Shown here: in pieces, positions 1 to 64,000 of the stretch
Layout: each line of letters begins with the position of its first letter
How positions within the stretch are numbered: the stretch's first letter is position 1
From: a virus
Taxonomy: Duplodnaviria; Caudoviricetes
Direction: 5' to 3' (one strand)
Length of the DNA stretch: 64,000 nt
IMG/VR virus record: IMGVR_UViG_3300047160_007019
Coordinates: 12,994 to 76,993 of that record
Notes under the pieces: model-generated
Database searches by the model: none
What the model saw: only the letters and a program-made list of their open reading frames with translations
Told to the model about the DNA's origin: nothing
Made by a program: the position numbers and the translations under genes

Positions 1-3000
1 TCTTCCTGCGCGAGCCTTTCGGCGTGTTCATCAGCGATCCTCCTGACGGCATCCATGAAGGCTGCATCGTCGTTCTCGAATTGTACGCTTGCGCGCTCCA
101 CCGCGTCAGGGTCAATGGCCATGGCATGCTGCACCATGGCGTTTTCATCCAGGTCCTGTGCGGTCGGGTTGATGCCTTCCTCGTGGAAAGCGGCGGCTTC
201 GGTCTGCCGGGCATCGGCTTCGTCCAGAAGGGCCTGTACATGACGGGTTTCGCGGACGGTCAGTGGTTCGCCAGCCAAGGCTTTTTTGACGGCGGCGCGG
301 GTCGCCCGTCCTTCCGTGTTCTTGGGCAGGCCAGCGGTGCGCTGTACGTCCCCGAACCATGGCTCATTTGGCATCCATGACGTGAGGCCGGTGACATCGC
401 CGGATTGCGGCGCCATACCGTAGTTGTCTGATTCACCGCCCTTGGATTCGTCTACTGCCCGCTGCAACCGACCCCCGAGCTGAGCCCAGCCGGCGTTGTG
501 CGACATGCGTTCCAGTTCGGCCCGGCGGACGGGGTCTTGCAGACGCTCGTCCTGCATAACCGCGCGGCGTCGACCGGTCGGCTTTACTTGCTCTTGCGCG
601 TGACCGGCTTCTGCTTCGGCCCCCGCTGGCTGTTGTAGATTTGCGCCGCCCTGGTCTTGGCTGCGGCCAGCGGCATTTTCTTCTTCAGCTTGTCCCTGAT
701 CGCCTCGTACTTCTTCGGCATTTTCCTTCTCCTCTGGTACTGCGGTGGTTTCCGGGGCACCGATACGCGCCTCGGGGTAGCGTTCCTTGAACTGCTCGCG
801 GAGCTGCTGCTGCGATAGCGGCGGCTCTTTCTCCAACCGCTTCTGCAGGCGCTTGGCACCTAGATTGCGGGCCATCTCGGCAGCGGCTTCGTCGGCCTTC
901 TCGGCGGTCTTGCCGGTGGCCAGTACCTTGCCGCTGTTGGCGTCGATCACGACATGCGAGCCGTCTTCGGCCTTCGCGGTGATGACCTCGAAGCGCTTGA
1001 GCAGCTTGCCGTGGACTGGGCTGGTGTACTTGTTTCCATCGGTGTCCAGCACGAAGCGGTTGTCCGGGGCTTCGCCGTCCTGGCGCATCTCCGGACCGCC
1101 TGGGGTCACCCGATAGGGTTCGGTGCCTACCCGGTTGGTGGTGTTGCCGCGGGCACGGGCCTCATGGGCGGCAGCATCGTTCCATGGCTGCCTCAGCTGC
1201 TCAATCTCGTTCGGGTCGAACCCTAACTGCCGGTCGCGGTGATGTTGAAGTTCGGTCGCTACCCGGTGAGCCTCATAGTAGTCCTTGCCGGCCTGCATCT
1301 CCGCTTCTTCGTCGCGCTCGTGCTTGTCGTCGGACGCCAGCAGGTTGTACGGCTTGAGGCTGGTAGCACCGGTTTCCGGGTCGGTGTGGGTCGCCCATAT
1401 CCAGTCCGGCTTTTCCTTGCTGTGGACGGTGGTGCGGCCGTCCACATCGTTGCCGGCGACCAGGCCAACGTTCTCACCGGTGCGGACCGGCAGGCCGTCC
1501 TTGTTGACCGTCTCCCCGGCGCTGGGCGGCAGGATCGGGTCGCCCGGCTTCGCGCCCTCAGGCGGTGTTGCAGTAGCCGGGTCAAAAGTTGCGGACTCGG
1601 CCGGTTTTGTTGCGGAAACGGCACCTTCTGGTGCGAGTGGGGCCGGTTTTGCGGCTTCCTGGCGCTTCCGCAGGGCGTCAACAATGTCGTTTGGCGTGGT
1701 CTGGCCGGTGACCTCCACCCCGTTCTCGGTGGCGATCCGGCGCAGGTTGTTGGTGATGAAACCGGGGACTCCGCCCTGATCTACCTTGTCGAGCAGGTCT
1801 TTGGCTTCTGGCGTGATCGTTCCATGTGGAACAGTTACTGCCCCAGCAGCTTCCGGTTGTGCCGGTGCGCCAGCACTGCGTTCGCTTGGGCTACCAGCTT
1901 GCTGCCGTGCGGATTCGCCAGAACGGTCGGCTCCGGCGGCCGGCGGTGTTTCTTCGGCCGGTTCTGCCCCGGTTGGAAGTGCGGGTCCTGAACCTGCGGC
2001 GGGCTGTCCTGCCCCGGCAGTGGCTGGGCCAAGGGTATCGTCGGTTGGGTGGGCATTGACAAGTTCCTGTGCGGCTGTGGGATCGTGGCCAGCCAGATCG
2101 ACCAGGGCGGCTACCTGGTCAACGGGCACGTCGTTGGGGTGATCGCCGGTCGCCGTGGCCGCGGCGGCGTGTTCGTCGGGCGTGAGCTTTGGGGCCTTGT
2201 TGATTTTTTTCGGCTCAACTGTAGGCGTTTCAGGCGTCTCGTCCGGTCCAGGGACGTAGCCTTCCGGCTGGCCTTCCAGCCGGATCATGCCTTGGTCCTT
2301 CCTGGAGTCCTTCAGCGGCAGCAGATCGTCCAGAGTGGCTTCGTTAGGACCAGGAACATAACCGGGCGGGTATCCTTCAACCTGGATCAGTCCCGGCTTC
2401 TTCTCAGCCTCTCCATGGCCTTCCAGATCGATCAGATTGCTGGCATCCGGAGCCTCCAACTTGGTGCCATAGGCGCCAGCCAGCTTGGCCGGATCGTTGA
2501 TATTGTCCTGAAGGAATTTAAGCTCCGACTTCAAGGAATCGGACTTATCCTTACCAAGCAAGGCTATCTTATCTCGATTGCGTTCAACCCCCTTCGGGGT
2601 TCCGTCATCATGGAATCCAGTCGGCTCCAACGGACCGTGCAATTGATCCTGGATGTCGCTGATCCGCTTCTTGGCATGGGCCGTGATGTCGTCTACGGAG
2701 ATAGTAGGTAGTTCAGGAGCGGCAGGGGGTTGAGTCGGTTCTGGCTGCTTGCCAAGCGGGTCCGCCTTGTCCGCCTTGCCGCGGTAGTAGTCCGCCGCTG
2801 CGGTGTCGCCACGGGCCTGTGCCTTGGCTGCCAAGCGGCGCAGGTCTTGCCCGGCGGCATAGCCACGGTGGAACTTGTCGATGCGTTCACGGACGGCTTT
2901 GATCGCTTCTGGTGTTTTGGCATCTTGCAGATCAGAGTGTAGCTCGGCCAAATTCTCACCTTCAGCCCCCAAACCGAGCAAAACGCCCTGGCCGACAGTT

Positions 3001-3836
3001 TGAACGGCTTGACTGACGTCCTGCGGCAAGAGAGGTTGTCGCTGATCCTGTGGCTTACCAACATTCTCGATCGCAGTGGCGGCCGCTTGGCCAGGGATCG
3101 AACCAACTCCACCGCCGATAGATTTACCAGTGAGGCGTGCTGCCTCCTGAGCGAACGGTTTCGCAGTTGCTGGAAAAGCACTTTTAAACAAAGGGCCAAA
3201 AGCACGACCACCGATTTCTGTTGTGATCAATTCAGGGATCGCTTCCACAGTACCCTTGGCCGCGCCTTCGACCATCGGCAGCGTTTCACCACTATTTTCT
3301 TGCGCTGCCTGAACCATTCTTTCTTGGCCACTGAACAACATGTTCGCTATGCCTGGTCCTGATCCACCGATAATTCCTCCAATGGCTCCTCCTGGAGTTA
3401 AGCGTTCATCTGGCTTAAGGCCATAATTTGCAGCAGCAGCACGCAACCGATCAGCTTCCTCGAAGGCATTTACGGATTGTTCAGGCTTGACGCCTGGAAT
3501 GGATGGGCCTTGTGAGATGGCACGTAACCGGGCCTGTTCCTCAGGGGATGTCTGAGGTAGACCAAGAGCCTTCATACCGCGCTCGGCATAGTCCTCCAAC
3601 GCTCCGGTAGTGGTCAGGACGTTAGCGCCCAATCGCTCCGACTCACCGATGGCGGAGCGAACCATCTGCTCCCCAAACCCAACAGGGGTTTTTGATTCCT
3701 CAGAATAATTCTGGTCCCAAGGCATCTTGCCGTGGTCGTAAGTTGAGCCATCATCCTCATAGCTCAATTCCCACGGCTTCGGTTGATTGCCTGGCTGATA
3801 TGGCGCAATCGGGATGTATGGGATTGGATCGGCCAT
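1..3836 (-). CDS. Giant virion/ejection-type protein, more than 1278 aa, runs off the left end (absent from the ORF track)
   Basis: ATG at 3836 overlaps the upstream TAA (MADPIPYIPIAPYQ...). The segments I translated (about 3.2-3.8 kb and 0-1.5 kb) are open and in the same frame. Position is at the end of the podovirus ejection-protein block. Confidence 0.75.
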   Translation of the reverse strand, partial: MADPIPYIPIAPYQPGNQPKPWELSYEDDGSTYDHGKMPWDQNYSEESKTPVGFGEQMVRSAIGESERLGANVLTTTGALEDYAERGMKALGLPQTSPEEQARLRAISQGPSIPGVKPEQSVNAFEEADRLRAAAANYGLKPDERLTPGGAIGGIIGGSGPGIANMLFSGQERMVQAAQENSGETLPMVEGAAKGTVEAIPELITTEIGGRAFGPLFKSAFPATAKPFAQEAARLTGKSIGGGVGSIPGQAAATAIENVGKPQDQRQPLLPQDVSQAVQTVGQGVLLGLGAEGENLAELHSDLQDAKTPEAIKAVRERIDKFHRGYAAGQDLRRLAAKAQARGDTAAADYYRGKADKADPLGKQPEPTQPPAAPELPTISVDDITAHAKKRISDIQDQLHGPLEPTGFHDDGTPKGVERNRDKIALLGKDKSDSLKSELKFLQDNINDPAKLAGAYGTKLEAPDASNLIDLEGHGEAEKKPGLIQVEGYPPGYVPGPNEATLDDLLPLKDSRKDQGMIRLEGQPEGYVPGPDETPETPTVEPKKINKAPKLTPDEHAAAATATGDHPNDVPVDQVAALVDLAGHDPTAAQELVNAHPTDDTLGPATAGAGQPAAGSGPALPTGAEPAEETPPAAGADRSGESARQQAGSPSERSAGAPAQPEAAGAVTVPHGTITPEAKDLLDKVDQGGVPGFITNNLRRIATENGVEVTGQTTPNDIVDALRKRQEAAKPAPLAPEGAVSATKPAESATFDPATATPPEGAKPGDPILPPSAGETVNKDGLPVRTGENVGLVAGNDVDGRTTVHSKEKPDWIWATHTDPETGATSLKPYNLLASDDKHERDEEAEMQAGKDYYEAHRVATELQHHRDRQLGFDPNEIEQLRQPWNDAAAHEARARGNTTNRVGTEPYRVTPGGPEMRQDGEAPDNRFVLDTDGNKYTSPVHGKLLKRFEVITAKAEDGSHVVIDANSGKVLATGKTAEKADEAAAEMARNLGAKRLQKRLEKEPPLSQQQLREQFKERYPEARIGAPETTAVPEEKENAEEVRGDQGQAEEENAAGRSQDQGGANLQQPAGAEAEAGHAQEQVKPTGRRRAVMQDERLQDPVRRAELERMSHNAGWAQLGGRLQRAVDESKGGESDNYGMAPQSGDVTGLTSWMPNEPWFGDVQRTAGLPKNTEGRATRAAVKKALAGEPLTVRETRHVQALLDEADARQTEAAAFHEEGINPTAQDLDENAMVQHAMAIDPDAVERASVQFENDDAAFMDAVRRIADEHAERLAQE
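584..721 (-). CDS. Nested out-of-frame 45-aa basic protein MPKKYEAIRDKLKKKMPLAAAKTRAAQIYNSQRGPKQKPVTRKSK
   Basis: GAGGAG/AAGGA immediately upstream of the ATG; protein-like Lys/Arg-rich sequence inside the giant ORF. Confidence 0.4.
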   Translation of the reverse strand: MPKKYEAIRDKLKKKMPLAAAKTRAAQIYNSQRGPKQKPVTRKSK

Positions 3837-5644
3837 TAGATCTTCTTCCAATCCTGCGGGTTGTTTGGATCACCGCCCATGAACATGTAACCGTTGCGCG
3901 TATCGCCCTTCATTGGGCGTTGCACGCGCCCAGGTGTAGCCGGACGCTGCGGCGCTGGTGCCCCGGCATGCGGTGCGGCCTGCGGCTGGGGTGGAGCTGG
4001 CGGCGAAGCGGCGGCTGCGGGTTGCGGCCGGTTGGGCGGGGTGATGCCGCCTGGGGATGGACTTGGCTGTGGTGCTAGGCCGGGCCGGCTCTGAGCCGGT
4101 GGGCCTTCTGCAATCGGCTTGTAGTACACGCTCCCGTCTGGCGCGCGGATTACCTGCATGCGTGTGTGGGTCACGTTTCCCTTTGAGTCCATGGAATCCA
4201 TCGTATTCTCAATCTGTGGATTTCGAGGCTGCTTGTCCTTCTGGTGGGCGAAACCGGAAATGGTGGCGTCGCGCAAACCTTCCAGATACTGCTTTCTTTC
4301 CGGCGTGATCGTTGGGTCCGCCAACTGGGTGTTGATGACGCTCAAGGTCTGGTTCAGCATGCCGCCTTCTGAAGCATGAATCCGCGCTGCCTCAATCTCA
4401 GCACCAGCATGGATATTCGCTTCCTGTAGAGAAGTCCGGCTACGCAACTGCTCGGCCACAATGCTCTGGGCGAAGGCCATCATCTTGGAATCTTTCTCCG
4501 AATAGCCAGCGTCCTTGAATGCCTCGTATGCGCGTTCCTGCTCTGTTGGCATCAGTTCCTTGGGGAGGTCTTTGCCGTGGTCGAAATACCATGCGCGAAG
4601 ACGATCCATCTTCTGAGCCAGAGATTGATTCACTACGCTGGTCGTAGCCTGTTGCTGAGCCTGTTGTGGGGTCGCTCCATTGGCAACGGCCTGATCCCTG
4701 GCCTGCATGTACTGCTGGGTCATCTGATCGTTTTGAGCGGCCTTGCCAAGGTTCTGGGCTCCGCCGATTGCGGCGATGTGACGCGCAGCCATTGTCTGTC
4801 TCTGTGAAGCCCCATTGCTTTCAGCATTGATGAGCTTCTGCTGGATCGCAGGATCACTGTTTCCAACAGCCATCACCGCCTGCTGGCGCCCCATCATGTC
4901 GCTCACATCATCAACCGGGTGAACGCCATCCGGAGCTCCCTTCATCCCACGGTAGAACAGATCGTGGTCTTGCGGATGGCCAGAGATGAGAACCGGAGGA
5001 GCTAGTTTCGATGAAACTGTCTTGACTCCATTCCAGTTCCCATTGGTGGCGTGATTCGCCATGTCCTGATGAAGGTCATGCATCGGGCTTGTGCCATCCG
5101 GCTGGCCATCGCCGTTGTGGTCGTAGTTCGTCACGGCCATGATCGATGGGTGACCGCCCAGGGCGAGGCTGTACACGTCGGAGAAGTCATCGTCGCTCAT
5201 CGAATGCGGATCGGCTCCGCGCTTCAACGCAGCAGCATTCGACATGGTGCGAGTCACGCCGTCCTGGACGGGGCCATCTATCATGACGCTGTAGCGTCCT
5301 GCCTGAGCGCTCCTAAGGTCATTGGCGTGACTGTCGATTTCCCTCATCGCAGCTTCGTCGCCACGGTAATATGCAGCCCTGGATAGTTCCTCCAACTGGC
5401 CGATCTGCTTGTCATAGGCTTCAACAGCTGCCTTGTTGAACTCCATGGTCTGCTGCCGGTCGGCGCGCTGTGAAGCCTGATTCTGCAAGCCGAATTCCTG
5501 CTGGCGTAGACCGAACTCCTGTTGCCAGTTCTGCTGCTTCTGGGCGCGGTCGATCATGCCGCCAGCTAACTCTGCGCCACTGGTCAGACCAGAGGAAAGA
5601 CCGGCTGCTAGGCCACCACGAGGATATTCCACTCCGTATGCCAT
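3836..5644 (-). CDS. Putative internal virion/ejection protein (602 aa)
   Basis: Gln/Ala-rich helical ORF with a Pro-rich tail; synteny with ejection genes. Confidence 0.6.
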   Translation of the reverse strand: MAYGVEYPRGGLAAGLSSGLTSGAELAGGMIDRAQKQQNWQQEFGLRQQEFGLQNQASQRADRQQTMEFNKAAVEAYDKQIGQLEELSRAAYYRGDEAAMREIDSHANDLRSAQAGRYSVMIDGPVQDGVTRTMSNAAALKRGADPHSMSDDDFSDVYSLALGGHPSIMAVTNYDHNGDGQPDGTSPMHDLHQDMANHATNGNWNGVKTVSSKLAPPVLISGHPQDHDLFYRGMKGAPDGVHPVDDVSDMMGRQQAVMAVGNSDPAIQQKLINAESNGASQRQTMAARHIAAIGGAQNLGKAAQNDQMTQQYMQARDQAVANGATPQQAQQQATTSVVNQSLAQKMDRLRAWYFDHGKDLPKELMPTEQERAYEAFKDAGYSEKDSKMMAFAQSIVAEQLRSRTSLQEANIHAGAEIEAARIHASEGGMLNQTLSVINTQLADPTITPERKQYLEGLRDATISGFAHQKDKQPRNPQIENTMDSMDSKGNVTHTRMQVIRAPDGSVYYKPIAEGPPAQSRPGLAPQPSPSPGGITPPNRPQPAAAASPPAPPQPQAAPHAGAPAPQRPATPGRVQRPMKGDTRNGYMFMGGDPNNPQDWKKI

Positions 5645-5655
5645 TGGTCTTCCCC

Positions 5656-6114
5656 TTAAAACATCCTACTGCCAAAATATCCAGCAGCAGCACCGATCAG
5701 AGCGCCTGCTGCGGTTCCCAACCCGGGCACGACCGAGCCGCCAGCCGCACCAGATGCGGCACCGCTGGCTACGGCACTACCAGTACCAACGGCAGCCGTA
5801 GTAGCGGCTGGAGCAGCCACGCCAGACCCTACGACAGCGGCTTCAAAGGCCGGAGTGGCAGTCTCGATGGCAGCGCTCGTTGGAGCCACGGCACTCAACC
5901 CAGAAGCGGCGATGCTTGGAGCATTCGATCCGACCACTGATCCGGCAAGTCCGCCGACCTGAGAGCCTAACTGCCCCTTTGCAGCCTTGGCTTGGGCCTT
6001 GATGTTCGTGTTCTCGATCCCGCGCTGAGTCTCCTGCTTGGCCACGTCATCCATGCCCCTCATGGACTGGTCAAGTTCGCTCTGCCCGAAACCGATTAAT
6101 CCATAGTCGGCCAT
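5656..6114 (-). CDS. Gly/Ala-rich ejection (pilot-like) protein
   Basis: GxxxG-rich hydrophobic C-terminus (AAGALIGAAAGYFG); synteny. Confidence 0.55.
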   Translation of the reverse strand: MADYGLIGFGQSELDQSMRGMDDVAKQETQRGIENTNIKAQAKAAKGQLGSQVGGLAGSVVGSNAPSIAASGLSAVAPTSAAIETATPAFEAAVVGSGVAAPAATTAAVGTGSAVASGAASGAAGGSVVPGLGTAAGALIGAAAGYFGSRMF

Positions 6115-6125
6115 GTAGTTTCTCC

Positions 6126-6557
6126 TTAAGCTTGTGCCCCACCGATAGCGCCAGCCGGCAAAGCAGGCGCAGTCGGCGAACCAGTGAGAGCCATGTTCTG
6201 AAGGTTGTACGTACTGATCGCTGCCCGGTTGGCAGCATCGTCCATCGATGTGGTCTTGGCCACCGCCTGCTGGCGCCCAAGGGCTGCCTTCTGGTCAGGC
6301 GTCAGGACAATGCCTTGAGACTTTAACTGCTTGTTCAGGCCCTGCTGCTGCGCCTGAAAGGCATTGCCTGCCGTCGCCATTGCCTGCTGGGCAGAAGCAG
6401 TCGGCGCATTCGGGTCCGTGGCGAAGGAGATAAGCTTGTTCTCCTGTGGGACGAACTGGGCCAAATAATTTTGGTACTGTGAATTTATTACGTTGGCCAA
6501 AATGTTGCTCGCGCTTCCTGGCTGCATGAATGAGTAACTGGTCGAACCGCCGCCCAT
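6126..6557 (-). CDS. Putative ejection/virion protein
   Basis: MGGGS start, Gln/Ala-rich, RBS AGGAG. Confidence 0.5.
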   Translation of the reverse strand: MGGGSTSYSFMQPGSASNILANVINSQYQNYLAQFVPQENKLISFATDPNAPTASAQQAMATAGNAFQAQQQGLNKQLKSQGIVLTPDQKAALGRQQAVAKTTSMDDAANRAAISTYNLQNMALTGSPTAPALPAGAIGGAQA

Positions 6558-6570
6558 CGTCGTTCTCCTT

Positions 6571-7182
6571 TTAGCTCATGGTGATGCCGTAGTTCGGAGC
6601 CGCTGCCGGCGGCGCAGAACCACGCAAGGCTGGCTGTAGACCATAAGTCCCAGCGTATCCCACACCAGTACCAATGGCCTGTCCCAAACCTTCTGCATTG
6701 GCCGCTGAGGCATTGGCGTTGGCTGCCGTCACCTCACCGCCAAGATTGGCCAGATCGGATAGAGAAGTGCTGGCCGTAGCCTGCTGGCCCTGGCCAATGG
6801 CCATGATCTGCTGCAAGCCTTCCAAGTAGCTCTTGTCGGCTGAGGCGTCCGCCGCGGTAACGGCTCCGCCAGTAGCGCTAGCCTCGTAGTTGGCGAACTT
6901 TCTCAGGCCGAACACGTCACGGCCGCTACCCGTCTCCACCCCTGCGTCTCGTAGAGCCATGCTCATGCGCTGGCCTGCATTGCTGAACTGGCCGCGTACA
7001 TCGGTGACGCCTTCGCCACCCAGAAATGCCCTGGTTGGCTGCTGGCTCTGGTCGACCCGCTGCTGGAAGAACTGCACAACCGGCTGCCAGCGCCGCTGAT
7101 AGTCGGCGTACTTCTGCTGGAAAACATTGGCCTCGGCAATTTGTTCCGGGCTTTCAGGCACCTGGCTATCACTCCCGCCCAT
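6571..7182 (-). CDS. Putative ejection/virion protein
   Basis: MGGSDS start, Ala/Gly-rich; synteny. Confidence 0.5.
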   Translation of the reverse strand: MGGSDSQVPESPEQIAEANVFQQKYADYQRRWQPVVQFFQQRVDQSQQPTRAFLGGEGVTDVRGQFSNAGQRMSMALRDAGVETGSGRDVFGLRKFANYEASATGGAVTAADASADKSYLEGLQQIMAIGQGQQATASTSLSDLANLGGEVTAANANASAANAEGLGQAIGTGVGYAGTYGLQPALRGSAPPAAAPNYGITMS

Positions 7183-7185
7183 GGC

Positions 7186-7608
7186 TTATACCTCTCTCGT
7201 CCACTTGACATACGCGATCTTCCAAGGCTCCAGCAGCACCCGCTCGTAGCCGCGGCGCAAAACCGGGTCCAGAAACCCCACCCGCTTGCATTGCATGGTT
7301 TGGGCAATCTCCAGCACCTGTTCCTCGTACTGCTGAATGACACTGCGACTGGCGCTACTGTAGGCCCACCATACTAGTAGTTCGTAAGCCTGTTCCGCCG
7401 CCGGCAGGGATGGGAGGTAGATCGGCTCGCGTTTCACGATTACGAATCCGTCGTCGCACACAAACAGCTTGGACTGATTCAGCGCCAGGTCCAGGTAGAC
7501 ATCCTCCGGCCGCATCAGGCCGCGATGCGGTTCCATGGCCGACATCAGGCCTGGCAGGATGCGATCCCACCATGGTCGAAAATCCTCTTGCAGGACGAGC
7601 TGGCTCAT
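7186..7608 (-). CDS. Virion morphogenesis protein, possibly GNAT-like fold
   Basis: 140 aa with DGFVIV...LLVWWAYS pattern, in the usual slot before ejection genes. Confidence 0.45.
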   Translation of the reverse strand: MSQLVLQEDFRPWWDRILPGLMSAMEPHRGLMRPEDVYLDLALNQSKLFVCDDGFVIVKREPIYLPSLPAAEQAYELLVWWAYSSASRSVIQQYEEQVLEIAQTMQCKRVGFLDPVLRRGYERVLLEPWKIAYVKWTREV

Positions 7609-7889
7609 TGTGTCGTGTCCACCTGGCTCACCATTCCCTCCATCTCCTCCAGTGCTTTCTGGATAAACATACGATAGGCACGTTTGGCGCGCTCGTTCCA
7701 GTGGGCAGGAGGTTCTATCGGCACAACCGCGAAGGACCCACCGCTGACTTCCTGCATGATGCTGGAAGCTTCAACTGGCGGCAGGTCCCGCAATGATCGA
7801 TAGATCTGCATGATATCAACGGGGGTAGCCCGCCCCTCCTTGATCTTGTTGGCCAACTCCGCGAGCACGTCGATGGCTTCCCTTGGCAT
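7605..7889 (-). CDS. Hypothetical protein
   Basis: Translationally coupled ORF in the late operon. Confidence 0.5.
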   Translation of the reverse strand: MPREAIDVLAELANKIKEGRATPVDIMQIYRSLRDLPPVEASSIMQEVSGGSFAVVPIEPPAHWNERAKRAYRMFIQKALEEMEGMVSQVDTTQ

Positions 7890-7901
7890 TGGTCTGGAGA
7901 A

Positions 7902-8243
7902 TCATTTGGGGGTGCGCGACTTCTGCGGGCCATCCCGGAACAGGCTGGTCAGCGTGTCCTGAGATCCTTTTAGGCTCGACATGGTGTGCCCCATTTCATT
8001 CAGCTTTTCGTAGAGCTTGCTGAATTCGGTGGTTAAACCGTCCTTGGTCGGCAGATGCCGCAGTTCACTTTCCAGCGCCTGAATACGGCTCTCATGTCGC
8101 TCTACCGCCGCCTTTTGCTTGTCGTGTTCCTCCCATTGCCGCCTGCGGTTGATATCCTGCCGCGTCGACCAGATGGTCAGGATGCCGATGCCGATGACGG
8201 CCCCGGCGCTGACGATGAGCGAAATGATTTCGCTGGCGGTCAT
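7902..8243 (-). CDS. Single-TM plus coiled-coil lysis-module protein
   Basis: N-terminal TM helix then coiled coil, next to the endolysin. Confidence 0.55.
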   Translation of the reverse strand: MTASEIISLIVSAGAVIGIGILTIWSTRQDINRRRQWEEHDKQKAAVERHESRIQALESELRHLPTKDGLTTEFSKLYEKLNEMGHTMSSLKGSQDTLTSLFRDGPQKSRTPK

Positions 8244-8812
8244 CCTTCGACTCCCAGTGCCGCCTGATATTGCGCCCAGCGGTGCCGGCGGTCGTCCAGA
8301 CCATTGATGCCGCCATTGATGCGCCGGGTGATCTTCACGAAAGCCTCGTCGGTGCCGGCGTCCGCGATGGCGCTAAGACCGTGGCGCGACCAGAACCAGC
8401 ACGCCGACTCTGCGGCGTCCGGCTGCACCTTTAGCAGGCTCGGATCGCGCGCGCATCGATCATCCCGGTAGCGGTCCATGCTATAGTCGCGGTGGTTGAA
8501 ATAGCCGGTGATCTGGATCAAGCCATGGCCGGCATAAAAATGCCCCGGTGTGTCAGCGTGCGCGGCTGCGAATGCAACCGCTTCCGGCAGATTATTGCCC
8601 AGGTCGGCCCGGTGGTCATATCCAGCCTGCTGCGAGGTCGGACCCCACAACTCGCGCGTCAGTTTGAAGCCGCCGGATTCGTGCGCGCATTGCGCAAGAA
8701 ACATGGCCTGTCGTGTCGGCGTGTTGATCTGATAGCGGGCGCATCCTGCGATCAGAGCGTCGATATAGGGACCTATAGCCTTGTCCACCGATAGCAACTG
8801 ATCGGCGTTCAT
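8240..8812 (-). CDS. Glycoside hydrolase family 19 endolysin
   Basis: Motifs AMFLAQCAHESGGF, GHGLIQITG and ITRRINGG. Confidence 0.9.
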   Translation of the reverse strand: MNADQLLSVDKAIGPYIDALIAGCARYQINTPTRQAMFLAQCAHESGGFKLTRELWGPTSQQAGYDHRADLGNNLPEAVAFAAAHADTPGHFYAGHGLIQITGYFNHRDYSMDRYRDDRCARDPSLLKVQPDAAESACWFWSRHGLSAIADAGTDEAFVKITRRINGGINGLDDRRHRWAQYQAALGVEG

Positions 8813-9381
8813 GACTTACCTCCAGCCGGCGGCGTTGAGTCCAGGGCCTTGTTCAGCAGCGCATGCTGCGTATCGGTGCTACTGGACGAGCCGAAGTAAA
8901 ACGACAGCACCAGGATCAGTGCGGAGTCCAGCGTACCGAGGATGCGCCCGAACACCACCTCCGAGCCGGCCGGAATGGCGTGGGTCATCGCGTAGCCCTC
9001 ACCGATGGCGGCGGCGACTACGACGAGGCAGGCCAGGGCTGGGGTGACCCAAGTCTTGGTGCTGACCTGCATGTCGCGCGCGCTGGCACGGTCGGCGGCA
9101 TCGGTCTGCGCCAGGGTGATGCCGGCGTTGATGAACTGCTGCTTGAGCGTGTCGTCGGCCTGCTTCATTGCCACGAGTTGTTCCGGGGTCAGGCCGGCCG
9201 TGACCGCGTTCTGGATTGCGCTGGCACGTTGCTCCAGGGTCGAGGTCGGATCCGGAGCAATGCCCAGAACCTTCTCGATCCCGGTGACAGCAGTTGCCCC
9301 CAACGGACCCAGGAACAGCCCGGCCGCCGTCGGAGCGACCGATGCGAGCGTGCTGCCGATGGTTTGAAGAATGCTAGCCAT
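8809..9381 (-). CDS. Putative holin (3TM type)
   Basis: DRASARDMQ motif followed by two TM segments ending VLSFYFGSS; adjacent to the endolysin. Confidence 0.7.
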   Translation of the reverse strand: MASILQTIGSTLASVAPTAAGLFLGPLGATAVTGIEKVLGIAPDPTSTLEQRASAIQNAVTAGLTPEQLVAMKQADDTLKQQFINAGITLAQTDAADRASARDMQVSTKTWVTPALACLVVVAAAIGEGYAMTHAIPAGSEVVFGRILGTLDSALILVLSFYFGSSSSTDTQHALLNKALDSTPPAGGKS

Positions 9382-9604
9382 TTTCATCTCCCTTCTGCTT
9401 GGGCATGGAAGAACGGCTTTCGCCAAACGCCCAGTTGGCGAAACCGCCGGATAGAGTCAGCAGCCCTCCGAGGATTTCCGGTAACCCGTAGCTGCTTTCC
9501 TGTTCGACTTTCCCGAGCGCGATGATTCCAGCTAGCGCTGCGGTCACGAACAGCAGCAGAAAGCCGAACAGCATCTTGAGATGGGAAAGGTCGAGTACAC
9601 GCAT
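9374..9604 (-). CDS. Small two-TM membrane protein (lysis module)
   Basis: Two hydrophobic helices. Confidence 0.5.
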   Translation of the reverse strand: MRVLDLSHLKMLFGFLLLFVTAALAGIIALGKVEQESSYGLPEILGGLLTLSGGFANWAFGESRSSMPKQKGDENG

Positions 9605-9606
9605 GG

Positions 9607-10269
9607 CTACAACTGGAAGCCTTCCGCATTGAGCGAACAGGTCGTTCCACCGCTGACACCGGTGACGGTCAGGATGATCGAGGTTGCCGCAGCAGAAGCA
9701 GGCACGGGCTGAGGGAAAGATCGTTGTAGGCCGGAGAATGCGTTCGTCAGTTCCGTCACCTGGTAGCTCTCCGTGCCCGTAATGACGCCGGCCAAGGTCG
9801 CCGTTGTCCCCACCGCAGTCGATGCCTGGAACTGGCAGGTGATCGAGAAGCCGTTGATGTAGGTGGTCTTGCCGCTCACCCCAGCCAGCGTGCAGGTCAG
9901 GTTCGCGGTGCTGGCTCCCGTGGTCGAACAGGTCAGCGGCGTGCCGGCGGCCGTGGCCTGGCTCGTGACGGTGCCGCTCACTGGCACAGGCGTTCCACCG
10001 GTCGCGCCCTGGACGGTGACAACGCCCGCCGCCGGTGTTCCGGCCGTACCGGAACCGGTGACGGTCTGGGTTCCGCTCGGCGTTGAGGTGACGCTGCCGG
10101 TGACGCGCAGGTTGCCGCTGGTATCCAGAGACAGATTGCCCGGCTGATTGATGTACGGGGTGTAGTTCGGTGCGGCCGAGGTGACCCAGCCGGTGTCACC
10201 AGCGTTTGCGCATGGCACGAACAGCAGCGTAGCGGTCAGCAGTACAGCGAAGCGAAAACAGTTTTTCAT
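9607..10269 (-). CDS. Thr/Gly-rich beta protein with signal peptide
   Basis: MKNCFRFAVLLTATLLFVPCANA|G resembles an SPase I signal. Confidence 0.55.
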   Translation of the reverse strand: MKNCFRFAVLLTATLLFVPCANAGDTGWVTSAAPNYTPYINQPGNLSLDTSGNLRVTGSVTSTPSGTQTVTGSGTAGTPAAGVVTVQGATGGTPVPVSGTVTSQATAAGTPLTCSTTGASTANLTCTLAGVSGKTTYINGFSITCQFQASTAVGTTATLAGVITGTESYQVTELTNAFSGLQRSFPQPVPASAAATSIILTVTGVSGGTTCSLNAEGFQL

Positions 10270-10305
10270 CGTTGACTCCTTTTGGTTAGGTAATGTTTCC
10301 TGATT

Positions 10306-10677
10306 TTAGCGAACGCCAAGTTCGCCTTCGCCCTGCAAGGTCAAAGCGGTCGCAGTATTGGAACCTCCGACGAGAAAGTCGGCCACGTCCAGTGGCATCG
10401 CTCCGTACCAGTCCACATAGGAATTGGCGGCGACGCTGGTGCCCAGACCCATGAACTCGCTGCCAGCGGCATTGGCTCCGGTCGCGCCGATCCACAACGA
10501 GAACGTCGCCGCCGTACCGGTCTTGTTGACGATGCGGATGTGCTTGAGAATGAAGTACAGGTTGCCGGACGAAGCAGGCATGCCGACACCGCCGGTCGTG
10601 GTGCCTGGGTTCAATATGTTGGTGGTCAGCGTGGTGGTCAGAGCCACTGGACCGAAACGAACTGGTTTGTTTTGCAT
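10306..10677 (-). CDS. Small beta-rich virion protein
   Basis: RBS AGGAG; beta-strand-rich sequence. Confidence 0.5.
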   Translation of the reverse strand: MQNKPVRFGPVALTTTLTTNILNPGTTTGGVGMPASSGNLYFILKHIRIVNKTGTAATFSLWIGATGANAAGSEFMGLGTSVAANSYVDWYGAMPLDVADFLVGGSNTATALTLQGEGELGVR

Positions 10678-10690
10678 GGTAAATTCTCCT

Positions 10691-11119
10691 TCAGGTTGAT
10701 TCAGGCCAAACTTCGATCATCAACTCGCCGGTGCCGACGCGACGATGATCCGTGCCGCTGCCGCCGATCTTTTGTAAGTTGGCGATTGAAGCGGGAATGC
10801 CGGCGGCAATCAAGGCTGCGCATAGGCTTTGCGCTTCGCTTGCAGGTTCTCCTGCCACCAAAATACCGTTGCGTTTGATGCGGCCATTGATCTTCCCGCG
10901 CAGGTGGACCATCGATCTTGGGATCACCGGCTCTCCCGGCTTGAATGTCGGTTGCTGTGGCAGAACTTGGTCCAGAAATTCCACCAGCGCCACGGCGTCA
11001 TTCCAAGGCTGCGATTCGTCGTAGGCGTAGACGACGATATTGGTCTGTGGATGATCTGACCAGTGCGCGGCGATATGCGGCTTGGCATCTGCCAATTGTT
11101 GATCGGTGAATTTTCTCAT
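10691..11119 (-). CDS. Hypothetical protein
   Basis: Coupled ORF in the tail region. Confidence 0.5.
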   Translation of the reverse strand: MRKFTDQQLADAKPHIAAHWSDHPQTNIVVYAYDESQPWNDAVALVEFLDQVLPQQPTFKPGEPVIPRSMVHLRGKINGRIKRNGILVAGEPASEAQSLCAALIAAGIPASIANLQKIGGSGTDHRRVGTGELMIEVWPEST

Positions 11120-12303
11120 GGCGTAGAGTGCAACAAGTACATGCCGGCGTTGATCGTGCCACTGGAGCTGTTCTGCGCATCTTGGCCCCAGCCTCTAACA
11201 CTTGGGGTCAGCCAATCGGTGCGGCTGACTTGATAGACCTGTGTGTATTTATTCCTTTTTGCGCCGAAATAGAAAGTGAAATTGGTTCCATCATCATGCA
11301 CCTTCAGCCAAATACCATCCTGTATGAACGGCGCGCCCATGTTGAAGTAGGTCGAGTTGAAGCTGGTCGGGCTGTTGAGCTTGATGATTTGGAATTCAGG
11401 GGCATTCAGGCCCCCGGCACTAGGAGAATTCGGCATCTGTCCAACAAGGGCAAACACCACAGCTTTTGGAGTTGCGCCGCTCGCCAAGATGGCCAGTCCC
11501 CCCTGCATATAGCTGCGGTTCAGATAATCAGGGAGGATGAAAATCTCGTGATCGTATGGGGTTGATGGGAGCGATTCGACCTGGAACGCCCAACTATCAG
11601 CAGCAGACAAACCGGCTTGCAGCAGATAAAGGAATGGCCCAACAGAAGAAATCGTGGCGCTGCCCTGGTTGACCCAAGAAAAGTTTGCTGCTACCGGAGG
11701 AGTGACAACCTGGGTGCCATATCGAGTGTAGTTGAACGATCCTCCTGCGGTGCTGATTAGTTCTGCTGGCGCATCGGTGCACTGATAAATCTCTGCGCCA
11801 GTTGGAGTACCGGCCGAGGCATAGAGACCAGCGCCAATAGCTGCAATGCCATTGAGGCCCGCTACACCTGTGGCACCAGGAATAGAAAAACCATCCTCTC
11901 CTGGAGAGCCTTCAAGAAACAGCGCTGATCCTTGTGCGCCTGCAACTCCGGCTGCGCCAGGACTGCCCGGCGGACCAGGGACAATGATCGAATCTCCGCC
12001 GCCATCTCCATCTTCAGACAGAATGAACTGAGACGACTCAAAAATGTTGGTGACAGTGCTGCCACCGCTCGGCAGGTTGTTGACCTGATTTTGGAGCTGC
12101 CGAAGCTGCGCCAGAATCTGGTTGACCAGAGCGGTGAGCTGGGCATTGTTGCCACCGGCAGGAATTCCGCTGACAGCCTTGGCGACGGCGCTGGTGATCG
12201 CCGGGTTGATCGACTGCGCCATGCTGATGAGGTCTTTCCTGTGCGCAGGATTCATCCCGGTCAGAGACGGAATTACGACCTGTGCGGTAGAGGAGTTAGC
12301 CAC
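11116..12303 (-). CDS. Tail fibre-like protein with coiled coil, collagen-like GXY stretch and lectin-like C-terminus
   Basis: [16 protein letters not shown]...GSPGEDG...[10 protein letters not shown]. Confidence 0.6.
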
Positions 12304-15300
12304 CTGTCAACTCCTCGACACGCTCGGCGTATTCAATGGTCTGTACCGCTGGGTTTGCGGTTGCTCCCCACGTCAGGATGAACTGGTGATCGTTGCCGTT
12401 CCATGGCTCGATGGTGAATTCGTTGTCGTCCACTGGAGTACGCACCGGTGCCGCAGCACCTTCCACGAAAAGCTGCGTCTGCAAGCCCATGTAGTTGTCG
12501 GCGCGGACGCGCTCAACTCCGTAGGCCGTTTCATAGGCATCAAGGTAAAGCTTTGAGGACCAGTAGCCAGGGCGGTAGGTTGATTCGCCTTCCCACTGGC
12601 AGAGCTGGTTGGTCGCGGTGGTATCGGAGCCGTTGTAGGTGACACCAGCGATCTGCCAGAAGCCGAAGTCTGGCACGAAGTACAGGGTGTCTCCCGCGGT
12701 GTTGGTGACAGCGGCGGTGACGTGCACATCCACGCTGGCCAGTCCGAACCCATCCGGGTTCATATCCAGAATCATCCCGGCCTTGAGCTCGGCGGTCAGG
12801 CTGGTACTGCCGACGGTCTGCGAGTTGTTGACCGTGTACTTTCCACCGCCCAGGTAGGCGGTAATCATCGTCCCCGAGGTGACTCCGGTTCCGGAGATGA
12901 GAGTCCCCAGGCGCAGCAGGCCGCGGTTCGCGCTCGGAACTGCAGTGGCCGTCAGCGTGGTTCCTGAAATGGAGCCAGTGAAGTTGAACGAAGTGTCGAA
13001 CCAGAAGAAGTACAGGCGCTGGTTGACACAGGCAGTGATACTGCTCGGGGTCAGACCCTGCCATTCCCGGCGCGTGAACAGCTGGGAAGTGACGTTGCGG
13101 ATCTGGCCGAATCCAGCGTAACCGTAGACACCATCAGTCGAGGCAAACACCGCGCCGTAGTCCGGATGGTAGGCGGTGCTGCGCGCACTGACGCAAGCCT
13201 GCGGGAATGATTCCACGCCCATCTGGAACGCCGATGGATCAGTGCCGTATGCAGTGTACGGGCGTCCTTGAGTCAGGATGCCGATGTTGAAGCCCAAGGC
13301 TACCAGGGCGACGATGGGTGAGTCCGTCGCCAGGGCGTAGGACTGCGGCCAAGCCTGCGGTTGTCCGGCCACCGACAGGTACAGCGTGTTGCCGACGAAC
13401 CCGGCCAGAATCTCGTTTGGCAGCGCGATGATGCCAATGAGGTTGGATGGCGGAGGGTCCCAGTCGGCCGATTGCAGCGCCTCACCCAGGTCAGTCGTCG
13501 GCGTGGCGTCGATGTAGGTCCAGCCCGACAGCGTGTGGGTGACACCATACATCGTGAACGAGGTCTGCAACGAATAGGTGCCGCTGATGTTGGCGAAGTA
13601 GAACAGCGTCCCCCCGTTGGCCTGGATGGTCAGCGGTTGCGAAAGTGTTACGGAAGTGTTCGCAACGAAACTGGACACGGTGGTTCCAGGCGGTACTGCG
13701 CCGACGGCATCCGTGACTACCATGCCGTTCGAGATACCGGCAGTGCTGGTCATGGGGATCGTCGCCAGACCCGAGGCAACCGTGCTGCTGCTCGCCTGGA
13801 TCACCTGCGGCTCGTAGACCACGGTGTAGGCTTGACCCGAGACTATGGTGCCGGCACCGCTTCCTGCCAGGCTCACCGCAGCTCCACCGTTGAGGGCGAT
13901 GGTCACGGCCCCGGTGCTGGTAGCGGTGGCGATGAAGAAATAGCAGGTGTTCTGAGCCGGAGCCGCGCTGTCGGTAGTGGTCAGCGTGATCGCATTGGCA
14001 GTGCCTCCTACCTTACAGATCGGGAAGCCGCCGTCAGAATAGTTGCCGTTCTCGACTTGCTCATACTGGCTGCCGGAACTGCCGGTGGCAACGCGATACA
14101 GGTAGAGCTCGGAATACTCCGCCGCCAGCGTGGACGGCGTGGGGAAGCTGATGATGTTGATGTTGTCGTTGTCAACCTGTACCGACGGCGTGGACGGCGG
14201 ACTGACGCTGGATTCCAGGGACAGCGAGTTGGCGCCGGTGAACAGGTAGTTCGAGTAAACCGGGACCAGCGTGGCTGGCGGCTGGTTGACACTGACAATG
14301 ATGGTTCCAAAGTAGACATGGCCAGCATCCGGGGCGTTTGCGCCGGCGGCGCTGGCAATCTGCACGTCATCGCCGCAGTATGTTGCGGTCAGGCCGGTAG
14401 CCTGCGCAATGATCGCGCTGGTGGTGAGGTTCTTCACGACCACGGAGCAGGTATAGGTCCGAATGCCACTCGAACTCAGTCCATTGTTGACGCAGGTGAT
14501 GGACACTGCGAGAGGCGTGGTAGCGCCGAGACCCGATGTCGTCAAAGAGACCGCTGCGCTGCCAGCACCTTGGTCGGTCCAGGTGATATTGCCGCCGGTC
14601 TGGAATGGGAAGTACAGCTGCGCACCTTGCGAGTTCGAGGCGACAACGCGAATCAAGGCATCCTGATCCTCTACCAAGTCGCTGCCGTCGGTAGAGCTGA
14701 CATTGCAAGTGACGGTGAAGTTTACGCTGGTGGCGAAGTCAAAGGCCCCGTCAATGGTCGCCCACGTGGAGTTTGACTGTTGCGCCAGCACGTCATAGCA
14801 GGGATGGGGGATGGTCGGATGGCCACCACTGGCAATAGACGTGACGCTGCCGTAGGCGCCACTCCATCCAACCGACCACCCCGTCATATCCGTGATGTAG
14901 GGGAACGTGCTGGTGTTGTTCACCGATGAACCGGGAATGTTGCTCACCCCAGGCGCGGTGGTCGGGGCAGGCACCGCCAGGTTCTGCGACGCCACAGGGT
15001 ACGGGCCGTTCGGTGCTGTGTTGCCGTTAAGCGCCAGTGCCACGTTGGTGATTTGCGGAGCCCCGGTCCCAGCGAAAACCGTGCGGTAGGTCGTGTCGTT
15101 GGCGATGGGAATGCGCGCGACGCTGACCATGGTCGCGCCGTTCTGCAGTTCCGTATTGGCCCACGAGAACCATTTGGTGACGTTGGTGCCATCGTAGTAC
15201 GGATAGATGGTCGTGGTCGGGCCAGGCTTTCCCAGCGCGTATAGGTCCGAGATATCGTTCCAGGCCTCCAGATCTCCGGACAGCAGGCGCGCGTTCATCG

Positions 15301-15379
15301 CCACCGGTGACATTTCGTTCGGCAGTGCCCTTTGTGAAACCCTGGGCGCCTCTCCGCGGAAGTTCTTGATCGATATCAT
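12296..15379 (-). CDS. Tail nozzle/stabilisation-like protein with inserted domains (1027 aa)
   Basis: [15 protein letters not shown] start and [22 protein letters not shown] core; synteny. Confidence 0.65.
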
Positions 15380-17205
15380 GGATACGGGAACGGCGCAGTC
15401 GGCGGTGTGAAGTTGGCGGTGTAGCGGCCTACTCCTTTGGTGACGCGGACTTCATCGACATAGCCCAGCGAGCTGGGTGGCCCGACGATCTGCACCACGT
15501 CGCCGGGGTTGTGCGGCGACGTGAGGCTTATTCCTGTGGTCGAAACGGTACCCTGCAGCACGCCGTCGATGAAAGCGTACAGAATCTGGCTGACTTGGCT
15601 AAAAGCTATGTGATGCCAAGTATTAACCGTTACGTTTCCGCCAAAGTTATGGATGAACGGGAAGGCAGTGAATACCACGTCAATATTGGCTTGTCCGGCA
15701 ATTCCAGTGTTGCCGCTATTAACCTCCCATGTATAGAAGTCGCCGCTGCTGCTGATGGCTAGCAGGCGGATATTTTGATTGATGGGCGGAGGAGATAGAT
15801 ATGATGTGACGTAGACCCAACCCTCTACCGTGTAGTCGCCCGTACCGAAGTCGAAGTCGGTGCTGGTCGGACATTCAATGGCTGAGGCGTTGTCCGGAAT
15901 TGAGAGAGACGATGGTCCGAACTTGGCCTGCGCAGTCGACAATGCGGCATTGGACCCGTTGGCGGTCCATATATGGCGCCCGGTGGTGTCGGTAAATATC
16001 GTGCTGCCATTGATGCCATCGAAGTGCAGCAGGGCCACCACATCGGAGCTGAACGGATCGCCCGGAACCGTCGCGCTAATCTCGGTGGAGGTCTGCGTCT
16101 GCGAGCAGAGATTGGTGGCGACTACCTTGAAGTAGTAAGTAGTACCAGACGTCAGGCCGATTATTGGCCAATTCAGTGTGCCGCCGCTGCCGACTCCAGT
16201 GTAGACCGGAACGCCAGTCTCGCCGCCCGGCGTGGTGCCCATATAGGCTGCATAGTTGACGTTCTGCTGAGACGTAAAGGACAGGGTGATCTGGCCGATG
16301 CCAGGAGTCGGCGTGACGCTCGGGGCCAGCAGTTGGAACGGAATGATGCTGGCAATGTTGGACGGCGACGACTCGCCGCCGGGGCCTACAGCGGTCACCT
16401 CGTAGTAGTAAGTGGTTCCGTCGGTCAGGCTGCCCACTGGCGTGTTCGTGCTGGTGAGCCCGGTTATTATCTTAGTGTATGGACCACCGAAGGCCGTGGC
16501 CTGATAGACGTTGTAGGAGGATGCGCCAATTGATCCCGTCCAGGCTAATTGTCCGCGGCCGTCGCAAGCAACAGCGGTGAGGCTGGTAGGTGCCGCCGGT
16601 GGCTGGATTGCAGGTGTGGCGTTGACTTCCGTGCATGCCCCTAGCCATCCCTTGAAGATCGGCTGCACCAGAAAGTAGTAGGTGGTGCCGTTGGTGAGTC
16701 CCTGCACCAGCACACCAGCGTTGTTTTGGGTGATCCACGGTTGGCCGGGGATTTGCGTGGTGGGCAGAGGCGTCGGAATTTCCTGGCCAGAGGCTGTTCC
16801 CAGATAGACGTTATAGCCGATGGCACCGAACACTTCCGTGATATTGAGCTGGACCTGGAACGCCGCTGCAACAGCCGATACCTGCGGCGTCGAGTAACTG
16901 GCAAGCCTACCCAAGTAGGACGATATGCTGCGGCCATCGCCCAGCTCCGCCACGATCTTGAAGGCGTAGGCCGTGAGGTTAAGACCGGTTACGGTGGCCG
17001 TGGTCGTGGTGAGATGCGACACGAACGGGATCATGTTGTCGTCGCGCGTGCCCGTGTAGACGGTATAGCTCACTGCATCCGGTACCGGCGCCCAGGACAG
17101 GAACATTGACTGGCCGGTCAGCAGCAAGATGAACGGGAAGGACTGAGGATTGAATGCCCCAGCGGCATATCCGGTATCGGCATAGATCGTCAGGGGGTTC
17201 ATCAA
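15376..17205 (-). CDS. Fibre/appendage protein with several FN3 domains and a C-terminal LamG/ConA-like domain
   Basis: FN3 motifs ([14 protein letters not shown]) and LLHFDG...WHHIA...[19 protein letters not shown]. Confidence 0.75.
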
Positions 17206-18131
17206 TTGATGCTCTTGATGATGAAGGGCGCGGGCTGAACGCGCAGGTTGCCGGACTGGAAGTCGCGCAGGGCCTCCGCTTTGGCCCGCTGCAGGCCATC
17301 ATCGAATAACGACTTGTTGGCCAGAGACGCATCACCGTTGAACCAGGGCGTGCCTATCTGCTTGTACAGAAGCCACAGCGCGCCGAATCCAATGTCGGTC
17401 AGGTAGTTGGCGGCGATCTCGTCCGGAATCTGCACTGCGCCGAGCTTGGGCTGGACCGCGATCATCAGCAGGATCTGATACGGTCCGTTCGGGAAGGGAT
17501 AGAGCATGAAATTCCCAATCGGGGCGTAGGAAAATCCGCGCGGTCGTCCAGAACCGAACTTCGGGTCCATGTCGGCCGGGCTCGCCGGCGCCAGCGGGAA
17601 TGGCCCGCAGGCAGCGCGGCGCACACCGATGATTTCCTCGTCCGATGAGAGGCCCAGGAACTGGCTGAACACCGGAATCGTGGGTTCGCCATTGGCCGGT
17701 ACGTTGGCCTGGAATGACTGCGGCGTAGTGCTGACCTCGGAACTTGCCGCGCTTGGACCCACGCCGTTGACGGCCTGCACGGTGAAAAAATACTCGGTGC
17801 CGTTGGTCAGGTTGAGCACCACGGCTGCGGTCTGGTTGATGTTGGTCAGGTTCGGCGATTCCTGGCCGGATACGGTGCCCACGTTGATGGTGTAACTGGT
17901 GGCGTTCGGCACCGGTGTCCAGGCCAAGGTGGCCTGCGCGTTGCCGGCGGCGATCGAGACGTTTTGCGGTATGCCCGGAACGGCGCAGGTGAAGTCCGCC
18001 TGCCGGCGCACGTACCAGCTCTTTTGACAGAACATGCGCGCCGCGCGCATCACTGCGTCCTGCATGGTGTCGTCGTCGGCCTTCGGCACCTCGCGCCGGA
18101 TCTCCTGCAGGAACACCTCCATATCAGCCAT
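17202..18131 (-). CDS. Head-tail adaptor with an inserted FN3 domain
   Basis: Adaptor-like ends (AARMFCQKS; ALWLLYKQIGTPW) flank an FN3 module. Confidence 0.6.
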   Translation of the reverse strand: MADMEVFLQEIRREVPKADDDTMQDAVMRAARMFCQKSWYVRRQADFTCAVPGIPQNVSIAAGNAQATLAWTPVPNATSYTINVGTVSGQESPNLTNINQTAAVVLNLTNGTEYFFTVQAVNGVGPSAASSEVSTTPQSFQANVPANGEPTIPVFSQFLGLSSDEEIIGVRRAACGPFPLAPASPADMDPKFGSGRPRGFSYAPIGNFMLYPFPNGPYQILLMIAVQPKLGAVQIPDEIAANYLTDIGFGALWLLYKQIGTPWFNGDASLANKSLFDDGLQRAKAEALRDFQSGNLRVQPAPFIIKSIN

Positions 18132-18135
18132 GAGC

Positions 18136-19026
18136 TCAGCCTCTCGGTTGTGCAGGATTGGTGTGGCCCGCCTGGATAAGCCGGATGTTCTTCACGTCCT
18201 GATCCAGGTTCTTCATGTACTCCAGGTAAAAGGCTTGGGCCATCTGCATATCGCCGTCTTTGCCGCGACGCTGATACGCCTGATAGACGATGAACAGGTA
18301 GGCCGCCTCGGCATACAGGTCAGGCAGCGGGAACTTGTCGGAGAAGGTGAGCAGCGTTCCCGACGGGATGTTGTACTGCTGGATGTTGTTGCTCAGCGTC
18401 ACCGATACGCCAGCAACGATCGAAAGGACGGTGGTGGCAGGAACCACTGGACCGCCGGTGAGCTGGCCGAATGGCACTGGGTCGCACCACATGCCTACTG
18501 TTACCCCTGCCGTGTTGGTCATCGGTATGACGGCTTGGCCAGCATTCGCCACGCCCGTCGTATAGAGCTGGACGGCGGTGGCATCGTCCGGAACCTGCTG
18601 GTAGACCAACTGGATGTATCCAGGGACTGCAGGCTGCGGCGGCGACACGTAGAAGCGCTTGGGGTCGTTCGGGTCCGCCATGTAGTTTCGCGTGCGTGTC
18701 GATGGCGGTTGTTGCGCCCAGTTCGGACGGCCGCGGCGGAACGTCTCGAAGTCGGCTTCGCGGATGCCGTATCCAGGCACTCCACTGGAATTGGTGTTGA
18801 AGGGGATGTCCACCAGCGCCACTGCGTCGCCAGGCAGGTTCTGTAGCGCCCCGGCAGCACACAGGAACGGTACGTTCATCATGCTCGCCTTGGGATCAAG
18901 CTGCACGATGTCAGCCACCCCGGCGTTCATGTTTTTCAAGTGTTCGATGAAGGCCCAGCGGTCGTTCGTCTCGTCGTAGAGCACCTTGCTGGCCCTGGCG
19001 ATGACGTTGGCGGATGAGACAGGCAT
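18136..19026 (-). CDS. DUF6682-like head-tail connector, paralog 1
   Basis: VIARASKVLYD..RW..GALQNLP..FYVSPPQP pattern. Confidence 0.6.
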   Translation of the reverse strand: MPVSSANVIARASKVLYDETNDRWAFIEHLKNMNAGVADIVQLDPKASMMNVPFLCAAGALQNLPGDAVALVDIPFNTNSSGVPGYGIREADFETFRRGRPNWAQQPPSTRTRNYMADPNDPKRFYVSPPQPAVPGYIQLVYQQVPDDATAVQLYTTGVANAGQAVIPMTNTAGVTVGMWCDPVPFGQLTGGPVVPATTVLSIVAGVSVTLSNNIQQYNIPSGTLLTFSDKFPLPDLYAEAAYLFIVYQAYQRRGKDGDMQMAQAFYLEYMKNLDQDVKNIRLIQAGHTNPAQPRG

Positions 19027-19029
19027 GGC

Positions 19030-19716
19030 TTACTGAACCTCCGTCGGTTTCTCGCCTGCCTGCGACACAGTGCGGCCGGTGATGAGAGAAACGCCCTGCT
19101 GCATAAAGGCCTGGAACTTCTGGGCGTCGTATCGAGCGGTCTGCTTGCCGTAGCAGAAGGCAACGCCTATGGCGTGTAACGCAGCCAGATAGGTGTCATC
19201 CACCACCAAATCAGTGGCGTCGCTCGTCAGCGCCGGTGGCACTGCGGCGTACTGGCAGTTCAGGGTGCCACTGCCGTTGTTGGCCGGCGATACCATGAAC
19301 TGCTTGGGGATGCGCTCGTCGTAGAACCAACGACGTACCAGCGCCTGCTCTCCTGCCGTGGCCTGCCACCCGTAGGGAACACTCAGGCCCTTGTGATCCA
19401 GGGACTCGCGGTCAATCATCTGGACCGTGCTGCCATCGGCACCGTTGCTGTAGATGTCGATGACCTGGGTCCCAACCGGCAGGCTGCCGCTGTTTCCGGC
19501 GATAGGCAATGCCTGCATGGCCCCTGCCGCCAGCGGGATCGTCTCGAACACCGTGTAGGCGTCCGGCTTGATCTGGCAGACGATCTTCTGCGCCTCGTCC
19601 ACGTAGCTCAGCAGCTCCGAATCCGCGAACGCCGGGTTGCCCCCGGTAGGAGGCGATGCCGGGTCGTTCATGGTCAAGCGGATCTGCGCGATCACCGTGC
19701 TGGCAGGCAGGGCCAT
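19030..19716 (-). CDS. DUF6682-like head-tail connector, paralog 2
   Basis: IAQIRLTMND..DSELLSYVDEAQ..KPDA..GAMQALP..FMVSP pattern. Confidence 0.6.
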   Translation of the reverse strand: MALPASTVIAQIRLTMNDPASPPTGGNPAFADSELLSYVDEAQKIVCQIKPDAYTVFETIPLAAGAMQALPIAGNSGSLPVGTQVIDIYSNGADGSTVQMIDRESLDHKGLSVPYGWQATAGEQALVRRWFYDERIPKQFMVSPANNGSGTLNCQYAAVPPALTSDATDLVVDDTYLAALHAIGVAFCYGKQTARYDAQKFQAFMQQGVSLITGRTVSQAGEKPTEVQ

Positions 19717-19719
19717 GGA

Positions 19720-20397
19720 TCACTCCATGGCCGGGATGGCAGGGCGGGGCTTGGCCTGCGGCTGTACCACTTGACCGCCTGGCGCAGCGGCGACCGGCCG
19801 GGGGCGCGCGACAGGCGCTGGAGCGGTTGGGGTAGGCGCAGCGGCAACCGGCAACTGCACGCCCAGCATTTCCGCGAGGTCGACGCGCATCTGATCGTCG
19901 GTCTGGTTCCAGTCCCAGTCGTTCAGGTGGAGTTCATCGCGGATGTACGCCACCATGTCATCCCGGCTTGCGGTGGACAGGTAGAAGGTGTCTCCGCCTT
20001 CCTCCTGTTGCACGAAGTCGCTCATCAGCATCTCGGCTGCGAGGTTCTCGTCGGTGACATCGTGGATGGCGTTCTGCGCTTCTTGCGCAGCCTTGATCTT
20101 CGCTGCTGCCTCCTCCTGCTGCTGTTTCTTGAACTGGTTGGCGGCCGCCGACCGCTGGGCCTCCTGTAGCAGACGCTGGCGCGTCATGGCGTTGAGGCGG
20201 TTCAGGTAGCTGGAGGGAAGGGCCTGCACGCACCGCAACTTCTTCTTGGTGTGCTGGTCGACATCCCACACGTCCTGGTTGAAGGCCAGGATCATACCGT
20301 CGGCCCGGATCATGAACATCGGATTCCTCACCGTGGTCGGCGCGTGGTTGGCGACCAGGGGAATGACGCCTCCCTGTTTCACATTCAATGGTTGCAT
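19720..20397 (-). CDS. Hypothetical protein downstream of capsid
   Basis: RBS GGAGAG; 225-aa ORF. Confidence 0.55.
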   Translation of the reverse strand: MQPLNVKQGGVIPLVANHAPTTVRNPMFMIRADGMILAFNQDVWDVDQHTKKKLRCVQALPSSYLNRLNAMTRQRLLQEAQRSAAANQFKKQQQEEAAAKIKAAQEAQNAIHDVTDENLAAEMLMSDFVQQEEGGDTFYLSTASRDDMVAYIRDELHLNDWDWNQTDDQMRVDLAEMLGVQLPVAAAPTPTAPAPVARPRPVAAAPGGQVVQPQAKPRPAIPAME

Positions 20398-20478
20398 CGG
20401 TGACTCTCCTTCTTAAACTCGGATGTGACAGCCGCCCAGCCGATGTTCTGGCCGGGCGGCTGCTGTTACAGGTACTGC

Positions 20479-20691
20479 TTACCGGTTGCCGCCGCCGGTG
20501 TTGGGACCGGTCGGCGTCACTTCGGTGTTGTCGCTTCCCATGTCATAGGGAGCCGACTTGCCGCGGAAGCCCGACGGCTTGTCGTCCACCCCGAAGGGCT
20601 TGGACATCGCCTGGCCATTCACCGTCTTCTTGTCGACCCCGGAGTGGGCATCGGCAGGGAAGCCGTCCTTCTGGTTCTCTGCGTACTTCAT
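20479..20691 (-). CDS. Small hypothetical protein
   Basis: RBS AAGGAG; followed by a GC hairpin at about 20430-20461. Confidence 0.5.
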   Translation of the reverse strand: MKYAENQKDGFPADAHSGVDKKTVNGQAMSKPFGVDDKPSGFRGKSAPYDMGSDNTEVTPTGPNTGGGNR

Positions 20692-20720
20692 GGCTTACTC
20701 CTTAGCGCTATTCGCGCCGG

Positions 20721-22718
20721 TTAGATGCCGCTGTAGGTGACGTATCCCACCGCGATGTACGTCGGCTCCACCACGTCGAAGCCCCACAGGCACTGGCCGC
20801 GGAAAGCGGTCCCGAACTTGTTGGGCAGGCGGATGAACTCGGGCAGCATGTACTGCATTGCCCAGGTCAGGCCGTCGGGGTGGATGACCAGCACGTTCTC
20901 GCAGATCGGGTTGCCGGTCGAGCTGTCCACGTACTGCGGCAGGAAGGTGGACTCGAACAACTCCATGCCGTCGAACGGCCCGATGTAGCCCGTCCGGATG
21001 CCGCCCTCGCGGTCGCCGGTGACGTTGGCGGCCTGGAGGTTGGTCTGCATCAGCAGCTCTCGGTACGACGGCCCGATAACGACCTTCAGGCCCTCGGTGT
21101 AGACGTTGAGCTGCGTCAGCACGCGCTTCATCTTGAGCAGGAAGCTCTGCGCGTTGGACGTGGAGATGGATACCGGCGCACCGGCCGCCCCCAGGTTCGT
21201 GTCGGCGTTGATGCCCGCCGTCGCGCCCTGGTTGGTGGTGGCTACCTGCGCCGGGATGCCGGCGAGGATGGTCTTGTCCTGCTGGATCGAGATTTGCCGG
21301 ACAGCATCGTCCGACAGGCGCTCGAAGTTGTTGTTGATCGCCTGGTAGGCGTCCACGTCCTCGTAAACGAAGGCGTAGCCGTGGCGCTGGTTGATGTACA
21401 ACTGCGCCGCGGGCGTCGTCGGGGTCGTGTAGGCGCCCTGCGCCACAAGGTCGAAGTCCTTGTCGGCGAAGAAGACCTGCACGGTCGGCGTGCGCGGGAT
21501 GATGACGGATTGACCGTACTCGCGGATTTCCGTTTTCTTCATGTCCATGGTTCTTTATCCATGGCTCCTGCCGCTTTCGTCGGCAGACGAGACTATCTCT
21601 TTAGGCCGGTAGCGAATCACAGTGCCGAGACCCTGTTGAATCGCGTGTAGGCGCGCGTGTTGCTTTCTTGGCATCACTTCCAGATTTTCCGGAATGTTGT
21701 TGACCTTGTTTTCGTCGTCGTGATGGGCGACTTCCTCTTTGGTCAACGGACGGCCGAGCTTGCGCTCAGCGATGATGCGATGCTCGCGCACGTAACCCTT
21801 GGAGTCTGCCTCCGGGTGATCCGGCATCTGGATCATCCGGTAGCCGTTCCAGGTCGTGATGAAGCCGACATGGTAGGGGTCCTTGAATGGAATCCCCGCC
21901 GCGCGTGCGTGCTTCTTCACGGTGCCTGGATCAAGGCCGAGTTGCTTCGCAGCCTTCGGCGCAGACATTCCGCTCAGCGCCATGGCTTTGATTTTCTCGA
22001 CAATCTCCGGTGTTACTTTCCTATTCATGTTTTTGGCCTATCCCGTTTTCGTGGCGCTATACCGTCCGGTCTGGACTCCATGCGCTAGTCGTTGAACCTT
22101 CGCCGCATTCCTGCGGCGCTTGGCTGCTGATTGCCCAATCCGAACATTTTTCAGACCGTCGCGCTTGCCATTGCTGGCTACGCTGTGGTGTATTCGGCTC
22201 TGAGGGGTTTCCAGCAATTTACGGGATTTAACGAAGGCTAATTCAACCTTCCCACAGGTCGTGTTACCCATCGGGCTTTTTATCCCGATGTTCTGCGACT
22301 CTCGCCGCAGATCAGCATATTTCTTCATCCCCTTGTGATGGGGAGCCGCGCACTCGTGGACCTTCATAGTCCGGTCTGGACCGTATGGCCTATGCGTTGA
22401 ACCTTCCGGCCATTCCTGGTCGGCTTGGCTGCAGATTGCCCATTCCGGCGTGCACGCCGAATCCACGATCTTTTCGACCGTCGCATTTGTTCTTACGAAC
22501 TGTGCTGTGGTGACCATGGCTTTAGGGTTTTCCTGTCAGTTCACGCGGTTTTTCAACACCTGGGTTAGTTAAGTGTTGTTGCAGATTTCCGCTGCAATAA
22601 CTTTTCCGTAGTGCTTCACAGTGCACGTTGTCGACCACAAGGTCGGCAGCAGCGCACCGTTGGCAATCGTTGAAACGTCGGGGTACTGGGACCCCGGAAC
22701 AATTGGCAATGCGGCCAC
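20721..22718 (-). CDS. Major capsid protein, join(22572..22718, 22246..22254, 20721..21530), 321 aa after splicing
   Basis: GTG start with RBS GAGGA. The spliced junction reads ICNNT-WEG-EIREYGQSVIIPRTP, which aligns without gaps to the capsid motif I recall as ISNTDYEGEIKxxGDTVxIRxxP. Lies directly after the scaffold gene. Confidence 0.9.
21531..22245 (-). ncRNA. Group I intron 2 (715 nt, IA-like) carrying an HNH ORF in P8
   Basis: P1 GAAGGU/GCCUUC with U.G splice pair; P AAAUUGCUGGAAA; Q GGCAAUCAGCAGCCAAG; R GUUCAACGACUAG; S AAGAGAUAGUC; P3 AUCCCGU/ACGGGAU; P9 hairpins; terminal G at 21531. Confidence 0.92.
21555..22028 (-). CDS. Intron-encoded HNH homing endonuclease with N-terminal HTH
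   Basis: YVREHRIIAE..LGRPL..EEVAHHDDENKVNNIPENLEVM...HARLH. Confidence 0.88.
   Translation of the reverse strand: MNRKVTPEIVEKIKAMALSGMSAPKAAKQLGLDPGTVKKHARAAGIPFKDPYHVGFITTWNGYRMIQMPDHPEADSKGYVREHRIIAERKLGRPLTKEEVAHHDDENKVNNIPENLEVMPRKQHARLHAIQQGLGTVIRYRPKEIVSSADESGRSHG
22255..22571 (-). ncRNA. Group I intron 1 (317 nt, ORF-less)
   Basis: P1 CAACACU/GGUGUUG; P10 CCCA/UGGG; P GAACUGACAGGAAA; Q GGCAAUCUGCAGCCAAG; P7 GCAUA/UAUGC; P3 CCGCG/CGCGG; P8 UCCCC/GGGGA; P9 with GAGA tetraloop; terminal G at 22255. Confidence 0.88.
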
Positions 22719-22773
22719 GTTTGTTTCCTCTTTGGTTCAGAAGTGGTTGAGCGCGCCTGCCATGGACTGGGTA

Positions 22774-23883
22774 TTACCCAGGCCCGATCCGCCCTGCGGC
22801 GGCGGCGGCGCGGATGCGTTCGTGAATCTGGTGCACCTCCCGACCGCGACCCATGTATTTGCCGTGTGTCACGTCCTGTTGGAACTTGAGCACTTGCGAT
22901 TCCGTGAAGTCGTACTGCGGTGCCGGTGGCGCTGGATCTTCGCCGGCCGGTCGACCCTCTGGAATCTGGCGACTGTGGGGTTGCGGTTGTGGGGATGCGT
23001 GCTGTCCCACGCTTCGCAAAAACTCTTGCAGCATGTCAACGACCGTGGCGGAATCCAGGGCGGATTGGGCCTCCTGCAGCAGTTGGCCGCGGGTCTTGCC
23101 GTACACCTTGGTTTCCAGCCATGCAGCGAAGCGGTAATCGACCTTGATGCCCTTCTCGTCGTCCCTGAGCGCCCAGGTTTCCCACCCCGGCACGCCCAGA
23201 GATAGCGCGTCGATGAACTCCTGCTCGCGCCGCACCTGTGCTTGATGAGCGGTCTGTTGCTGCGACTGGCGGGTCTGCTGCAACTGCTGCTCCAGCGGCT
23301 TCACCCTGGCTTCCACCAAGGCATTGATCTGTGCAGCGTTGCTTTGCTGCACGACCTTGAGCCGCTTCTCCAGGACTTCATACCCTTCGGTTTCGATTTC
23401 CTCGGGGCTGTAGTAGTCCTCGACCTTCATCACCGGCGGCGGTGGGCGGGTCAATTCGGCGATCTGTTGCGTCAGCCGCGTGTGGTCTTCCCGCAGCCTG
23501 CGCTCGCTGTCCTGGGAAGCGGCAAGCTGCCGTTCCAGGGCCTGGCGCGAGGTTGCATTGGCTACCTGTACGCCCTCGATGGTCCGTAGACGCTGGAGAA
23601 GATTGGCGGGGTCCAGTTCGTTCTGCGGAGCAGGCGGAAGCCCGACGGGTGCTGGCGGAGCGGCGACAACCGGGGCTGGTGGAGCTGGAGCCAATGGCGG
23701 AGGCGTCAGCAGGTCCACGACCGTGGGCGATGGGGCAGGGGAAGGAACCGGCGCGGCCGGCGGATTGGCCGCGAACTGCTGCGGCCGTGGAGGGGCAATC
23801 GGGGTCGCTGCGGCCTGTGCTTTCAAGGTCGCCAACTTCGCCCGTTCAGCGTTCAACATCTGTTGCGTTGCCTGGGATGGCAT
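22774..23883 (-). CDS. Capsid scaffolding protein
   Basis: Pro-rich N-terminus plus coiled coil, between portal and capsid. Confidence 0.7.
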   Translation of the reverse strand: MPSQATQQMLNAERAKLATLKAQAAATPIAPPRPQQFAANPPAAPVPSPAPSPTVVDLLTPPPLAPAPPAPVVAAPPAPVGLPPAPQNELDPANLLQRLRTIEGVQVANATSRQALERQLAASQDSERRLREDHTRLTQQIAELTRPPPPVMKVEDYYSPEEIETEGYEVLEKRLKVVQQSNAAQINALVEARVKPLEQQLQQTRQSQQQTAHQAQVRREQEFIDALSLGVPGWETWALRDDEKGIKVDYRFAAWLETKVYGKTRGQLLQEAQSALDSATVVDMLQEFLRSVGQHASPQPQPHSRQIPEGRPAGEDPAPPAPQYDFTESQVLKFQQDVTHGKYMGRGREVHQIHERIRAAAAAGRIGPG

Positions 23884-24035
23884 ATTTCAAGTCCTCATCC
23901 ACTCCGAACTACCCGTTCCCTGAGCTCGTGCCTGGGCGCCGCCTGATCCGGGGCGGTCCAGTCGCACGGCGGCTCGGGGCCGGCTACGGGCGGTGGAAGC
24001 GTTACGACCGAACGGCGGTCGCGGTCCGTGGGCCT

Positions 24036-24338
24036 TCACCGTTTGGCGAAGTGCGGGTTGTCCCGCTGCCCGAAGTTGATGTCCACGGTCGGACGTGCTG
24101 CCGGCGCCGTGGGGGGCTGCAAAGTCTTGACAGCGATGTCTTCCAGCGTCAGGAAGGCGTGCAGTACCTGCGCGCCGCCCTGGACGCGGTACAGGTTCGG
24201 CCCTTCGATTTCCCGAAGAACCTTCTGCGTCTCGTCCTGCATGTCCTGGAAGATTCCGCATAGGGTCTTAAAGTCCAGGTTGGTCTGGAGCCGGCGCACC
24301 GCTGCCGCCTGCTCCGCTGAGAGCTTGATCTGGAACAT
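24036..24338 (-). CDS. Small portal-adjacent protein
   Basis: MFQIKLSAEQ... with YRVQGGAQVL motif; overlaps the portal end by about 70 nt. Confidence 0.55.
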   Translation of the reverse strand: MFQIKLSAEQAAAVRRLQTNLDFKTLCGIFQDMQDETQKVLREIEGPNLYRVQGGAQVLHAFLTLEDIAVKTLQPPTAPAARPTVDINFGQRDNPHFAKR

Positions 24339-26958
24339 ACGAATAGGTGTCCTCGTCCTGCTGTTGCTGATCTGCGCCCGGCAGCATCGGGACCGCGCCG
24401 GAGTAGTAGCCGACACCGCCATCCGGGTTCACCGACATGCCGCGGCGGATGTTCGCCACGTTGATCGCGGTACGGTTCTTTTCCTGGTCTGCCTTGGTCT
24501 TCTGCGCCAGCTTCGCGCCCTCGATCTTCTCTCGGCTCTTGTCGTGCGCCTGGTGGGTGAGCGCCTGGAGTTGAGCCGGGTTCGGTGGCGGGTTGGCCAT
24601 CCGCTGTTCGATCTTGGCGATGGCCTTCTGCAGGTCCGCGCCTTGGGGGATGAAGTCGGCGGGAAAATGGAGGCCCTTGAAGTAGTCGCGCAGCACGTCG
24701 GCGATCTTGTCCATGCCGGCGAGCTGCTGCACCAGTGGATTTGACAGAACCAGTTGCATGCCCTGCTGGCGTCCCTGCTGCATCTGCTCCTTGATGAGCA
24801 AGGCAGCAGACCCCTTGGGGACCACGTTGCAGTCGCCCTTGATCTGCGGATCGTCGACGTGGAGCATGCACCACACGAACACGTCATAGACCGTCTCGGC
24901 CAGCACCTTCATGTCGATGTTGTTGATGGCTCGGCGGATGCGCCGTGCAGCTGCGCCCATCAGCATGGACAGGCCACCCATCGTCGCGCCAGCGCCAGCC
25001 ACCTTCTCGTCGCCGTAGCTGTAACGCGGTATGCCAGTGGCGTCATCGGCGTCACCCATGAACGCCTGGTAGATTTGCAGAAGTTCCGATGCGATGGATT
25101 GCGGTTGGAAGAACTGGATTGGCACCGCAGCTGCGCCAGTCTGCCCCGTCTCCGGCTTGTTGAACTGCCAGATTTTCCATGGGAACATCTGCGTGATGGA
25201 TTCATTCGGTGGCAGGCGGTCGCTGTTGATGCCAACCTGCGGGCCGGAGGCGATGCCCATGTTGTTGATAAGCGCGCGCGCTGCAGCGTTGCAGGCGTCC
25301 TGCTGACTGGCGCAGAGCTCTGGGACAGCACGGCCCCAGATGGAACCCGGAATCTCCTCGAACGAGGCATGGTGATACGGCCGACGGCCCAGCGGGTCAT
25401 CGTTGATCGTGCAGTACACGACGCGGGTGCCAATCAGGATGGCCGACACCTGATAGCGCCTCTCCGGGTCCAGGCCGGCAGGGTCGTTGGTCTTGACGCC
25501 CCAGTTCATCAACTTGCGTCCCTCGATCGCGCCCCAGTAGTGCAGGGCGTCGATCAGGTCATCCTTGCAGAACCAGTCGAACGTGGTGTCGTTCTCCAGG
25601 CGGGCGCGCTCGGCATCGGTCCAGATCCAGTTGCGCAGCAGACCGCCTTGGTGCTGGTTGCAGGCCCAGCGGATGGCTTCCTCGTCGTAGCCGTCAACGC
25701 CGATGCACTCGTACAACTCCTCGTAGTTCAGGCGCAGGCGTTCGATAAAGTCACGGTCCTGGCAATTGCGCGCCAGCGGAGCGGGGTACACGTCGAACGG
25801 GGATACCGGCTTCCAGAACAGACGCGGTGCCGTCTCCACCATGGGCTTCCATTCGGAGCTGCTGCCGACTGGCATGATCCACTTGAGCTGCTTGCTGTTC
25901 TTCGTGTACGGCCCTTTCAAGAAGGCCGTGGGGTAGGTCGAGAAATACTCGATGAACTCCGCGAAAGAACCGTCGAAGTTGCCGTCGTCCATCTGCTGAA
26001 AGACGCACTCCTCCATCTTGTCGGCGGCCACGCGAGCGCGACGGCGGGTCGCCATCTTCACGTCGTCTTCCATTTGATCGGAGATAGTGAAGATCAGGTC
26101 GCGGTAGGAGTCTCGGTCCATCGCCGGACCGCCCTGCTGGAATGCCTCCACCATGATCTGCTGCGCACGCTGACTCGCGGCTTGCTTGATGATCTCTCGC
26201 ACTTCGGGTGGCAGTTGCGGCAGATGACGGGGCTCCAGGCCGCAGGGACGGTCGCCCGGCGCCAGCAGAATCTCCTTCATCCAACTCGCCAGCGCCGCGC
26301 ACTTGGTGCTGGACACGTTCATGTAGATCGTGCTGTTCGCGCCGCTGCGCTGAATCTCCGCCATCTCGGAGATGGAGTACACGCTCTTGCGCGCCCGCAA
26401 GCATTGAAGCAGGCGACCGTCGGTGATCTGCTTGGAGAGCTTGTTACGCTCCCAGCTGTACTTGATCTGGCCGCCGATCAGAGAGTGTCGCACGGCCTGC
26501 AGGTCGAACTGCTCGGCACCAGCCTCCTCAACTTTCACGTCACCGGGCATGGACGTGATGTAGTTGGGACCGGTGTGCGGAGTCTTACCGGCCTCGTTGG
26601 CGGCGAACTGGTCGTTCGGACGCGTGCTTTCGTCGCTGCCTGGGTTACGTACAGGCTGGTCCATCGGACCCATCGGGCGGATGCCTGGAGCGTCGCCAGG
26701 TCCTGCGCCGGCACCAGTGTTGGGTCCGGAGCCGAAGCGGCCTTCGCTCGCCTGGGAGGCGCGCACGGATGAATTCTGTCCAGGGCCGGGCTGGAAGCGA
26801 GAGTTGATCGTTTTCTGCACCGAGTCCTGCGCGCCGCGGCCGAAGCGCGCATTGATCCCGCCACCACCCTTGAAGGTGGCCTGGGAGGCGTTCTGGATGC
26901 TCTCCGGGCCTTGGCGGCCGAAGCGCGAGGTGCCTTGCATGTTTTGGATATTGTCCAT
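24268..26958 (-). CDS. Portal protein (896 aa) with a low-complexity N-terminal extension
   Basis: Core CLRARKSVYS..IYMNVSSTKC..FSTYPTAFLKGP..GIASGPQV..ADDATGIPRY; follows TerL. Confidence 0.85.
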   Translation of the reverse strand: MDNIQNMQGTSRFGRQGPESIQNASQATFKGGGGINARFGRGAQDSVQKTINSRFQPGPGQNSSVRASQASEGRFGSGPNTGAGAGPGDAPGIRPMGPMDQPVRNPGSDESTRPNDQFAANEAGKTPHTGPNYITSMPGDVKVEEAGAEQFDLQAVRHSLIGGQIKYSWERNKLSKQITDGRLLQCLRARKSVYSISEMAEIQRSGANSTIYMNVSSTKCAALASWMKEILLAPGDRPCGLEPRHLPQLPPEVREIIKQAASQRAQQIMVEAFQQGGPAMDRDSYRDLIFTISDQMEDDVKMATRRRARVAADKMEECVFQQMDDGNFDGSFAEFIEYFSTYPTAFLKGPYTKNSKQLKWIMPVGSSSEWKPMVETAPRLFWKPVSPFDVYPAPLARNCQDRDFIERLRLNYEELYECIGVDGYDEEAIRWACNQHQGGLLRNWIWTDAERARLENDTTFDWFCKDDLIDALHYWGAIEGRKLMNWGVKTNDPAGLDPERRYQVSAILIGTRVVYCTINDDPLGRRPYHHASFEEIPGSIWGRAVPELCASQQDACNAAARALINNMGIASGPQVGINSDRLPPNESITQMFPWKIWQFNKPETGQTGAAAVPIQFFQPQSIASELLQIYQAFMGDADDATGIPRYSYGDEKVAGAGATMGGLSMLMGAAARRIRRAINNIDMKVLAETVYDVFVWCMLHVDDPQIKGDCNVVPKGSAALLIKEQMQQGRQQGMQLVLSNPLVQQLAGMDKIADVLRDYFKGLHFPADFIPQGADLQKAIAKIEQRMANPPPNPAQLQALTHQAHDKSREKIEGAKLAQKTKADQEKNRTAINVANIRRGMSVNPDGGVGYYSGAVPMLPGADQQQQDEDTYSYVPDQALSGAGGSGAPAPDQPGL

Positions 26959-26972
26959 TCGTTACCCCGCGC

Positions 26973-27239
26973 TCATTCTTCTTCTCCGCCGTCGCACTCT
27001 TTGCAAATGCGACGTTGAAGCAGGGAGGCTCCGGCCAGGATGGTGAAACGCTCGACGCCACGGGCCTGCCAGTCGGTGGTGATGCTGCCGATCCTGTCCA
27101 CCTTGACCACGGCGATTCCCTGGAGTGATCCGGTCAGGGCCTCTTGCATCAGGCGGTCGATGAACGCCACCACGTCGGGGTTGGGAGACGTTCCCTCCGC
27201 TGGCGGAATGGCGCCGCGAATTCCGACTACTTGGCTCAC
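26973..27239 (-). CDS. Hypothetical protein
   Basis: Coupled small ORF. Confidence 0.5.
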   Translation of the reverse strand: MSQVVGIRGAIPPAEGTSPNPDVVAFIDRLMQEALTGSLQGIAVVKVDRIGSITTDWQARGVERFTILAGASLLQRRICKECDGGEEE

Positions 27240-27601
27240 GATGTCGCTCCTGCCGTGCCAGGGCGTCGGCGCGGCGTTGCTGTGGTGACTTGCACGATTT
27301 CCAATTCCGGCAAGCGCCCTTCGTCCAATGCCTTCTGCTGCGCTTCGGAAAACTGCGATTCCGGTGGAATGACCGGCTGCGCGAGGATCGTCTGCTCGGT
27401 CTGCACCACCAGCTCAGCCAGCGCGTCCGAAAACTGGTGCGTGGGATGGCTAACGCCGAATCCGATCTTGCGTATGTCCTTCAGCAGAAGCTTCCAGTCC
27501 CGCATGGGCATGGTCAGCGTGATGGTGGCCTCGACCTCCTCGGGGCGTTCCAGGCGGACGGTGGCTTTCATAGCCACTTCACTCCATCTTTCACAGTACA
27601 T
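27236..27601 (-). CDS. Hypothetical protein
   Basis: Coupled small ORF. Confidence 0.5.
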   Translation of the reverse strand: MYCERWSEVAMKATVRLERPEEVEATITLTMPMRDWKLLLKDIRKIGFGVSHPTHQFSDALAELVVQTEQTILAQPVIPPESQFSEAQQKALDEGRLPELEIVQVTTATPRRRPGTAGATS

Positions 27602-27837
27602 GGAAATAACCTTCGACCATGAGTTCTAGAAGCCGGACCACGCTCCAACACGCCAGCGATACCTATCCGCGTGATGTTGTGGTCGATCAGCGTGCCAGAG
27701 TCCCGGATCAGTTCGTATTCCTCTCCAGCGACGGTGATGTAAACGGCCACCCCATGGCCGTCCGGAAGGCTGTGGAGAGTGACATTCTCCACTTCCCCGA
27801 TCAGTTCCAGTAAGCGCTTATTGTCGATGCGGTTCAC
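27568..27837 (-). CDS. Hypothetical protein (MNRIDNKRLL...)
   Basis: GTG start overlaps the upstream TGA. Confidence 0.45.
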   Translation of the reverse strand: MNRIDNKRLLELIGEVENVTLHSLPDGHGVAVYITVAGEEYELIRDSGTLIDHNITRIGIAGVLERGPASRTHGRRLFPCTVKDGVKWL

Positions 27838-28067
27838 GGCGTAATCCCCATCGCCTTGATGCAATCGACGTACTCGCGCTCTTGGCGCTCCAAGCCGATC
27901 AACTTTTGTTCGGCTTCGGAGAGTGATTGCTGTGCACGTCGCTTTTCTCCTGACGCTTCGTTGATGCCGCACCGGATGAGGTAAAGACCGTGCAGCAGAT
28001 GTTCCTCCGGAGTGGTCGGGGAAACAAAGTCCTTGCTGCGCTTTTCGACATACTGCTGATAGTTCAT
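27834..28067 (-). CDS. Hypothetical coiled-coil protein
   Basis: Coupled small ORF. Confidence 0.5.
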   Translation of the reverse strand: MNYQQYVEKRSKDFVSPTTPEEHLLHGLYLIRCGINEASGEKRRAQQSLSEAEQKLIGLERQEREYVDCIKAMGITP

Positions 28068-28411
28068 GGTGAATCACTCCCGTTGACTTCGACACAGCGG
28101 CCGGCGCGGATGTAGCCGTGCCACATGCAGCCGCCGCAGTTGATGCTTGGCGTGAAGGTGGGTGAGGCCGTATTGCCATCCCATATCCACTGCGCAACGC
28201 CGCCGTTCTGTCCGTTCGGATCGTGCTTGATGCCGTGGTGTTCGGTGTGCGGACCCGGTATCAGCAGAAGGTGTCCGCATTCCTCCTCATCCATTCCTGC
28301 CGGGCGTCCGCGGTTGAATACCGGGCAGCGGAAGGTGAAGCGCGCCGGCTTCTGGCCGGCAGGACAAGGCTGGTGATCCAGAGTCAGGAACTGCACGTTC
28401 GCTGCGCTCAT
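28064..28411 (-). CDS. DUF6527-like Cys/His protein
   Basis: W.WDGNTASPTFTPSINC...WHGYIRAG. Confidence 0.55.
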   Translation of the reverse strand: MSAANVQFLTLDHQPCPAGQKPARFTFRCPVFNRGRPAGMDEEECGHLLLIPGPHTEHHGIKHDPNGQNGGVAQWIWDGNTASPTFTPSINCGGCMWHGYIRAGRCVEVNGSDSP

Positions 28412-28412
28412 G

Positions 28413-29966
28413 TCATTTCCATTTCACGTTGACGATAGGCCGCGCTGGCGAACGCGCAGCGGTCGAAGGTAGGCCAGCAATAATCGGCGCCAACTGCATG
28501 CCCATCACGCCAGTGCGGAAGGCATCCGCGCAGTGGCTGGCGTCATCGTGCAGGGGGATGTCGCTCCACACGCTCATCGCTGCGTTCCACTTCTTGCGAT
28601 AGCGTTCCATTTTCTGGATGCCTTCCGCGCAATGCGATTCATCGAACACGCAGAACGGCAAGGTCCGGCGCACCGCCTCGATGCCGTTCTCGATCGAGCA
28701 TGGTTCGACCACTTCGAAGATCAGGCCGTGATCGGCGGCGCTTTGCAGTTGGGTCTTGCCGGTTGACCAGCGGCCCTGGTTCAAGTCGTGAGGTCCGACA
28801 CAGCGCATGGACCGGACCTTGTTGTCCTCCATCCACTTCTTGACGTAGGCGGCGTAATGCGCAACGCCTTCGCCGCTGGCCTGATAGAAGTCGATCACGT
28901 AGATGATGCGGCCCTGGCGCTGGACAAACCATATCGCTGTGCCGTCGCCACCGATGTCCCACCAGGTTTCGACCGGCAAAGTAGGATCGTAAGGCACATC
29001 GGTGATGCGCCCGGACTGCCATGCGGCCAGCATCTGCGAACCGTAGTAGGCGCCTTCCGTGGAGGACTTGAACGCTTCCTCTGGGGTGCTCGGGAATTCC
29101 CGGTACATCATCTCGCCGTATTCGCGCTTCATCAGGCAGTACCAGCGGCGCTGCCCTGGAGTGAAGCGACGGCGGATCATCGCCTCCAGCTTGTTGAGGT
29201 ACACCGTCTCGGTATCACGGTGTTCGGCAAACGGCGTGCTGGTGTCAGCGGTGTAGGTTGGCTCCAGGTACCAAGGCAGGAACTTGAAATTCCACAGCGA
29301 GTTACCGGCACCCTTTTGCGATTCCGTGCAGATGCGGGCGAAGTCGCCGCCCTGGCCCATTGCCGTGGACTCGACGACGGTAATGCCGCGCTGCGCCGCA
29401 ATGAATGCGCCGGTCTTGATTTCCTCGGCGCGCAGCGGCTGGCGAGCGCAGATGTAGCCGTACTCCGTGACGTGCAGAACCTGCAAGTTGCCGGAGCGGA
29501 AGGACACACCGCAGCTGATGTTGGCACCGTTGGCAAAGCCGATTTCAGATTCGGTCCGCTTCACCACGCGGTTCCCAGGGATGTTCCTGATTTCCTCCGG
29601 CAGGTTGTCGTATGGGGCGCAGATTTTGTTCTTGAAAATCTTGCTGGCATCGCCCTTGGTGTGGGCAATGATGCCGATCTGCAGGCCGTCGTTGTTGAAC
29701 AGGGCGGCGTCAAGCCACATCGTGCAGTATGCGGTGGTCACCCGCATCTGGCGTCCCTTCAGGATGCAGACCTTTGGCTTCACATAATCGTAAAGCATCT
29801 CCTGGGTCTGGAATGGAATGAAGTTCTTGATCGCGCCATCGTCGTTACGCACCTTGTACAGGGAGCGCAGCCGCCAGCGCCTGTCAGTCAACTTGTCGCG
29901 CAATTGGTCAACGCCAGCATCAACCTCCGCTTGATCCTGTGCGTGCATGGCGCCGTCGTATCCCAT
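28413..29966 (-). CDS. terL: Terminase large subunit
   Basis: ILKGRQMRVTT Walker A, HVTEYG Walker B, VESTAMG, WDIGGD nuclease motif, SHCADAFR. Confidence 0.95.
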   Translation of the reverse strand: MGYDGAMHAQDQAEVDAGVDQLRDKLTDRRWRLRSLYKVRNDDGAIKNFIPFQTQEMLYDYVKPKVCILKGRQMRVTTAYCTMWLDAALFNNDGLQIGIIAHTKGDASKIFKNKICAPYDNLPEEIRNIPGNRVVKRTESEIGFANGANISCGVSFRSGNLQVLHVTEYGYICARQPLRAEEIKTGAFIAAQRGITVVESTAMGQGGDFARICTESQKGAGNSLWNFKFLPWYLEPTYTADTSTPFAEHRDTETVYLNKLEAMIRRRFTPGQRRWYCLMKREYGEMMYREFPSTPEEAFKSSTEGAYYGSQMLAAWQSGRITDVPYDPTLPVETWWDIGGDGTAIWFVQRQGRIIYVIDFYQASGEGVAHYAAYVKKWMEDNKVRSMRCVGPHDLNQGRWSTGKTQLQSAADHGLIFEVVEPCSIENGIEAVRRTLPFCVFDESHCAEGIQKMERYRKKWNAAMSVWSDIPLHDDASHCADAFRTGVMGMQLAPIIAGLPSTAARSPARPIVNVKWK

Positions 29967-29975
29967 GCCTGGGAG

Positions 29976-30584
29976 TCAACCGGGGCCTGGCAGCGCAGCG
30001 GGAGGTTCCGGCGTCAGCAGGCCCTGCACGCCTCCACCGGCATCCTTGGCACGCTGTACGAGCTCCACGAATCCCTGGCTCATGCCGCGGCCCATGTCCT
30101 CTGCCTCCTTCGCAAAGAGGTTGTGGTGACGCGCCAGCAGCGCGGCGGCATAGAGCTTCTGCTGGGTGGAGATACGGAAACCCTCGATCCGGAAGTCCTT
30201 GACGGTCTTGCCGTTGCGTTCCACCACGCCATTGGCGTTGATCTCGAAACCCATGCAGGCTGCCACGTCCTCGGGCCAGTCCTTGGGGTCCAGTAGCAGA
30301 CCGTCCTCGCCGTAGAAGTCTGCAGGCTTGAGCCGGACCACGCGAGACAACCAAGTCACCAGTTCATCGGCTTCAAGCTGCAGCCGCCGCAACTGCGACT
30401 GGTGGAGAGTGCGGATACGGGCCTGCACATTCTCCATGCCGATCAACTGGCTGCCGGCGCTGCGGCTGTTGTAGCCAGCCCGGCGGGCGGCACCTGTGGC
30501 GTTGCCGTCTTTCAGATATTCCCGCGCGAAGCGCTCGCGCATCGGGTTGCCGATGGCAGATTCACGCACGGACGGCATCGCCAT
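29976..30584 (-). CDS. terS: Terminase small subunit
   Basis: RERFAREYLKDGNATGAARRAGY HTH; adjacent to TerL. Confidence 0.85.
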   Translation of the reverse strand: MAMPSVRESAIGNPMRERFAREYLKDGNATGAARRAGYNSRSAGSQLIGMENVQARIRTLHQSQLRRLQLEADELVTWLSRVVRLKPADFYGEDGLLLDPKDWPEDVAACMGFEINANGVVERNGKTVKDFRIEGFRISTQQKLYAAALLARHHNLFAKEAEDMGRGMSQGFVELVQRAKDAGGGVQGLLTPEPPAALPGPG

Positions 30585-30861
30585 TCCCCTTTGGAGCATG
30601 CAGGTACTGGTCGCGCACCATGGCGTCGATTCCAGCCGGCAGCGCCAACTTCTTGTTGTCCTTGTGATACGGCAGCAGCACGAACGGCGGATCGCGCTCG
30701 GTGCGGATCGCGTCATAGGCGCGGCGGAACACGATGCCCACCTTCTCGTTGAACGAGACGTTGCAGTCGCCGGCCACGGCCATCAGCACCATGATGGTGT
30801 CGTGGATGTCCTTGTATTCCTGTTCCTGGAGCAGGAACGTGCCGTTGCCTTTTCTTTCCAT
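30562..30861 (-). CDS. Hypothetical protein
   Basis: Coupled ORF. Confidence 0.5.
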   Translation of the reverse strand: MERKGNGTFLLQEQEYKDIHDTIMVLMAVAGDCNVSFNEKVGIVFRRAYDAIRTERDPPFVLLPYHKDNKKLALPAGIDAMVRDQYLHAPKGNGDAVRA

Positions 30862-30875
30862 CTGCTACTTTTCCT

Positions 30876-31115
30876 TCAATGAACAGTCGTGGTCGACGTT
30901 GGGCTTTGCGCGGTCCTCATGTCCAGAAGATCGGCGGCGCAGACCTCGGCGGCGGCACGGTTGAGAATTTCGGTTGTACCGGCTGCCTCTCGCGGCCAGA
31001 TGCGGTGGATCTGCGCCTGAAAAGCCACTTCGCACAGTCTCCAGCCGAGAAGAAAACCCACCACGAACAGGACGGTCCCGGTGAGTGCCAGAACAATCAT
31101 GTCGTGGTGGGTCAT
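30876..31115 (-). CDS. Small membrane-anchored protein
   Basis: MTHHDMIVLALTGTVLFVVGFLLGW TM segment; RBS AAGGAG. Confidence 0.5.
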   Translation of the reverse strand: MTHHDMIVLALTGTVLFVVGFLLGWRLCEVAFQAQIHRIWPREAAGTTEILNRAAAEVCAADLLDMRTAQSPTSTTTVH

Positions 31116-31141
31116 CTCTCCTTTCCCTTCCCCAGGAAGCC

Positions 31142-31519
31142 TTAGGCGTCCTGCCAGTTGCTGATGCCGTCGGAAACCAGGTTCAGCTTGCCACCGGCGG
31201 CGTTGATGACCGGGCTGGTGCCGGCGCCGTTGTAGTGGTCGGAGCCGTTGAGGGTCAGCGTCAGGGTGTTGCCGCTGGTGCAGCCGCGGTGCGCGTCGAC
31301 CACCTTGAGCTGGACGCCGGCACCAAAGGCGGCAGCGGTCGGCAGCGAGAGGGTGCGGGCACCGGTCAGGGCCACGGTCGTGACGATGACGCGCTCGCCC
31401 TGGCCCATCACCTTCTGGTTCGGCAGCGGAGTGGCCGGCGGGGTCAGGCCGACCGATTCGTCGCCGATGGTGCGGAGGCCTCCGTCGCTGGGGTAAAACG
31501 GGTCTTGTGTCGAAAGCAT
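31142..31519 (-). CDS. Beta-rich, virion-decoration-like small protein
   Basis: ARTLSLPTAAAFGAG..VVD..NTLTLT..SDG..W pattern. Confidence 0.5.
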   Translation of the reverse strand: MLSTQDPFYPSDGGLRTIGDESVGLTPPATPLPNQKVMGQGERVIVTTVALTGARTLSLPTAAAFGAGVQLKVVDAHRGCTSGNTLTLTLNGSDHYNGAGTSPVINAAGGKLNLVSDGISNWQDA

Positions 31520-31615
31520 GTTTCAATCTCCTGCGGTTGTGGTCGGGTGCGGAGCTACGGTCTTTGGCGGAAAGGCCGGCGCTCCGCTGCCGGCACTCCG
31601 TTCATCAAAACGGTT

Positions 31616-31930
31616 TTAAGGCGGCGCCGTGGCGACGTTGTGGGGCTCCTTGGATTCCCCTTGCGCCGGCAGTCCGGCCTGGAAGTCCTCGCGGGCGGTC
31701 CGTCGCGTCTGTTTCAGGTGGCGCTGGTACTGCTTGCCGGTCATGCCCAGCGCAGCGGCTTCCTGGCGCATCCGTGCTTTCTCGGGGTTCGGTACGGCAG
31801 GCTTGCCGTGGGACGGCGCGCCGATCCCGCTCTTGAGCTCGGCGCGACGATGGTGGATCAGCAGTTCCGGCCGCACCGCGCGACCGCCCATGCCGTCGGT
31901 GTAGAACGGGGCCTTTGGCTTCTCGTTCAC
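31616..31930 (-). CDS. Hypothetical protein
   Basis: GTG start coupled to the upstream stop. Confidence 0.45.
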   Translation of the reverse strand: MNEKPKAPFYTDGMGGRAVRPELLIHHRRAELKSGIGAPSHGKPAVPNPEKARMRQEAAALGMTGKQYQRHLKQTRRTAREDFQAGLPAQGESKEPHNVATAPP

Positions 31931-32061
31931 TTCTTCCGGCCGCCGCCGCGCTTCTGCTGCACCTTCAGGAAAGGCTTTTGCTTCGCCTTCACCAGCTTGA
32001 GTGCAGCCGGCATGTGGCCCTGGTAGCGGGACGGCTTGGGGGATTGACGGACGGTGGTCAT
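31927..32061 (-). CDS. 44-aa basic protein MTTVRQSPKPSRYQGHMPAALKLVKAKQKPFLKVQQKRGGGRKK
   Basis: GAGG upstream; fills the gap after acb2. Confidence 0.45.
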   Translation of the reverse strand: MTTVRQSPKPSRYQGHMPAALKLVKAKQKPFLKVQQKRGGGRKK

Positions 32062-32068
32062 GGTGCCC

Positions 32069-32293
32069 TCAGAAGAACGTCGGCTTGGCTACGGCGCGTG
32101 TGAGCGCCATTAAGCCCGTCTGAAGGTCGGTGGCGCCGATGCTGACCCAGCGCTGGTCAATCTCCGGCGCGGCCCGCAGCTTGGCCACGAGAGCGCCCAA
32201 CTCCTCGCCCTTGGCCTTGACCTCGTTCATCAGGTCAATCTCGGTCTGGGACAGTTCGCGGTAGCCCTTGATCTGGCGGTGCTGGTTGTCCAT
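32069..32293 (-). CDS. acb2: Anti-CBASS cyclic-oligonucleotide sponge, Acb2 family
   Basis: MDNQHRQIKGYRELSQTEIDLMNEVK...RWVSIGATDLQTGLMALTRAVAKP matches Acb2 as I recall it; Y11 and K26 are in place. Confidence 0.88.
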   Translation of the reverse strand: MDNQHRQIKGYRELSQTEIDLMNEVKAKGEELGALVAKLRAAPEIDQRWVSIGATDLQTGLMALTRAVAKPTFF

Positions 32294-32297
32294 GGCC

Positions 32298-32762
32298 TCA
32301 ACTCGCGGCTTCGGTCTGGTGCGTCCGCTCTGCAGCGGCGGCCTGCTCCATCTCGGCAGCGGTGGGCGGAGCGGGTTCTTCCTGATGCGCAGCCGGGTTG
32401 GGAGCGTCAGACTCGGCGACCGCAGACCCAGCGGGTGCGGCCGGCGGCTTGACGCTGACCGCGATGTGGACAGCTTCCGGTCCGTGCTTCTCGATCAACT
32501 TCTGCACGTCGGCCAGGGAGACGGTCTGCGCCTCGCTAAAAGCGGCAGCAGCAACGGCCTCGGTCGCCTTGCCGGTGAACACATCGGTCAGGGTTTTGCC
32601 ATCGGGGCCGCGCTTCGGCTGCAGGGTGCCCAGTTCCGCCTCGTAGGCCCCCAGCTTGGCCGTGGCCGATGTGACAATGGCCGTGGCAGCGGACAACTCG
32701 GCGCGGTGGGCCTTGATGAGCGCGGTCAACTCGATCACGCGCAAATGGTTGATTACCGACAT
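32298..32762 (-). CDS. Hypothetical protein (MSVINHLRVIEL...)
   Basis: RBS AAGGAG; Ala-rich tail. Confidence 0.55.
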   Translation of the reverse strand: MSVINHLRVIELTALIKAHRAELSAATAIVTSATAKLGAYEAELGTLQPKRGPDGKTLTDVFTGKATEAVAAAAFSEAQTVSLADVQKLIEKHGPEAVHIAVSVKPPAAPAGSAVAESDAPNPAAHQEEPAPPTAAEMEQAAAAERTHQTEAAS

Positions 32763-32766
32763 GGAT

Positions 32767-33057
32767 TCACTCCTTGGGGTTGGACGCTGGCGGGAATGCC
32801 GCCAGGTAATTGGCCTCGCCTGGATGGCCAGGGGTATGGCCGAGAACGATAGTGGTCTGCGGCTTCTGGCCGGGCAGCGCGGGCCGCTCGTCGCCGTAGT
32901 CAATGAACCGGCCGGTGTCAGGCAGGCCGTTGGCGTCAGCTGCGGCTTTCAGGCCGGCCAGGACGCGGTTGGCACCGGGGGAACGGAGTTTGCGCAGGCC
33001 GAGTGCTGACTGCTCCAGGACTTTGAAGTCGCTGGGAATCTTGGCGTGTTCGGCCAT
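32767..33057 (-). CDS. Hypothetical protein, first gene after the terminator
   Basis: RBS GGAGG. Confidence 0.6.
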   Translation of the reverse strand: MAEHAKIPSDFKVLEQSALGLRKLRSPGANRVLAGLKAAADANGLPDTGRFIDYGDERPALPGQKPQTTIVLGHTPGHPGEANYLAAFPPASNPKE

Positions 33058-33070
33058 GGGCGACCTCCGG

Positions 33071-33100
33071 AAATTAAAAACCCCACCTTATCGTGGGGTT
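33071..33100 (-). terminator. Intrinsic terminator
   Basis: AACCCCAC-GAUAAG-GUGGGGUU followed by UUUAAUUU. Confidence 0.75.
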
Positions 33101-33485
33101 CCGCCTGACGTGGTTGCCCTCGCGCTTTTACGAGGTGTCGTCTCAGCGGTACAGCGCCTGAGATGAGACTGGTGGTCGTTGCCGCCTATTGCTGGCACAA
33201 GGCTTCGATGCTCGCGCAGCCGCGGCCGTTTCGCCAGCGTCTCTCAGGGTTCGGGGTTGTTCTACATCAGCCGGGGAAGCCCAGCAGCCGTTTGAATGCT
33301 ACCTGCTGGGCTCCCCGAAATTCCCTTCACGGTCGGGAGTTTGTTCGCTTCCAGCGCGGCCACCGTGGCGCTGGGGTTCTACTTCGGCCCTGGCTCCGTG
33401 GAGCGTGTCGGTGGCCGGCAAGATGGCGGGATGTGACCTCACCGCCGGGTCGCGCATCGTGTGCCAGAGGCCGCACGGCGCTGAG
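33101..33485 (-). ncRNA. Candidate structured ncRNA (about 380 nt)
   Basis: No convincing ORF; long-range helix 33192-33216/33451-33467 encloses further hairpins. Confidence 0.5.
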
Positions 33486-33490
33486 AATTT

Positions 33491-33545
33491 TGGTAGCGGA
33501 GGGTGGACTCGAACCACCGACTTCCGGCTTATGAGGCCGGTGAAT
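33491..33545 (-). pseudogene. 3' half of tRNA-Met(CAT), initiator-like; 5' half missing
   Basis: CCGGC-CTCATAA-GCCGG, T arm GGTGG-TTCGAGT-CCACC, CTCCGCT-A-CCA; no complementary acceptor 5' strand upstream. Confidence 0.8.
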
Positions 33546-33549
33546 CCTC

Positions 33550-33774
33550 GTGATCCCAGATCAGCAGCCTGATCCTTCGTTTCAAGTCACCGTTTCGTTC
33601 ACGGAGATTTCGACTCTCCGTGACGAGAATGCGGCGCTCCGACAGGAGAATGCGGCGCTCAAGGCAGACAAGGCGAAACTCCAAACGGAGAACGAAGCGC
33701 TTAAGCAAGAGATTGCCCGGTTGCGTGAACCACGCAGCAAATCCAGGCCGGTCGAACCAGTTAAGTGGAAATAG
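33550..33774 (+). CDS. Coiled-coil protein in foreign insert
   Basis: Heptad repeats LRDENAALRQENAALK. Confidence 0.45.
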   Translation: MIPDQQPDPSFQVTVSFTEISTLRDENAALRQENAALKADKAKLQTENEALKQEIARLREPRSKSRPVEPVKWK

Positions 33775-33820
33775 TAGGCGACTTACTACAGCGATCCACA
33801 GCTTAACAGCGAGAATCCTC

Positions 33821-34291
33821 ATGTCAGACTTCTCCAATCCGATCTTCCACGATGAAACCAAGGCCCGCGAGTGGCTGGAAGCCCGGCTGTGGCCGAACGG
33901 TCCGGTTTGCCCGCATTGCGGCACCATCGACGAAGCGACGTTGATGCAAGGACAATCCCACCGCGCCGGCCTCTACCAGTGCAATGCTTGCCGCGAGCCG
34001 TTTACTGTGACGGTCGGCACGCTCTACGAGCGTTCCAAGATTCCGCTTCACAAGTGGCTCGCAGCCACGCACTTGATGATGGCGAGCAAGAAAGGGATCA
34101 GCGCGCTACAGGTCGGGCGTATGCTCGGGTTTAGCAAAAAGACCGCATGGTTCGTTTGCCATCGCATCCGCGAAAGCCTGCGAGAGACGAACCCGGAACT
34201 GCTTGGTGGTGGTCCTGACGGCACCATCGAGGCCGATGAAACCTACGTGGGCGGCAAGGAGCGCAACAAGCACCGCTCCAAGCGCGAGTAG
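33821..34291 (+). pseudogene. IS1595 transposase, truncated after the first DDE aspartate
   Basis: Zn ribbon RLWPNGPVCPHCG..YQCNAC, SKKGISA, EADETYVGG, then TAG. Confidence 0.9.
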
Positions 34292-34301
34292 TGACATAGC
34301 G

Positions 34302-34574
34302 GTGAAGTGCGCCCTGTTCATCGCAGAAAAGCCGATACCCGGTGGCGCACCTTCCGCAATGTCAAACTGGTCAAACTTCCAAGGCTCCGCAGCCGGTAGT
34401 ATGCAGACGCTTTCAGGAATACAGCGGCTGAGCGAAGGTGTGTACCTGTGTTCTTTAGATGATGGCCTGACCCCTCTGACCATCCTCGATAGTCTCGCCA
34501 CAAAGTGGCACATTCCGTCTCGTACGTTGTTCTTCGAATCTGATCCGCCGTTTGTCGTGAATCCTGGGGCGTAA
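34302..34574 (+). CDS. IS passenger hypothetical protein
   Basis: ORF inside the IS segment. Confidence 0.4.
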   Translation: MKCALFIAEKPIPGGAPSAMSNWSNFQGSAAGSMQTLSGIQRLSEGVYLCSLDDGLTPLTILDSLATKWHIPSRTLFFESDPPFVVNPGA

Positions 34575-34594
34575 TTTCGCGCATAGCACCTCCT

Positions 34595-34915
34595 ATGAGC
34601 GATTCCCAGCAAAAAGAGCTAACGCCTGCGCTGCGTCTCAAGATCGCCAAGCCAGGCCACCAGGTAGCGAAAAAGTCAAAACTGACATTCCACGCAAACG
34701 AAGCCGAACACGTAGCTAGGTGCCTGCTGGCTACTCAAGGTTTGTTTGACGCTTTGCACGAGAAGCATTTCCCCGACGCACGGCCCGTGGTTTACGGGCT
34801 TCAAGCATTGCCGAAAACACCCTTTCAGCAACTTCGTCTGGACTATCTTCAACTTCTAAACCAGAGAAAAAAGGCAACAGCACGTAGCCGCCAGCAGCGC
34901 GCATCTGGTAAGTGA
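34595..34915 (+). CDS. IS passenger hypothetical protein
   Basis: ORF inside the IS segment. Confidence 0.4.
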   Translation: MSDSQQKELTPALRLKIAKPGHQVAKKSKLTFHANEAEHVARCLLATQGLFDALHEKHFPDARPVVYGLQALPKTPFQQLRLDYLQLLNQRKKATARSRQQRASGK

Positions 34916-35119
34916 TCCTAATGTGTTTTGGTCCGCCGTTCGTCATAGTGCTACGTTAAAGTGATAATTCCCCCCGATCCCTACCAGCACCGCCGGGTCC
35001 TACTCACCAACCCAAGGAACCGTCATGAAAAACCTTCGCGCACGGTTCGTCCGCTGCAAATCCTATGATTTTTAACGTTCAACTGCAAGTAGGACCGCCT
35101 AATGGCCTGTGGATAAATC

Positions 35120-35686
35120 CTACTGCATGGCCTTCTGCAGCGGATTTGCGCAGCTCTCCAGCCACGCTTGCTGGTCGGCCGTGATCTTCCTGCCGCTCAT
35201 CACCAGCAGCAGGTAGCGCGCCGGATCGGGCTCGTATGGGACCGCCAGGAGGCGCATGCCGGCCTGCTCGGGCGTCCGGTCGCGCTTGTGGTGGTTGCAC
35301 TTCGAACAGGCGCTGGCTACGTTGGTCCAGACGTTGCGGCCGCCGCGGCTGGTCGGGACGACGTGATCGCGGGTCAGGCCGGCCGGGCCATGCTTGGTGC
35401 CGCAGTACAGACACAGATGGCCGTCTCGCTGGAACAGTGCACGGTTGGTGAGCGGCGGTGCACGGCGCTTGTCGAACCGGTGCCCCCGGTCGGCCACCGC
35501 GATGATGGAGTTGAGGGCCAGGATCGACTGCTGACCGTCCCGGCGCTGACCGCCACGGACCACGAATGTTGTCTCTCCAGCCTCCCACTTCACCCGGTCG
35601 CGGGCGTAGAGCGTGGCAGCCTCCTGCCAGGCGATCCACTCGACCGGCGATCCGGAAACGTCCAGTTTCAGTATGTGAGGCGACAC
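35120..35686 (-). CDS. HNH endonuclease at the 3' end of the tRNA array
   Basis: LFQRDGHLCLYCG..LTRDHVVPTSRGG..WTNVASACSKCNHHK. Confidence 0.9.
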   Translation of the reverse strand: MSPHILKLDVSGSPVEWIAWQEAATLYARDRVKWEAGETTFVVRGGQRRDGQQSILALNSIIAVADRGHRFDKRRAPPLTNRALFQRDGHLCLYCGTKHGPAGLTRDHVVPTSRGGRNVWTNVASACSKCNHHKRDRTPEQAGMRLLAVPYEPDPARYLLLVMSGRKITADQQAWLESCANPLQKAMQ

Positions 35687-35742
35687 GGCATTTGCTCCCT
35701 ATTAGGGCTAGTCTCTGACAGCTTGGGTCGTTTGCACAATGA

Positions 35743-35818
35743 TGGTACCCCTGGGGAGACTCGAACTCCCGACACCCAACTTAGAACGAAGGGACTCTAC
35801 CGACTGAGCTACAGGGGT
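35743..35818 (-). tRNA. tRNA-Arg(TCT), atypical (G32, two U.U mismatches in the anticodon stem)
   Basis: Cloverleaf; CCTTC-GTTCTAA-GTTGG; CCA encoded. Confidence 0.7.
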
Positions 35819-35830
35819 ATGGCGGACGGT

Positions 35831-35906
35831 TGGATCAAGCAGCAGGAATCGAACCTGCGTGGTCGACGTTCAAAGCGTCGCTGGGATGCCAGCAACCCAT
35901 GCTTGA
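35831..35906 (-). tRNA. tRNA-Gln(TTG)
   Basis: CGACG-CTTTGAA-CGTCG; CCA. Confidence 0.88.
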
Positions 35907-35907
35907 A

Positions 35908-35982
35908 TGGAACGCCAGGAGGGAATCGAACCCTCGGCCACCCCGCTAGGACCGGGGAGCTCTACCGCTGAGCTACTGGCGT
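35908..35982 (-). tRNA. tRNA-Arg(CCT), G32/G38
   Basis: CCCCG-GTCCTAG-CGGGG; CCA. Confidence 0.85.
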
Positions 35983-35985
35983 GTG

Positions 35986-36063
35986 TGGTGCGCAGTGTGG
36001 GAGTCGAACCCACAAGCCGCTCGTTTTGAGCGAGCGAGGTATGCCAGTTCCCTTCAACTGCGC
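35986..36063 (-). tRNA. tRNA-Leu(CAA), short variable arm
   Basis: GCTCG-CTCAAAA-CGAGC; CCA. Confidence 0.88.
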
Positions 36064-36064
36064 G

Positions 36065-36141
36065 TGGTGCCGGGCCGGGGACTCGAACCCCGAAAACGCA
36101 AGGTTTAAATCTGCGATGTCTGCCGATTGCATCAGCCCGGC
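36065..36141 (-). tRNA. tRNA-Leu(TAA), short variable arm
   Basis: GCAGA-TTTAAAC-CTTGC; CCA. Confidence 0.82.
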
Positions 36142-36145
36142 GTAG

Positions 36146-36220
36146 TGGTGGGGCGCATGGGATTTGAACCCACATCGACCGGATTAAAAGTCCGGGGTCC
36201 TGCCGTTGGACGAACGCCCC
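36146..36220 (-). tRNA. tRNA-Lys(TTT)
   Basis: CCGGA-CTTTTAA-TCCGG; CCA. Confidence 0.9.
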
Positions 36221-36229
36221 GCATGAAAG

Positions 36230-36305
36230 TGGTGGTGACGGCCGGGCTTGAACCGGCGCCGTCCTGGTTATGGGCCAGGCGCTCTCCCGACTAAGCTACG
36301 TCACC
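36230..36305 (-). tRNA. tRNA-Met or Ile2 (CAT), C33
   Basis: CCTGG-CCCATAA-CCAGG; CCA. Confidence 0.85.
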
Positions 36306-36310
36306 GTGAT

Positions 36311-36389
36311 TGGTCGGAGCGGCGGGATTCGAACCCGCGGCCCACTGTCCCCCAGACAGGTGCGCTAAACCAGGCTGCGCCACGCTCCG
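36311..36389 (-). tRNA. tRNA-Pro(GGG)
   Basis: Loop CTGGGGG; C1-G72; CCA. Confidence 0.88.
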
Positions 36390-36395
36390 ATGTGA

Positions 36396-36486
36396 TGGCG
36401 GAAGGCGGAGGACTCGAACCCCAAGCGCTGTTGCGCTCCATCGGCTTTCAAGGCCGCGGCCAGCTCCGGTGCTGGCATCACCTTCC
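36396..36486 (-). tRNA. tRNA-Ser(TGA)
   Basis: Loop CTTGAAA; long variable arm; G73. Confidence 0.9.
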
Positions 36487-36491
36487 GTTGT

Positions 36492-36566
36492 TGGTGCCGG
36501 CGAGAGGATTCGAACCTCCAACCCGCGCGTTACGAATGCGCTGCGCTACCGTTGCGCTACGTCGGC
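36492..36566 (-). tRNA. tRNA-Thr(CGT)
   Basis: Loop TTCGTAA; CCA. Confidence 0.9.
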
Positions 36567-36572
36567 GAATAT

Positions 36573-36646
36573 TGGTGCCCCAACACAGAATCGAACTGTG
36601 CTCTCCTGCTTACAAGGCAGGTGCATCCCCACAATGCTTCAAGGGC
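36573..36646 (-). tRNA. tRNA-Thr(TGT)
   Basis: CCTGC-CTTGTAA-GCAGG; CCA. Confidence 0.88.
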
Positions 36647-36647
36647 G

Positions 36648-36722
36648 TGGTGCCATCGGCAGGAATCGGACCTGCGACCTCCGCTTTACCAAAGCGGCGT
36701 TCTACCACTGAACTACGAAGGC
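36648..36722 (-). tRNA. tRNA-Thr(GGT)
   Basis: CCGCT-TTGGTAA-AGCGG; T loop TCCGATT. Confidence 0.88.
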
Positions 36723-36723
36723 A

Positions 36724-36799
36724 TGGCGAACCATGCGGGAGTCCCACCCGCTTCGGTCAGCTTGAAGGGCTGATGGCTCCAGTCTTTGCCATATGGTTC
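36724..36799 (-). tRNA. tRNA-Glu(TTC), C33, T loop TGGGACT
   Basis: TCAGC-CCTTCAA-GCTGA; G73; CCA. Confidence 0.8.
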
Positions 36800-36805
36800 T
36801 TCGAA

Positions 36806-36883
36806 TGGTGCGCCAGGGGAGATTCGAACTCCCATGGGACTGCCACCTCAAGGCAGCGCGTATACCGATTCCGCCACTGGCGC
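36806..36883 (-). tRNA. tRNA-Leu(GAG), short variable arm
   Basis: CTGCC-TTGAGGT-GGCAG; CCA. Confidence 0.88.
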
Positions 36884-36889
36884 ATGGGT

Positions 36890-36963
36890 TGGTGGGCACA
36901 GAGGGAGTTGAACCCTCATCTTTCCGGTTAAGAGCCGGAGGCTCTGCGTTGAGCTACATGCCC
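36890..36963 (-). tRNA. tRNA-Lys(CTT)
   Basis: TCCGG-CTCTTAA-CCGGA; CCA. Confidence 0.9.
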
Positions 36964-36971
36964 ATGGAAAA

Positions 36972-37047
36972 TGGAGGGATAGGTGGAAGTCGAATCCACT
37001 AGCCAACGGAGTCACAGTCCGCGCCCGCGCCGTTTGGGTTCTATCCC
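36972..37047 (-). tRNA. tRNA-His(GTG), no encoded G-1, U73
   Basis: GCGGA-CTGTGAC-TCCGT; acceptor GGGATAG/CTATCCC-T-CCA. Confidence 0.85.
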
Positions 37048-37052
37048 GCTGA

Positions 37053-37127
37053 TGGTGCACCAGGGTGGAGTCAAACCACCGGCCTATCGCTTATCGGGCG
37101 AGTGCTCTTTCGCTGAGCTACAGGTGC
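37053..37127 (-). tRNA. tRNA-Ile(GAT), C33
   Basis: Loop CCGATAA; CCA. Confidence 0.85.
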
Positions 37128-37135
37128 ATGAAATG

Positions 37136-37210
37136 TGGCGCCCTTGGCGGGTGCTGACCCCGCGGCCTCCCGCTCGACAGGCGGGCGTTCCACCGTTGAA
37201 CTACAAGGGC
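37136..37210 (-). tRNA. tRNA-Asp(GTC), T loop GTCAGCA
   Basis: CCCGC-CTGTCGA-GCGGG; G73. Confidence 0.82.
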
Positions 37211-37216
37211 AAAGCT

Positions 37217-37293
37217 TGGTGCGTCCGGGTGGGTACGATCCACCGACCTCCGCCCTGTCATGGCGGCGTTCTGCCAATTTGAACTACGGACGC
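37217..37293 (-). tRNA. tRNA-Val(GAC), A32/G38, T loop ATCGTAC
   Basis: CCGCC-ATGACAG-GGCGG; CCA. Confidence 0.82.
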
Positions 37294-37300
37294 GCATGTG

Positions 37301-37391
37301 TGGCGGATCGTAGAGGAGTCGAACCTCTGTGTCCCCTGTAGGAACCATCTGTTTAGCAAACAGCGCCGTTTGGCCTCTCCGGCAACGATCC
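37301..37391 (-). tRNA. tRNA-Ser(GCT)
   Basis: Loop TTGCTAA; long variable arm; G73. Confidence 0.88.
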
Positions 37392-37399
37392 AGGACTTG

Positions 37400-37486
37400 T
37401 GGCGGATGGAGCAGGACTCGAACCTGCAGGCCGCTTGCGCAGCACCTCGCTTCCAACGAGGATCCTTACCGTTCGGACATCCATCC
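37400..37486 (-). tRNA. tRNA-Ser(GGA)
   Basis: Loop TTGGAAG; long variable arm; G73. Confidence 0.9.
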
Positions 37487-37491
37487 AAAGC

Positions 37492-37570
37492 TGGTAGCCA
37501 ACCAGGGAGTCGAACCCTGCACCTCCGGTTTGTAGGACCGGCACTCTACTCGATCATGAGCTAGTCGGCT
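37492..37570 (-). tRNA. tRNA-Val(TAC), C33
   Basis: CCGGT-CCTACAA-ACCGG; CCA. Confidence 0.86.
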
Positions 37571-37580
37571 GTGGTGATGG

Positions 37581-37652
37581 TGGTGGAGCAACCGGGAGTT
37601 GAACCCGGCGAGCTGATCTTGCAAGGATCGGCTGCGCCCCGGCGCTTGCCCC
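37581..37652 (-). tRNA. tRNA-Ala(TGC), very short D loop
   Basis: G3.U70; loop CTTGCAA; 72 nt. Confidence 0.85.
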
Positions 37653-37658
37653 ATGTGC

Positions 37659-37735
37659 TGGTCCGTGTAGCGAGACTTGAACTCGCGGCCTCATCGTCCC
37701 GAACGATGCGCTCTACCAGGCTGAGCTACACACGG
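37659..37735 (-). tRNA. tRNA-Pro(CGG)
   Basis: CATCG-TTCGGGA-CGATG; C1-G72. Confidence 0.92.
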
Positions 37736-37743
37736 ATGAAAGA

Positions 37744-37818
37744 TGGTCGGAGTGGAGAGAATCGAACTCCCTTGAACGTGCGCCCAAGGCACGGGGCCAG
37801 CCAATGGCCCACACTCCG
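37744..37818 (-). tRNA. tRNA-Pro(TGG)
   Basis: CGTGC-CTTGGGC-GCACG; C1-G72. Confidence 0.9.
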
Positions 37819-37823
37819 GTTGA

Positions 37824-37916
37824 TGGTGCTTGCGCTAGGATTCGAACCTAGATCGTGCGCTAATCGGGCGCTTCAGGGTCTATAAGGCCCTCGCTCTACC
37901 GTTGAGCTACGCAAGC
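37824..37916 (-). tRNA. tRNA-Ile(TAT) with a long variable arm
   Basis: AGGGC-CTTATAG-ACCCT; variable arm GCGC-CCGATTA-GCGC; 93 nt. Confidence 0.82.
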
Positions 37917-37920
37917 ATGG

Positions 37921-37996
37921 TGGTGGTCCCGGCCCGATTCGAACGGGCGTCTCCGCGTCTTCAGCGCGGCGCTAAGGCCGTCTCAGCTACAGGACC
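37921..37996 (-). tRNA. tRNA-Phe(GAA)
   Basis: CCGCG-CTGAAGA-CGCGG; CCA. Confidence 0.9.
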
Positions 37997-37999
37997 ATG

Positions 38000-38075
38000 T
38001 GGCACAGGGGACAGGCTTCGAACCTGCAACCTGCGGTTTTGGAGACCGCCGCTCTACCAATTGAGCTACCCCCAT
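38000..38075 (-). tRNA. tRNA-Trp(CCA)
   Basis: GCGGT-CTCCAAA-ACCGC; G73. Confidence 0.9.
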
Positions 38076-38076
38076 A

Positions 38077-38151
38077 TGGAAGCCTGGGCCGGAATCAAAC
38101 CGGCGTCGTTGCGCTTTGCAGGCGCACGCATAATCACTCTGCCACCAGGCT
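38077..38151 (-). tRNA. tRNA-Cys(GCA)
   Basis: TGCGC-CTGCAAA-GCGCA; U73. Confidence 0.92.
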
Positions 38152-38154
38152 GTT

Positions 38155-38229
38155 TGGAGCGGACGGCGGGGATCGAACCCGCGACATCGAACTTGGAAGG
38201 ATCGCGTTCTGCCTCTGAACTACGCCCGC
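38155..38229 (-). tRNA. tRNA-Gly(TCC)
   Basis: Loop CTTCCAA; U73. Confidence 0.9.
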
Positions 38230-38236
38230 ATGATGT

Positions 38237-38312
38237 TGGCTTCGACGGCACGAGTCGAACGTGCGTGGCCTTGGTTCAGAGCCAAGATGGGATGCCGGCA
38301 ACCCGCGTCGAA
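38237..38312 (-). tRNA. tRNA-Gln(CTG)
   Basis: CTTGG-CTCTGAA-CCAAG; G73. Confidence 0.9.
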
Positions 38313-38320
38313 ACAGGATC

Positions 38321-38395
38321 TGGAACCCCCGGCGCGATTTGAACGCGCGACATCCGCCTTCGGAGAGCGGTGCTCTACCACTGAGCTACGAGGGT
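38321..38395 (-). tRNA. tRNA-Arg(CCG)
   Basis: CCGCT-CTCCGAA-GGCGG; CCA. Confidence 0.9.
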
Positions 38396-38400
38396 GAATC

Positions 38401-38476
38401 TGGAACCCCTGGCAGGACTCGAACCTGCGGCCTCCGACTTCGTAGGACGGCATTCTTCCAACTGAACTACAGGGGT
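38401..38476 (-). tRNA. tRNA-Arg(ACG)
   Basis: Loop CTACGAA; CCA. Confidence 0.9.
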
Positions 38477-38482
38477 ACAGGG

Positions 38483-38562
38483 TGGTGCGTAGCCCCGGAC
38501 TCGAACCGGGAAACCGCTGGGTCTGAGCCAGCGAGGTATACCAAGATTCCCTTCAGCTACGC
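38483..38562 (-). tRNA. tRNA-Leu(CAG), short variable arm
   Basis: GCTGG-CTCAGAC-CCAGC; CCA. Confidence 0.88.
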
Positions 38563-38566
38563 GAAA

Positions 38567-38655
38567 TGGTGGGTGCTGGCGGAGTCGAACCGATGCCCAT
38601 GGGGAGCTGGTTTACAGCCAGCCGTCTTTCCAAAAGACCTTACGTCGCAACACCC
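38567..38655 (-). tRNA. tRNA-Tyr(GTA), atypical D region and T stem
   Basis: GCTGG-CTGTAAA-CCAGC; extra bases before a GTCTTT/AAAGAC D stem. Confidence 0.75.
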
Positions 38656-38656
38656 T

Positions 38657-38731
38657 TGGCTCCAGTGGAGGGATTCGAACCCCCGGTGAGGTCATTAACA
38701 GTGACCGGCCTTTCCGCTTGGCTACACTGGA
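38657..38731 (-). tRNA. tRNA-Asn(GTT)
   Basis: GGTCA-CTGTTAA-TGACC; G73. Confidence 0.92.
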
Positions 38732-38739
38732 ATAGAAAT

Positions 38740-38814
38740 TGGAGCGGTGGACGAGAATCGAACTCGTATGATCCTGCTTGGCAAGCAGGTGCCCAACCAC
38801 TGGACCACCACCGC
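38740..38814 (-). tRNA. tRNA-Gly(GCC), first tRNA of the array
   Basis: CCTGC-TTGCCAA-GCAGG; U73. Confidence 0.92.
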
Positions 38815-38819
38815 ATGAA

Positions 38820-39000
38820 AACACAGTGCGGACGATAGGCGTGCATCGACGCCTCGTTTTACTTCATGCCTCGGAAGGCACCTTGCTAGCGACCCGTTGC
38901 GGTTTCCCACCGCCAGCCGTTTACAGGCACGGGTACAGAAAATTGCTGCCCAGCAAGCTCTCGTTCCGCTGATAGCCCTCTCGGACCACTGCGTAAGTGC
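38820..39000 (-). ncRNA. Candidate structured RNA (about 180 nt) directly upstream of the array
   Basis: Closing helix 38823-38840/38975-38992 plus internal hairpins; no ORF. Confidence 0.45.
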
Positions 39001-39016
39001 AAACAACCCAAGTTGT

Positions 39017-39062
39017 AAAAAATCAAGACCCCCGGTAAGCCTTTCTTGCCTACCGGGGGTCT
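39017..39062 (-). terminator. Strong intrinsic terminator in the array leader
   Basis: 12-bp stem AGACCCCCGGUA/UACCGGGGGUCU followed by UGAUUUUUU. Confidence 0.75.
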
Positions 39063-39238
39063 GGTGTTGCTCGGTAGGTTTCTTCTCGGGACCTGCCGCC
39101 TGGCGGATCAGTCGCGTTACACGTCCTGTTTCCGGTTGGCGGCCTGAATGCGGCCCGGCCACAATGGACGCAGCACGGCCATCCCTGTTGCCGGGAAGGT
39201 CGTGCTTGAAAAATAAAGTTGCGAGTCCATGGGCGCGA

Positions 39239-39278
39239 AGCCTACGCTGCGGCGCAGCGGATTGCAAGTGCCTGCAAC
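39239..39278 (-). promoter_or_regulatory. Sigma70-like promoter with overlapping palindromic operator
   Basis: TTGCAA-17-TAGGCT; GTTGC-N8-GCAAT covers the -35 box. Confidence 0.6.
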
Positions 39279-39282
39279 GAAT

Positions 39283-39314
39283 AAGGCCCGGCCACCCTGG
39301 GGTAGCCGGGCCTT
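39283..39314 (-). terminator. GC hairpin, probable terminator of the upstream leftward transcript
   Basis: AAGGCCCGGC/GCCGGGCCUU stem with a weak U tract. Confidence 0.5.
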
Positions 39315-39387
39315 CAAGATGACAAATATGCACTTCTCGTAGCACACTGGCTTCGCTCGGCATTTGCGCCGGACTGGAGCGGGTGCG

Positions 39388-39579
39388 ATGGATACGGAAA
39401 CAAAGTCAGATGTGATTGAGGTTACGCCGGAGATGCTGGAGGCCGGAGCCGACGCGATTTTGTCAGAGACCGGAGGGGCTGGGGCTATCCTTTGTGCTTA
39501 CTTTGATTCGGCTGAGGTGGCAGCACGGGTTTATCGGGCCATGGAAAATTGCCGTCGAGAAAATGGCGCAGGATGCTGA
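39388..39579 (+). CDS. Small counter-oriented hypothetical protein
   Basis: IEVTPEMLEAG...AARVYRAM; lies beside an AT-richer patch. Confidence 0.45.
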   Translation: MDTETKSDVIEVTPEMLEAGADAILSETGGAGAILCAYFDSAEVAARVYRAMENCRRENGAGC

Positions 39580-39733
39580 GGGAGAAATCACAGAGCTTGT
39601 CAGAGCAGTCTTTGCAGTAATCCAACTCCGCTATTAGATTTTTTCCTTTAAGGTTTAAAGCTCTCTTGTGCCAGCTCAAATAGTCACTGGTGATGCTGGT
39701 TCCTGATGCGGCCGTGGTGGTTGGGAGCGTCCA

Positions 39734-40231
39734 TCAGCTCAACCTGCGCCCGTTCGGACCCTTCACCGTCACGTTGTCCTGGAATATCTTTTGCGCCTCC
39801 TGTACTAGGGCCCGGTGACGCTTGGCCGGGTCCAACTGCTCGGTGTACCAGAAAAACCGCAGAACCGCGGCGCGGTCCTCCAGCCGGAAGAATTCGTTGC
39901 CCTGGATCTTGGCGTCCACGGCGTTGAGAATCAGTGCAACTACGTCATCGGAATTGCCCAAGCGAAACCGGGTGCGGCAGTCCACGTACAGCGGCGTGGC
40001 GTCGTCCTCCAGTTGCCATTTCTCGATCATGGCCTGGCCCAGGGTGAACAGCTTGCCGCTGAGGCCACCCCACTGCTGACGAAGCACACCGCGCTCCTTG
40101 TCTGTCAGGCCGGCGTAGCAGAACTCCACGGCGGCTTCGACCGTCTGCGGGATCAACGCTTCCGGTCGCAGGTCAATCGGCGGCACGACGCACCGCCCAG
40201 TAAAAGCCGTGGCCGATGTGGCGCCACTCAT
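39734..40231 (-). CDS. Hypothetical protein
   Basis: 165-aa ORF in the operon orientation. Confidence 0.5.
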   Translation of the reverse strand: MSGATSATAFTGRCVVPPIDLRPEALIPQTVEAAVEFCYAGLTDKERGVLRQQWGGLSGKLFTLGQAMIEKWQLEDDATPLYVDCRTRFRLGNSDDVVALILNAVDAKIQGNEFFRLEDRAAVLRFFWYTEQLDPAKRHRALVQEAQKIFQDNVTVKGPNGRRLS

Positions 40232-40309
40232 AGCCGTTGGCGATCAGTATGGCTTCCTTCTCCTGAATCGGGGCGTAGGCGATGCGCCACCAGCGCCAGA
40301 TGCACCAGC

Positions 40310-40519
40310 TCATGGCTGCGGCACCGAACTGGACTCGGTGCACGTCACCGGTGCCGTGAAGACGCCCTGGGTGCCGTCCGGCTGGATGGCGATGAGCTGC
40401 AGCGCGCCGGTGCGGCGGTCCAGTTCCCAGTGCGCGTTGTTCGCGTCGATCCAGCGCTGGGCCTGGCCGCCTCCGACACCGGCGGCGGCGAGGGAGAGGA
40501 TCAGCAGCGACAGCTTCAT
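40310..40519 (-). CDS. Small exported protein
   Basis: Signal-like N-terminus MKLSLLILSLAAAG. Confidence 0.45.
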   Translation of the reverse strand: MKLSLLILSLAAAGVGGGQAQRWIDANNAHWELDRRTGALQLIAIQPDGTQGVFTAPVTCTESSSVPQP

Positions 40520-40731
40520 GACACGGCCGCCGCGGTGCTGGTGCTGCCGTCGGCCAGCGTGGTCTGGATCTCGGTCTTGGTCTTGAGGATCGAAACGAGG
40601 GCGACCACCATGACCTCCTTGCCAGTCTTGGCAGCACCGATGGCGGCGGTGTTGGCATCGTCCAGGCTGCTATGCGATGACAGCATGGCGTTGCCGCTGA
40701 GGACGAAGTGAGAGTAGGTTGGCTTGGACAT
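40516..40731 (-). CDS. Hypothetical protein
   Basis: RBS AAGGAG. Confidence 0.5.
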   Translation of the reverse strand: MSKPTYSHFVLSGNAMLSSHSSLDDANTAAIGAAKTGKEVMVVALVSILKTKTEIQTTLADGSTSTAAAVS

Positions 40732-41045
40732 CAGGTGTTACTCCTTGGTGGCGCCGGGACCGTCGGTGTTCAGCTCGAAGTCGGTGCCGGCGAGAAACTG
40801 GTGAAACTTGGTGGCGGTAATGACCACGGCATCCTCGCTGCCTCTTTCGGCGCTATGGTACAAAACCGCGCTTTGCAACGCCTGGTTGCGGCGATCCCAT
40901 GATGTGGCACCGGTACCGCGGCATTTCCATCTGTGCTGCTTCCATCACGCCTACTCCTATCGAAAAAGAAGGCCGGGGGACCGCAGGGGCGCAATCCCCC
41001 GGCAAAAACGGGACCGGTTTGGGGGTTCCGGCCCGCTGCTTTGGA

Positions 41046-41588
41046 TCAGTGCCGTCGACGTTTCTCCGGGTAGAGCAAGTCGTCGTCGTGGTCGCCGCCA
41101 GCGCAGGACTGCTCGCGCTTGGCTTGGGATTCGTCATAGTGCAGGCCCCGGACGGGCATCGCGCATTTGGCGCGCTCTGATCGGCGGAAGCGACCGGAGC
41201 TGGTGCCGGAGCCGGCCATCCCGGGATTGCGCCGCGGGAACAGCGGCATGCCGAGCAGCACCACGACAACCAGGATCACCAGCAGGCCGAGGCCGGCCAT
41301 GAATTCCAGCGCCAGGCGGTCATCGTCGCGCTGCTGCTGCAACGACTGGTCCAACTGGCGTTCCTGATCGGGCGTCAGCACCGGCAGGGCTTGCACGTGG
41401 GGCTGCGCCGCCGGCGGTACGTAGATCGCCGGCAGAACCGTCATGCCTTCCGGCAGGACCACGGCGTCATGCTGCAGGCGCTCCATGCTGGCGTGCGCCG
41501 GCCGGGGCCACAGGAATGCGAACAGCGCCACCAGCAGGGCCAGGATGAACCAGCCGAACAGCGGCGTGAAATGCTTGCTTGTCATCAT
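41046..41588 (-). CDS. Membrane protein (two TM segments)
   Basis: MMTSKHFTPLFGWFILALLVALFAFLW; ATGA overlap with the upstream gene. Confidence 0.5.
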   Translation of the reverse strand: MMTSKHFTPLFGWFILALLVALFAFLWPRPAHASMERLQHDAVVLPEGMTVLPAIYVPPAAQPHVQALPVLTPDQERQLDQSLQQQRDDDRLALEFMAGLGLLVILVVVVLLGMPLFPRRNPGMAGSGTSSGRFRRSERAKCAMPVRGLHYDESQAKREQSCAGGDHDDDLLYPEKRRRH

Positions 41589-42052
41589 GCTGCTTTCTCC
41601 CCTTGTTGTGAGGCTCGCGCCCCGGATTCGTTGTCGGCTATCACCACGGCGAAGGCCTGGAAGTGGACGCCCCAAAACCAGCACAGCAGACCGAATTTCA
41701 TCTTCTGGTACTTGGTAAGGCTGACGCCCATCCTCGCAGCAGCTTCGCGATCCGGCCGCGGGACTTCCAGTGGCAACCCTATGTAGGTCGCGTCGAACAC
41801 CTCTTTCAGCATCGGTGGCAGGAACGGCAGGGCGTCCTGGACCGCTCGTGCCGCGCGCTCGATGCGTAGCATTCGCTGGTGGGTCTGCACGAAGTCCGCC
41901 ATGCCGCCGTCGGGCTTGCACAGCACTGCATCTCCGTCGATGACCTCTGTGCGAGATTCGATACCGCTGTTGACCCACAGATCGGGAGGCGGAGCGTTGC
42001 GCCATTGGGCGTAGTCGCCCAACCATCCTTCAATGCGGCCTAGCAGGCTCAT
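41585..42052 (-). CDS. Putative Q-like antiterminator or late regulator
   Basis: WLGDYAQW N-terminus and C-terminal HTH (DREAAARMGVSLTKYQ); lies after rusA. Confidence 0.5.
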   Translation of the reverse strand: MSLLGRIEGWLGDYAQWRNAPPPDLWVNSGIESRTEVIDGDAVLCKPDGGMADFVQTHQRMLRIERAARAVQDALPFLPPMLKEVFDATYIGLPLEVPRPDREAAARMGVSLTKYQKMKFGLLCWFWGVHFQAFAVVIADNESGARASQQGEKAA

Positions 42053-42107
42053 GTTGGTGATGGGCCCTTCAGGTATGCCTCAACCTTCTTGGCGACGTTG
42101 CCGTCGT

Positions 42108-42587
42108 TCATTGCTCCCCTACGTCTTTATTTGGTCCCTCCAGCATCTCGGGCTGGATACCGCACAACTCCATCGCCTTGCGCGTGAACTCGTCCATTAC
42201 CTCAGACAGGTCAAGCGCAACCTGGGCGGTATTCTCCACCATCGGGGCCTCGAACCGATACGTGATGCTCACGTTCATCTGCGTAGGGTCAAGCGTCAAC
42301 ACCGCTACGCCGCGGCTGCACTCGATAACCTTGGTGTAGATATCGTGCCCGGCCTTCTCCCGCGCTTCCTGGGCCATGCTGAGGGCCAAGTTGTCGATGT
42401 CGGTCCCGACCAGCACGCGCCTGGTGATGGACAGCTTCTTGTCGATGTCGAGCCGGCGGAACGGGGTCAGTGAGCCGCCGGACGGATCTGGTGCCTTGAG
42501 GTAAGCGGAAGGGGCGAGAGCGGGCAGACCGTCTCCCTGGGCGGAGGAGATAGCGAGAGGGGTAGGGGCCTTGGTGTCGCTCACCAA
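42108..42587 (-). CDS. Hypothetical protein
   Basis: Coupled ORF. Confidence 0.5.
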   Translation of the reverse strand: MVSDTKAPTPLAISSAQGDGLPALAPSAYLKAPDPSGGSLTPFRRLDIDKKLSITRRVLVGTDIDNLALSMAQEAREKAGHDIYTKVIECSRGVAVLTLDPTQMNVSITYRFEAPMVENTAQVALDLSEVMDEFTRKAMELCGIQPEMLEGPNKDVGEQ

Positions 42588-43084
42588 CGTTCCGCCTGCA
42601 GTATGGCATGGGAGAAAGCCTCTCCTTGGCGCGCTGCGTTGCCTCTGAACAGGTCGAAAAAGGATTTGGTGTCGCTGGCGCTGCGCATACTCAAACAGAT
42701 GCGAGGCTTAGAGGAGCCGATGGCGCTCCGACCAGTGACCAACATTTCGATGGCGGAGCGCGTTACTGCTTGGTTCAGAAAAGATGATTCAGTTGGCCAA
42801 CGCGACTCCGACACTAGAACGAAGCCGCCTCTCCGATACAGCAAATACACCACGTGCTGATTCAATTCCAAGACGCACAGCGGTTCCATGGCATGGTCGT
42901 ACAGCACGACGCGGACCTCACTGCCGCATCTGGCGCGCTCACACTTTTGTTCTGCATGCTGCTTCGCAGCCTCGTTGACTTCGGCTGGTCCTGGTACTTG
43001 ACTGGCAGCAAGGCGGGTCAGGTAGTCATCGACCAATTCCTGAGTTGGCAACGCCGCATTGGGGTTTACAGGCAATGTTCTCAT
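42581..43084 (-). CDS. Hypothetical protein
   Basis: Coupled ORF. Confidence 0.5.
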   Translation of the reverse strand: MRTLPVNPNAALPTQELVDDYLTRLAASQVPGPAEVNEAAKQHAEQKCERARCGSEVRVVLYDHAMEPLCVLELNQHVVYLLYRRGGFVLVSESRWPTESSFLNQAVTRSAIEMLVTGRSAIGSSKPRICLSMRSASDTKSFFDLFRGNAARQGEAFSHAILQAERW

Positions 43085-43761
43085 TCCGGCGCCTCGATCA
43101 TAGGCCGGTCCAGACGCGACTCAGGCAGGGCCTCTTGGCGCGGTTGCGGTGGAGGATCGAAGTCCTCACCCAGTAGCGGCTTTCGCTTTGGCTCGGCATC
43201 AAGCGCCTGCTGCATTGCTTCGACAAACTCCACACCTGCAGGCGCATAAGGCTCTGTACCGCCCAGCAGATCGATTGGACGCGGCTGCTCGTCGCTGAGG
43301 ATGTGCTGGCGTACTTCGACCACGATGCGGCCAGGTGGCGAGGACAGGCATGCGCGCACAAGTTCCAGATGCCAGATGTCCGAGTCGTCACGGAGCATTC
43401 CGGCTTTGACGATCGAGTCTTCCAACGCCTTCGTCAGATTCGACAGGTCCCTGGTCCGACGGTCTGGTGGATAGCAGATGAGTTTGACGTACAGCGGCAT
43501 GCCGGATGGGAGAGGCTTTGCGCGCTGCTTCTGCAGAACCCTGGCCACGTCCTCGGCGTACTGCCGGCCGCGCTTGCTGATGAGGCTGCGGGCTTGTCCC
43601 TTGATGACGATGTGGCGCCAGTACGTGTTTGCCGTCGGACTCCACGGCAGCGTCCAACAAGCTAGCAGCGAGTCTTGGCTACTCCGCTCTATCTCGTTGA
43701 GGATGTCGGCGGCGTCGGTCCAACCCTGGTCTAGCAAGTGCTGGAGTGTGACGCTGTTCAC
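43081..43761 (-). CDS. rusA: RusA-family Holliday junction resolvase
   Basis: LPWSPTANTYWRH..SKRGRQY..YPPDRRTRDLSNLTKALED..DDSDI. Confidence 0.85.
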   Translation of the reverse strand: MNSVTLQHLLDQGWTDAADILNEIERSSQDSLLACWTLPWSPTANTYWRHIVIKGQARSLISKRGRQYAEDVARVLQKQRAKPLPSGMPLYVKLICYPPDRRTRDLSNLTKALEDSIVKAGMLRDDSDIWHLELVRACLSSPPGRIVVEVRQHILSDEQPRPIDLLGGTEPYAPAGVEFVEAMQQALDAEPKRKPLLGEDFDPPPQPRQEALPESRLDRPMIEAPE

Positions 43762-44012
43762 CAATCCAACTCCGCCGGCTCGCGGGCTTCCCATTCCCCA
43801 TCGCCAGAGCGAACGTAATACGTATCACGATTCTCTCCGGAGAAAGTCCATATCGCCGTCACCTCCGGATGAAGCCGCTTGGCCATTTTAATGGCCCCTC
43901 TCATGTCGCAGCAGTTTCCGGGCATCAGGTGAAGGGCTAGGACGCCCGGCATGATGACTTCCCAGGAAACCCAGTGGCATTTGAGGACGGGGCAGTATAG
44001 GCCTATGGCCAC
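43758..44012 (-). CDS. Hypothetical protein
   Basis: NCCDMRGAIKMAK..DT.Y motif-like; coupled. Confidence 0.5.
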   Translation of the reverse strand: MAIGLYCPVLKCHWVSWEVIMPGVLALHLMPGNCCDMRGAIKMAKRLHPEVTAIWTFSGENRDTYYVRSGDGEWEAREPAELDW

Positions 44013-44233
44013 GGCAATTGCGCCTTCTGGACCGTCTCGAACATGCGCGCGGCGTAGTAGTCCCAGTCCGCTTCGAGCATGCGCTCGGTGCGCTCGTCGC
44101 CCATCATGCCGGCGAAGAACTGGAGCCAGGCCGAGAAGGTTTCGATGCCGAGCTTGGGGCGCTGCGGCGGCAGCACGCGGCTCAGGTCCAGGGGCTGGAT
44201 CGGGCCGGGCCGGTTGGCGGTCTGCGCGCTCAC
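44003..44233 (-). CDS. Hypothetical protein (MSAQTANRP...)
   Basis: GTG start after GGAGG. Confidence 0.45.
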   Translation of the reverse strand: MSAQTANRPGPIQPLDLSRVLPPQRPKLGIETFSAWLQFFAGMMGDERTERMLEADWDYYAARMFETVQKAQLPWP

Positions 44234-44674
44234 CAGGAACCTCCCTGGCGCTCCCGGATCGGCGAAACCAGAGCTTCCAGCGCAGCTTCGAAACCTGGGT
44301 CTACCCTGCCGTCGGATCGAGCCTTGAGGGGCTTCGGAACCGACGTGAAAAACTTGTCCATCGGCCTGCTGCCGGGGAGTCGGTCCTGGCGTTGCTCGCG
44401 CTGGTCGGATGGTTCCAGACCGCTGGCTCTTTCGCCCGTCATCGTTGCGCTTCCCCCACGGTGCGCCTGGTGCTTCGCGGCTTCCGGCCCACTGCCGTCC
44501 GGGGCGTGAGGGCCTGCCGCCTGTTGCTCGGCTCGGGACCCCTTGCGCCTGCCAGCTCCCCCGCCAGGGAACCTCCAGCGCTCGGGTTGTTCGAGCGGGG
44601 GTAACGGGCTTCCGTGCCACAGCACCCCATGGCGGAGCACACTACCCCAACCGAAACCGGATTGCAACTGCCGG

Positions 44675-46069
44675 TCACGTCGGGTAGTCCCGGTAGGCGT
44701 CGATCTGCGACTGGTCGACCCGCTGCTCGAAGCGCTGGATGTTTCCGCGGAACAGCAGCCGCTCGGACATCCAGCCGCGGCGGCCGTAACGGTTTTTCAG
44801 CAGGCCGACCTCAAGCTCCAACTCGTTTGCGCTTTCGTCGTCGGGCTCGGTGACCGGGTGCAACGCGATGCAGGTCGACAGGTCCTGCTCGATGTTCCCG
44901 CTCTCGCGCAGGTCGGTCAGGCCAGGGCGTCGCCCCGTAGCACCGCGGCCCAGCTGCGCGAGAGCGATGATCGGGATTCCAAGTTCCTCCGCGGTCTGCT
45001 TGAGCGTGCGCGTCACTTCGCCAACAGCTTCGTATCGTTTCGCTCCGTTGCGAAGGGAAACGTTCACCAGCAGGATGTGATCCACCACGGCGAATGCGAT
45101 GTGTTCTGCCCTCGCGTAGCGAGTGATTTTCGCGCGGATTTTGCCGAGGTCGAACGTGCGTGAATCAACCCACAGCGGCAGGCTCGTGAGGTCGTGCCTG
45201 ACGACTGCTTCGCTCGCAAACTGCACGGCCTGGTCGTAGCCGCCACGCATCGCCGTGAGGTTCACTCCGCCTACGCTGGCGATGCCGCGCAACGCTACGG
45301 CGATGGGGTTTTCCTCCAGCGTCAGGAACAATCCGCGATGGCCCATCTTCGCCGCGTGCAGGCTGACTTGCACCGCGAACGCCGTCTTGCCAACCGACGT
45401 TCGAGCCGCAACGCCGATCAGCTCGCCAGCGCGCATGCCTCCGGTCGCACGGTCCAGTACCGGGATGCCGTAGGGCACGCCTGGCGGTCTGCCGGCAGCG
45501 CGTTCGGCACGACTGCGCTCGATGTCCTCCAGCGCTGCGACCGTGGCTTGGCCGAACGTCACCGCGTCCGCGACACCACGGCTGCGCAGCTTCGCCAACT
45601 CCGCGTCCGCTTCGCGCAGCAGGTCCGCAACGTCCCGACCGCCGGAGTGATACCCGAGCTCGGCGATGTCCTGGCCCAGCGCGATCAGCGCGCGCAGACC
45701 GGAGTGCTGGCGGACAATCTCGGCGTAGCCCATCACGTTCGCGGCGCTCGGGGTTTCGGTGGCTAACCCGAGCACGTAGGCGTAGCCGCCAGCCTCATCC
45801 AGTTTGCCATGCTGTCGCAGATGTTCCTGCAGCGTGAGTTGGTCGACGGTCTTGCGAGCCGTTGCCAGTTCGCTCAACGCACGCCAGACAGCGCGGTGCT
45901 CGTGGGTATAAAAATCTTCCTCGCACACCAGCCCGGAAATTTCCGCCCACTGCCGAGCGCCGGTGATAATCAAACCACCGAGTACCGATTGCTCCGCCTC
46001 GGTCGAGTGCGGCGGATGCTTGGGACTTGGTGCGAGCTTGCCCGGCCTGGTGTCACCGAGCGGCGTCAC
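44675..46069 (-). CDS. dnaB: Replicative DNA helicase, no intein
   Basis: PHSTEAEQSVLG, AARTSVGKT, VVDHI, LAQLGR, DLRESGNIEQD, KNRYG. Confidence 0.95.
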   Translation of the reverse strand: MTPLGDTRPGKLAPSPKHPPHSTEAEQSVLGGLIITGARQWAEISGLVCEEDFYTHEHRAVWRALSELATARKTVDQLTLQEHLRQHGKLDEAGGYAYVLGLATETPSAANVMGYAEIVRQHSGLRALIALGQDIAELGYHSGGRDVADLLREADAELAKLRSRGVADAVTFGQATVAALEDIERSRAERAAGRPPGVPYGIPVLDRATGGMRAGELIGVAARTSVGKTAFAVQVSLHAAKMGHRGLFLTLEENPIAVALRGIASVGGVNLTAMRGGYDQAVQFASEAVVRHDLTSLPLWVDSRTFDLGKIRAKITRYARAEHIAFAVVDHILLVNVSLRNGAKRYEAVGEVTRTLKQTAEELGIPIIALAQLGRGATGRRPGLTDLRESGNIEQDLSTCIALHPVTEPDDESANELELEVGLLKNRYGRRGWMSERLLFRGNIQRFEQRVDQSQIDAYRDYPT

Positions 46070-47097
46070 ATGCCGTCCTCGGCCAACTGTTCCTCCAGCG
46101 ACTTCGGCTTGCGAGCCAGTGGTGCGGGAGCGCGAGCTGGGCCAGCCGAGCCGTTACCGCTGCGCCGTTCCAGCGTCGTGCGAATCCAGTTCCGCCAGGT
46201 CGCAAGCCAGTCGGCCTTGCGTGCCTTGGCCGTGGGTGCCGCAACCCAGTAATCTCGAAACCGCTCGGCCTCGCGCTTGGCGTCGTCGTCCGCCATCCCG
46301 AGTTTCACGGCCTCGGCCAGCCATTCCGGGCTGAGCTTCCAGTCGTCCGGCAGCCGGGAACCTTTCGGGTCCGGCTTGGGCGGTTCGAGCAGTTCGGCCT
46401 GGGGTGGTGCAGCGGTAGCTCCGGGTGGTCGACGTCGGCCGGTTGGGGGTTGGGAAACTCTCTCCCCCACACCCCCTCTCTCGTACTCGGAAAAAGCTTG
46501 AAGGGGGGGTAAAGCTTCTTCTTTTTGTTCTTGCTTATGCTTATGCTTATGCTCTTGCTCTTGGTTTGGCAGTCTGGTATCCAAACCCTTCTCAGACGGT
46601 TTCCGGACCCATATATCGAACTGTTCCAGGAACCGTGGTCCCAACTGTTCAACATGAGTTCTAAGTGCTTGCCAAGCTTGAACTTTTAGAATGCACTCCG
46701 GAATTTCCTCCCAATGGAAGCGCCAACCTGTCACAACATTTTGGTTTTCGGGGCGGTTGTAACGAAAACCTTGTGGTAACCAGACCAATCCGACGGTCCA
46801 ATCCGCGTTCGCCATACCCATGTCGAACAGTTCCTGGAACGATTCCCGGAATCCTTCTATAGACCATTCCAGGGACTCTGCAAAATCACGTTCACGGCCG
46901 ATCACCAATCCAGGCACAGATGATCTGCGGGGACAGGTTAGCAGGTACTGCCAAAGAGACTGCCCGTTGGGTTGTGGCTTGCTCAGAGCCTGGAACCCGG
47001 CGTCGGTCCACATGCGGTAGTAGACCTTGCCGTAGCGGCCTAGAGAGTCGCGGGGAGGGTTCTTCTGCTTGTCCTGATCCTTCGGCTTTCTAGCCAT
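46066..47097 (-). CDS. Phage replication initiator
   Basis: YGKVYYRMWTDAGF..LSKPQP N-terminus; KGSRLPDDW..FRDYW..DWLATWRNW C-terminus; next to dnaB. Confidence 0.75.
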   Translation of the reverse strand: MARKPKDQDKQKNPPRDSLGRYGKVYYRMWTDAGFQALSKPQPNGQSLWQYLLTCPRRSSVPGLVIGRERDFAESLEWSIEGFRESFQELFDMGMANADWTVGLVWLPQGFRYNRPENQNVVTGWRFHWEEIPECILKVQAWQALRTHVEQLGPRFLEQFDIWVRKPSEKGLDTRLPNQEQEHKHKHKQEQKEEALPPLQAFSEYERGGVGERVSQPPTGRRRPPGATAAPPQAELLEPPKPDPKGSRLPDDWKLSPEWLAEAVKLGMADDDAKREAERFRDYWVAAPTAKARKADWLATWRNWIRTTLERRSGNGSAGPARAPAPLARKPKSLEEQLAEDGM

Positions 47098-47332
47098 TGG
47101 CGTTCTCCGCCGGTTGTCCGCCGCGGGCAATCCTGAGTCGCTGTGTCTCGTAGGCGTCGGCTACTTCAGGATCGCGGAGGTTTTTCAGCTCGACGGCGAT
47201 TTGCCATAGGCGCACGGCCTTGTCGTCATCGGTACCGGCTGCGCCGTAGGCCAGGGCGGCTGCCATGACGGCACCACGGGCGCTTTCGAGACGGGATTGG
47301 CGAAGATTCAGGTTGAAACGAAGTAGTGCCAC
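47090..47332 (-). CDS. First leftward early gene, hypothetical
   Basis: GAGAGG RBS; GTG start. Confidence 0.5.
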   Translation of the reverse strand: MALLRFNLNLRQSRLESARGAVMAAALAYGAAGTDDDKAVRLWQIAVELKNLRDPEVADAYETQRLRIARGGQPAENANG

Positions 47333-47584
47333 GTTGGCTTACCTCTCAGACAGGTTGATGGGGCTTTCTCGGCCGCTTTGGGCGCGTCTGAGACGCCTAC
47401 TCACACTTTCAGGGCATGCCTGCCCACCGCGAAGCTGGAAGGAACTATGCGCCGCCTGGCTTGCGCTGGTCAAGCCGCTGAACCTTATGCGGGGTCCAAC
47501 CCCAAAGGGCACAGGGGCCGTGGCGCTGGGCGTGCAGGACGCACTGGTAGGGCGCCCATTGCCGACCTTCCGGACATGGTGCGG

Positions 47585-47683
47585 AATATGCGCCGTCCGA
47601 CGAGTGGCAGTCAATAGTGCGTTGCGGAATTTGACAACGGCGGTGATGGGCTTTAATGTGGAGTCGTTGCAACTTCTAGCAAC
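47585..47683. promoter_or_regulatory. Divergent early promoters with two palindromic operators
   Basis: Rightward TTGACA(47631)-17-TAATGT; leftward TTGACT-18-CATATT; operators at 47621-47638 and 47666-47683. Confidence 0.7.
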
Positions 47684-47724
47684 ACCCAGCGCCTCGTGGG
47701 TCTGAACTGTGGGCGGAGAACCAA

Positions 47725-47907
47725 ATGAACAAAGCCGTCTTCTGGTACCGCGAATACGTCGCCTGTGTCCGCCGCGCCAATACCGAGCGCAACGCGTTCG
47801 GAAAATCGCAGAACTCCATCTATCTGCGCAACTTGCGCGATTCTGCCAAGCGTGCGCGGCAGGCGTGGCTCAGTGCTGCGCTCCACGAGCGTCTCAACGT
47901 CGCCTAG
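47725..47907 (+). CDS. Hypothetical early protein
   Basis: RBS GGAGA. Confidence 0.55.
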   Translation: MNKAVFWYREYVACVRRANTERNAFGKSQNSIYLRNLRDSAKRARQAWLSAALHERLNVA

Positions 47908-47924
47908 AACAGGAGGGTTTGAAC

Positions 47925-48263
47925 ATGAGCGAGACGAAACACACGCCGGGGCCATGGAAGGCTGGCCGCTTCAATACCAATCCGGCAGCACCGATCCAGA
48001 TTTACGGCCCTGACCGTGACCCGATTGTCACCACTGCGCACTGCTACGGCGATCACGATGCTAACGCCGCCTTCATCGTCCGCGCCTGCAACAGCCACGA
48101 TGCGCTGGTGGCGGCGCTGGAGCACATCGTAGAGTCAATCGAGGATGCCAAGCATGTCCTCGGCAGCGACAGCCGCGAAGGCCGCACGCTGGACGCGATC
48201 ATGTCCTGCGGCGCGATGATCGAAGTCCGCGCCGCCCTCAAGCTGGCGCGCGGGGAGGGATAA
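47925..48263 (+). CDS. Conserved phage protein (HTPGPW family)
   Basis: MSETKHTPGPW..ANAAFIVRACNSHDALVAAL. Confidence 0.7.
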   Translation: MSETKHTPGPWKAGRFNTNPAAPIQIYGPDRDPIVTTAHCYGDHDANAAFIVRACNSHDALVAALEHIVESIEDAKHVLGSDSREGRTLDAIMSCGAMIEVRAALKLARGEG

Positions 48264-48285
48264 GGGATGCGTTCCACACAACCCA

Positions 48286-48483
48286 GTGTCCGCAATCCAA
48301 TGCTCGCGGTGCCCGAGGTCCGGGCGCACCGCGCTCAATCCGATTGAGCAGCAAGCGGCGCGGATGGGTGCGATGGCTTTGAAGCGCTGCCGCACCGAGA
48401 ACCTGGAGAGGCTGGCCCAGCGCTACAGCGATCAGTTGGAGTACCAGAACATCATGGCGGACCCGGAGCTGAACGCGCCATGA
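48286..48483 (+). CDS. Hypothetical protein
   Basis: Short ORF in the operon orientation. Confidence 0.4.
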   Translation: MSAIQCSRCPRSGRTALNPIEQQAARMGAMALKRCRTENLERLAQRYSDQLEYQNIMADPELNAP

Positions 48484-48553
48484 ACTTCATCGGCATCATC
48501 CGCATGTTGCAAAGCAGTACCATTTCCCACAACACAGATTAGAGGAGTTACTA

Positions 48554-49270
48554 ATGCAAACATGGGTCACAGATTCAAATGGTAATCGCTGCAGTATCGA
48601 GTATTTCGGCACCGAGGAATCAGCCCAGAAAGCGCTGGATAGCTTGGAGAACTGCAAAGATTGCATCAATTGCTCGGACTGCTCGGACTGCTCGGACTGC
48701 TCGGGCTGCTCGGACTGCTCGCGCTGCTCGGGCTGCTCGGACTGCTCGGACTGCTCGGACTGCTCGGACTGCTCGGACTGCTCGGACTGCTCGGACTGCT
48801 CGGACTGCTCGCGCTGCTCGGGCTGCTCGCGCTGCTCGGGCTGCTCGGGCTGCTCGGGCTGCTCGGACTGCTCGGGCTGCTCGGGCTGCACGGGCTGCTC
48901 GGGCTGCTCCAATGTGGCCAATCTCTACAATAAGAAAAACCTGAAAGGCGATCCGGACAGCGAGTGGACTGGTGCACCGCCCATCCCGATCATTCCCAAC
49001 ATCCACAATGTTATCTACGAGGCCGTCACGCAGCCTAACGCACTCGACATGCGGCAATGGCATTCGTGCGACACCACGCACTGCCGCGGCGGCTGGGTCG
49101 TAGCCAAGGCTGGAGACGCTGGCCGTGCTCTGGAGCGCTTCCACAACACATCCCTGGCGGCGCAGTTGATATACGAAGCCAGCGGTTACAAGATCAATCC
49201 TTGCCGTTTCTACGATTCCAACGAGGATGCACTGGCAGACATGAAGCGTTTGGCTGAAGGTGGCGCGTGA
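48554..49270 (+). CDS. CxxCxx repeat protein with WH-CxTTHC C-terminal domain
   Basis: RBS GAGGAG; 29 Cys at 3-residue spacing. Confidence 0.8.
   Translation: MQTWVTDSNGNRCSIEYFGTEESAQKALDSLENCKDCINCSDCSDCSDCSGCSDCSRCSGCSDCSDCSDCSDCSDCSDCSDCSDCSRCSGCSRCSGCSGCSGCSDCSGCSGCTGCSGCSNVANLYNKKNLKGDPDSEWTGAPPIPIIPNIHNVIYEAVTQPNALDMRQWHSCDTTHCRGGWVVAKAGDAGRALERFHNTSLAAQLIYEASGYKINPCRFYDSNEDALADMKRLAEGGA
48671..48913 (+). repeat. 27 tandem 9-bp units (consensus TGCTCGGAC; GGC and CGC variants)
   Basis: Read directly from the sequence. Confidence 0.97.
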
Positions 49271-49472
49271 TGCGCAGACAGAGCATAAACAGGCCCGTCA
49301 TTGGATCGCAGTACGTCGCGCCAGAAGCCCAAGTGGTATCTCTGGTGCTGCGCAATCGCAGCAGCGGAACACATTACCTGCATCCGCGCGTCCAGGACTT
49401 CACCACGGCCCAGCGCCAGGTAGCGCGGGAGCGCGGCATCCAGGCGTTGATCCGGCGCGTGGCGGGTGCGCC

Positions 49473-49748
49473 GTGAAACTGTGGGTGGAGGACTTCACCA
49501 GCGCCGCCCTGGCACACGCCGTCGGCGCAACGCTGAATGACCACTTTCCGGAACTAGTGCCTTGCGTGGTCGGCATCGTGCCGATCCCGCACTTGCGTGT
49601 CGTGCAAGTGGTGTTTCGGGTGCCGGATGAGCTCTACGCGAAGCTCAAACAGATGCGCAACCAGGGTGGCAGGCTGCAGGACGCGCATGGCGTGAGCCTG
49701 AGCGGTGGCGCCGACGGGACGGCTTTTTCGTTGGACACAAAGCCGTGA
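49473..49748 (+). CDS. Hypothetical protein (MKLWVEDF...)
   Basis: GTG start coupled to the upstream stop. Confidence 0.45.
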   Translation: MKLWVEDFTSAALAHAVGATLNDHFPELVPCVVGIVPIPHLRVVQVVFRVPDELYAKLKQMRNQGGRLQDAHGVSLSGGADGTAFSLDTKP

Positions 49749-49978
49749 GAAACCACGGCAACCGTCCCAGCACGGTGTTCTACACCTTGAATCGTCGCTT
49801 CCGGGTGGTGCGCCGGTTTGGCACCTACCAAGTACAGAGAAAGCGCAAGGTCGATCAGGGCAACAACCTCTGGCAGCCAGTGCACTCCTACCTTGGCAGC
49901 ACTCTGGCGGACGCTACCAAGTTTTGCGGAGAGCTGGGACTACCTTACGTTTTCAATCCGGAGATTGGCTGGCAGTGA
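49745..49978 (+). CDS. Hypothetical protein
   Basis: Coupled ORF. Confidence 0.45.
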   Translation: MRNHGNRPSTVFYTLNRRFRVVRRFGTYQVQRKRKVDQGNNLWQPVHSYLGSTLADATKFCGELGLPYVFNPEIGWQ

Positions 49979-50229
49979 GACGAGCGCGATATGACCAGAG
50001 AAAGGATGTGCGAATCTACTGCGCCCGCGGCTCCAAGCTCCCGCAAGCCAAGTTATCGGAAGACACTGCCAAGCAAATCCTCCTGCGTTACAAGCCGTTT
50101 TGCCGGGTCAACGGAGGGGCTGCTTTGGCAAAAGAATTCGGTGTTCATCCAAACACCATCATCAAACTCACACAGAGGGAATCATGGGCGCACGTAAACG
50201 TCCACCACAGCCGCAATCAAACGAAATAG
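49975..50229 (+). CDS. Small HTH protein resembling the C-terminal HTH of HNH endonucleases
   Basis: RGSKLPQAKLSED..AALAKEFGVHPNTI..RESW. Confidence 0.5.
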   Translation: MRRARYDQRKDVRIYCARGSKLPQAKLSEDTAKQILLRYKPFCRVNGGAALAKEFGVHPNTIIKLTQRESWAHVNVHHSRNQTK

Positions 50230-51620
50230 GCTACGAAGCGTTCCTCGCCTCCAAAGCTCAGCAGAACGCAGGCTCCGGTTTCGAGCCGATCTGGCTGCCC
50301 GACTTTCTGTTCGACTTCCAGAGGCACTTGGTCGACTACGCGATTCGCCAGGGTCGTGCTGCGATCTTCGCTGACTGCGGCTTGGGTAAGACTCCCATGG
50401 CGCTGGTCTGGGCGGAGAACGTCGTCCGCAAAACGAACAAACCCGTTCTGTTGTTGACGCCGCTAGCCGTAGGCCCGCAGATGCTGCGTAAGGCCGAATT
50501 CTTCGGCGTTGATGCCGCGCGCTCGCGCGACGGATCGTTCACTGGTAAACGAGTCATCATCACAAATTACCAGCAACTCCATCGCTTCAACCCGGATGAC
50601 TTCGGGGGAGCTGTAGGCGACGAGTCCAGCTGCATCAAGGATTTTGAGGCACGCACTACTGCAGGCGTCAAGGAATTCCTGCGGCGGCTGCCGTATCGCT
50701 TGCTGGATACCGCCACCGCAGCACCGAATGATTACACCGAACTTGGCACGACCAGCGAAGCTTTGGGCTATCTCGGGCACATGGACATGCTGTCTCAGTT
50801 CTTTAAGAACGATCAGGGAAACAGCATCAAAGCCATGCGCAGCCGCAGGTTCGAGCTGGGCGCTGGCCGAGATGAAGTTTCAAAATGGCGCTTCAAAGGC
50901 CACGCCGAGATCCCGTTCTGGCGGTGGGTATGCAGTTGGGCCCGTGCGATGCGCCGGCCATCTGACCTTGGTTTCAGCGACGAACGATTCAAGTTGCCAG
51001 AGCTGATCCAGCGAGAGCACCTTGCGGAAGCGCGTACATTGGCAGACGGAATGCTGTTCGCGCTCCCTGCTGTCGGACTCAAGGAACAGCGGGACGAGCG
51101 TAAACGTACCGTGCGCGAACGTTGCGAGCGTGCGGCTCAACTGTGTGAAGGACATGACTTGTCTGTGTCGTGGTGCCAACTCAACGCCGAGGGTGACTTG
51201 TTGGAAACACTCGTCTCAGGTTCGCGCCAGATCAAAGGCTCGCAAACCGACGAGGAACGCGAGGAACTTTATGAAGCGTTCTCTGCAGGTCAACTCAAGA
51301 AACTCGTCATCAAGGACAGCATCGGGGCTTTCGGATTGGACTGGCCCCATTGCGCTCACACGACACTTTTCCCTTCGCACAGCTATGAGCGGTATTACCA
51401 GGCGATCCGCCGCTTCTGGCGATTTGGGCAGACTCGGCCGGTGACGGTGGATATCGTCGGGACCGAAGGTGATGCGGGCGTCTTGAAGAACATGCTGCGC
51501 AAACAGGACAACGCCAACCGCATGTTCGATGCCCTCGTTCGTGAGATGCGCAACGCCCTAGCGGTTCGTCGCAACGAACATGACTACAACAAAGCAATGG
51601 AGATTCCAGCATGGCTGTGA
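50184..51620 (+). CDS. SNF2/SF2-like helicase
   Basis: FADCGLGKT, DESSCIK, TATAAPND, FGLDW, YYQAIRRFWRFGQ. Confidence 0.85.
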   Translation: MGARKRPPQPQSNEIGYEAFLASKAQQNAGSGFEPIWLPDFLFDFQRHLVDYAIRQGRAAIFADCGLGKTPMALVWAENVVRKTNKPVLLLTPLAVGPQMLRKAEFFGVDAARSRDGSFTGKRVIITNYQQLHRFNPDDFGGAVGDESSCIKDFEARTTAGVKEFLRRLPYRLLDTATAAPNDYTELGTTSEALGYLGHMDMLSQFFKNDQGNSIKAMRSRRFELGAGRDEVSKWRFKGHAEIPFWRWVCSWARAMRRPSDLGFSDERFKLPELIQREHLAEARTLADGMLFALPAVGLKEQRDERKRTVRERCERAAQLCEGHDLSVSWCQLNAEGDLLETLVSGSRQIKGSQTDEEREELYEAFSAGQLKKLVIKDSIGAFGLDWPHCAHTTLFPSHSYERYYQAIRRFWRFGQTRPVTVDIVGTEGDAGVLKNMLRKQDNANRMFDALVREMRNALAVRRNEHDYNKAMEIPAWL

Positions 51621-52609
51621 AAGATCAGGTGGTGACGGACCGTTTCGCTATCTACAATACGGATAGCTTGGACATGCTGCGCGGGATGCCATCGGGTAAA
51701 GTTGGCCTGTCCGTATATTCGCCTCCATTCGCCACCAGCACAGGCGCGCTCTATACCTATAGCAGCAGCGAACGTGACCTGTCGAATTCCGGAAGTTACA
51801 AACAATTTTTTCAACACTATCGGTTCTTCGTCCAAGAACTCGCCCGCGTGACCATGCCGGGCCGGATTAGCTGCGTACATTGCACGGACGTGCCGCTGAG
51901 TAATTCGGGCAAGGACGCGCTCCGGGACTTCCCTGGCGACATCATCAAGCTTCACAAACGGCTTGGATTCGATTATGCCGGCAGTCATTACATCTGGAAA
52001 GAGCCGCTGGCTGTGCGCAACAGGACGATGCAAAAGAACCTGGCGCACGCAACGATCGTTTCAGATTCGACGCTGGTGGGCGTGGCGTCTGCAGACCGGC
52101 TGCTGGTATTCCGTAACCGTGGGGATAATCCTGTTCCGGTGGCGCATCCGACGGGGCTCTACGATTACGCCGGCGAACGGCGTCCTCCCGCTGATCTTTT
52201 GCAATACCGCGGCTGGGCGGGAAAGCAGACAGAGAACCGCTGGTCGCATTGGATCTGGCGACAATACGCCAGCAGTTTTTGGGATGATATCCGGATTGAC
52301 CGGGTGTTACCGTTCCGCCAAGCTCGGGACTCCGAGGACGAGCGGCATGTACATCCTCTGCAACTGGACGTGATCCATCGCTGTGTTGTGCTTAGAAGCA
52401 ACCCAGGCGACATTGTGGTGACGCCTTTTATGGGTGTCGGCTCCGAAGTGTACGAAGCTGTGCGCCTCAAACGGTTCGGAGTCGGCGGAGAATTGAAGCC
52501 GAGTTATTTTCGGCAGGCCGTGAAGAACATGGCGCGCGTGGATGATCAGGAGGATGCCAACGAGGAACTGGACTTGGCTGCAGTTGATAAAGAAGAAACA
52601 GAAGATTGA
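51611..52609 (+). CDS. DNA methyltransferase (beta class, N4-C/N6-A)
   Basis: Motif IV SPPF near the N-terminus; motif I TPFMGVGS; HVHPLQLDVI. Confidence 0.85.
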   Translation: MAVKDQVVTDRFAIYNTDSLDMLRGMPSGKVGLSVYSPPFATSTGALYTYSSSERDLSNSGSYKQFFQHYRFFVQELARVTMPGRISCVHCTDVPLSNSGKDALRDFPGDIIKLHKRLGFDYAGSHYIWKEPLAVRNRTMQKNLAHATIVSDSTLVGVASADRLLVFRNRGDNPVPVAHPTGLYDYAGERRPPADLLQYRGWAGKQTENRWSHWIWRQYASSFWDDIRIDRVLPFRQARDSEDERHVHPLQLDVIHRCVVLRSNPGDIVVTPFMGVGSEVYEAVRLKRFGVGGELKPSYFRQAVKNMARVDDQEDANEELDLAAVDKEETED

Positions 52610-53131
52610 TGATGACCCTGTACATCCGCCCAATCACCTTGCGCCAGGCCCGCATCTTCGTCAGCAAGCTACATCGCCACAACGATCCACCACAAGGCCA
52701 CAAGTTCAGCATCGGCCTCAAGGACGAGGCCGGAAACCTGGTGGGCGTCGCCATAGTCGGTCGCCCTATCGCCAAGGCTTACGATTCGGGACAGGGGGGG
52801 GGTGACGGCAGAAATAAACCGCACTTGTACCGACGGCACACGCAACGCCAACAGCATGCTATACGGGGCCTGCGCCAGGGCTTGCAAGGCGATGGGATAC
52901 CTCCGGGTTATCACCTACACCCAGGCGGGTGAGAGCGGGGCCAGCCTGCGTGCGGCGGGCTTTGTGCGGGTCAAGGAACTGCCACCTCGGAAGAACTGGG
53001 CAGAGTCTACCAAGGCCAAGGAACTTAAAACGATGCGGGAACCTACCCAACACTTGTTTCCCGAACTGGACAAGAAGGATACCGGCGGCGTGGCCCGAGT
53101 TCTGTGGGAGATTCGCTTCAACGGAAACTGA
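52609..53131 (+). pseudogene. XF1762-family (possibly Mom/GNAT-like) gene frameshifted in a G9 tract
   Basis: N-half HRHNDPPQGHKFSIG..GVAIVGRP and C-half EINRTCTDGTRNANSMLYGA are in different frames; the switch is at G9 52794-52802. Confidence 0.8.
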
Positions 53132-53167
53132 CTGCGGCGGTGGGGCCTGCCGCCGCAGCCGTCCAAC

Positions 53168-53842
53168 TCAGAAGCCTTTGCCCCAACCCTTGCCGCTCTG
53201 TCCCTGCAACTGCGCCATCGCAGCCAGGGCCTCCACCTGACCCGCCGGCAGAGCGCCCCGGTCAATGCCGAGCGATCCAGACACTTTCTCCCAGTTGTCG
53301 CTGTACTCCCCCAACAGCTCCATCACCAGCCGGTCAGTTTCCAACTGGCTCTCGGCTTGGACGATGACAACGCGGGCGCTCTCCAACTGATTTTCCACCA
53401 GCTGCTCGACCATAGGCCCTTTGAGTCGACCGGCCAGGCGTTCCAGTCGGGCGATCTTCTCGCGGGCCTTCTTGATCCGCTCGTTCACGCCCTTGGTGTT
53501 CGCCTTCACGCGCTCACGCAAGTGGTCGATGATGTTGCCGTGGAAGTCCCGCTCGTCCGTGAGGACCGACATCAGCAGGACGATGACGCCCTGCTCCGCA
53601 AGATCCCGCGGGTTGCGCGGAACGTCCGTGCTGCCACTGGAGTCGAACCGTTGCCGCCGTTCCGGATCGGAAAGGACCTCGTAGGCCGCGTTGATTTCGG
53701 CCGCCAGGTCCTCGTCACCGCCTTCCCGGTCCGGGTGGGCATCGCTGATCCTCTTGCGGTAGGCTGTCTTGATGTCCTTGAGGGTGGCGTCCTTTGCCAC
53801 CCCCAGGACCTCGTAGGGCGTGCGTTGCTTCTTCGTGGCCAC
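53168..53842 (-). CDS. J-domain (DnaJ-like) protein with coiled-coil C-terminus
   Basis: PYEVLGV..IKTAYRK..AHPDREGG..INAAYEVLSDPERR. Confidence 0.88.
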   Translation of the reverse strand: MATKKQRTPYEVLGVAKDATLKDIKTAYRKRISDAHPDREGGDEDLAAEINAAYEVLSDPERRQRFDSSGSTDVPRNPRDLAEQGVIVLLMSVLTDERDFHGNIIDHLRERVKANTKGVNERIKKAREKIARLERLAGRLKGPMVEQLVENQLESARVVIVQAESQLETDRLVMELLGEYSDNWEKVSGSLGIDRGALPAGQVEALAAMAQLQGQSGKGWGKGF

Positions 53843-53857
53843 GGGACTACTCCATCA

Positions 53858-54601
53858 TCAGTGCGTGGTTTGGCTGCCGGGGCGTCGACGGCCGGGGCGC
53901 TGTGGCGGCTTCTGACCCTCCACCATCACCTCGCCGTGGGCGGTGGAAGGCGGCTGCTTCTTGCCGTTGGTAGAGATGACTCCGGCCTTCTCCAGGGCCT
54001 GAGCGCTTTCCTGGTGCGCCGCCGGCACGCCCGGCAAGACCTCTCCAGGGCCGGCGCTGGGCGGTTCTTCTTCCTTGCCCTCATCTTCCTCGTCCTCCGG
54101 ACCGCCCAGGCCCAACTCTGGCTGCTCGTCGGGGTCGCTGCGGCCGATGTGGGTTTCGCCGTTGATGGTCAGGTCGATTTCGTTCTTGAGGAGCTTGTTG
54201 ACGAAAGCCTGCTGGTTGCCGTCGGGGTAGACACGCAGGCGCATCCGCAGGCCCACGACCTTTCCGGCCTCGGGCTGGAAGGAAATGCAGTCGACGGTGC
54301 AGTCCTCGAATTCCCGGTTGGTGACCCCGTAGAGGATCGTGGCGGCGCAGGCCCGGCCTTCCGTATTGATCGGGAATCGGCCCATGTCCTCGTCGTGCAG
54401 CTCGCCCTTGTCGTTGTAGAGCGACGCCAGCTTGCGCTCGTAGCTCGCCTTGGAGCTGAACATGCCGACGGTGCGGCTGATGTGGACGTTGCCGGCGAGG
54501 CGGAATTCCTGGCCCAAGCGCCCCTCGGATTCCCCTTCCCTCTGCTGGTCGCGGAACGGCTTGGTCGACTTCACTTGCAATTTCAACTTGCTGCCTTTCA
54601 T
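53858..54601 (-). CDS. Hypothetical protein with acidic tail
   Basis: RBS AGGAG; co-oriented with the J-domain gene. Confidence 0.6.
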   Translation of the reverse strand: MKGSKLKLQVKSTKPFRDQQREGESEGRLGQEFRLAGNVHISRTVGMFSSKASYERKLASLYNDKGELHDEDMGRFPINTEGRACAATILYGVTNREFEDCTVDCISFQPEAGKVVGLRMRLRVYPDGNQQAFVNKLLKNEIDLTINGETHIGRSDPDEQPELGLGGPEDEEDEGKEEEPPSAGPGEVLPGVPAAHQESAQALEKAGVISTNGKKQPPSTAHGEVMVEGQKPPQRPGRRRPGSQTTH

Positions 54602-54638
54602 GCGCAATACTCCTGTTGGTGCGGCGGTAGGAGGCTTG

Positions 54639-54681
54639 ATCTTACGCCTTGTTGCAAAGACTGACAACGCTGGCGTATCCT
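54639..54681. promoter_or_regulatory. Overlapping divergent promoters with operator
   Basis: Leftward TTGTCA-17-TAAGAT; rightward TTGCAA-18-TATCCT; GTTGC-N8-ACAAC at 54651-54668. Confidence 0.65.
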
Positions 54682-54696
54682 TCCAGATAACCGACG

Positions 54697-55089
54697 ATGG
54701 AGGCGCAGATGTCCGATCCCTGGCTGGAACGCGCCGAAGGCATTGCAGACCAATACCTGATTGAAGCCGGGATTCCCGGAACCCCCGTTAACCTCATCAT
54801 GGCAGGAGAGCCCCTGATGCCCAAGTTCCGCACCATTACGATCAGCCTGCCGGCGGACGCACCGCACCAGGGCCTCCACCAGGCGGTGCAGGATTGGGCC
54901 ATTGGCTTGGGCTTGACCATGGCGTGCTCGCAATCTGCTGGTGGCTGGTTTGTGCGGGAGCGCACGCAGCTAACGCCAAAAGAGATTGTCGGGGCGACAG
55001 TCAGGCCGGAATTCATGCGGCGGACTGAAGCCGCGCCGCCGTTACCACTCACCGCTCTGGACGAACTGGACCTTGCAGGAGCCTTCTGA
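54697..55089 (+). CDS. Hypothetical protein
   Basis: ORF after the rightward promoter; true start probably ATG 54710 (RBS GGAGG). Confidence 0.5.
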   Translation: MEAQMSDPWLERAEGIADQYLIEAGIPGTPVNLIMAGEPLMPKFRTITISLPADAPHQGLHQAVQDWAIGLGLTMACSQSAGGWFVRERTQLTPKEIVGATVRPEFMRRTEAAPPLPLTALDELDLAGAF

Positions 55090-55093
55090 CCTC

Positions 55094-56044
55094 ATGACCG
55101 ACCTTCCATCATCCCGCCCCTGGATCGGCGGCAGTTCCATTGCCGCGATCTTATCCCTGCCTAACCCGGGCAATCGCACCCCGCTCACCGAGTACCTGCG
55201 GCTGACAGAGCCCGATAGCGAACTGGATGTGGCGGACGAGCAGTTCTTCGAAGGGCGCCGAGCATTAGAGCAATATATGGCGCACAAGCTCAGGACCCGC
55301 GGCATCGTCTGCACGACATTCAACCAACGCTACAGCGATCCCGAGTTTCCATGGCTCCGCGCCGAAATTGATGCCGAATCGGAAGGAGCCAACCAGGAGT
55401 TCAAGACATCAACCGAATGGTTGTCCCGCGAGTTCGGTGCCGAAGGCAGCGACGACTTCCCGATGTATCAGGCCGCCCAGGTGCAGTGGGGACTTGGAAT
55501 CCACCACCAGCCGGTGGCTTACCTGAACGTCTGCCTAGGCTTCGACCGGTTCCAGCGCTACCCCGTAGAGCCTGATCCTGAACTGTTCCAGCAGATGCGG
55601 CGGCGGGCCATTGACTTCATGCAGAACCATGTCATTCCTCGCGTGCCACCACCACCGATCAACCTAGAGGATGCGAAGCATCTATGGCCAACGTCCATGG
55701 CCCGCTCGATCCTCGCGGACGAGGCCATGATGGACAAGTTGGCGCGGCACGCCGAGCTCCGGCAGCACGGCAAGGATCTGGAAGCCGAGGCCGACCAGGT
55801 GAAGTTGGCCGTACAGCAGATGCTGCAGGATGCGGACCAGGCGCTGGGGGCGAACGGCAAGCCCGTAGTGACTTGGCGCAGCAACAAAGATTCCCAGGTG
55901 CTGGACAAGGACGAATTGATTCAGCGCCTGCAGGCTAAGCTGCTTGAGCACGGCAACTACGTGGACTGGATCAGTGAGACGCGAAAGGCGCTCGTGACCA
56001 CGAAGCCGGGAGCCAGAGTTTTTTTAAACAAGGTTGGAAAGTAA
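55094..56044 (+). CDS. YqaJ-like (lambda-exonuclease family) nuclease
   Basis: IGGSSIAAIL, GRALE, RAEIDA, EFKT, QVQWGL; upstream of recT. Confidence 0.85.
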   Translation: MTDLPSSRPWIGGSSIAAILSLPNPGNRTPLTEYLRLTEPDSELDVADEQFFEGRRALEQYMAHKLRTRGIVCTTFNQRYSDPEFPWLRAEIDAESEGANQEFKTSTEWLSREFGAEGSDDFPMYQAAQVQWGLGIHHQPVAYLNVCLGFDRFQRYPVEPDPELFQQMRRRAIDFMQNHVIPRVPPPPINLEDAKHLWPTSMARSILADEAMMDKLARHAELRQHGKDLEAEADQVKLAVQQMLQDADQALGANGKPVVTWRSNKDSQVLDKDELIQRLQAKLLEHGNYVDWISETRKALVTTKPGARVFLNKVGK

Positions 56045-56050
56045 ACCACC

Positions 56051-56323
56051 ATGGCAAAAGCAAAACCCCTGAAAACCATCACCCTAGACCTGGGCCAGCT
56101 GCGCGAGCTGGTTAAGCAGCGCGTGGAGAAAGACGGACTGAGCGTGGTGTCCGATGACCTGGGCATCCATAAGTCCTGGCTGTCCCGGTTCGTCCGCGCC
56201 GAGGAGAACTTCGAGAAGCCATCCAAGCGGCTGATGGAGGCATTGAAGATCACCTGTGAGGTAGAGGTGCGGTACTTGGTACCAGCGGATCTGGTTCTGT
56301 CCCCCGGCTTGCCGGATCGGTGA
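56051..56323 (+). CDS. XRE-like HTH protein
   Basis: LSVVSDDLGIHKSWLSRFV..PSKRLMEAL. Confidence 0.65.
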   Translation: MAKAKPLKTITLDLGQLRELVKQRVEKDGLSVVSDDLGIHKSWLSRFVRAEENFEKPSKRLMEALKITCEVEVRYLVPADLVLSPGLPDR

Positions 56324-56326
56324 ATT

Positions 56327-56344
56327 GTTGCTAATGTTTGCAAC
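56327..56344. promoter_or_regulatory. Palindromic operator GTTGC-N8-GCAAC
   Basis: Perfect copy immediately after the HTH gene. Confidence 0.6.
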
Positions 56345-56432
56345 ACACTGAAATAGCGAGGCCCCGCAAGGACCGACTCCAAGCGGGGCCTCTACCAGCA
56401 GCAACGTCACTTGTGAGAGGAGAGCGTCACCG

Positions 56433-56696
56433 ATGGCTGGATTTGAGGCTACAACGACAATCCGCGCCGATGCAAGACCCAAGCACCGCTTCGTCGTAAA
56501 GGCCCAGCGCAGCATCGAACCCAAGGGGCAGATGCTGTTCTACAACCAGCATCGCACACGCCTGATGCAGTATCCGCTGAGTCCAACCTGGGATCGGCAT
56601 TTCGGCAGGAACGACAAACTTTTCTGTGAGGTTGATTGGCCGGACGATGCCAGTCCTCCTTCCTTTGTTCAATACGTCAGATGGAGAAACTGGTAA
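56433..56696 (+). CDS. Hypothetical protein
   Basis: RBS GAGGAG; MFYNQ.R motif. Confidence 0.55.
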   Translation: MAGFEATTTIRADARPKHRFVVKAQRSIEPKGQMLFYNQHRTRLMQYPLSPTWDRHFGRNDKLFCEVDWPDDASPPSFVQYVRWRNW

Positions 56697-57748
56697 TGAC
56701 CGAGCAAACCCAAACGCAACAGCTTGCGGAGCCTACGCAGAAGGAGAAAAAGTCCTTCCTGACCATGCTGGAGTCGATGAAGCCCCAACTTGCTGCGGCT
56801 TTGCCGAAGCATCTGTCGCCGGATCGCATGGTGCGCGTCGCCCTGACCTGCTATCGCATGACGCCAGCGCTCCGCGAATGCACGCCGGAGTCGGTGATCG
56901 GGGCCATCGTGCAGTGCGCGCAGCTTGGTTTGGAACCCGGGCTATTGGGCCAGGCTTGGATGATTCCTTTCAAGCGCAACCAGAAGCAGCCTGACGGCTC
57001 CTGGAAGTCCTGGAAGGAGTGCCAGTTCATCCCCGGCTATAAGGGTCTTATCGCCCTGGCCCGTCGCTCCGGCGAGGTGACCTCGATCAGCACGGAAATC
57101 GTCTACGAAAAAGACAAGTTCAAGCTCACCCTGGGTGTTGAACCGAACGTGGAGCACGAGCCGTATCTGGAAGGCGACCGCGGCAAGCCTCGCCTTGTGT
57201 ACGGCGTCGCCAAGTTCAAGGATGGCGGCTACCACCTCGAATGGATGGGCATCAACGACGTCGAGAAGATCCGCCTGCGCAGCAAGGCCAAGGACGACGG
57301 CCCGTGGAAAACCGACTACGAACAAATGGTACGGAAAACCGTTATCAGGCGCATGTCCAACTACCTGCCGATGTCGGTGGAACTGGCCAGTGCAATCGCA
57401 GTAAGCGATGCTCACGACGACGGCCGCAGCGCCAAACTGGTGCTGGACGGCGAGTATATGGACGTCACCACGTCGAACGTGGACGAAGGCGATGAGCCAC
57501 CGCCGGATCGAGGCACCGCTGGCCTGAAGGATAAGGTTGGAGGCATTGCGCCGGCTACCACTCCGGTTCCGACGCAAGTCGAGCACAATCCTGACGAGAT
57601 ACCGAAGTTCAACGGCCCGAAAAAGCAAGCGGAGCCGGCCCAGCAGCAGCGCCAGGAACCGCCCAACCCACAGGCACAGCAACAGCCTGCCGCTCAGGGC
57701 CAGCCGGCTACCGCGCGGAAGCGGCCTACCATCGGTGCGGCGGAGTAA
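56696..57748 (+). CDS. recT: RecT single-strand annealing protein
   Basis: CAQLGLEPG.LGQAWMIPF, FIPGYKGLIALARRSG, GPWKTDYEQMVRKTVIRR. Confidence 0.93.
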   Translation: MTEQTQTQQLAEPTQKEKKSFLTMLESMKPQLAAALPKHLSPDRMVRVALTCYRMTPALRECTPESVIGAIVQCAQLGLEPGLLGQAWMIPFKRNQKQPDGSWKSWKECQFIPGYKGLIALARRSGEVTSISTEIVYEKDKFKLTLGVEPNVEHEPYLEGDRGKPRLVYGVAKFKDGGYHLEWMGINDVEKIRLRSKAKDDGPWKTDYEQMVRKTVIRRMSNYLPMSVELASAIAVSDAHDDGRSAKLVLDGEYMDVTTSNVDEGDEPPPDRGTAGLKDKVGGIAPATTPVPTQVEHNPDEIPKFNGPKKQAEPAQQQRQEPPNPQAQQQPAAQGQPATARKRPTIGAAE

Positions 57749-57783
57749 GCCATGAACAACCCGAACACCAAGGAGTAATCCCC

Positions 57784-59574
57784 ATGCAGTTGCAACATCT
57801 GGAGCTACACAACTTCTGGCGCCTGCAGAAATTTGCTGGCGTCATCGCACCTTTCACTGCGGTTGTAGGGCCGAACGGAAGCGGAAAGACGACGATTCGC
57901 AAATCTATCGAATTCGCATTTTGCGGCGGCACGCTGGACGCAGGCCGTGGCAAGGACAACGCCGCTCTCCTGCTCCACAACGGCGCCGATGCCGGGCTGG
58001 TCAAGGTGCTGTCCGATGGCGTCGAGATCGCCCGCGACGTGGCCAGTGGCAAGACTGTTGGGCCGGAACCAAAGCTACCGGCCACTTTGCCTTTCGTCCT
58101 GCGCGCCGACGAGTTCGCCAAAGACAGCACGGATCGGCGCACCGTCCTGTTTTCCGTCATGGGATTGTCCACCGGTCCCGAGGAAATCGTGCGGCGGCTT
58201 CTGGATAAGGGTTGCGACAAAGGCATGGTCGATGCCGTGAAGCATCTCCTGGGGCCCGGCATCTTCGCCGCCGCCATCACCGAGGCGGAGCGCCAGCGCC
58301 TGCAGCAGAAGGGAGCGTGGTGTGAAGTGACCGGCCGCGGCCAATACGGCTCCAAGATCGCGGCGGAGTGGGGAGCCGATCTGCCCACGGTCACGCTGGA
58401 GTCTCTGGAGGCGCAGTACGGCCCCATGTCGCAAGTGGTCGACGACATCCCGCTGTGGCGCAACATCATCGCGGCGCAGAACAAGTTGCTGGGTGAGCTG
58501 AAGGTCTACGAGGACAACCAAGCGAAGCTGCCAGGCCTCAAGGAGCAGGGAAAGCAGCACGCAACCCTGACAGAGAAACTGAAGAACCAGCGGCAGCAGT
58601 ACAACGACCTGAAGGCGCAATACGAGGCCATCGGAGCCGCGCTAGTTCAGCAGCCGGCCGCCGAGGCATCGGCTACGCCTAAGCGCCGAGGCAAGGGCGC
58701 TCAGACCGTGGGTGGCCAGCAGATTCACGAGATTGTCTGCGACCACTGCGGCGCTATCAACCGTAAAATCTACGGCAATGGTGTCTTTACCACGGCACCG
58801 GAAGCCGCACCAGCCGATCCGGAGCCGAAACGCGAACTGACCACGGAGGAAACTTCGCAGCGCGACAACCTGCAGAACCAGATGGCTGAGATGTCCCGGC
58901 AGATGGGCATCACCGAAAACAAGATCCGCGAATGCGATGCCGCGCTGGCGCTCGCCGCCGAAATCGAAAAGCAGACCTTGCGGCCGGAGTTGTCCGAGGC
59001 TTCGCAACGCCTGAGCGAAGCCGAGGACGGCCTGCGGGAGTGCCAGGAAGCCGAAGCGCAGATGAAGGCCGCAAGGGACGGCGCGGAGCAGGCACAGGTG
59101 AAAACGGATCGCGCCTACGCCCTGCACCTGGGTGTGCAGAAGTGGGAACACCTCCTCAAGGAACTGGGACCTGACGGCGTGCCGAAAGACATCTTGTCAG
59201 CCGCCCTGGACCCGCTGGACAACCTCCTGCAAGTCGCCGCCGAAGCGACCGGGTGGCCCAAGGTCGAGCTGGACGAAAACCTCAACATCTATGCCGGCGG
59301 ATACGTCTATCGAATGCTGAGCGAGAGCTACCAGTATCGCGCCGATGCACATCTGGCGTGGGCCATCGCCAAGCTGTCTGGAATCAACATGCTGCTGCTT
59401 GACCGGGCTGATGTTCTTGATCTGGCGGGAAGGGCCGAACTGATGAACTGGCTGTATCAGGAAAGCCTGGACAATGGATTCCAGACCATCCTGTTCATGA
59501 CGCTGAAGCAACAGCCCAACTTGCCGGAGGAAGGCACCGCAGTATTTTGGTTGGGCGACGTGCCGGAAGCCTGA
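57784..59574 (+). CDS. SMC/Rad50-like AAA ATPase with coiled coil and CxxC hook
   Basis: GPNGSGKTT, CDHC, LSESYQYR signature, LLLDRAD. Confidence 0.8.
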   Translation: MQLQHLELHNFWRLQKFAGVIAPFTAVVGPNGSGKTTIRKSIEFAFCGGTLDAGRGKDNAALLLHNGADAGLVKVLSDGVEIARDVASGKTVGPEPKLPATLPFVLRADEFAKDSTDRRTVLFSVMGLSTGPEEIVRRLLDKGCDKGMVDAVKHLLGPGIFAAAITEAERQRLQQKGAWCEVTGRGQYGSKIAAEWGADLPTVTLESLEAQYGPMSQVVDDIPLWRNIIAAQNKLLGELKVYEDNQAKLPGLKEQGKQHATLTEKLKNQRQQYNDLKAQYEAIGAALVQQPAAEASATPKRRGKGAQTVGGQQIHEIVCDHCGAINRKIYGNGVFTTAPEAAPADPEPKRELTTEETSQRDNLQNQMAEMSRQMGITENKIRECDAALALAAEIEKQTLRPELSEASQRLSEAEDGLRECQEAEAQMKAARDGAEQAQVKTDRAYALHLGVQKWEHLLKELGPDGVPKDILSAALDPLDNLLQVAAEATGWPKVELDENLNIYAGGYVYRMLSESYQYRADAHLAWAIAKLSGINMLLLDRADVLDLAGRAELMNWLYQESLDNGFQTILFMTLKQQPNLPEEGTAVFWLGDVPEA

Positions 59575-59576
59575 TT

Positions 59577-60104
59577 GTGGCGGGCGAGGCCATATTTCTG
59601 AGGGTCATCAGCGCCACCGTGGACGGGACGCAACGACGGGTATTCATCGCCGCCGATGAGGACTCCGCCGGGTTCCTGGCCGAACGTAAGCTGCGGCTAG
59701 GAGAGCAAGTAACCGCTCTCCTGTCGGAGAACAACGACCCGCAACAATGGCGCTACGCCCACGCCCTGGGCCGATTGCTCTCCAACAACATCGAGGCCTT
59801 TGCCGGTCTGAACTCGCACGATACGATCAAGGCCCTGCAACTGCGCAGCGGTGCCGAGTGCCAGGAGACGATGCTGGGCGGGGTGACGGTGCCATGCCCA
59901 GAGTGCGGCACCGAATTCCGACTGCCGCCAATCCTCTGCCGACAACCGCGGAGCCTGTCGATCGAGAAGATGCCGCGGCTGCGCTTCGAGCGGTTCCTGC
60001 GGCGGGTCAAGCAGTACGTCATCAAGTTTCATTGGCCATCGTCCAGTGATGGCGAGATTGACGCCATGGTTTCAAATCTGATGAACGGCGCTGGTGGCGC
60101 TTAA
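59577..60104 (+). CDS. DUF1367-like recombination accessory protein
   Basis: PRSLSIEKMPRLRFERF pattern; position in the module. Confidence 0.5.
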   Translation: MAGEAIFLRVISATVDGTQRRVFIAADEDSAGFLAERKLRLGEQVTALLSENNDPQQWRYAHALGRLLSNNIEAFAGLNSHDTIKALQLRSGAECQETMLGGVTVPCPECGTEFRLPPILCRQPRSLSIEKMPRLRFERFLRRVKQYVIKFHWPSSSDGEIDAMVSNLMNGAGGA

Positions 60105-60120
60105 ACCAAAGGGGTTTTGG

Positions 60121-60411
60121 ATGAAAAAGGTCTACAAGTACGGACTGCCTAACCATGGAATCAAGACCATGGTGATGCCGGCCGGCGCCGAGCTGCTTCA
60201 CGTCGAGTATCAAGGTGCCATTACCAATTACCATGAGCCCGGCATCAAGCTGTGGGCGATGGTCGATGAGCGCGCTCAAGAGACCGAGGCACGGCGCTTG
60301 TACATCGCGCGAACCGGAGAGGACCTACCGGAAGAACGTAAGCGATACATTGGGACAGTGCTGATTGACAATGGCCAGTACGCCGTCCACGTCTTCGAGC
60401 TCTCCCTGTGA
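60121..60411 (+). CDS. Conserved phage protein (VYKY..LWAMVD..YIGTV)
   Basis: Recurrent phage motif pattern. Confidence 0.6.
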   Translation: MKKVYKYGLPNHGIKTMVMPAGAELLHVEYQGAITNYHEPGIKLWAMVDERAQETEARRLYIARTGEDLPEERKRYIGTVLIDNGQYAVHVFELSL

Positions 60412-60523
60412 ACGGTGACGCCAGTGCTTTCTGCCAGCAAATCGACGGCTGCAAGCGCGTGCTGGTGCTGCGCCGCGGAGGTCTGGTGACTCCCGCCGAC
60501 GTATTGTTTCCGGAGGGCCTGCG

Positions 60524-60727
60524 GTGAACAATAAGACGCCCGAGGTCCGCAACATCTGCGCGAAGCTTGGTATCTCTATTGCAACCTATTACAGGCGCAA
60601 GCGCGCCGGCACCCCGTTGGATGCGCCGATCCCATCGGCCAGCGCCATAGCGAGAAATTCATCACGGAATTCTCCATGGCGCTCCTTCAAACTGAAAGGC
60701 AGCATCAACCAGGAGTCATCGGAATGA
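60524..60727 (+). CDS. Small HTH protein
   Basis: ICAKLGISIATYYRR. Confidence 0.55.
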   Translation: MNNKTPEVRNICAKLGISIATYYRRKRAGTPLDAPIPSASAIARNSSRNSPWRSFKLKGSINQESSE

Positions 60728-60945
60728 TGATCGCACAGATGGACAACGGCGCAGTCGTGATTGGACTGACTCGCGAAGAAGTGGAGACGAGTTTTGCGAA
60801 GGGTCCGATCAACCTAAGCAGCGGCGAGTATCCGCTGCCCGAGGACATGAAGCTGGTGTTGATGTTCGGCAAGGATGGAGAGGCTTTGAAGGATCTGATG
60901 GCTACGACGTTCTCCATGCGGCCGGCGTCCACCACCTCGCACTAA
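60724..60945 (+). CDS. Hypothetical protein
   Basis: Coupled ORF with RBS AGGAG. Confidence 0.5.
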   Translation: MMIAQMDNGAVVIGLTREEVETSFAKGPINLSSGEYPLPEDMKLVLMFGKDGEALKDLMATTFSMRPASTTSH

Positions 60946-60987
60946 AATGAGAAGCGCAAAGCGTTCAATGGGGAGGCCGAGCGATGG

Positions 60988-61212
60988 ATGCGCGAAGATC
61001 AAGCCATGCAAAAAATCATCCCCATCGCCACCGACGATTCCGGCACCAAAGTCCACTTGTCAGGCCGAGCCTGGTTCGCGGACGGTCTTGGCAGCGCCAG
61101 CAGCGCCAGCAGCGCCAGGAAGCAAGCTTCGGCACAGATAGCCGAAATCCCCCTCCCCTTGGCCCAACATATCGCCCGAACCTATTTCCCTAAGGAGAAA
61201 CTGAAGTGCTGA
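60988..61212 (+). CDS. Hypothetical protein
   Basis: Short ORF. Confidence 0.35.
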   Translation: MREDQAMQKIIPIATDDSGTKVHLSGRAWFADGLGSASSASSARKQASAQIAEIPLPLAQHIARTYFPKEKLKC

Positions 61213-61418
61213 AAGACGAAGTGATTGCCTGGCTGCAACATATTCCCGATTCGGAAGAACTCTGGATCGTCAGAGCCCAGGACATATGCGCTGCTGGCAA
61301 CGTTCGTGATTGGGCGCATCGCGCAGCCGAGGCAGGCTCTCCGACCTACAAAGTCAACAATGCACTGGCGACTGCGGATCGGATGGAGAAGCACGAACCA
61401 CGCAAGATACCGGACTGA
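61206..61418 (+). CDS. Hypothetical protein
   Basis: RBS AAGGAG. Confidence 0.45.
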   Translation: MLKDEVIAWLQHIPDSEELWIVRAQDICAAGNVRDWAHRAAEAGSPTYKVNNALATADRMEKHEPRKIPD

Positions 61419-61422
61419 TGCT

Positions 61423-62469
61423 ATGGCTGATAAAACCGGCATTGAGTGGACCGATGCAACTTGGAATCCGGTCCGGGGCTGCTCTCGCAAGGATCGCGGC
61501 TGTCTCCACTGCTATGCCGAGGTCCAGGCCGCGCGCATTGAGCGCATGGACCGGGGCCGCGGTGTGGCGGTCGGGGAGGGCAGTTACGACGGACTGACGA
61601 AGATCGTCAACGGGCGGCCGACCTGGACCGGCGAGCTGCGCCAGGTGCCGGACCTGCTCGACCAGCCGCTCCGCTGGCGTCGGCCGCGGCTGATCTTCGC
61701 TAACAGTATGAGCGATCTGTTTCACGCGAACGTACCGTTCGATTTCGTCGATCAGGTATTCGCCATCATGGCGCTGGCACCGCAGCACACCTTTCAGGTG
61801 TTGACCAAGCGTCAGGACCGCATGGCCGAGTACCTTTCGGCGGCGGATTTGCAGGAGCGCATCAGTCTGCTCGCTGACGACATGGCGGCTAAATACCGGC
61901 GGCAGCGCGCAGACGAAGTTGCTGGCGGTGCTGTGTTTTGGCCGATGCCGCACGTATGGCTTGGCTTCAGCGCCCACGATCAAGCATCGTTCGACAATCG
62001 GTGGCAGGACGCACGCAAAGTTGCCGAGTTGGGATGGCTGACGTGGGTATCCCTGGAACCCTTGCTTGGCCCGGTGGATCTGTCAGAAGTGCTGGACGCG
62101 GAGTGGAGCCGCGAGGGCTGGCAATCCAACCAGCACGCCCTCGACATGCCTCTGCTGTCCTGGGTCGTAGTGGGCGGCGAGAGTGGCGACCTGGCCGAAC
62201 CCATGCACCCGGACTGGCCTGGCCTGCTGCGCGATCAGTGCAAGGCGGTTGGCGTGCCCTATCTGTTCAAACAATGGGGTGAATGGGCGCCGTTCGAAGA
62301 ATTGAGCGAGGAATTGCGCGCAAGGGACCTCGATCCAATTATCGTCCGCTTTGATGGCAGCACTTGCCAAGGCGAGTTTGTCGGCAACAACCGGCTGATG
62401 CTGCGCACAGGCAAGAAAGCCTCCGGGCGCCTACTGAAAGGCATCGAGCACAACGGCTATCCAGCCTAG
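61423..62469 (+). CDS. DUF5131 (Gp37/Gp68) family protein
   Basis: TGIEWTDATWNPVRGC..GCLHCYA, ANSMSDLF, QVLTKR, SLEPLLG, VVVGGESG, FKQWG. Confidence 0.9.
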   Translation: MADKTGIEWTDATWNPVRGCSRKDRGCLHCYAEVQAARIERMDRGRGVAVGEGSYDGLTKIVNGRPTWTGELRQVPDLLDQPLRWRRPRLIFANSMSDLFHANVPFDFVDQVFAIMALAPQHTFQVLTKRQDRMAEYLSAADLQERISLLADDMAAKYRRQRADEVAGGAVFWPMPHVWLGFSAHDQASFDNRWQDARKVAELGWLTWVSLEPLLGPVDLSEVLDAEWSREGWQSNQHALDMPLLSWVVVGGESGDLAEPMHPDWPGLLRDQCKAVGVPYLFKQWGEWAPFEELSEELRARDLDPIIVRFDGSTCQGEFVGNNRLMLRTGKKASGRLLKGIEHNGYPA

Positions 62470-62479
62470 GAACAAAGCT

Positions 62480-62719
62480 ATGTCTGAACAGAAACTCTCC
62501 CTCCGCCGAACCGAAGAACTGCTTTTATCGCCGGGCGATTACGAAGTCAGCGCGTTCACCGCCCAACTGCGCGCCACAACCGAGGTGCTGCGGGAGGTGT
62601 TGCTGTACGCGCGGCACGCCTCAGATTGTCTGATACATGGCTGGGCACCGCCGCAAAACCCGGCCCATCGCAAGTGTTCCTGCGGCCTTGACGCCGCCCT
62701 TTCCAAGATTGAGGAGTGA
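62480..62719 (+). CDS. Hypothetical protein
   Basis: H.SDC..KCSCGL motif. Confidence 0.5.
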   Translation: MSEQKLSLRRTEELLLSPGDYEVSAFTAQLRATTEVLREVLLYARHASDCLIHGWAPPQNPAHRKCSCGLDAALSKIEE

Positions 62720-62722
62720 GAG

Positions 62723-63277
62723 ATGGAATTTGAAGAATTTGCCAAGATAGCCCGTCTCAAGCGAACAGTCGTGGTGACGGAGAAAATTGACGGCACCAAT
62801 GCGCAGATCGCTTTCGACGACGCCGGCAAAATGTGGTGTGGTAGCCGCAATCGGTGGATTACTCCTGATGATGACAACTTCGGTTTTGCGCGCTGGGCCT
62901 ACGCCAACGAAGAAGAATTGCGCAAGCTCGGCCCTGGCCGACACTATGGCGAATGGTGGGGCGCTGGTGTTGGCCGGCGTTATGACCAGAGCCAAAAGAT
63001 TTTCTCCCTGTTCAACGTTGGTCGATGGACGATGCCGGGGATCGTTCTGCCTGAATGCGCGAGACTCGTTCCGGTCTTGTACCAAGGCGATTTCGACACC
63101 GCCGCCATTGACGCAGTGATCAAGAGATTGCGCAAAGAGGGAAGTCAGGCCGCGCCTGGGTTCATGCGTCCGGAGGGGATCATCCTGTACCACGTTGCGG
63201 CTCGGATGCTCTTCAAGCAGACGCTGGAAAAAGATGATGTGCCGAAGTCGGTGCAGGCAACGGATAGCCTTACATGA
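62723..63277 (+). CDS. RNA ligase (nucleotidyltransferase domain only)
   Basis: Motif I TEKIDGTNA; GSRNRWI; YGEWWG; F.LFN; PVLY.G; PEGII. Confidence 0.8.
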   Translation: MEFEEFAKIARLKRTVVVTEKIDGTNAQIAFDDAGKMWCGSRNRWITPDDDNFGFARWAYANEEELRKLGPGRHYGEWWGAGVGRRYDQSQKIFSLFNVGRWTMPGIVLPECARLVPVLYQGDFDTAAIDAVIKRLRKEGSQAAPGFMRPEGIILYHVAARMLFKQTLEKDDVPKSVQATDSLT

Positions 63278-63546
63278 CCGCCCCAGACTTCGCCGCCCTC
63301 CGCGCCAAACGGAATGCGGCTGTGCAGAAGATAATCTATGAGACTGCGCGCGAGCTTGGCCTTGATCCCAACACTGCGCTCAGCAACTTCCACCTCGACG
63401 CCTGCTACTGCGCCTGCCCGGGAGGTCCCTGCGAACACAAGTGGGATGGCCCGATCTACACCTCCGACGATGGCTGCTGCCAGAGCACGACCTGCTCCCG
63501 CTGCGGCTGCACTTCCATGAGTCATGATTTGAGGGTGATGCCTTAG
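63274..63546 (+). CDS. Cys-rich small protein
   Basis: CYCAC..CEHKWDG..CSRCG. Confidence 0.55.
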   Translation: MTAPDFAALRAKRNAAVQKIIYETARELGLDPNTALSNFHLDACYCACPGGPCEHKWDGPIYTSDDGCCQSTTCSRCGCTSMSHDLRVMP

Positions 63547-63570
63547 CCCCCGTTTATTGGAGAACCTGAA

Positions 63571-64000
63571 ATGACCCCAACCCAACAACCCCCGTCGCTG
63601 CTGGAGGCGCTGGAATCTCTCGTTCACTACTGCGAGGAATGTGATGACGACAGCCCGTCTCTGTTCAACGCCCGCGCCGCCATCGCCGCGCACAAGGCCG
63701 GGGCGCAAGAATCGTCGAACGTCTCCATCATTCGGCAGGAAGGCAACCCCGAAACATGGCTTGTGGAATGGATTGATGACGATGGCGGCGTCTATGGCAC
63801 GCTGTTTTTCGGTCCCCACGGTCGCCAGCGTGCAGAAGATTACTGCGCCATGCTCGCCGTTGCGCCCAAGCCGCCAGCGCCACCGGATGCGCCGACCGTC
63901 ACCAGCGATCCGGCGGCGGGCAGTTGGTTATCAATCGATTCAGCGCCCAAAGACGGTACACACATCCTCGCCGCTAATTTCAAGAATTACCCCGAACTGA
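63571..64000 (+). CDS. Hypothetical protein, runs off the right end
   Basis: MTPTQQPPSLLEALE...WLSIDSAPKDGTHIL. Confidence 0.55.
   Translation, partial: MTPTQQPPSLLEALESLVHYCEECDDDSPSLFNARAAIAAHKAGAQESSNVSIIRQEGNPETWLVEWIDDDGGVYGTLFFGPHGRQRAEDYCAMLAVAPKPPAPPDAPTVTSDPAAGSWLSIDSAPKDGTHILAANFKNYPEL

Follow-up and report, generated by a model that had tools for sequence, protein, structure and literature searches.

How is a major capsid protein made from a phage gene that is cut into three pieces, the middle one only nine bases long? The question arises in our window, a 64,000-nucleotide (nt) stretch of a ~77-kb uncultured soil podophage-like virus, whose genome is 94% complete and whose identical sequence occurs in several soil runs. 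Very probably, the capsid gene contains two independent mobile group I introns nine bases apart and is spliced into a 321-amino-acid (aa) protein (Table 1). The most abundant virion protein would then depend on two ribozyme reactions at one 9-base exon.

Layout of the interrupted gene

When joined, the three exons form a single open frame of 321 codons, reading ...ICNNTWEGEIREYGQ. The exon and intron boundaries proposed in a first-pass annotation of this DNA, together with the stop codons that directly follow exon 1 and the micro-exon and the first codons of exon 3, all hold on reading the sequence. Its warning that callers of open reading frames (ORFs) miss the split gene is also borne out, with the ORF listing calling a 275-aa frame, MDMKKT..., at 20721-21548 that starts within intron 2. 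A second called frame (22517-22038, 159 aa) runs through intron 1 and the micro-exon into the first part of intron 2; neither Pfam nor PHROG gave a match for it, and it was rejected as spurious.

Exon 3 matches the Pfam family Phage_capsid_4 (PF25209) with 34.3 bits against a cut-off of 27 (E = 4e-8) and the major head protein family phrog_267 (E = 5e-20), and the capsid loci of homologs have SU10_portal upstream and SU10_adaptor downstream. Profile match, colinearity with homologs and these portal and adaptor neighbours assign the product of the interrupted gene to the HK97-fold phage major capsid proteins. Gene callers truncate this protein by overlooking exon 1 (49 codons) as well as the 3-codon micro-exon, so that the main marker protein for phage classification is wrong in this genome and its relatives.

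Table 1. Features of the interrupted capsid gene, in positions of the window
Feature	Position	Strand	Description
SD-like GAGGA	22726..22730	(-)	7 nt 5′ of the GTG start; read from sequence
Major capsid exon 1	22572..22718	(-)	49 codons, GTG at 22718 to AAC ACT; followed by TAA
Intron 1	22255..22571	(-)	putative group I, 317 nt, without ORF; in-frame TAA first, G22255 last
Intron 1 internal guide	22554..22564	(-)	CCCA 22564-22561 (P10) and GGUGUUG 22560-22554 (P1)
Micro-exon TGGGAAGGT	22246..22254	(-)	codes for W50-E51-G52; followed by TGA
Intron 2	21531..22245	(-)	putative group I, 715 nt; in-frame TGA first, G21531 last
Intron 2 guide GCCUUC	22238-22233	(-)	
Putative intron-encoded HNH homing endonuclease ORF	21555..22028	(-)	157 aa, N-terminal helix-turn-helix
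Major capsid exon 3	20721..21530	(-)	GAA ATC first; 269 codons and TAA
Candidate alternative junction hairpin	22226..22274	(-)	folding energy compared with shuffles

Intron cores, guide helices and endonuclease

An Rfam search gives two separate full-length matches to the group I model RF00028 (model positions 1-253 for intron 1), as the first-pass annotation had expected, at 22604-22293 for intron 1 (41.0 bits, E = 1.2e-8) and at 22266-21568 for intron 2 (44.1 bits, E = 1.4e-9), both below the 50-bit gathering score and recovered in E-value mode. At the gathering threshold Rfam finds no intron, and the 76,993-bp virus record holds no RF00028 matches beyond these two. Every helix of intron 1 from P3 to P9 pairs in its own sequence, and its fold has a z-score of -3.9. 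Judged from sequence only, P7 comprises five base pairs in both introns, the first of them G-C, a candidate for the guanosine-binding pair. The P7 of intron 1, GCAUA/UAUGC, differs from that of nearly all members of its family (GACUA/UAGUC) in the two pairs that come after this G-C, and the change is compensated on both strands (alignment pairs 269/373 and 270/372). The conserved core, a P1 with a U·G splice pair and a terminal G at the 3′ splice site, all of which had been claimed for each intron and are present in both, class introns 1 and 2 as putative introns of the group I self-splicing type.

A family alignment of 36 introns, both window introns included, places this pair in a wider context. 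In it, 83.5% of cells pair, as against 32-40% when the partners are slid, and the covariation score is 0.318 versus 0.05-0.09, a value reached by none of 500 shuffles; compensatory changes are found in P3, P5b, P6a, P7.1, P7.2 and P9. Both introns fit this one covariation-supported family, which is widespread in viral contigs and of the subgroup IA type with P7.1/P7.2. Its members also occur, two to four per gene, in head genes of further environmental phages.

The guide sequences of the two introns meet within the micro-exon. P1 of intron 1 pairs the last 7 nt of exon 1, CAACACU, with GGUGUUG and sets a U·G pair at the splice site, and its P10 pairs UGGG of the micro-exon with CCCA; P1 of intron 2 pairs GAAGGU of the micro-exon with GCCUUC, again with U·G at the junction. 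Bases 1-4 of the micro-exon are used by the first intron's P10 and bases 4-9 by the second intron's P1. A different P1 for intron 2, the CGACCU/AGGUUG pairing of the Rfam alignment, was rejected, because GAAGGU/GCCUUC gives the U·G pair at the junction that the homologs require. Intron 2 has a weak P10 of 3-4 pairs; its 3′ splice site is therefore placed by the terminal G and by the colinear homologs.

The rejected CGACCU/AGGUUG pairing forms the core of a candidate junction hairpin, in which the 3′ tail of intron 1 is paired to the micro-exon and the beginning of intron 2. This hairpin has a minimum free energy of -16.4 kcal/mol (z = -3.2), and 1 of 200 shuffles was equally good. Its core (-7.5) and the P1 of intron 2 (-7.0) are isoenergetic, and in this folding model the hairpin could possibly compete with that P1. 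The intron 2 guide also matches GAAGGU within both intron cores; given these stray matches and a competing hairpin, mis-splicing is conceivable.

The ORF of intron 2 occupies the P8 loop and continues through P8′, P7′ and P9 into the P9.1 loop. It matches Pfam HNH_3 (PF13392) with 35.7 bits against a cut-off of 24.8 (E = 6.5e-9) and PHROG HNH endonuclease families with E-values down to 6e-21, and its homologs (47-87% identity) sit in introns of other phages at the same capsid site (L092, L093 and L094). Such a domain match inside a mobile intron marks it as a putative HNH homing endonuclease; that it would cleave the intronless allele we infer from recurrence at this one site.

Homologs with and without the introns

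The closest view of an uninterrupted gene comes from P0001, an intronless homolog (319 aa, 90% identical) that reads ...CNNT-WNG-EIENYGQ and aligns without gaps to exon 1 + WEG + exon 3. Exon 1 is 86% identical to its residues 1-49 and exon 3 is 90% identical. In P0001 and five others exactly three residues (W-E/N/T-G/A) separate the parts corresponding to exons 1 and 3, and W50, which the micro-exon encodes, is invariant in six full-length homologs. Intronless homologs are colinear across both predicted junctions, with a WEG-type triplet between the exons, in line with the splice that had been proposed from the window.

Related loci differ in which of the two positions, the intron 1 site (site 1) and the intron 2 site (site 2), is occupied. 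Three are intronless at both (L001, L007 and L091); L001 also begins GTG GCC GCA, preceded by GGAGAAACAAA, and an intronless site of its type reads ...AACAACACATGGAATGGCGAGATT.... L002 has a single intron of 883 nt, placed exactly at site 1 and bearing a LAGLIDADG ORF; its uninterrupted site 2 reads TGGGAGGGCGAGATC. Conversely, L003/L008 has a single intron of 404 nt exactly at site 2, with site 1 empty. Two distant capsid genes (L093 and L094) carry HNH-bearing introns at site 2, and the one in L094 scores 52.4 bits against RF00028, above the Rfam cut-off. The single-intron relatives, which are 55-63% identical in protein, fix the exact boundaries ACT/...G/TGGGAAGGT/...G/GAA independently, and the predicted mature junctions are ACU/UGGGAAGGU/GAA. 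Across the window and its close relatives the base preceding a site is T at all four occupied sites, as the U·G pair requires, and A or C at all eight empty ones.

Searches for further relatives added little: the phage database contains no close capsid relative, the best being Rhizobium phages at 30% identity, and scans of metagenomes and of genomes returned one further relative locus each, both intronless or already found. Relatives occur in bins of Lysobacteraceae/Xanthomonadaceae metagenome-assembled genomes (MAGs). These alleles with zero, one or two introns mark two neighbouring positions in the (W/Y)EG/EI-coding stretch as recurrent targets of mobile introns, whose endonucleases differ (HNH, LAGLIDADG or none). 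With this series, intron homing, co-conversion and the coordination of tandem ribozymes could be studied in a natural setting.

The core of intron 1 shares ~70% identity with numerous family members, the L003 intron at site 2 among them, and blastn detected no similarity between intron 1 and the L002 intron at the identical site. The nearest relatives of intron 2 are introns on other contigs. These core identities and nearest relatives do not support deriving intron 1 from intron 2, whether by local duplication or by a 9-nt transposition; independent invasions out of a common pool would fit better.

Proposed order of splicing, alternatives and known parallels

We propose that two guanosine-initiated reactions would join 49 + 3 + 269 codons into the 321-aa capsid protein, ...CNNT-WEG-EIREYGQ. 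Intron 1 would recognise exon 1 through P1 and the micro-exon through P10, and intron 2 would recognise the micro-exon through its own P1. Since intron 1 is transcribed first, and could be done while the 715-nt intron 2 is still being made, sequential splicing, intron 1 and then intron 2, is probable. The unlike P1, P10, P3 and P7 sequences of the two ribozymes would keep them from cross-reacting and from exon skipping. Intron 2 may be mobile by means of an HNH endonuclease that targets the conserved (W/Y)EG/EI-coding DNA, and the ORF-less intron 1 may have been inherited by co-conversion or be immobile.

A stricter version, which we think rather unlikely, would have the 9-base exon wholly claimed by guide helices that overlap at G4, make the order with intron 1 first obligatory, and make this perhaps the smallest exon of a phage or bacterial protein gene between two autonomous group I ribozymes. 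With P10 and P1 overlapping at G4, both ribozymes would be unable to dock their substrates simultaneously, and the order would be enforced by that of transcription and by the junction hairpin, which would mask the 5′ splice site of intron 2 until intron 1 is gone. If true, the locus and its natural alleles with zero, one or two introns would offer a ready-made system for the coordination of adjacent ribozymes and the avoidance of exon skipping.

Because the source is a metagenome and related phages have single-intron alleles, the double-intron allele might be a chimera, assembled from one population with intron 1 only and another with intron 2 only, but the chance of this is close to nil. Every junction is spanned by exact contigs assembled from further soil runs, which argues that the two-intron layout is not an assembly artefact; one of them, a 151-nt contig from run X2 (22231-22381), covers the passage between intron 1, the micro-exon and intron 2 with 0 differences. 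Moreover, nine shared bases are too few for joining two assemblies, and single-intron relatives at such low protein identity are not co-assembling strains. In four DNA runs no intronless joint was seen on the stretch, at a very low depth that makes this uninformative about the existence of such alleles. A search for sequencing runs containing the stretch listed no RNA run.

Two further readings accept the layout and dispute its product. In one, the 1,041-nt block is removed whole, or the micro-exon is usually skipped, and exon 1 is joined to exon 3 to give a capsid protein without WEG. Nine bases, being a multiple of three, would keep the frame, and skipping between two related introns has been seen in orf142 of Staphylococcus phage Twort and with engineered Tetrahymena introns in tandem; in the engineering study differentiated P1, P10 and P9-region helices suppressed it (PMC10136302). 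The present introns are likewise different in P1, P10, P3 and P7, the P10 guide of intron 1 fits UGGG of the micro-exon and not GAAA of exon 3, single-intron alleles show that each site works alone, and the W-x-G/A triplet with its invariant tryptophan is found in 6 of 6 full-length homologs, which together make skipping highly improbable. The other reading takes one or both introns, more likely intron 1, to be splicing-dead and the virus to be decaying or defective, with a dead capsid gene; it is only slightly easier to entertain. Both Rfam scores lie under the gathering cut-off, and intron 1 combines a non-consensus P7 with the lack of an endonuclease. Yet all core helices pair, the P7 change is doubly compensated, the wobble T is retained before each intron, and exons 1 and 3, free of frameshifts and stops, remain 86-90% identical to an intact homolog, in a near-complete genome that recurs unchanged between soil runs. 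Splicing of both introns around a retained micro-exon is the reading that we prefer.

No new kind of element is revealed here. Capsid-gene introns and tandem introns flanking short exons are already known and the 9-nt exon is an extreme case of them, so the first-pass annotation, which knew of nothing similar in a phage capsid gene, overstated the novelty. The 23S rRNA of Coxiella burnetii reportedly has two self-splicing group I introns around a 34-bp exon, likewise two adjacent introns of bacterial type around a short exon, in an rRNA gene rather than a protein gene. In mycobacteriophage LittleE, a group I intron with an HNH gene interrupts the capsid gene, and its splicing was proven by RT-PCR and N-terminal protein sequencing (PMC3706429); the same paper also cites a capsid-gene intron in the lactococcal phage Tuc2009. 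As in LittleE, an HNH-bearing mobile intron of group I type would lie here in the gene of the most abundant virion protein, with U ending the exon and G ending the intron, whereas LittleE has a single intron, with an HNH gene that runs on the other strand.

Twort orf142, according to PMC10136302, contains three group I introns, with a 23-nt exon between introns 2 and 3, and undergoes exon skipping. Both loci place tandem introns of subgroup IA type around a very short exon in one late phage gene, and both ribozymes must act on one transcript. Unlike that of Twort, the exon described here has 9 nt and is fully used by P10 and the next intron's P1, its introns differ in P1, P10, P3 and P7, and the interrupted gene is identified as that of a major capsid protein. 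An incomplete search of the literature on phage micro-exons between group I introns found none below Twort's 23 nt. Mitochondrial mini-exons of under ~4 codons between group I or II introns (PMC10352661) are similar in being few-codon exons between self-splicing introns, of regular occurrence and overlooked by gene callers; they belong to organelles and often need protein factors for splicing, and the literature searched gave no description of their like in phage genes. The Mimivirus major capsid gene L425, with three exons, two introns and a fully spliced mRNA (PMC2688009), is another viral major capsid gene that needs two splicing events, although it belongs to a eukaryotic giant virus and has long exons and a double jelly-roll capsid; L425, too, was truncated in its original annotation.

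Gene layout and group I cores

The major capsid gene of this uncultured soil phage lies on the minus strand and is divided into three exons by two introns that flank a 9-nt micro-exon. The minus-strand sequence bears out the exon and intron coordinates as first read, together with the in-frame stop codons after exon 1 and the micro-exon. Joined in silico, the three exons form one open frame of 321 codons (...EICNNT-WEG-EIREYGQSVIIPRTP...), and the conserved capsid protein is reconstituted only if both introns leave at exactly these bases. Profile searches assign exon 3 to Pfam Phage_capsid_4 (34.3 bits, cut-off 27) and to PHROG 267, the major head protein (E 5e-20). The first-pass annotation was right that ORF callers miss the split gene: the mechanical ORF list starts the capsid frame inside intron 2, giving a 275-aa ORF (MDMKKTEIREYG...).

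Features of the split capsid gene in the window, and occupancy of the two insertion sites in related loci
Feature or locus	Position or site	Strand	Details
Exon 1	22718 to 22572	minus	GTG start preceded by GAGGA; 49-codon frame ending AAC AAC ACT; in-frame TAA directly after ACT at 22572
Intron 1	last base G22255 (site 1)	minus	317 nt
Micro-exon	22254-22246	minus	TGGGAAGGT; in-frame TGA directly after
Intron 2	last base G21531 (site 2)	minus	715 nt
Exon 3	after G21531, ends 20721	minus	269-codon frame beginning GAA ATC
L002	site 1 only		49-codon exon 1 ending AAC GAT, then 883-nt intron with LAGLIDADG gene
L003 (= L008 = L016)	site 2 only		...AAT ACC TGG GAG GGT, 404-nt ORF-less intron, ...AAAACG|GAT ATT
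L093, L094	site 2		more distant capsid genes (...DYEG|EI...), each with an HNH-bearing intron
L001, L007, L091			intronless

An Rfam search of the window at the curated cut-off reported only tRNAs and no intron match. With E-value reporting, the group I model RF00028 gives two separate full-length matches, each covering model positions 1-253 and confirmed on the whole window, at 22604-22293 for intron 1 (41.0 bits, E 1.2e-8) and 22266-21568 for intron 2 (44.1 bits, E 1.4e-9). The two separate hits that had been predicted are therefore present, although under the curated threshold, and the 76,993-bp, 94%-complete virus record holds no further RF00028 match. Both cores resemble known introns of Bacillus, Staphylococcus and Pseudomonas phages, one of them annotated Intron_gpI.

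The cores are complete and separately recognisable, and each has its own splice-site helices; a P1 with a U.G splice pair and a terminal G can be read directly for both, as proposed at the outset. The intron 1 guide, CCCA-GGUGUUG by direct reading, pairs through GGUGUUG with CAACACU of exon 1 (P1, U.G at the junction) and through CCCA with UGGG, bases 1-4 of the micro-exon (P10). The intron 2 guide GCCUUC pairs with GAAGGU, micro-exon bases 4-9, again with a U.G, and its P10 is weak (3-4 pairs). When the helices of intron 1 are written out, all pairs of P3, P4, P5, P5a-c, P6, P6a, P7, P7.1, P7.2, P8 and P9 are standard, with P7.1 and P7.2 between P7 and P3', which we take to be the subgroup IA layout. 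Two tandem group I introns that flank a three-codon exon, and that on removal would restore the capsid frame, are a highly probable reading of this sequence.

Further copies of GAAGGU, at 22405-22400 and 22365-22360 (intron 1) and at 22101-22096 (intron 2), lie in the conserved P6/J6-7 region of each intron and, should the cores misfold, could act as cryptic 5' splice sites. AACAC in the 3' tail of intron 1 (22265-22261, intron nucleotides 307-311) repeats the bases with which the end of exon 1 pairs with the guide of intron 1; it could serve an alternative pairing or represent an insertion relic.

Family covariation and reproducibility of the sequence

A motif common to both introns, AAGGTTCAACG...TCCAGACCGG, is found in 74 viral contigs. 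We aligned 33 distinct examples with both window introns and the L003 intron. In this alignment, 83.5% of cells pair, whereas sliding the 3' partners by 1-3 columns lowers the figure to 32-40%; the corresponding covariation scores are 0.318 and 0.05-0.09. Because the structure came from intron 1, this comparison is biased towards it over the slid versions, but the gap is far larger, and the compensatory pair types are far more numerous, than that bias would give. Not one shuffle out of 500 attains any of five measures, and two-sided changes are abundant in P3, P5b, P6a, P7.1, P7.2 and P9. P7 of intron 1 (GCAUA/UAUGC) has the sole CG and the sole AU at two positions where the others have 25 AU and 28 CG, which reads as a doubly compensated variant and not a broken helix. 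A P9.1 hairpin, with covarying stems and a loop of GAUAAAGA type, is shared by every member whose 3' end is readable; in intron 2 the HNH ORF has its stop codon in this loop.

Misassembly does not account for the double-intron arrangement. Many soil-metagenome runs contain the stretch, and exact contigs from different runs bridge exon 1 and intron 1 (run X4, 22407-22628; X5, 22476-22660), intron 1, micro-exon and intron 2 (X2, 22231-22381), and intron 2 and exon 3 (X1, 20831-21636). Since the runs possibly come from one campaign, these contigs show reproducibility of the sequence and not wide distribution.

Natural alleles at the two insertion sites

With exon 3 as query, nine relatives were found, the shorter matches being gene calls of exon 3 alone from intron-bearing relatives. 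The closest full-length relative, the intronless homolog P0001 (319 aa, 90% identical), reads ...EICNNT-WNG-EIENYGQ, and others read NND-WEG-DIK and NND-WEG-EIK. Alignment to these homologs upheld the predicted junctions: both are colinear, and exactly three columns, W-[ENT]-[GA], are uncovered by exons 1 and 3, with W50 invariant in 6/6 full-length proteins.

Alleles occupied at site 1 only and at site 2 only also exist, so that each micro-exon boundary is fixed by an independent natural allele. In L002, the LAGLIDADG gene (phrog_11023, E 5e-18) accompanies a guide similar to that of intron 1 (CCCA-GUCGUU), and after ...CCCG the sequence TGGGAGGGCGAGATC is uninterrupted, so site 2 is empty. 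The L003 guide is GCCCUCC. L093 and L094 were reached through HNH homologs (47-55% identity), and the L094 intron, at 52.4 bits, exceeds the Rfam cut-off. Among close relatives, the base before an occupied site is T in 4/4 cases (ACT and GGT in the window, GAT in L002, GGT in L003), and before an empty site it is A or C in 8/8, as would be predicted if the U.G pair is required or if homing involves co-conversion.

Another capsid relative (L004, 88% identity) has at L004:1-200 a site-2 intron ending ...CCCTGG|GAAATC with a different 3' region; the contig begins inside the intron and has a small reverse-strand ORF at its start. L093 (ENA ERZ27247796, contig k141_1010031) carries a 51-nt insert at L093:1189-1239, 21 nt upstream of its full HNH-bearing intron. 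It begins after GAGAT, has an in-frame TAA, a final G and a GUCUC guide able to pair with exon GAGAU (U.G), and lacks a ribozyme core. Without it, L093 reads EI-AS-TDYEG, colinear with EI-AN-RDYEG of L094, and the insert looks like a core-less mini-intron.

Proposed splicing order and mobility, and precedents

Both introns would splice by the standard two-step, guanosine-initiated pathway. Since transcription would reach intron 1 and the micro-exon ahead of the 715-nt intron 2, both steps of intron 1 could finish first; intron 2 would then have a normal long 5' exon, and its P1 would no longer clash at G4, as it seems to, with the P10 of intron 1. A hairpin predicted from the intron 1 tail, micro-exon and intron 2 start (-16.4 kcal/mol, z -3.2) has core helices that would compete with intron 2 P1 (predicted -7.5 versus -7.0) and, judging from one double-intron allele, could hold back intron 2 until intron 1 leaves. 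Joining exon 1 directly to exon 3 would keep the reading frame, but such skipping would delete the invariant Trp and is without P10 support; moreover, differentiated splice-site recognition elements suppress skipping in engineered tandem introns (PMC10136302), and the window pair differs likewise in P1 and P10.

The HNH protein of intron 2 (Pfam, 35.7 bits) probably targets site 2, since it repeatedly accompanies site-2 introns in diverged capsid genes. ORF-less intron 1 lies just 9 bp from intron 2 and would be carried along with it by co-conversion. Both introns belong to the same family, yet neither is the other's closest relative, which makes independent invasion more likely than local duplication. 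Capsid genes seem to be a repeated target of the family: major head genes (phrog_1357) of other uncultured phages are split by two to four of its introns, with exons of ~57-100 nt (L027:3600-4900; L029:4150-4900; L058:5050-5800).

Tandem group I introns reportedly surround a 34-bp exon in Coxiella 23S rRNA, longer than the 9 nt here. They also flank a 23-nt exon, with exon skipping, in Twort orf142 (PMC10136302). Capsid-gene introns are published for LittleE, where the intron is HNH-bearing and splicing was shown, and for Tuc2009 (PMC3706429); the Mimivirus capsid gene has two (PMC2688009), and exons under ~4 codons are routine in mitochondrial genes (PMC10352661). Neither the element nor the arrangement is therefore of a new kind, and given LittleE, Tuc2009 and Twort, the novelty first suggested for tandem introns in a phage capsid gene is overstated. 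What is unusual here is that the exon is so extremely short, that two guides use all nine of its bases, and that a natural allelic series exists.

Elsewhere in the window, a dense array of >25 tRNA genes (35743-38814, minus), large for a 77-kb phage, includes one tRNA-Sec-like gene (36400-36486, 48.7 bits versus a cut-off of 47).

Follow-up and report, generated by a model that had tools for sequence, protein, structure and literature searches.

A nine-nucleotide micro-exon between two group I introns in a phage major capsid gene: guide pairing, intron lineages and splicing order

The literature already contains mini-exons flanked by group I introns, as well as multi-intron phage genes that have small exons and show exon skipping. 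In phages, the single gene orf142 of Twort is interrupted by three group I introns and shows exon skipping (Landthaler and Shub 1999, as summarised in PMC11878797), the rNDPL gene of the Bastillevirinae phage phiNIT1 has, according to the same source, a small exon between two introns, and in the terminase gene of SIOphi an internal exon is absent from the dominant in vitro splicing variant (PMC11878797). In mitochondrial genes, 'mini-exons' of less than about four codons are regular (PMC10352661), and an exon of a single nucleotide lies between group I introns in placozoan cox1 (PMC5436844). The major capsid gene L425 of Mimivirus is divided by two introns into exons of 60, 24 and 1701 nt (PMC2688009), and an HNH intron endonuclease has been described in phage PhiPA3 (PMC11620839).

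The locus analysed here, in which a phage major capsid gene contains two group I introns separated by nine nucleotides, is a well-supported further example of this known arrangement and not a new mechanism. As in Twort and the Bastillevirinae, related group I introns lie close together in one phage gene, the internal exon is small and skipping is chemically possible. Unlike in those systems, the gene encodes the major capsid protein, two guides together pair every base of the 9-nt exon, the P7 helices of the introns are not complementary and their P3 strands differ, and the arrangement is known from DNA sequence. It shares with the mitochondrial mini-exons that a tiny coding exon arises where a second group I intron adjoins the first and that double splicing restores conserved residues, although those exons belong to organelle genes and this one to a phage gene. 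In exons of 1-3 nt the order of splicing is forced because the P1 of the downstream intron has to extend into the preceding exon, whereas at 9 nt no order is forced. As here, the introns of Mimivirus L425 divide the N-terminal region of a viral major capsid gene around a micro-exon that gene callers miss; that gene differs in belonging to a giant eukaryotic virus, in its 24-nt exon, in having one intron not assignable to group I, and in that neither a homing endonuclease partition nor a hot-spot is described there. What the present locus adds is the abutting use of a 9-nt exon by the P10 of one intron and the P1 of the other, a multi-site hot-spot partitioned between LAGLIDADG and HNH endonucleases, and a second independent twin case.

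Structure of the split capsid gene

The window, a stretch of 64,000 nt, is contained in a 77-kb IMG/VR virus record (IMGVR_UViG_3300047160_007019) that is ~94% complete and originates from soil metagenomes. A query of sequencing runs for this sequence listed no RNA run among those containing it. The capsid gene lies on its minus strand and is split by two group I introns 9 nt apart. Exon 1 (22572..22718, minus strand), taken from the list of open reading frames, begins with a GTG start, comprises 49 codons ending in ...ICNNT and directly precedes the UAA with which intron 1 starts; its N-terminus agrees with that of the intron-less homolog P0001 (MAALPI...ICNNT). The micro-exon UGGGAAGGU (22246..22254, minus strand, given as the reverse complement of the window) encodes Trp-Glu-Gly and directly precedes the UGA at the start of intron 2. 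Exon 3 (20721..21530, minus strand) starts with GAAAUC, read as EI..., and contains 269 codons and a stop. It matched Pfam Phage_capsid_4 (E 5.9e-8, 33.8 bits, over the cut-off of 27) and the PHROG family phrog_267, major head protein (E 1.9e-19), and was 90% identical to P0001. The nearest cultured relatives, with 30% identity, carry the annotation of major capsid proteins, among them a 'major capsid protein' of a Rhizobium phage that aligned across 99% of exon 3, and SU10-type portal and adaptor genes adjoin the capsid gene in relatives. The cultured-phage collection held no relative above 30% protein identity, its DNA matches being limited to generic intron cores, and viral and metagenome scans queried with exon 3 returned just two distinct contigs.

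Intron 1 (22255..22571, minus strand) is 317 nt long and ORF-less, with boundaries set from intron-less alleles, while intron 2 (21531..22245, minus strand) is 715 nt long and contains an HNH ORF. Each ends in a G, at 22255 in intron 1 and at 21531 in intron 2, where GAAAUC follows. The only two matches to Rfam RF00028 in the 77-kb record correspond to these introns (41.0 bits, E 1.2e-8 for intron 1; 44.1 bits, E 1.4e-9 for intron 2), both under the curated 50-bit cut-off. The intron region shares core tracts of 70-80% identity with introns of many cultured phages.

The joined exons read ...EICNNT-WEG-EIREYGQ. In P0001, which is encoded without interruption on contig L003 and is 90% identical, the same region reads ...EICNNT-WNG-EIENYGQ, and further full-length homologs have NND-WEG-EIK. 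The micro-exon position is occupied by WNG, WEG or YEG in homologs. Contigs L003 and L090 lack introns at exactly both insertion positions, and precise excision yields a continuous conserved coding sequence like that of these intron-less alleles. In agreement with this, 80 distant relatives on viral contigs, all intron-less and ~30% identical, were compared, and 78 of them have [W/Y/F]-[E/Q]-G followed by E-I; the variants distribute over 51 distinct contexts as YEG (36), WEG (11), WQG (3) and FEG (1), with the G nearly invariant. Since 78 of the 80 relatives keep this tripeptide, the nine bases encode the centre of the best conserved motif of the family. Taken together, these alignments confirm the 9-nt micro-exon as a real coding exon at the level of sequence comparison. 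With an alignment of 10 sequences as input, an AlphaFold2 model of the intron-less homolog had a mean pLDDT of 44.5 with the N-terminal 165 residues below 50, and was too poor to place WEG.

These data also bear on the idea that the micro-exon is a coincidence, the split gene having arisen by pseudogene decay or through faulty assembly. Such an origin could be suspected from the sub-threshold Rfam scores of both introns and from the fact that the record is a metagenome assembly, but we regard it as extremely improbable: the exons are all intact and share 90% identity with the intron-less homolog, both introns have a U.G pair at the splice site and end in G, no second capsid gene was noticed in passing, and contigs from other soil runs carry identical DNA over the micro-exon. 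In these contigs the twin-intron form extended across the micro-exon with zero differences (X3 record 17 at 21795-22470, and X2 record 13), and neither a single-intron nor an intron-less joint for this phage was present in the contigs of four soil runs; these contigs are short, and the source sample may be among the runs. Gene callers miss the true structure of this capsid gene, whose correct annotation needs both introns to be recognised.

Recognition of the splice junctions by the two guides

Intron 1 opens with UAACUAA-CCCA-GGUGUUG. Its guide (22554..22564, minus strand) consists of the P10 strand CCCA (22564-22561) and the P1 strand GGUGUUG (22560-22554). The P1 strand paired with CAACACU, the last 7 nt of exon 1, to give 7 bp with a U.G pair at the splice site, and CCCA, immediately 5' of it, paired with UGGG at nucleotides 1-4 of the micro-exon in four out of four Watson-Crick pairs. 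Intron 2 opens with UGAAUUA-GCCUUC, and here the guide GCCUUC (22233..22238, minus strand) formed a P1 of 6 bp with GAAGGU, nucleotides 4-9 of the micro-exon, with a 7-nt loop and again a U.G pair at the splice site. A P10 of intron 2 with exon 3 gave zero contiguous pairs in the window.

Both helices were scored by a pairing table that included related introns, with a cross-control in which guides were placed on foreign 3' exons. We refer to the insertion position before the W/Y codon as site 1 and to that after the G codon as site 2. All seven distinct introns of the upstream lineage formed a P10 of 3-6 contiguous pairs on their respective 3' exons, where changes in one strand were compensated in the other. 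At site 1 these were UGGGAG:CUCCCA in L004 (6 bp, containing the CCCA:UGGG of the window), UACGA:UCGUG in L005 (5 bp), UAUG:CAUA in L138 and UAU:AUA in L139, while L127 gave GAAGGC:GCCUUU (6 bp) and the first of the two introns of L126 (intron A) gave AACCGU:ACGGUU. On differing 3' exons, guides of the upstream lineage made at most three pairs and mostly 0-2, the exceptions being near-identical exon starts, such as the L005 guide on the UAUGAAGG exons of L138 and L139 (5 pairs), and more widely those site-1 exons that are nearly the same. A run of four pairs in a fixed register has a chance of ~0.4% when only Watson-Crick pairs are counted, rising to 2% with G.U pairs. Across seven introns of the downstream lineage, only 0-2 P10 pairs were obtained.

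P1 covaried with the exon across 14 related introns. At site 2 the pairs were GGAGGGU:GCCCUCC, CGAAGGU:GCCUUCG, CCAGGGU:GCCCUGG, GAGGGU:GCCCUC and UGAGGGU:GCUCUCA, and the length of the P1 loop ranged from 7 to 27 nt across the introns compared. The wobble base before each site was U in every intron-bearing allele, as needed for the U.G pair, and mostly C in intron-less ones. This covariation indicates that both helices are genuine recognition elements and that each ribozyme recognises its junctions in the normal way of its lineage. The pairings proposed in the earlier note therefore hold: UGGG at nucleotides 1-4 pairs with CCCA as the P10 of intron 1 through four Watson-Crick pairs that covary in relatives, GAAGGU at nucleotides 4-9 forms the 6-bp P1 of intron 2 at a site where P1 covaries, and the pairing table agrees that the two helices span all nine exon bases and overlap at G4. 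This full cover is the simple outcome of a 9-nt spacing combined with normal helix lengths (3-6 bp for P10 and 6-8 bp for P1).

Two intron lineages at a hot-spot in the capsid motif

Introns have inserted at four or more positions inside 27 nt of the capsid motif region, which makes it an intron hot-spot. Site 1 is filled alone in L004, L005 (= L130, L134 and L144), L138 and L139, and site 2 alone in L008 (= L089 and L106), L099 (= L110), L103, L107 and L112; neither is filled in L003 and L090. An intron of L092 ends at site 2, the contig stopping before its 5' part and the upstream region, and the intron of L127 sits one codon beyond site 1. All five ORF-bearing introns at upstream sites carry LAGLIDADG_2 and have compact ribozymes. 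HNH_3 was detected in five site-2 introns, including that of the window, while L008 has no ORF and the ORF of L103 had no Pfam match. Judged by these domains, two intron/endonuclease lineages divide the hot-spot, LAGLIDADG upstream and HNH downstream, which makes it material for studying competition and hitch-hiking among phage homing elements.

By sequence, intron 2 is a clear member of the site-2 lineage and is homologous to the introns of L107, L112, L099 and L008. Its HNH homing endonuclease ORF (21555..22028, minus strand, 157 codons) matched Pfam HNH_3 (E 6.4e-9, 35.7 bits, over the cut-off of 24.8) and HNH endonuclease families of PHROG (best E 6e-21), and it interrupts the intron core, spanning the 3' strand of P7 and P9. 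HNH intron endonucleases of the I-HmuI / I-BasI type are found in SPO1-like phages. Like such phage HNH introns, intron 2 is a group I intron of an essential gene with an HNH_3 ORF in a peripheral loop; unlike them, it lies 9 bp from an ORF-less intron, which it may mobilise as a passenger.

The affinities of intron 1 are divided. Its P1/P10 module resembles that of L004, with the same 11-nt loop and the same CCCA, and its core (positions 21-228) is closest to site-2 introns, with 68% identity to L099 and L008 and 65% to intron 2. Intron 1 and the site-2 introns also have in common a P5 extension of 80-95 nt that is absent from the LAGLIDADG lineage. On these alignments, intron 1 is not a recent copy of intron 2; it may have arisen as a re-targeted site-2-type ribozyme or by recombination between the lineages.

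A second twin case was found in L126, a distant member of the family, where the upstream intron has no ORF and is separated from an HNH intron by a micro-exon of 18 nt (NRDYEG). Intron A lies three codons upstream of site 1, and intron B is at site 2 and belongs to the site-2 lineage; they scored 64.7 and 68.9 bits against RF00028, both over the cut-off. The upstream intron is without an endonuclease gene in both twin cases. In L126 the helices occupy nucleotides 1-6 and 12-18 of the exon and do not touch. Intron A of L126 appears to end in A (within L126 7630-7660), and a search for a second contig with a variant of this terminus found none.

Splicing order and exon skipping

We consider it likely that the micro-exon results from two different group I introns occupying homing sites 9 nt apart, each recognising its junctions as is normal for its lineage, with no forced order and with a WEG-containing product. 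The two neighbouring sites lie in the most conserved capsid motif, N-x-[T/D]-[W/Y]-E-G-E-I, and nine nucleotides just hold both elements (4 + 6 - 1), so that the precursor has the recognition elements of each intron. Intron 1 would use a 7-bp P1 on exon 1 and a P10 of 4 bp, and intron 2 a local 6-bp P1 and no P10. From the general architecture of group I introns, a single 9-nt segment would not be able to dock in two catalytic cores simultaneously. For this reason, and because G4 can enter only one helix, the ribozymes are expected to act in turn. The order of the two reactions would nevertheless be free, and either intron could leave first, since the P1 of intron 2 and the P10 of intron 1 each lie wholly inside the micro-exon and either intron can finish without prior removal of the other. 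Intron 1 probably tends to go first, as it is complete ~700 nt earlier in transcription and the core of intron 2 is split by the ORF. The normal product would be exon 1 joined to WEG and exon 3. The 9-bp spacing suggests that ORF-less intron 1 is probably inherited together with HNH-carrying intron 2.

The earlier note had suggested that the two helices compete and may impose an order on splicing. The conflict over G4 stands, for that base cannot enter both helices: the computed energy of P10 was -4.1 kcal/mol with 4 bp and -0.8 kcal/mol with 3 bp when G4 was lost, making G4 worth ~3.3 kcal/mol, and the P1 hairpin of intron 2 was computed at -6.9 kcal/mol. The imposed order does not, as both elements fit in the exon. 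The sequence thus appears to impose no splicing order, and mutually exclusive docking would amount to kinetic interference.

In a stricter form of this proposal, splicing would be obligately ordered, with the competition between the P10 of intron 1 and the P1 of intron 2 forcing one intron, for example intron 2, out first, so that the pair would time capsid synthesis as a coupled device. The energetic cost of losing G4, which is common to both helices, speaks for such a device, as does the fact that the P1 hairpin of intron 2 forms within ~22 nt of transcription, likely ahead of the second step of intron 1. The P10 of the window, which has just 4 bp as compared with 6 bp in L004 and 5 bp in L005, could likewise mean an accommodation to the neighbouring intron. 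A short P10 is, however, not special to the twin context, because the single introns of L138 and L139 have 3-4 bp and the whole site-2 lineage has none. The overlap moreover consists of one terminal pair that is able to fray, neither intron needs the removal of the other given that both elements are inside the exon, and the helices of L126 do not touch. We therefore regard obligate order as unlikely. No publication on splicing order in group I introns turned up in a literature search.

A looser coupling we likewise hold to be doubtful. The two introns might form a unit with a preferred order of splicing, set by the shared G and exclusive docking, in which the ORF-less upstream intron persists through co-conversion with the neighbouring HNH intron as a two-intron homing cassette, an arrangement that would have arisen at least twice (the window and L126). 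On such a reading the 9-nt exon would be the minimal exon for the P10 of one ribozyme and the P1 of the next.

Skipping of the micro-exon would remove 9 nt and preserve the reading frame, as had been noted earlier, and the accompanying argument that the guide of intron 1 is unfit for the start of exon 3, GAAA, and so disfavours skipping was upheld: CCCA makes zero contiguous pairs there, and in the computed energy of the skipped junction the guide gained nothing beyond P1. As read from the sequence, the P7 helices of introns 1 (GCAUA/UAUGC) and 2 (GACUA/UAGUC) do not complement each other, and a hybrid core joining exon 1 to exon 3 is disfavoured because of this mismatch. The further suggestion of a capsid isoform lacking WEG was not supported by the comparison with relatives, as it would delete the core of the motif kept in 78 of the 80. 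In favour of a functional alternative capsid protein without Trp-Glu-Gly, the frame is retained, exon skipping is documented for phage group I introns (Twort orf142 and SIOphi; PMC11878797), and intron 2, being without P10, has a 3' splice site not tied to its own guide. Against it stand the near-invariance of the G in that motif, the failure of the intron 1 guide to pair with GAAA and the P7 mismatch, and no relative examined encodes a capsid protein without these residues; we judge this possibility to be very unlikely. A product without WEG would more likely be a defective by-product than a functional isoform. With a P10 that misfits exon 3, P7 helices that are not complementary and a product without the conserved motif, skipping is disfavoured and would probably yield at most a minor, non-functional by-product, although in other multi-intron phage genes the skipping of an internal exon can dominate. 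At ~1.3 kb, the locus offers a compact natural system usable for studying interference between adjacent ribozymes and what keeps exon skipping low.

Intron insertion points in the capsid motif

The capsid gene of the window was compared with related loci on contigs L004, L005, L127, L138, L139, L008, L099, L103, L107, L112 and L126. Introns cluster at the motif E-I-x-N-x-D-[W/Y]-E-G-E-I, a hot-spot where at least four insertion points lie within 27 nt (region 22246-22272 in the window). The endonuclease type differed by site, LAGLIDADG_2 introns being found at the upstream sites and HNH_3 introns at the site after the G codon (site 2). In both twin-intron cases, the window and L126, the upstream intron had no endonuclease gene.

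In all intron-bearing alleles, the wobble base directly before the insertion site was U. The same base was examined in the intron-less alleles of L003 (2340-2400) and L090 (3470-3510), together with 51 distinct relatives among L009-L088. Among the intron-less relatives C was commonest, both at site 1, before the W/Y codon (C 26, T 21, G 3, A 1; 51 distinct), and at site 2 (C 29, T 19, G 3; 51 distinct), and the U that splicing would require was already present at approximately 40% of the empty sites.

Intron 1 of the window and its counterpart in L126

Judged by sequence comparison, window intron 1 (22255-22571, minus strand) looks chimeric. Its P1/P10 module, which comprises the guide helices with the flanking exon ends, was like that of the site-1 intron of L004, and its core and long P5 extension (~95 nt) were like those of the HNH site-2 lineage and unlike those of the LAGLIDADG lineage.

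The second twin-intron locus, L126 (IMGVR_UViG_3300050026_000598, 7384-7660), belongs to the same capsid family and contains an 18-nt micro-exon, AACCGUGAUUAUGAGGGU, encoding NRDYEG. To keep the micro-exon in frame with the family motif, its upstream intron (intron A) would have to end in ...ACUA, with a terminal A instead of the usual G. A 6-bp P10 (AACCGU:ACGGUU) backs this junction, and P7 (GACUA/UAGUC) is canonical-looking. A search for a second contig covering the terminus found none. Candidate explanations for the terminal A are a naturally occurring omega-A intron, an allele that is defective and a fault in the assembly.

Target hexamer of intron 2 and exon 1 hairpin

The capsid transcript contains five copies of GAAGGU, the hexamer read by the intron 2 guide (all minus strand): two in intron 1 (22406-22401 and 22365-22360), one in the micro-exon, which is the true site (22251-22246), one in the core of intron 2 itself (22101-22096) and one in exon 3 (21087-21082). 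The four copies outside the micro-exon are potential cryptic targets, over which the micro-exon copy would be preferred because of the local hairpin there.

Exon 1 also contains a 6-bp hairpin, UUGCAG...CUGCAA (22575-22598, minus strand), directly 5' of the intron 1 P1 strand; its assignment as P1 of intron 1 was an error of the Rfam model.

tRNA genes elsewhere in the window

At least 24 tRNA genes form a dense array at 35746-38814 (minus strand). Within it, a match to the tRNA-Sec model (36400-36486) scored barely over the cut-off (48.7 vs 47 bits) and may reflect nothing more than a tRNA whose variable arm is long.
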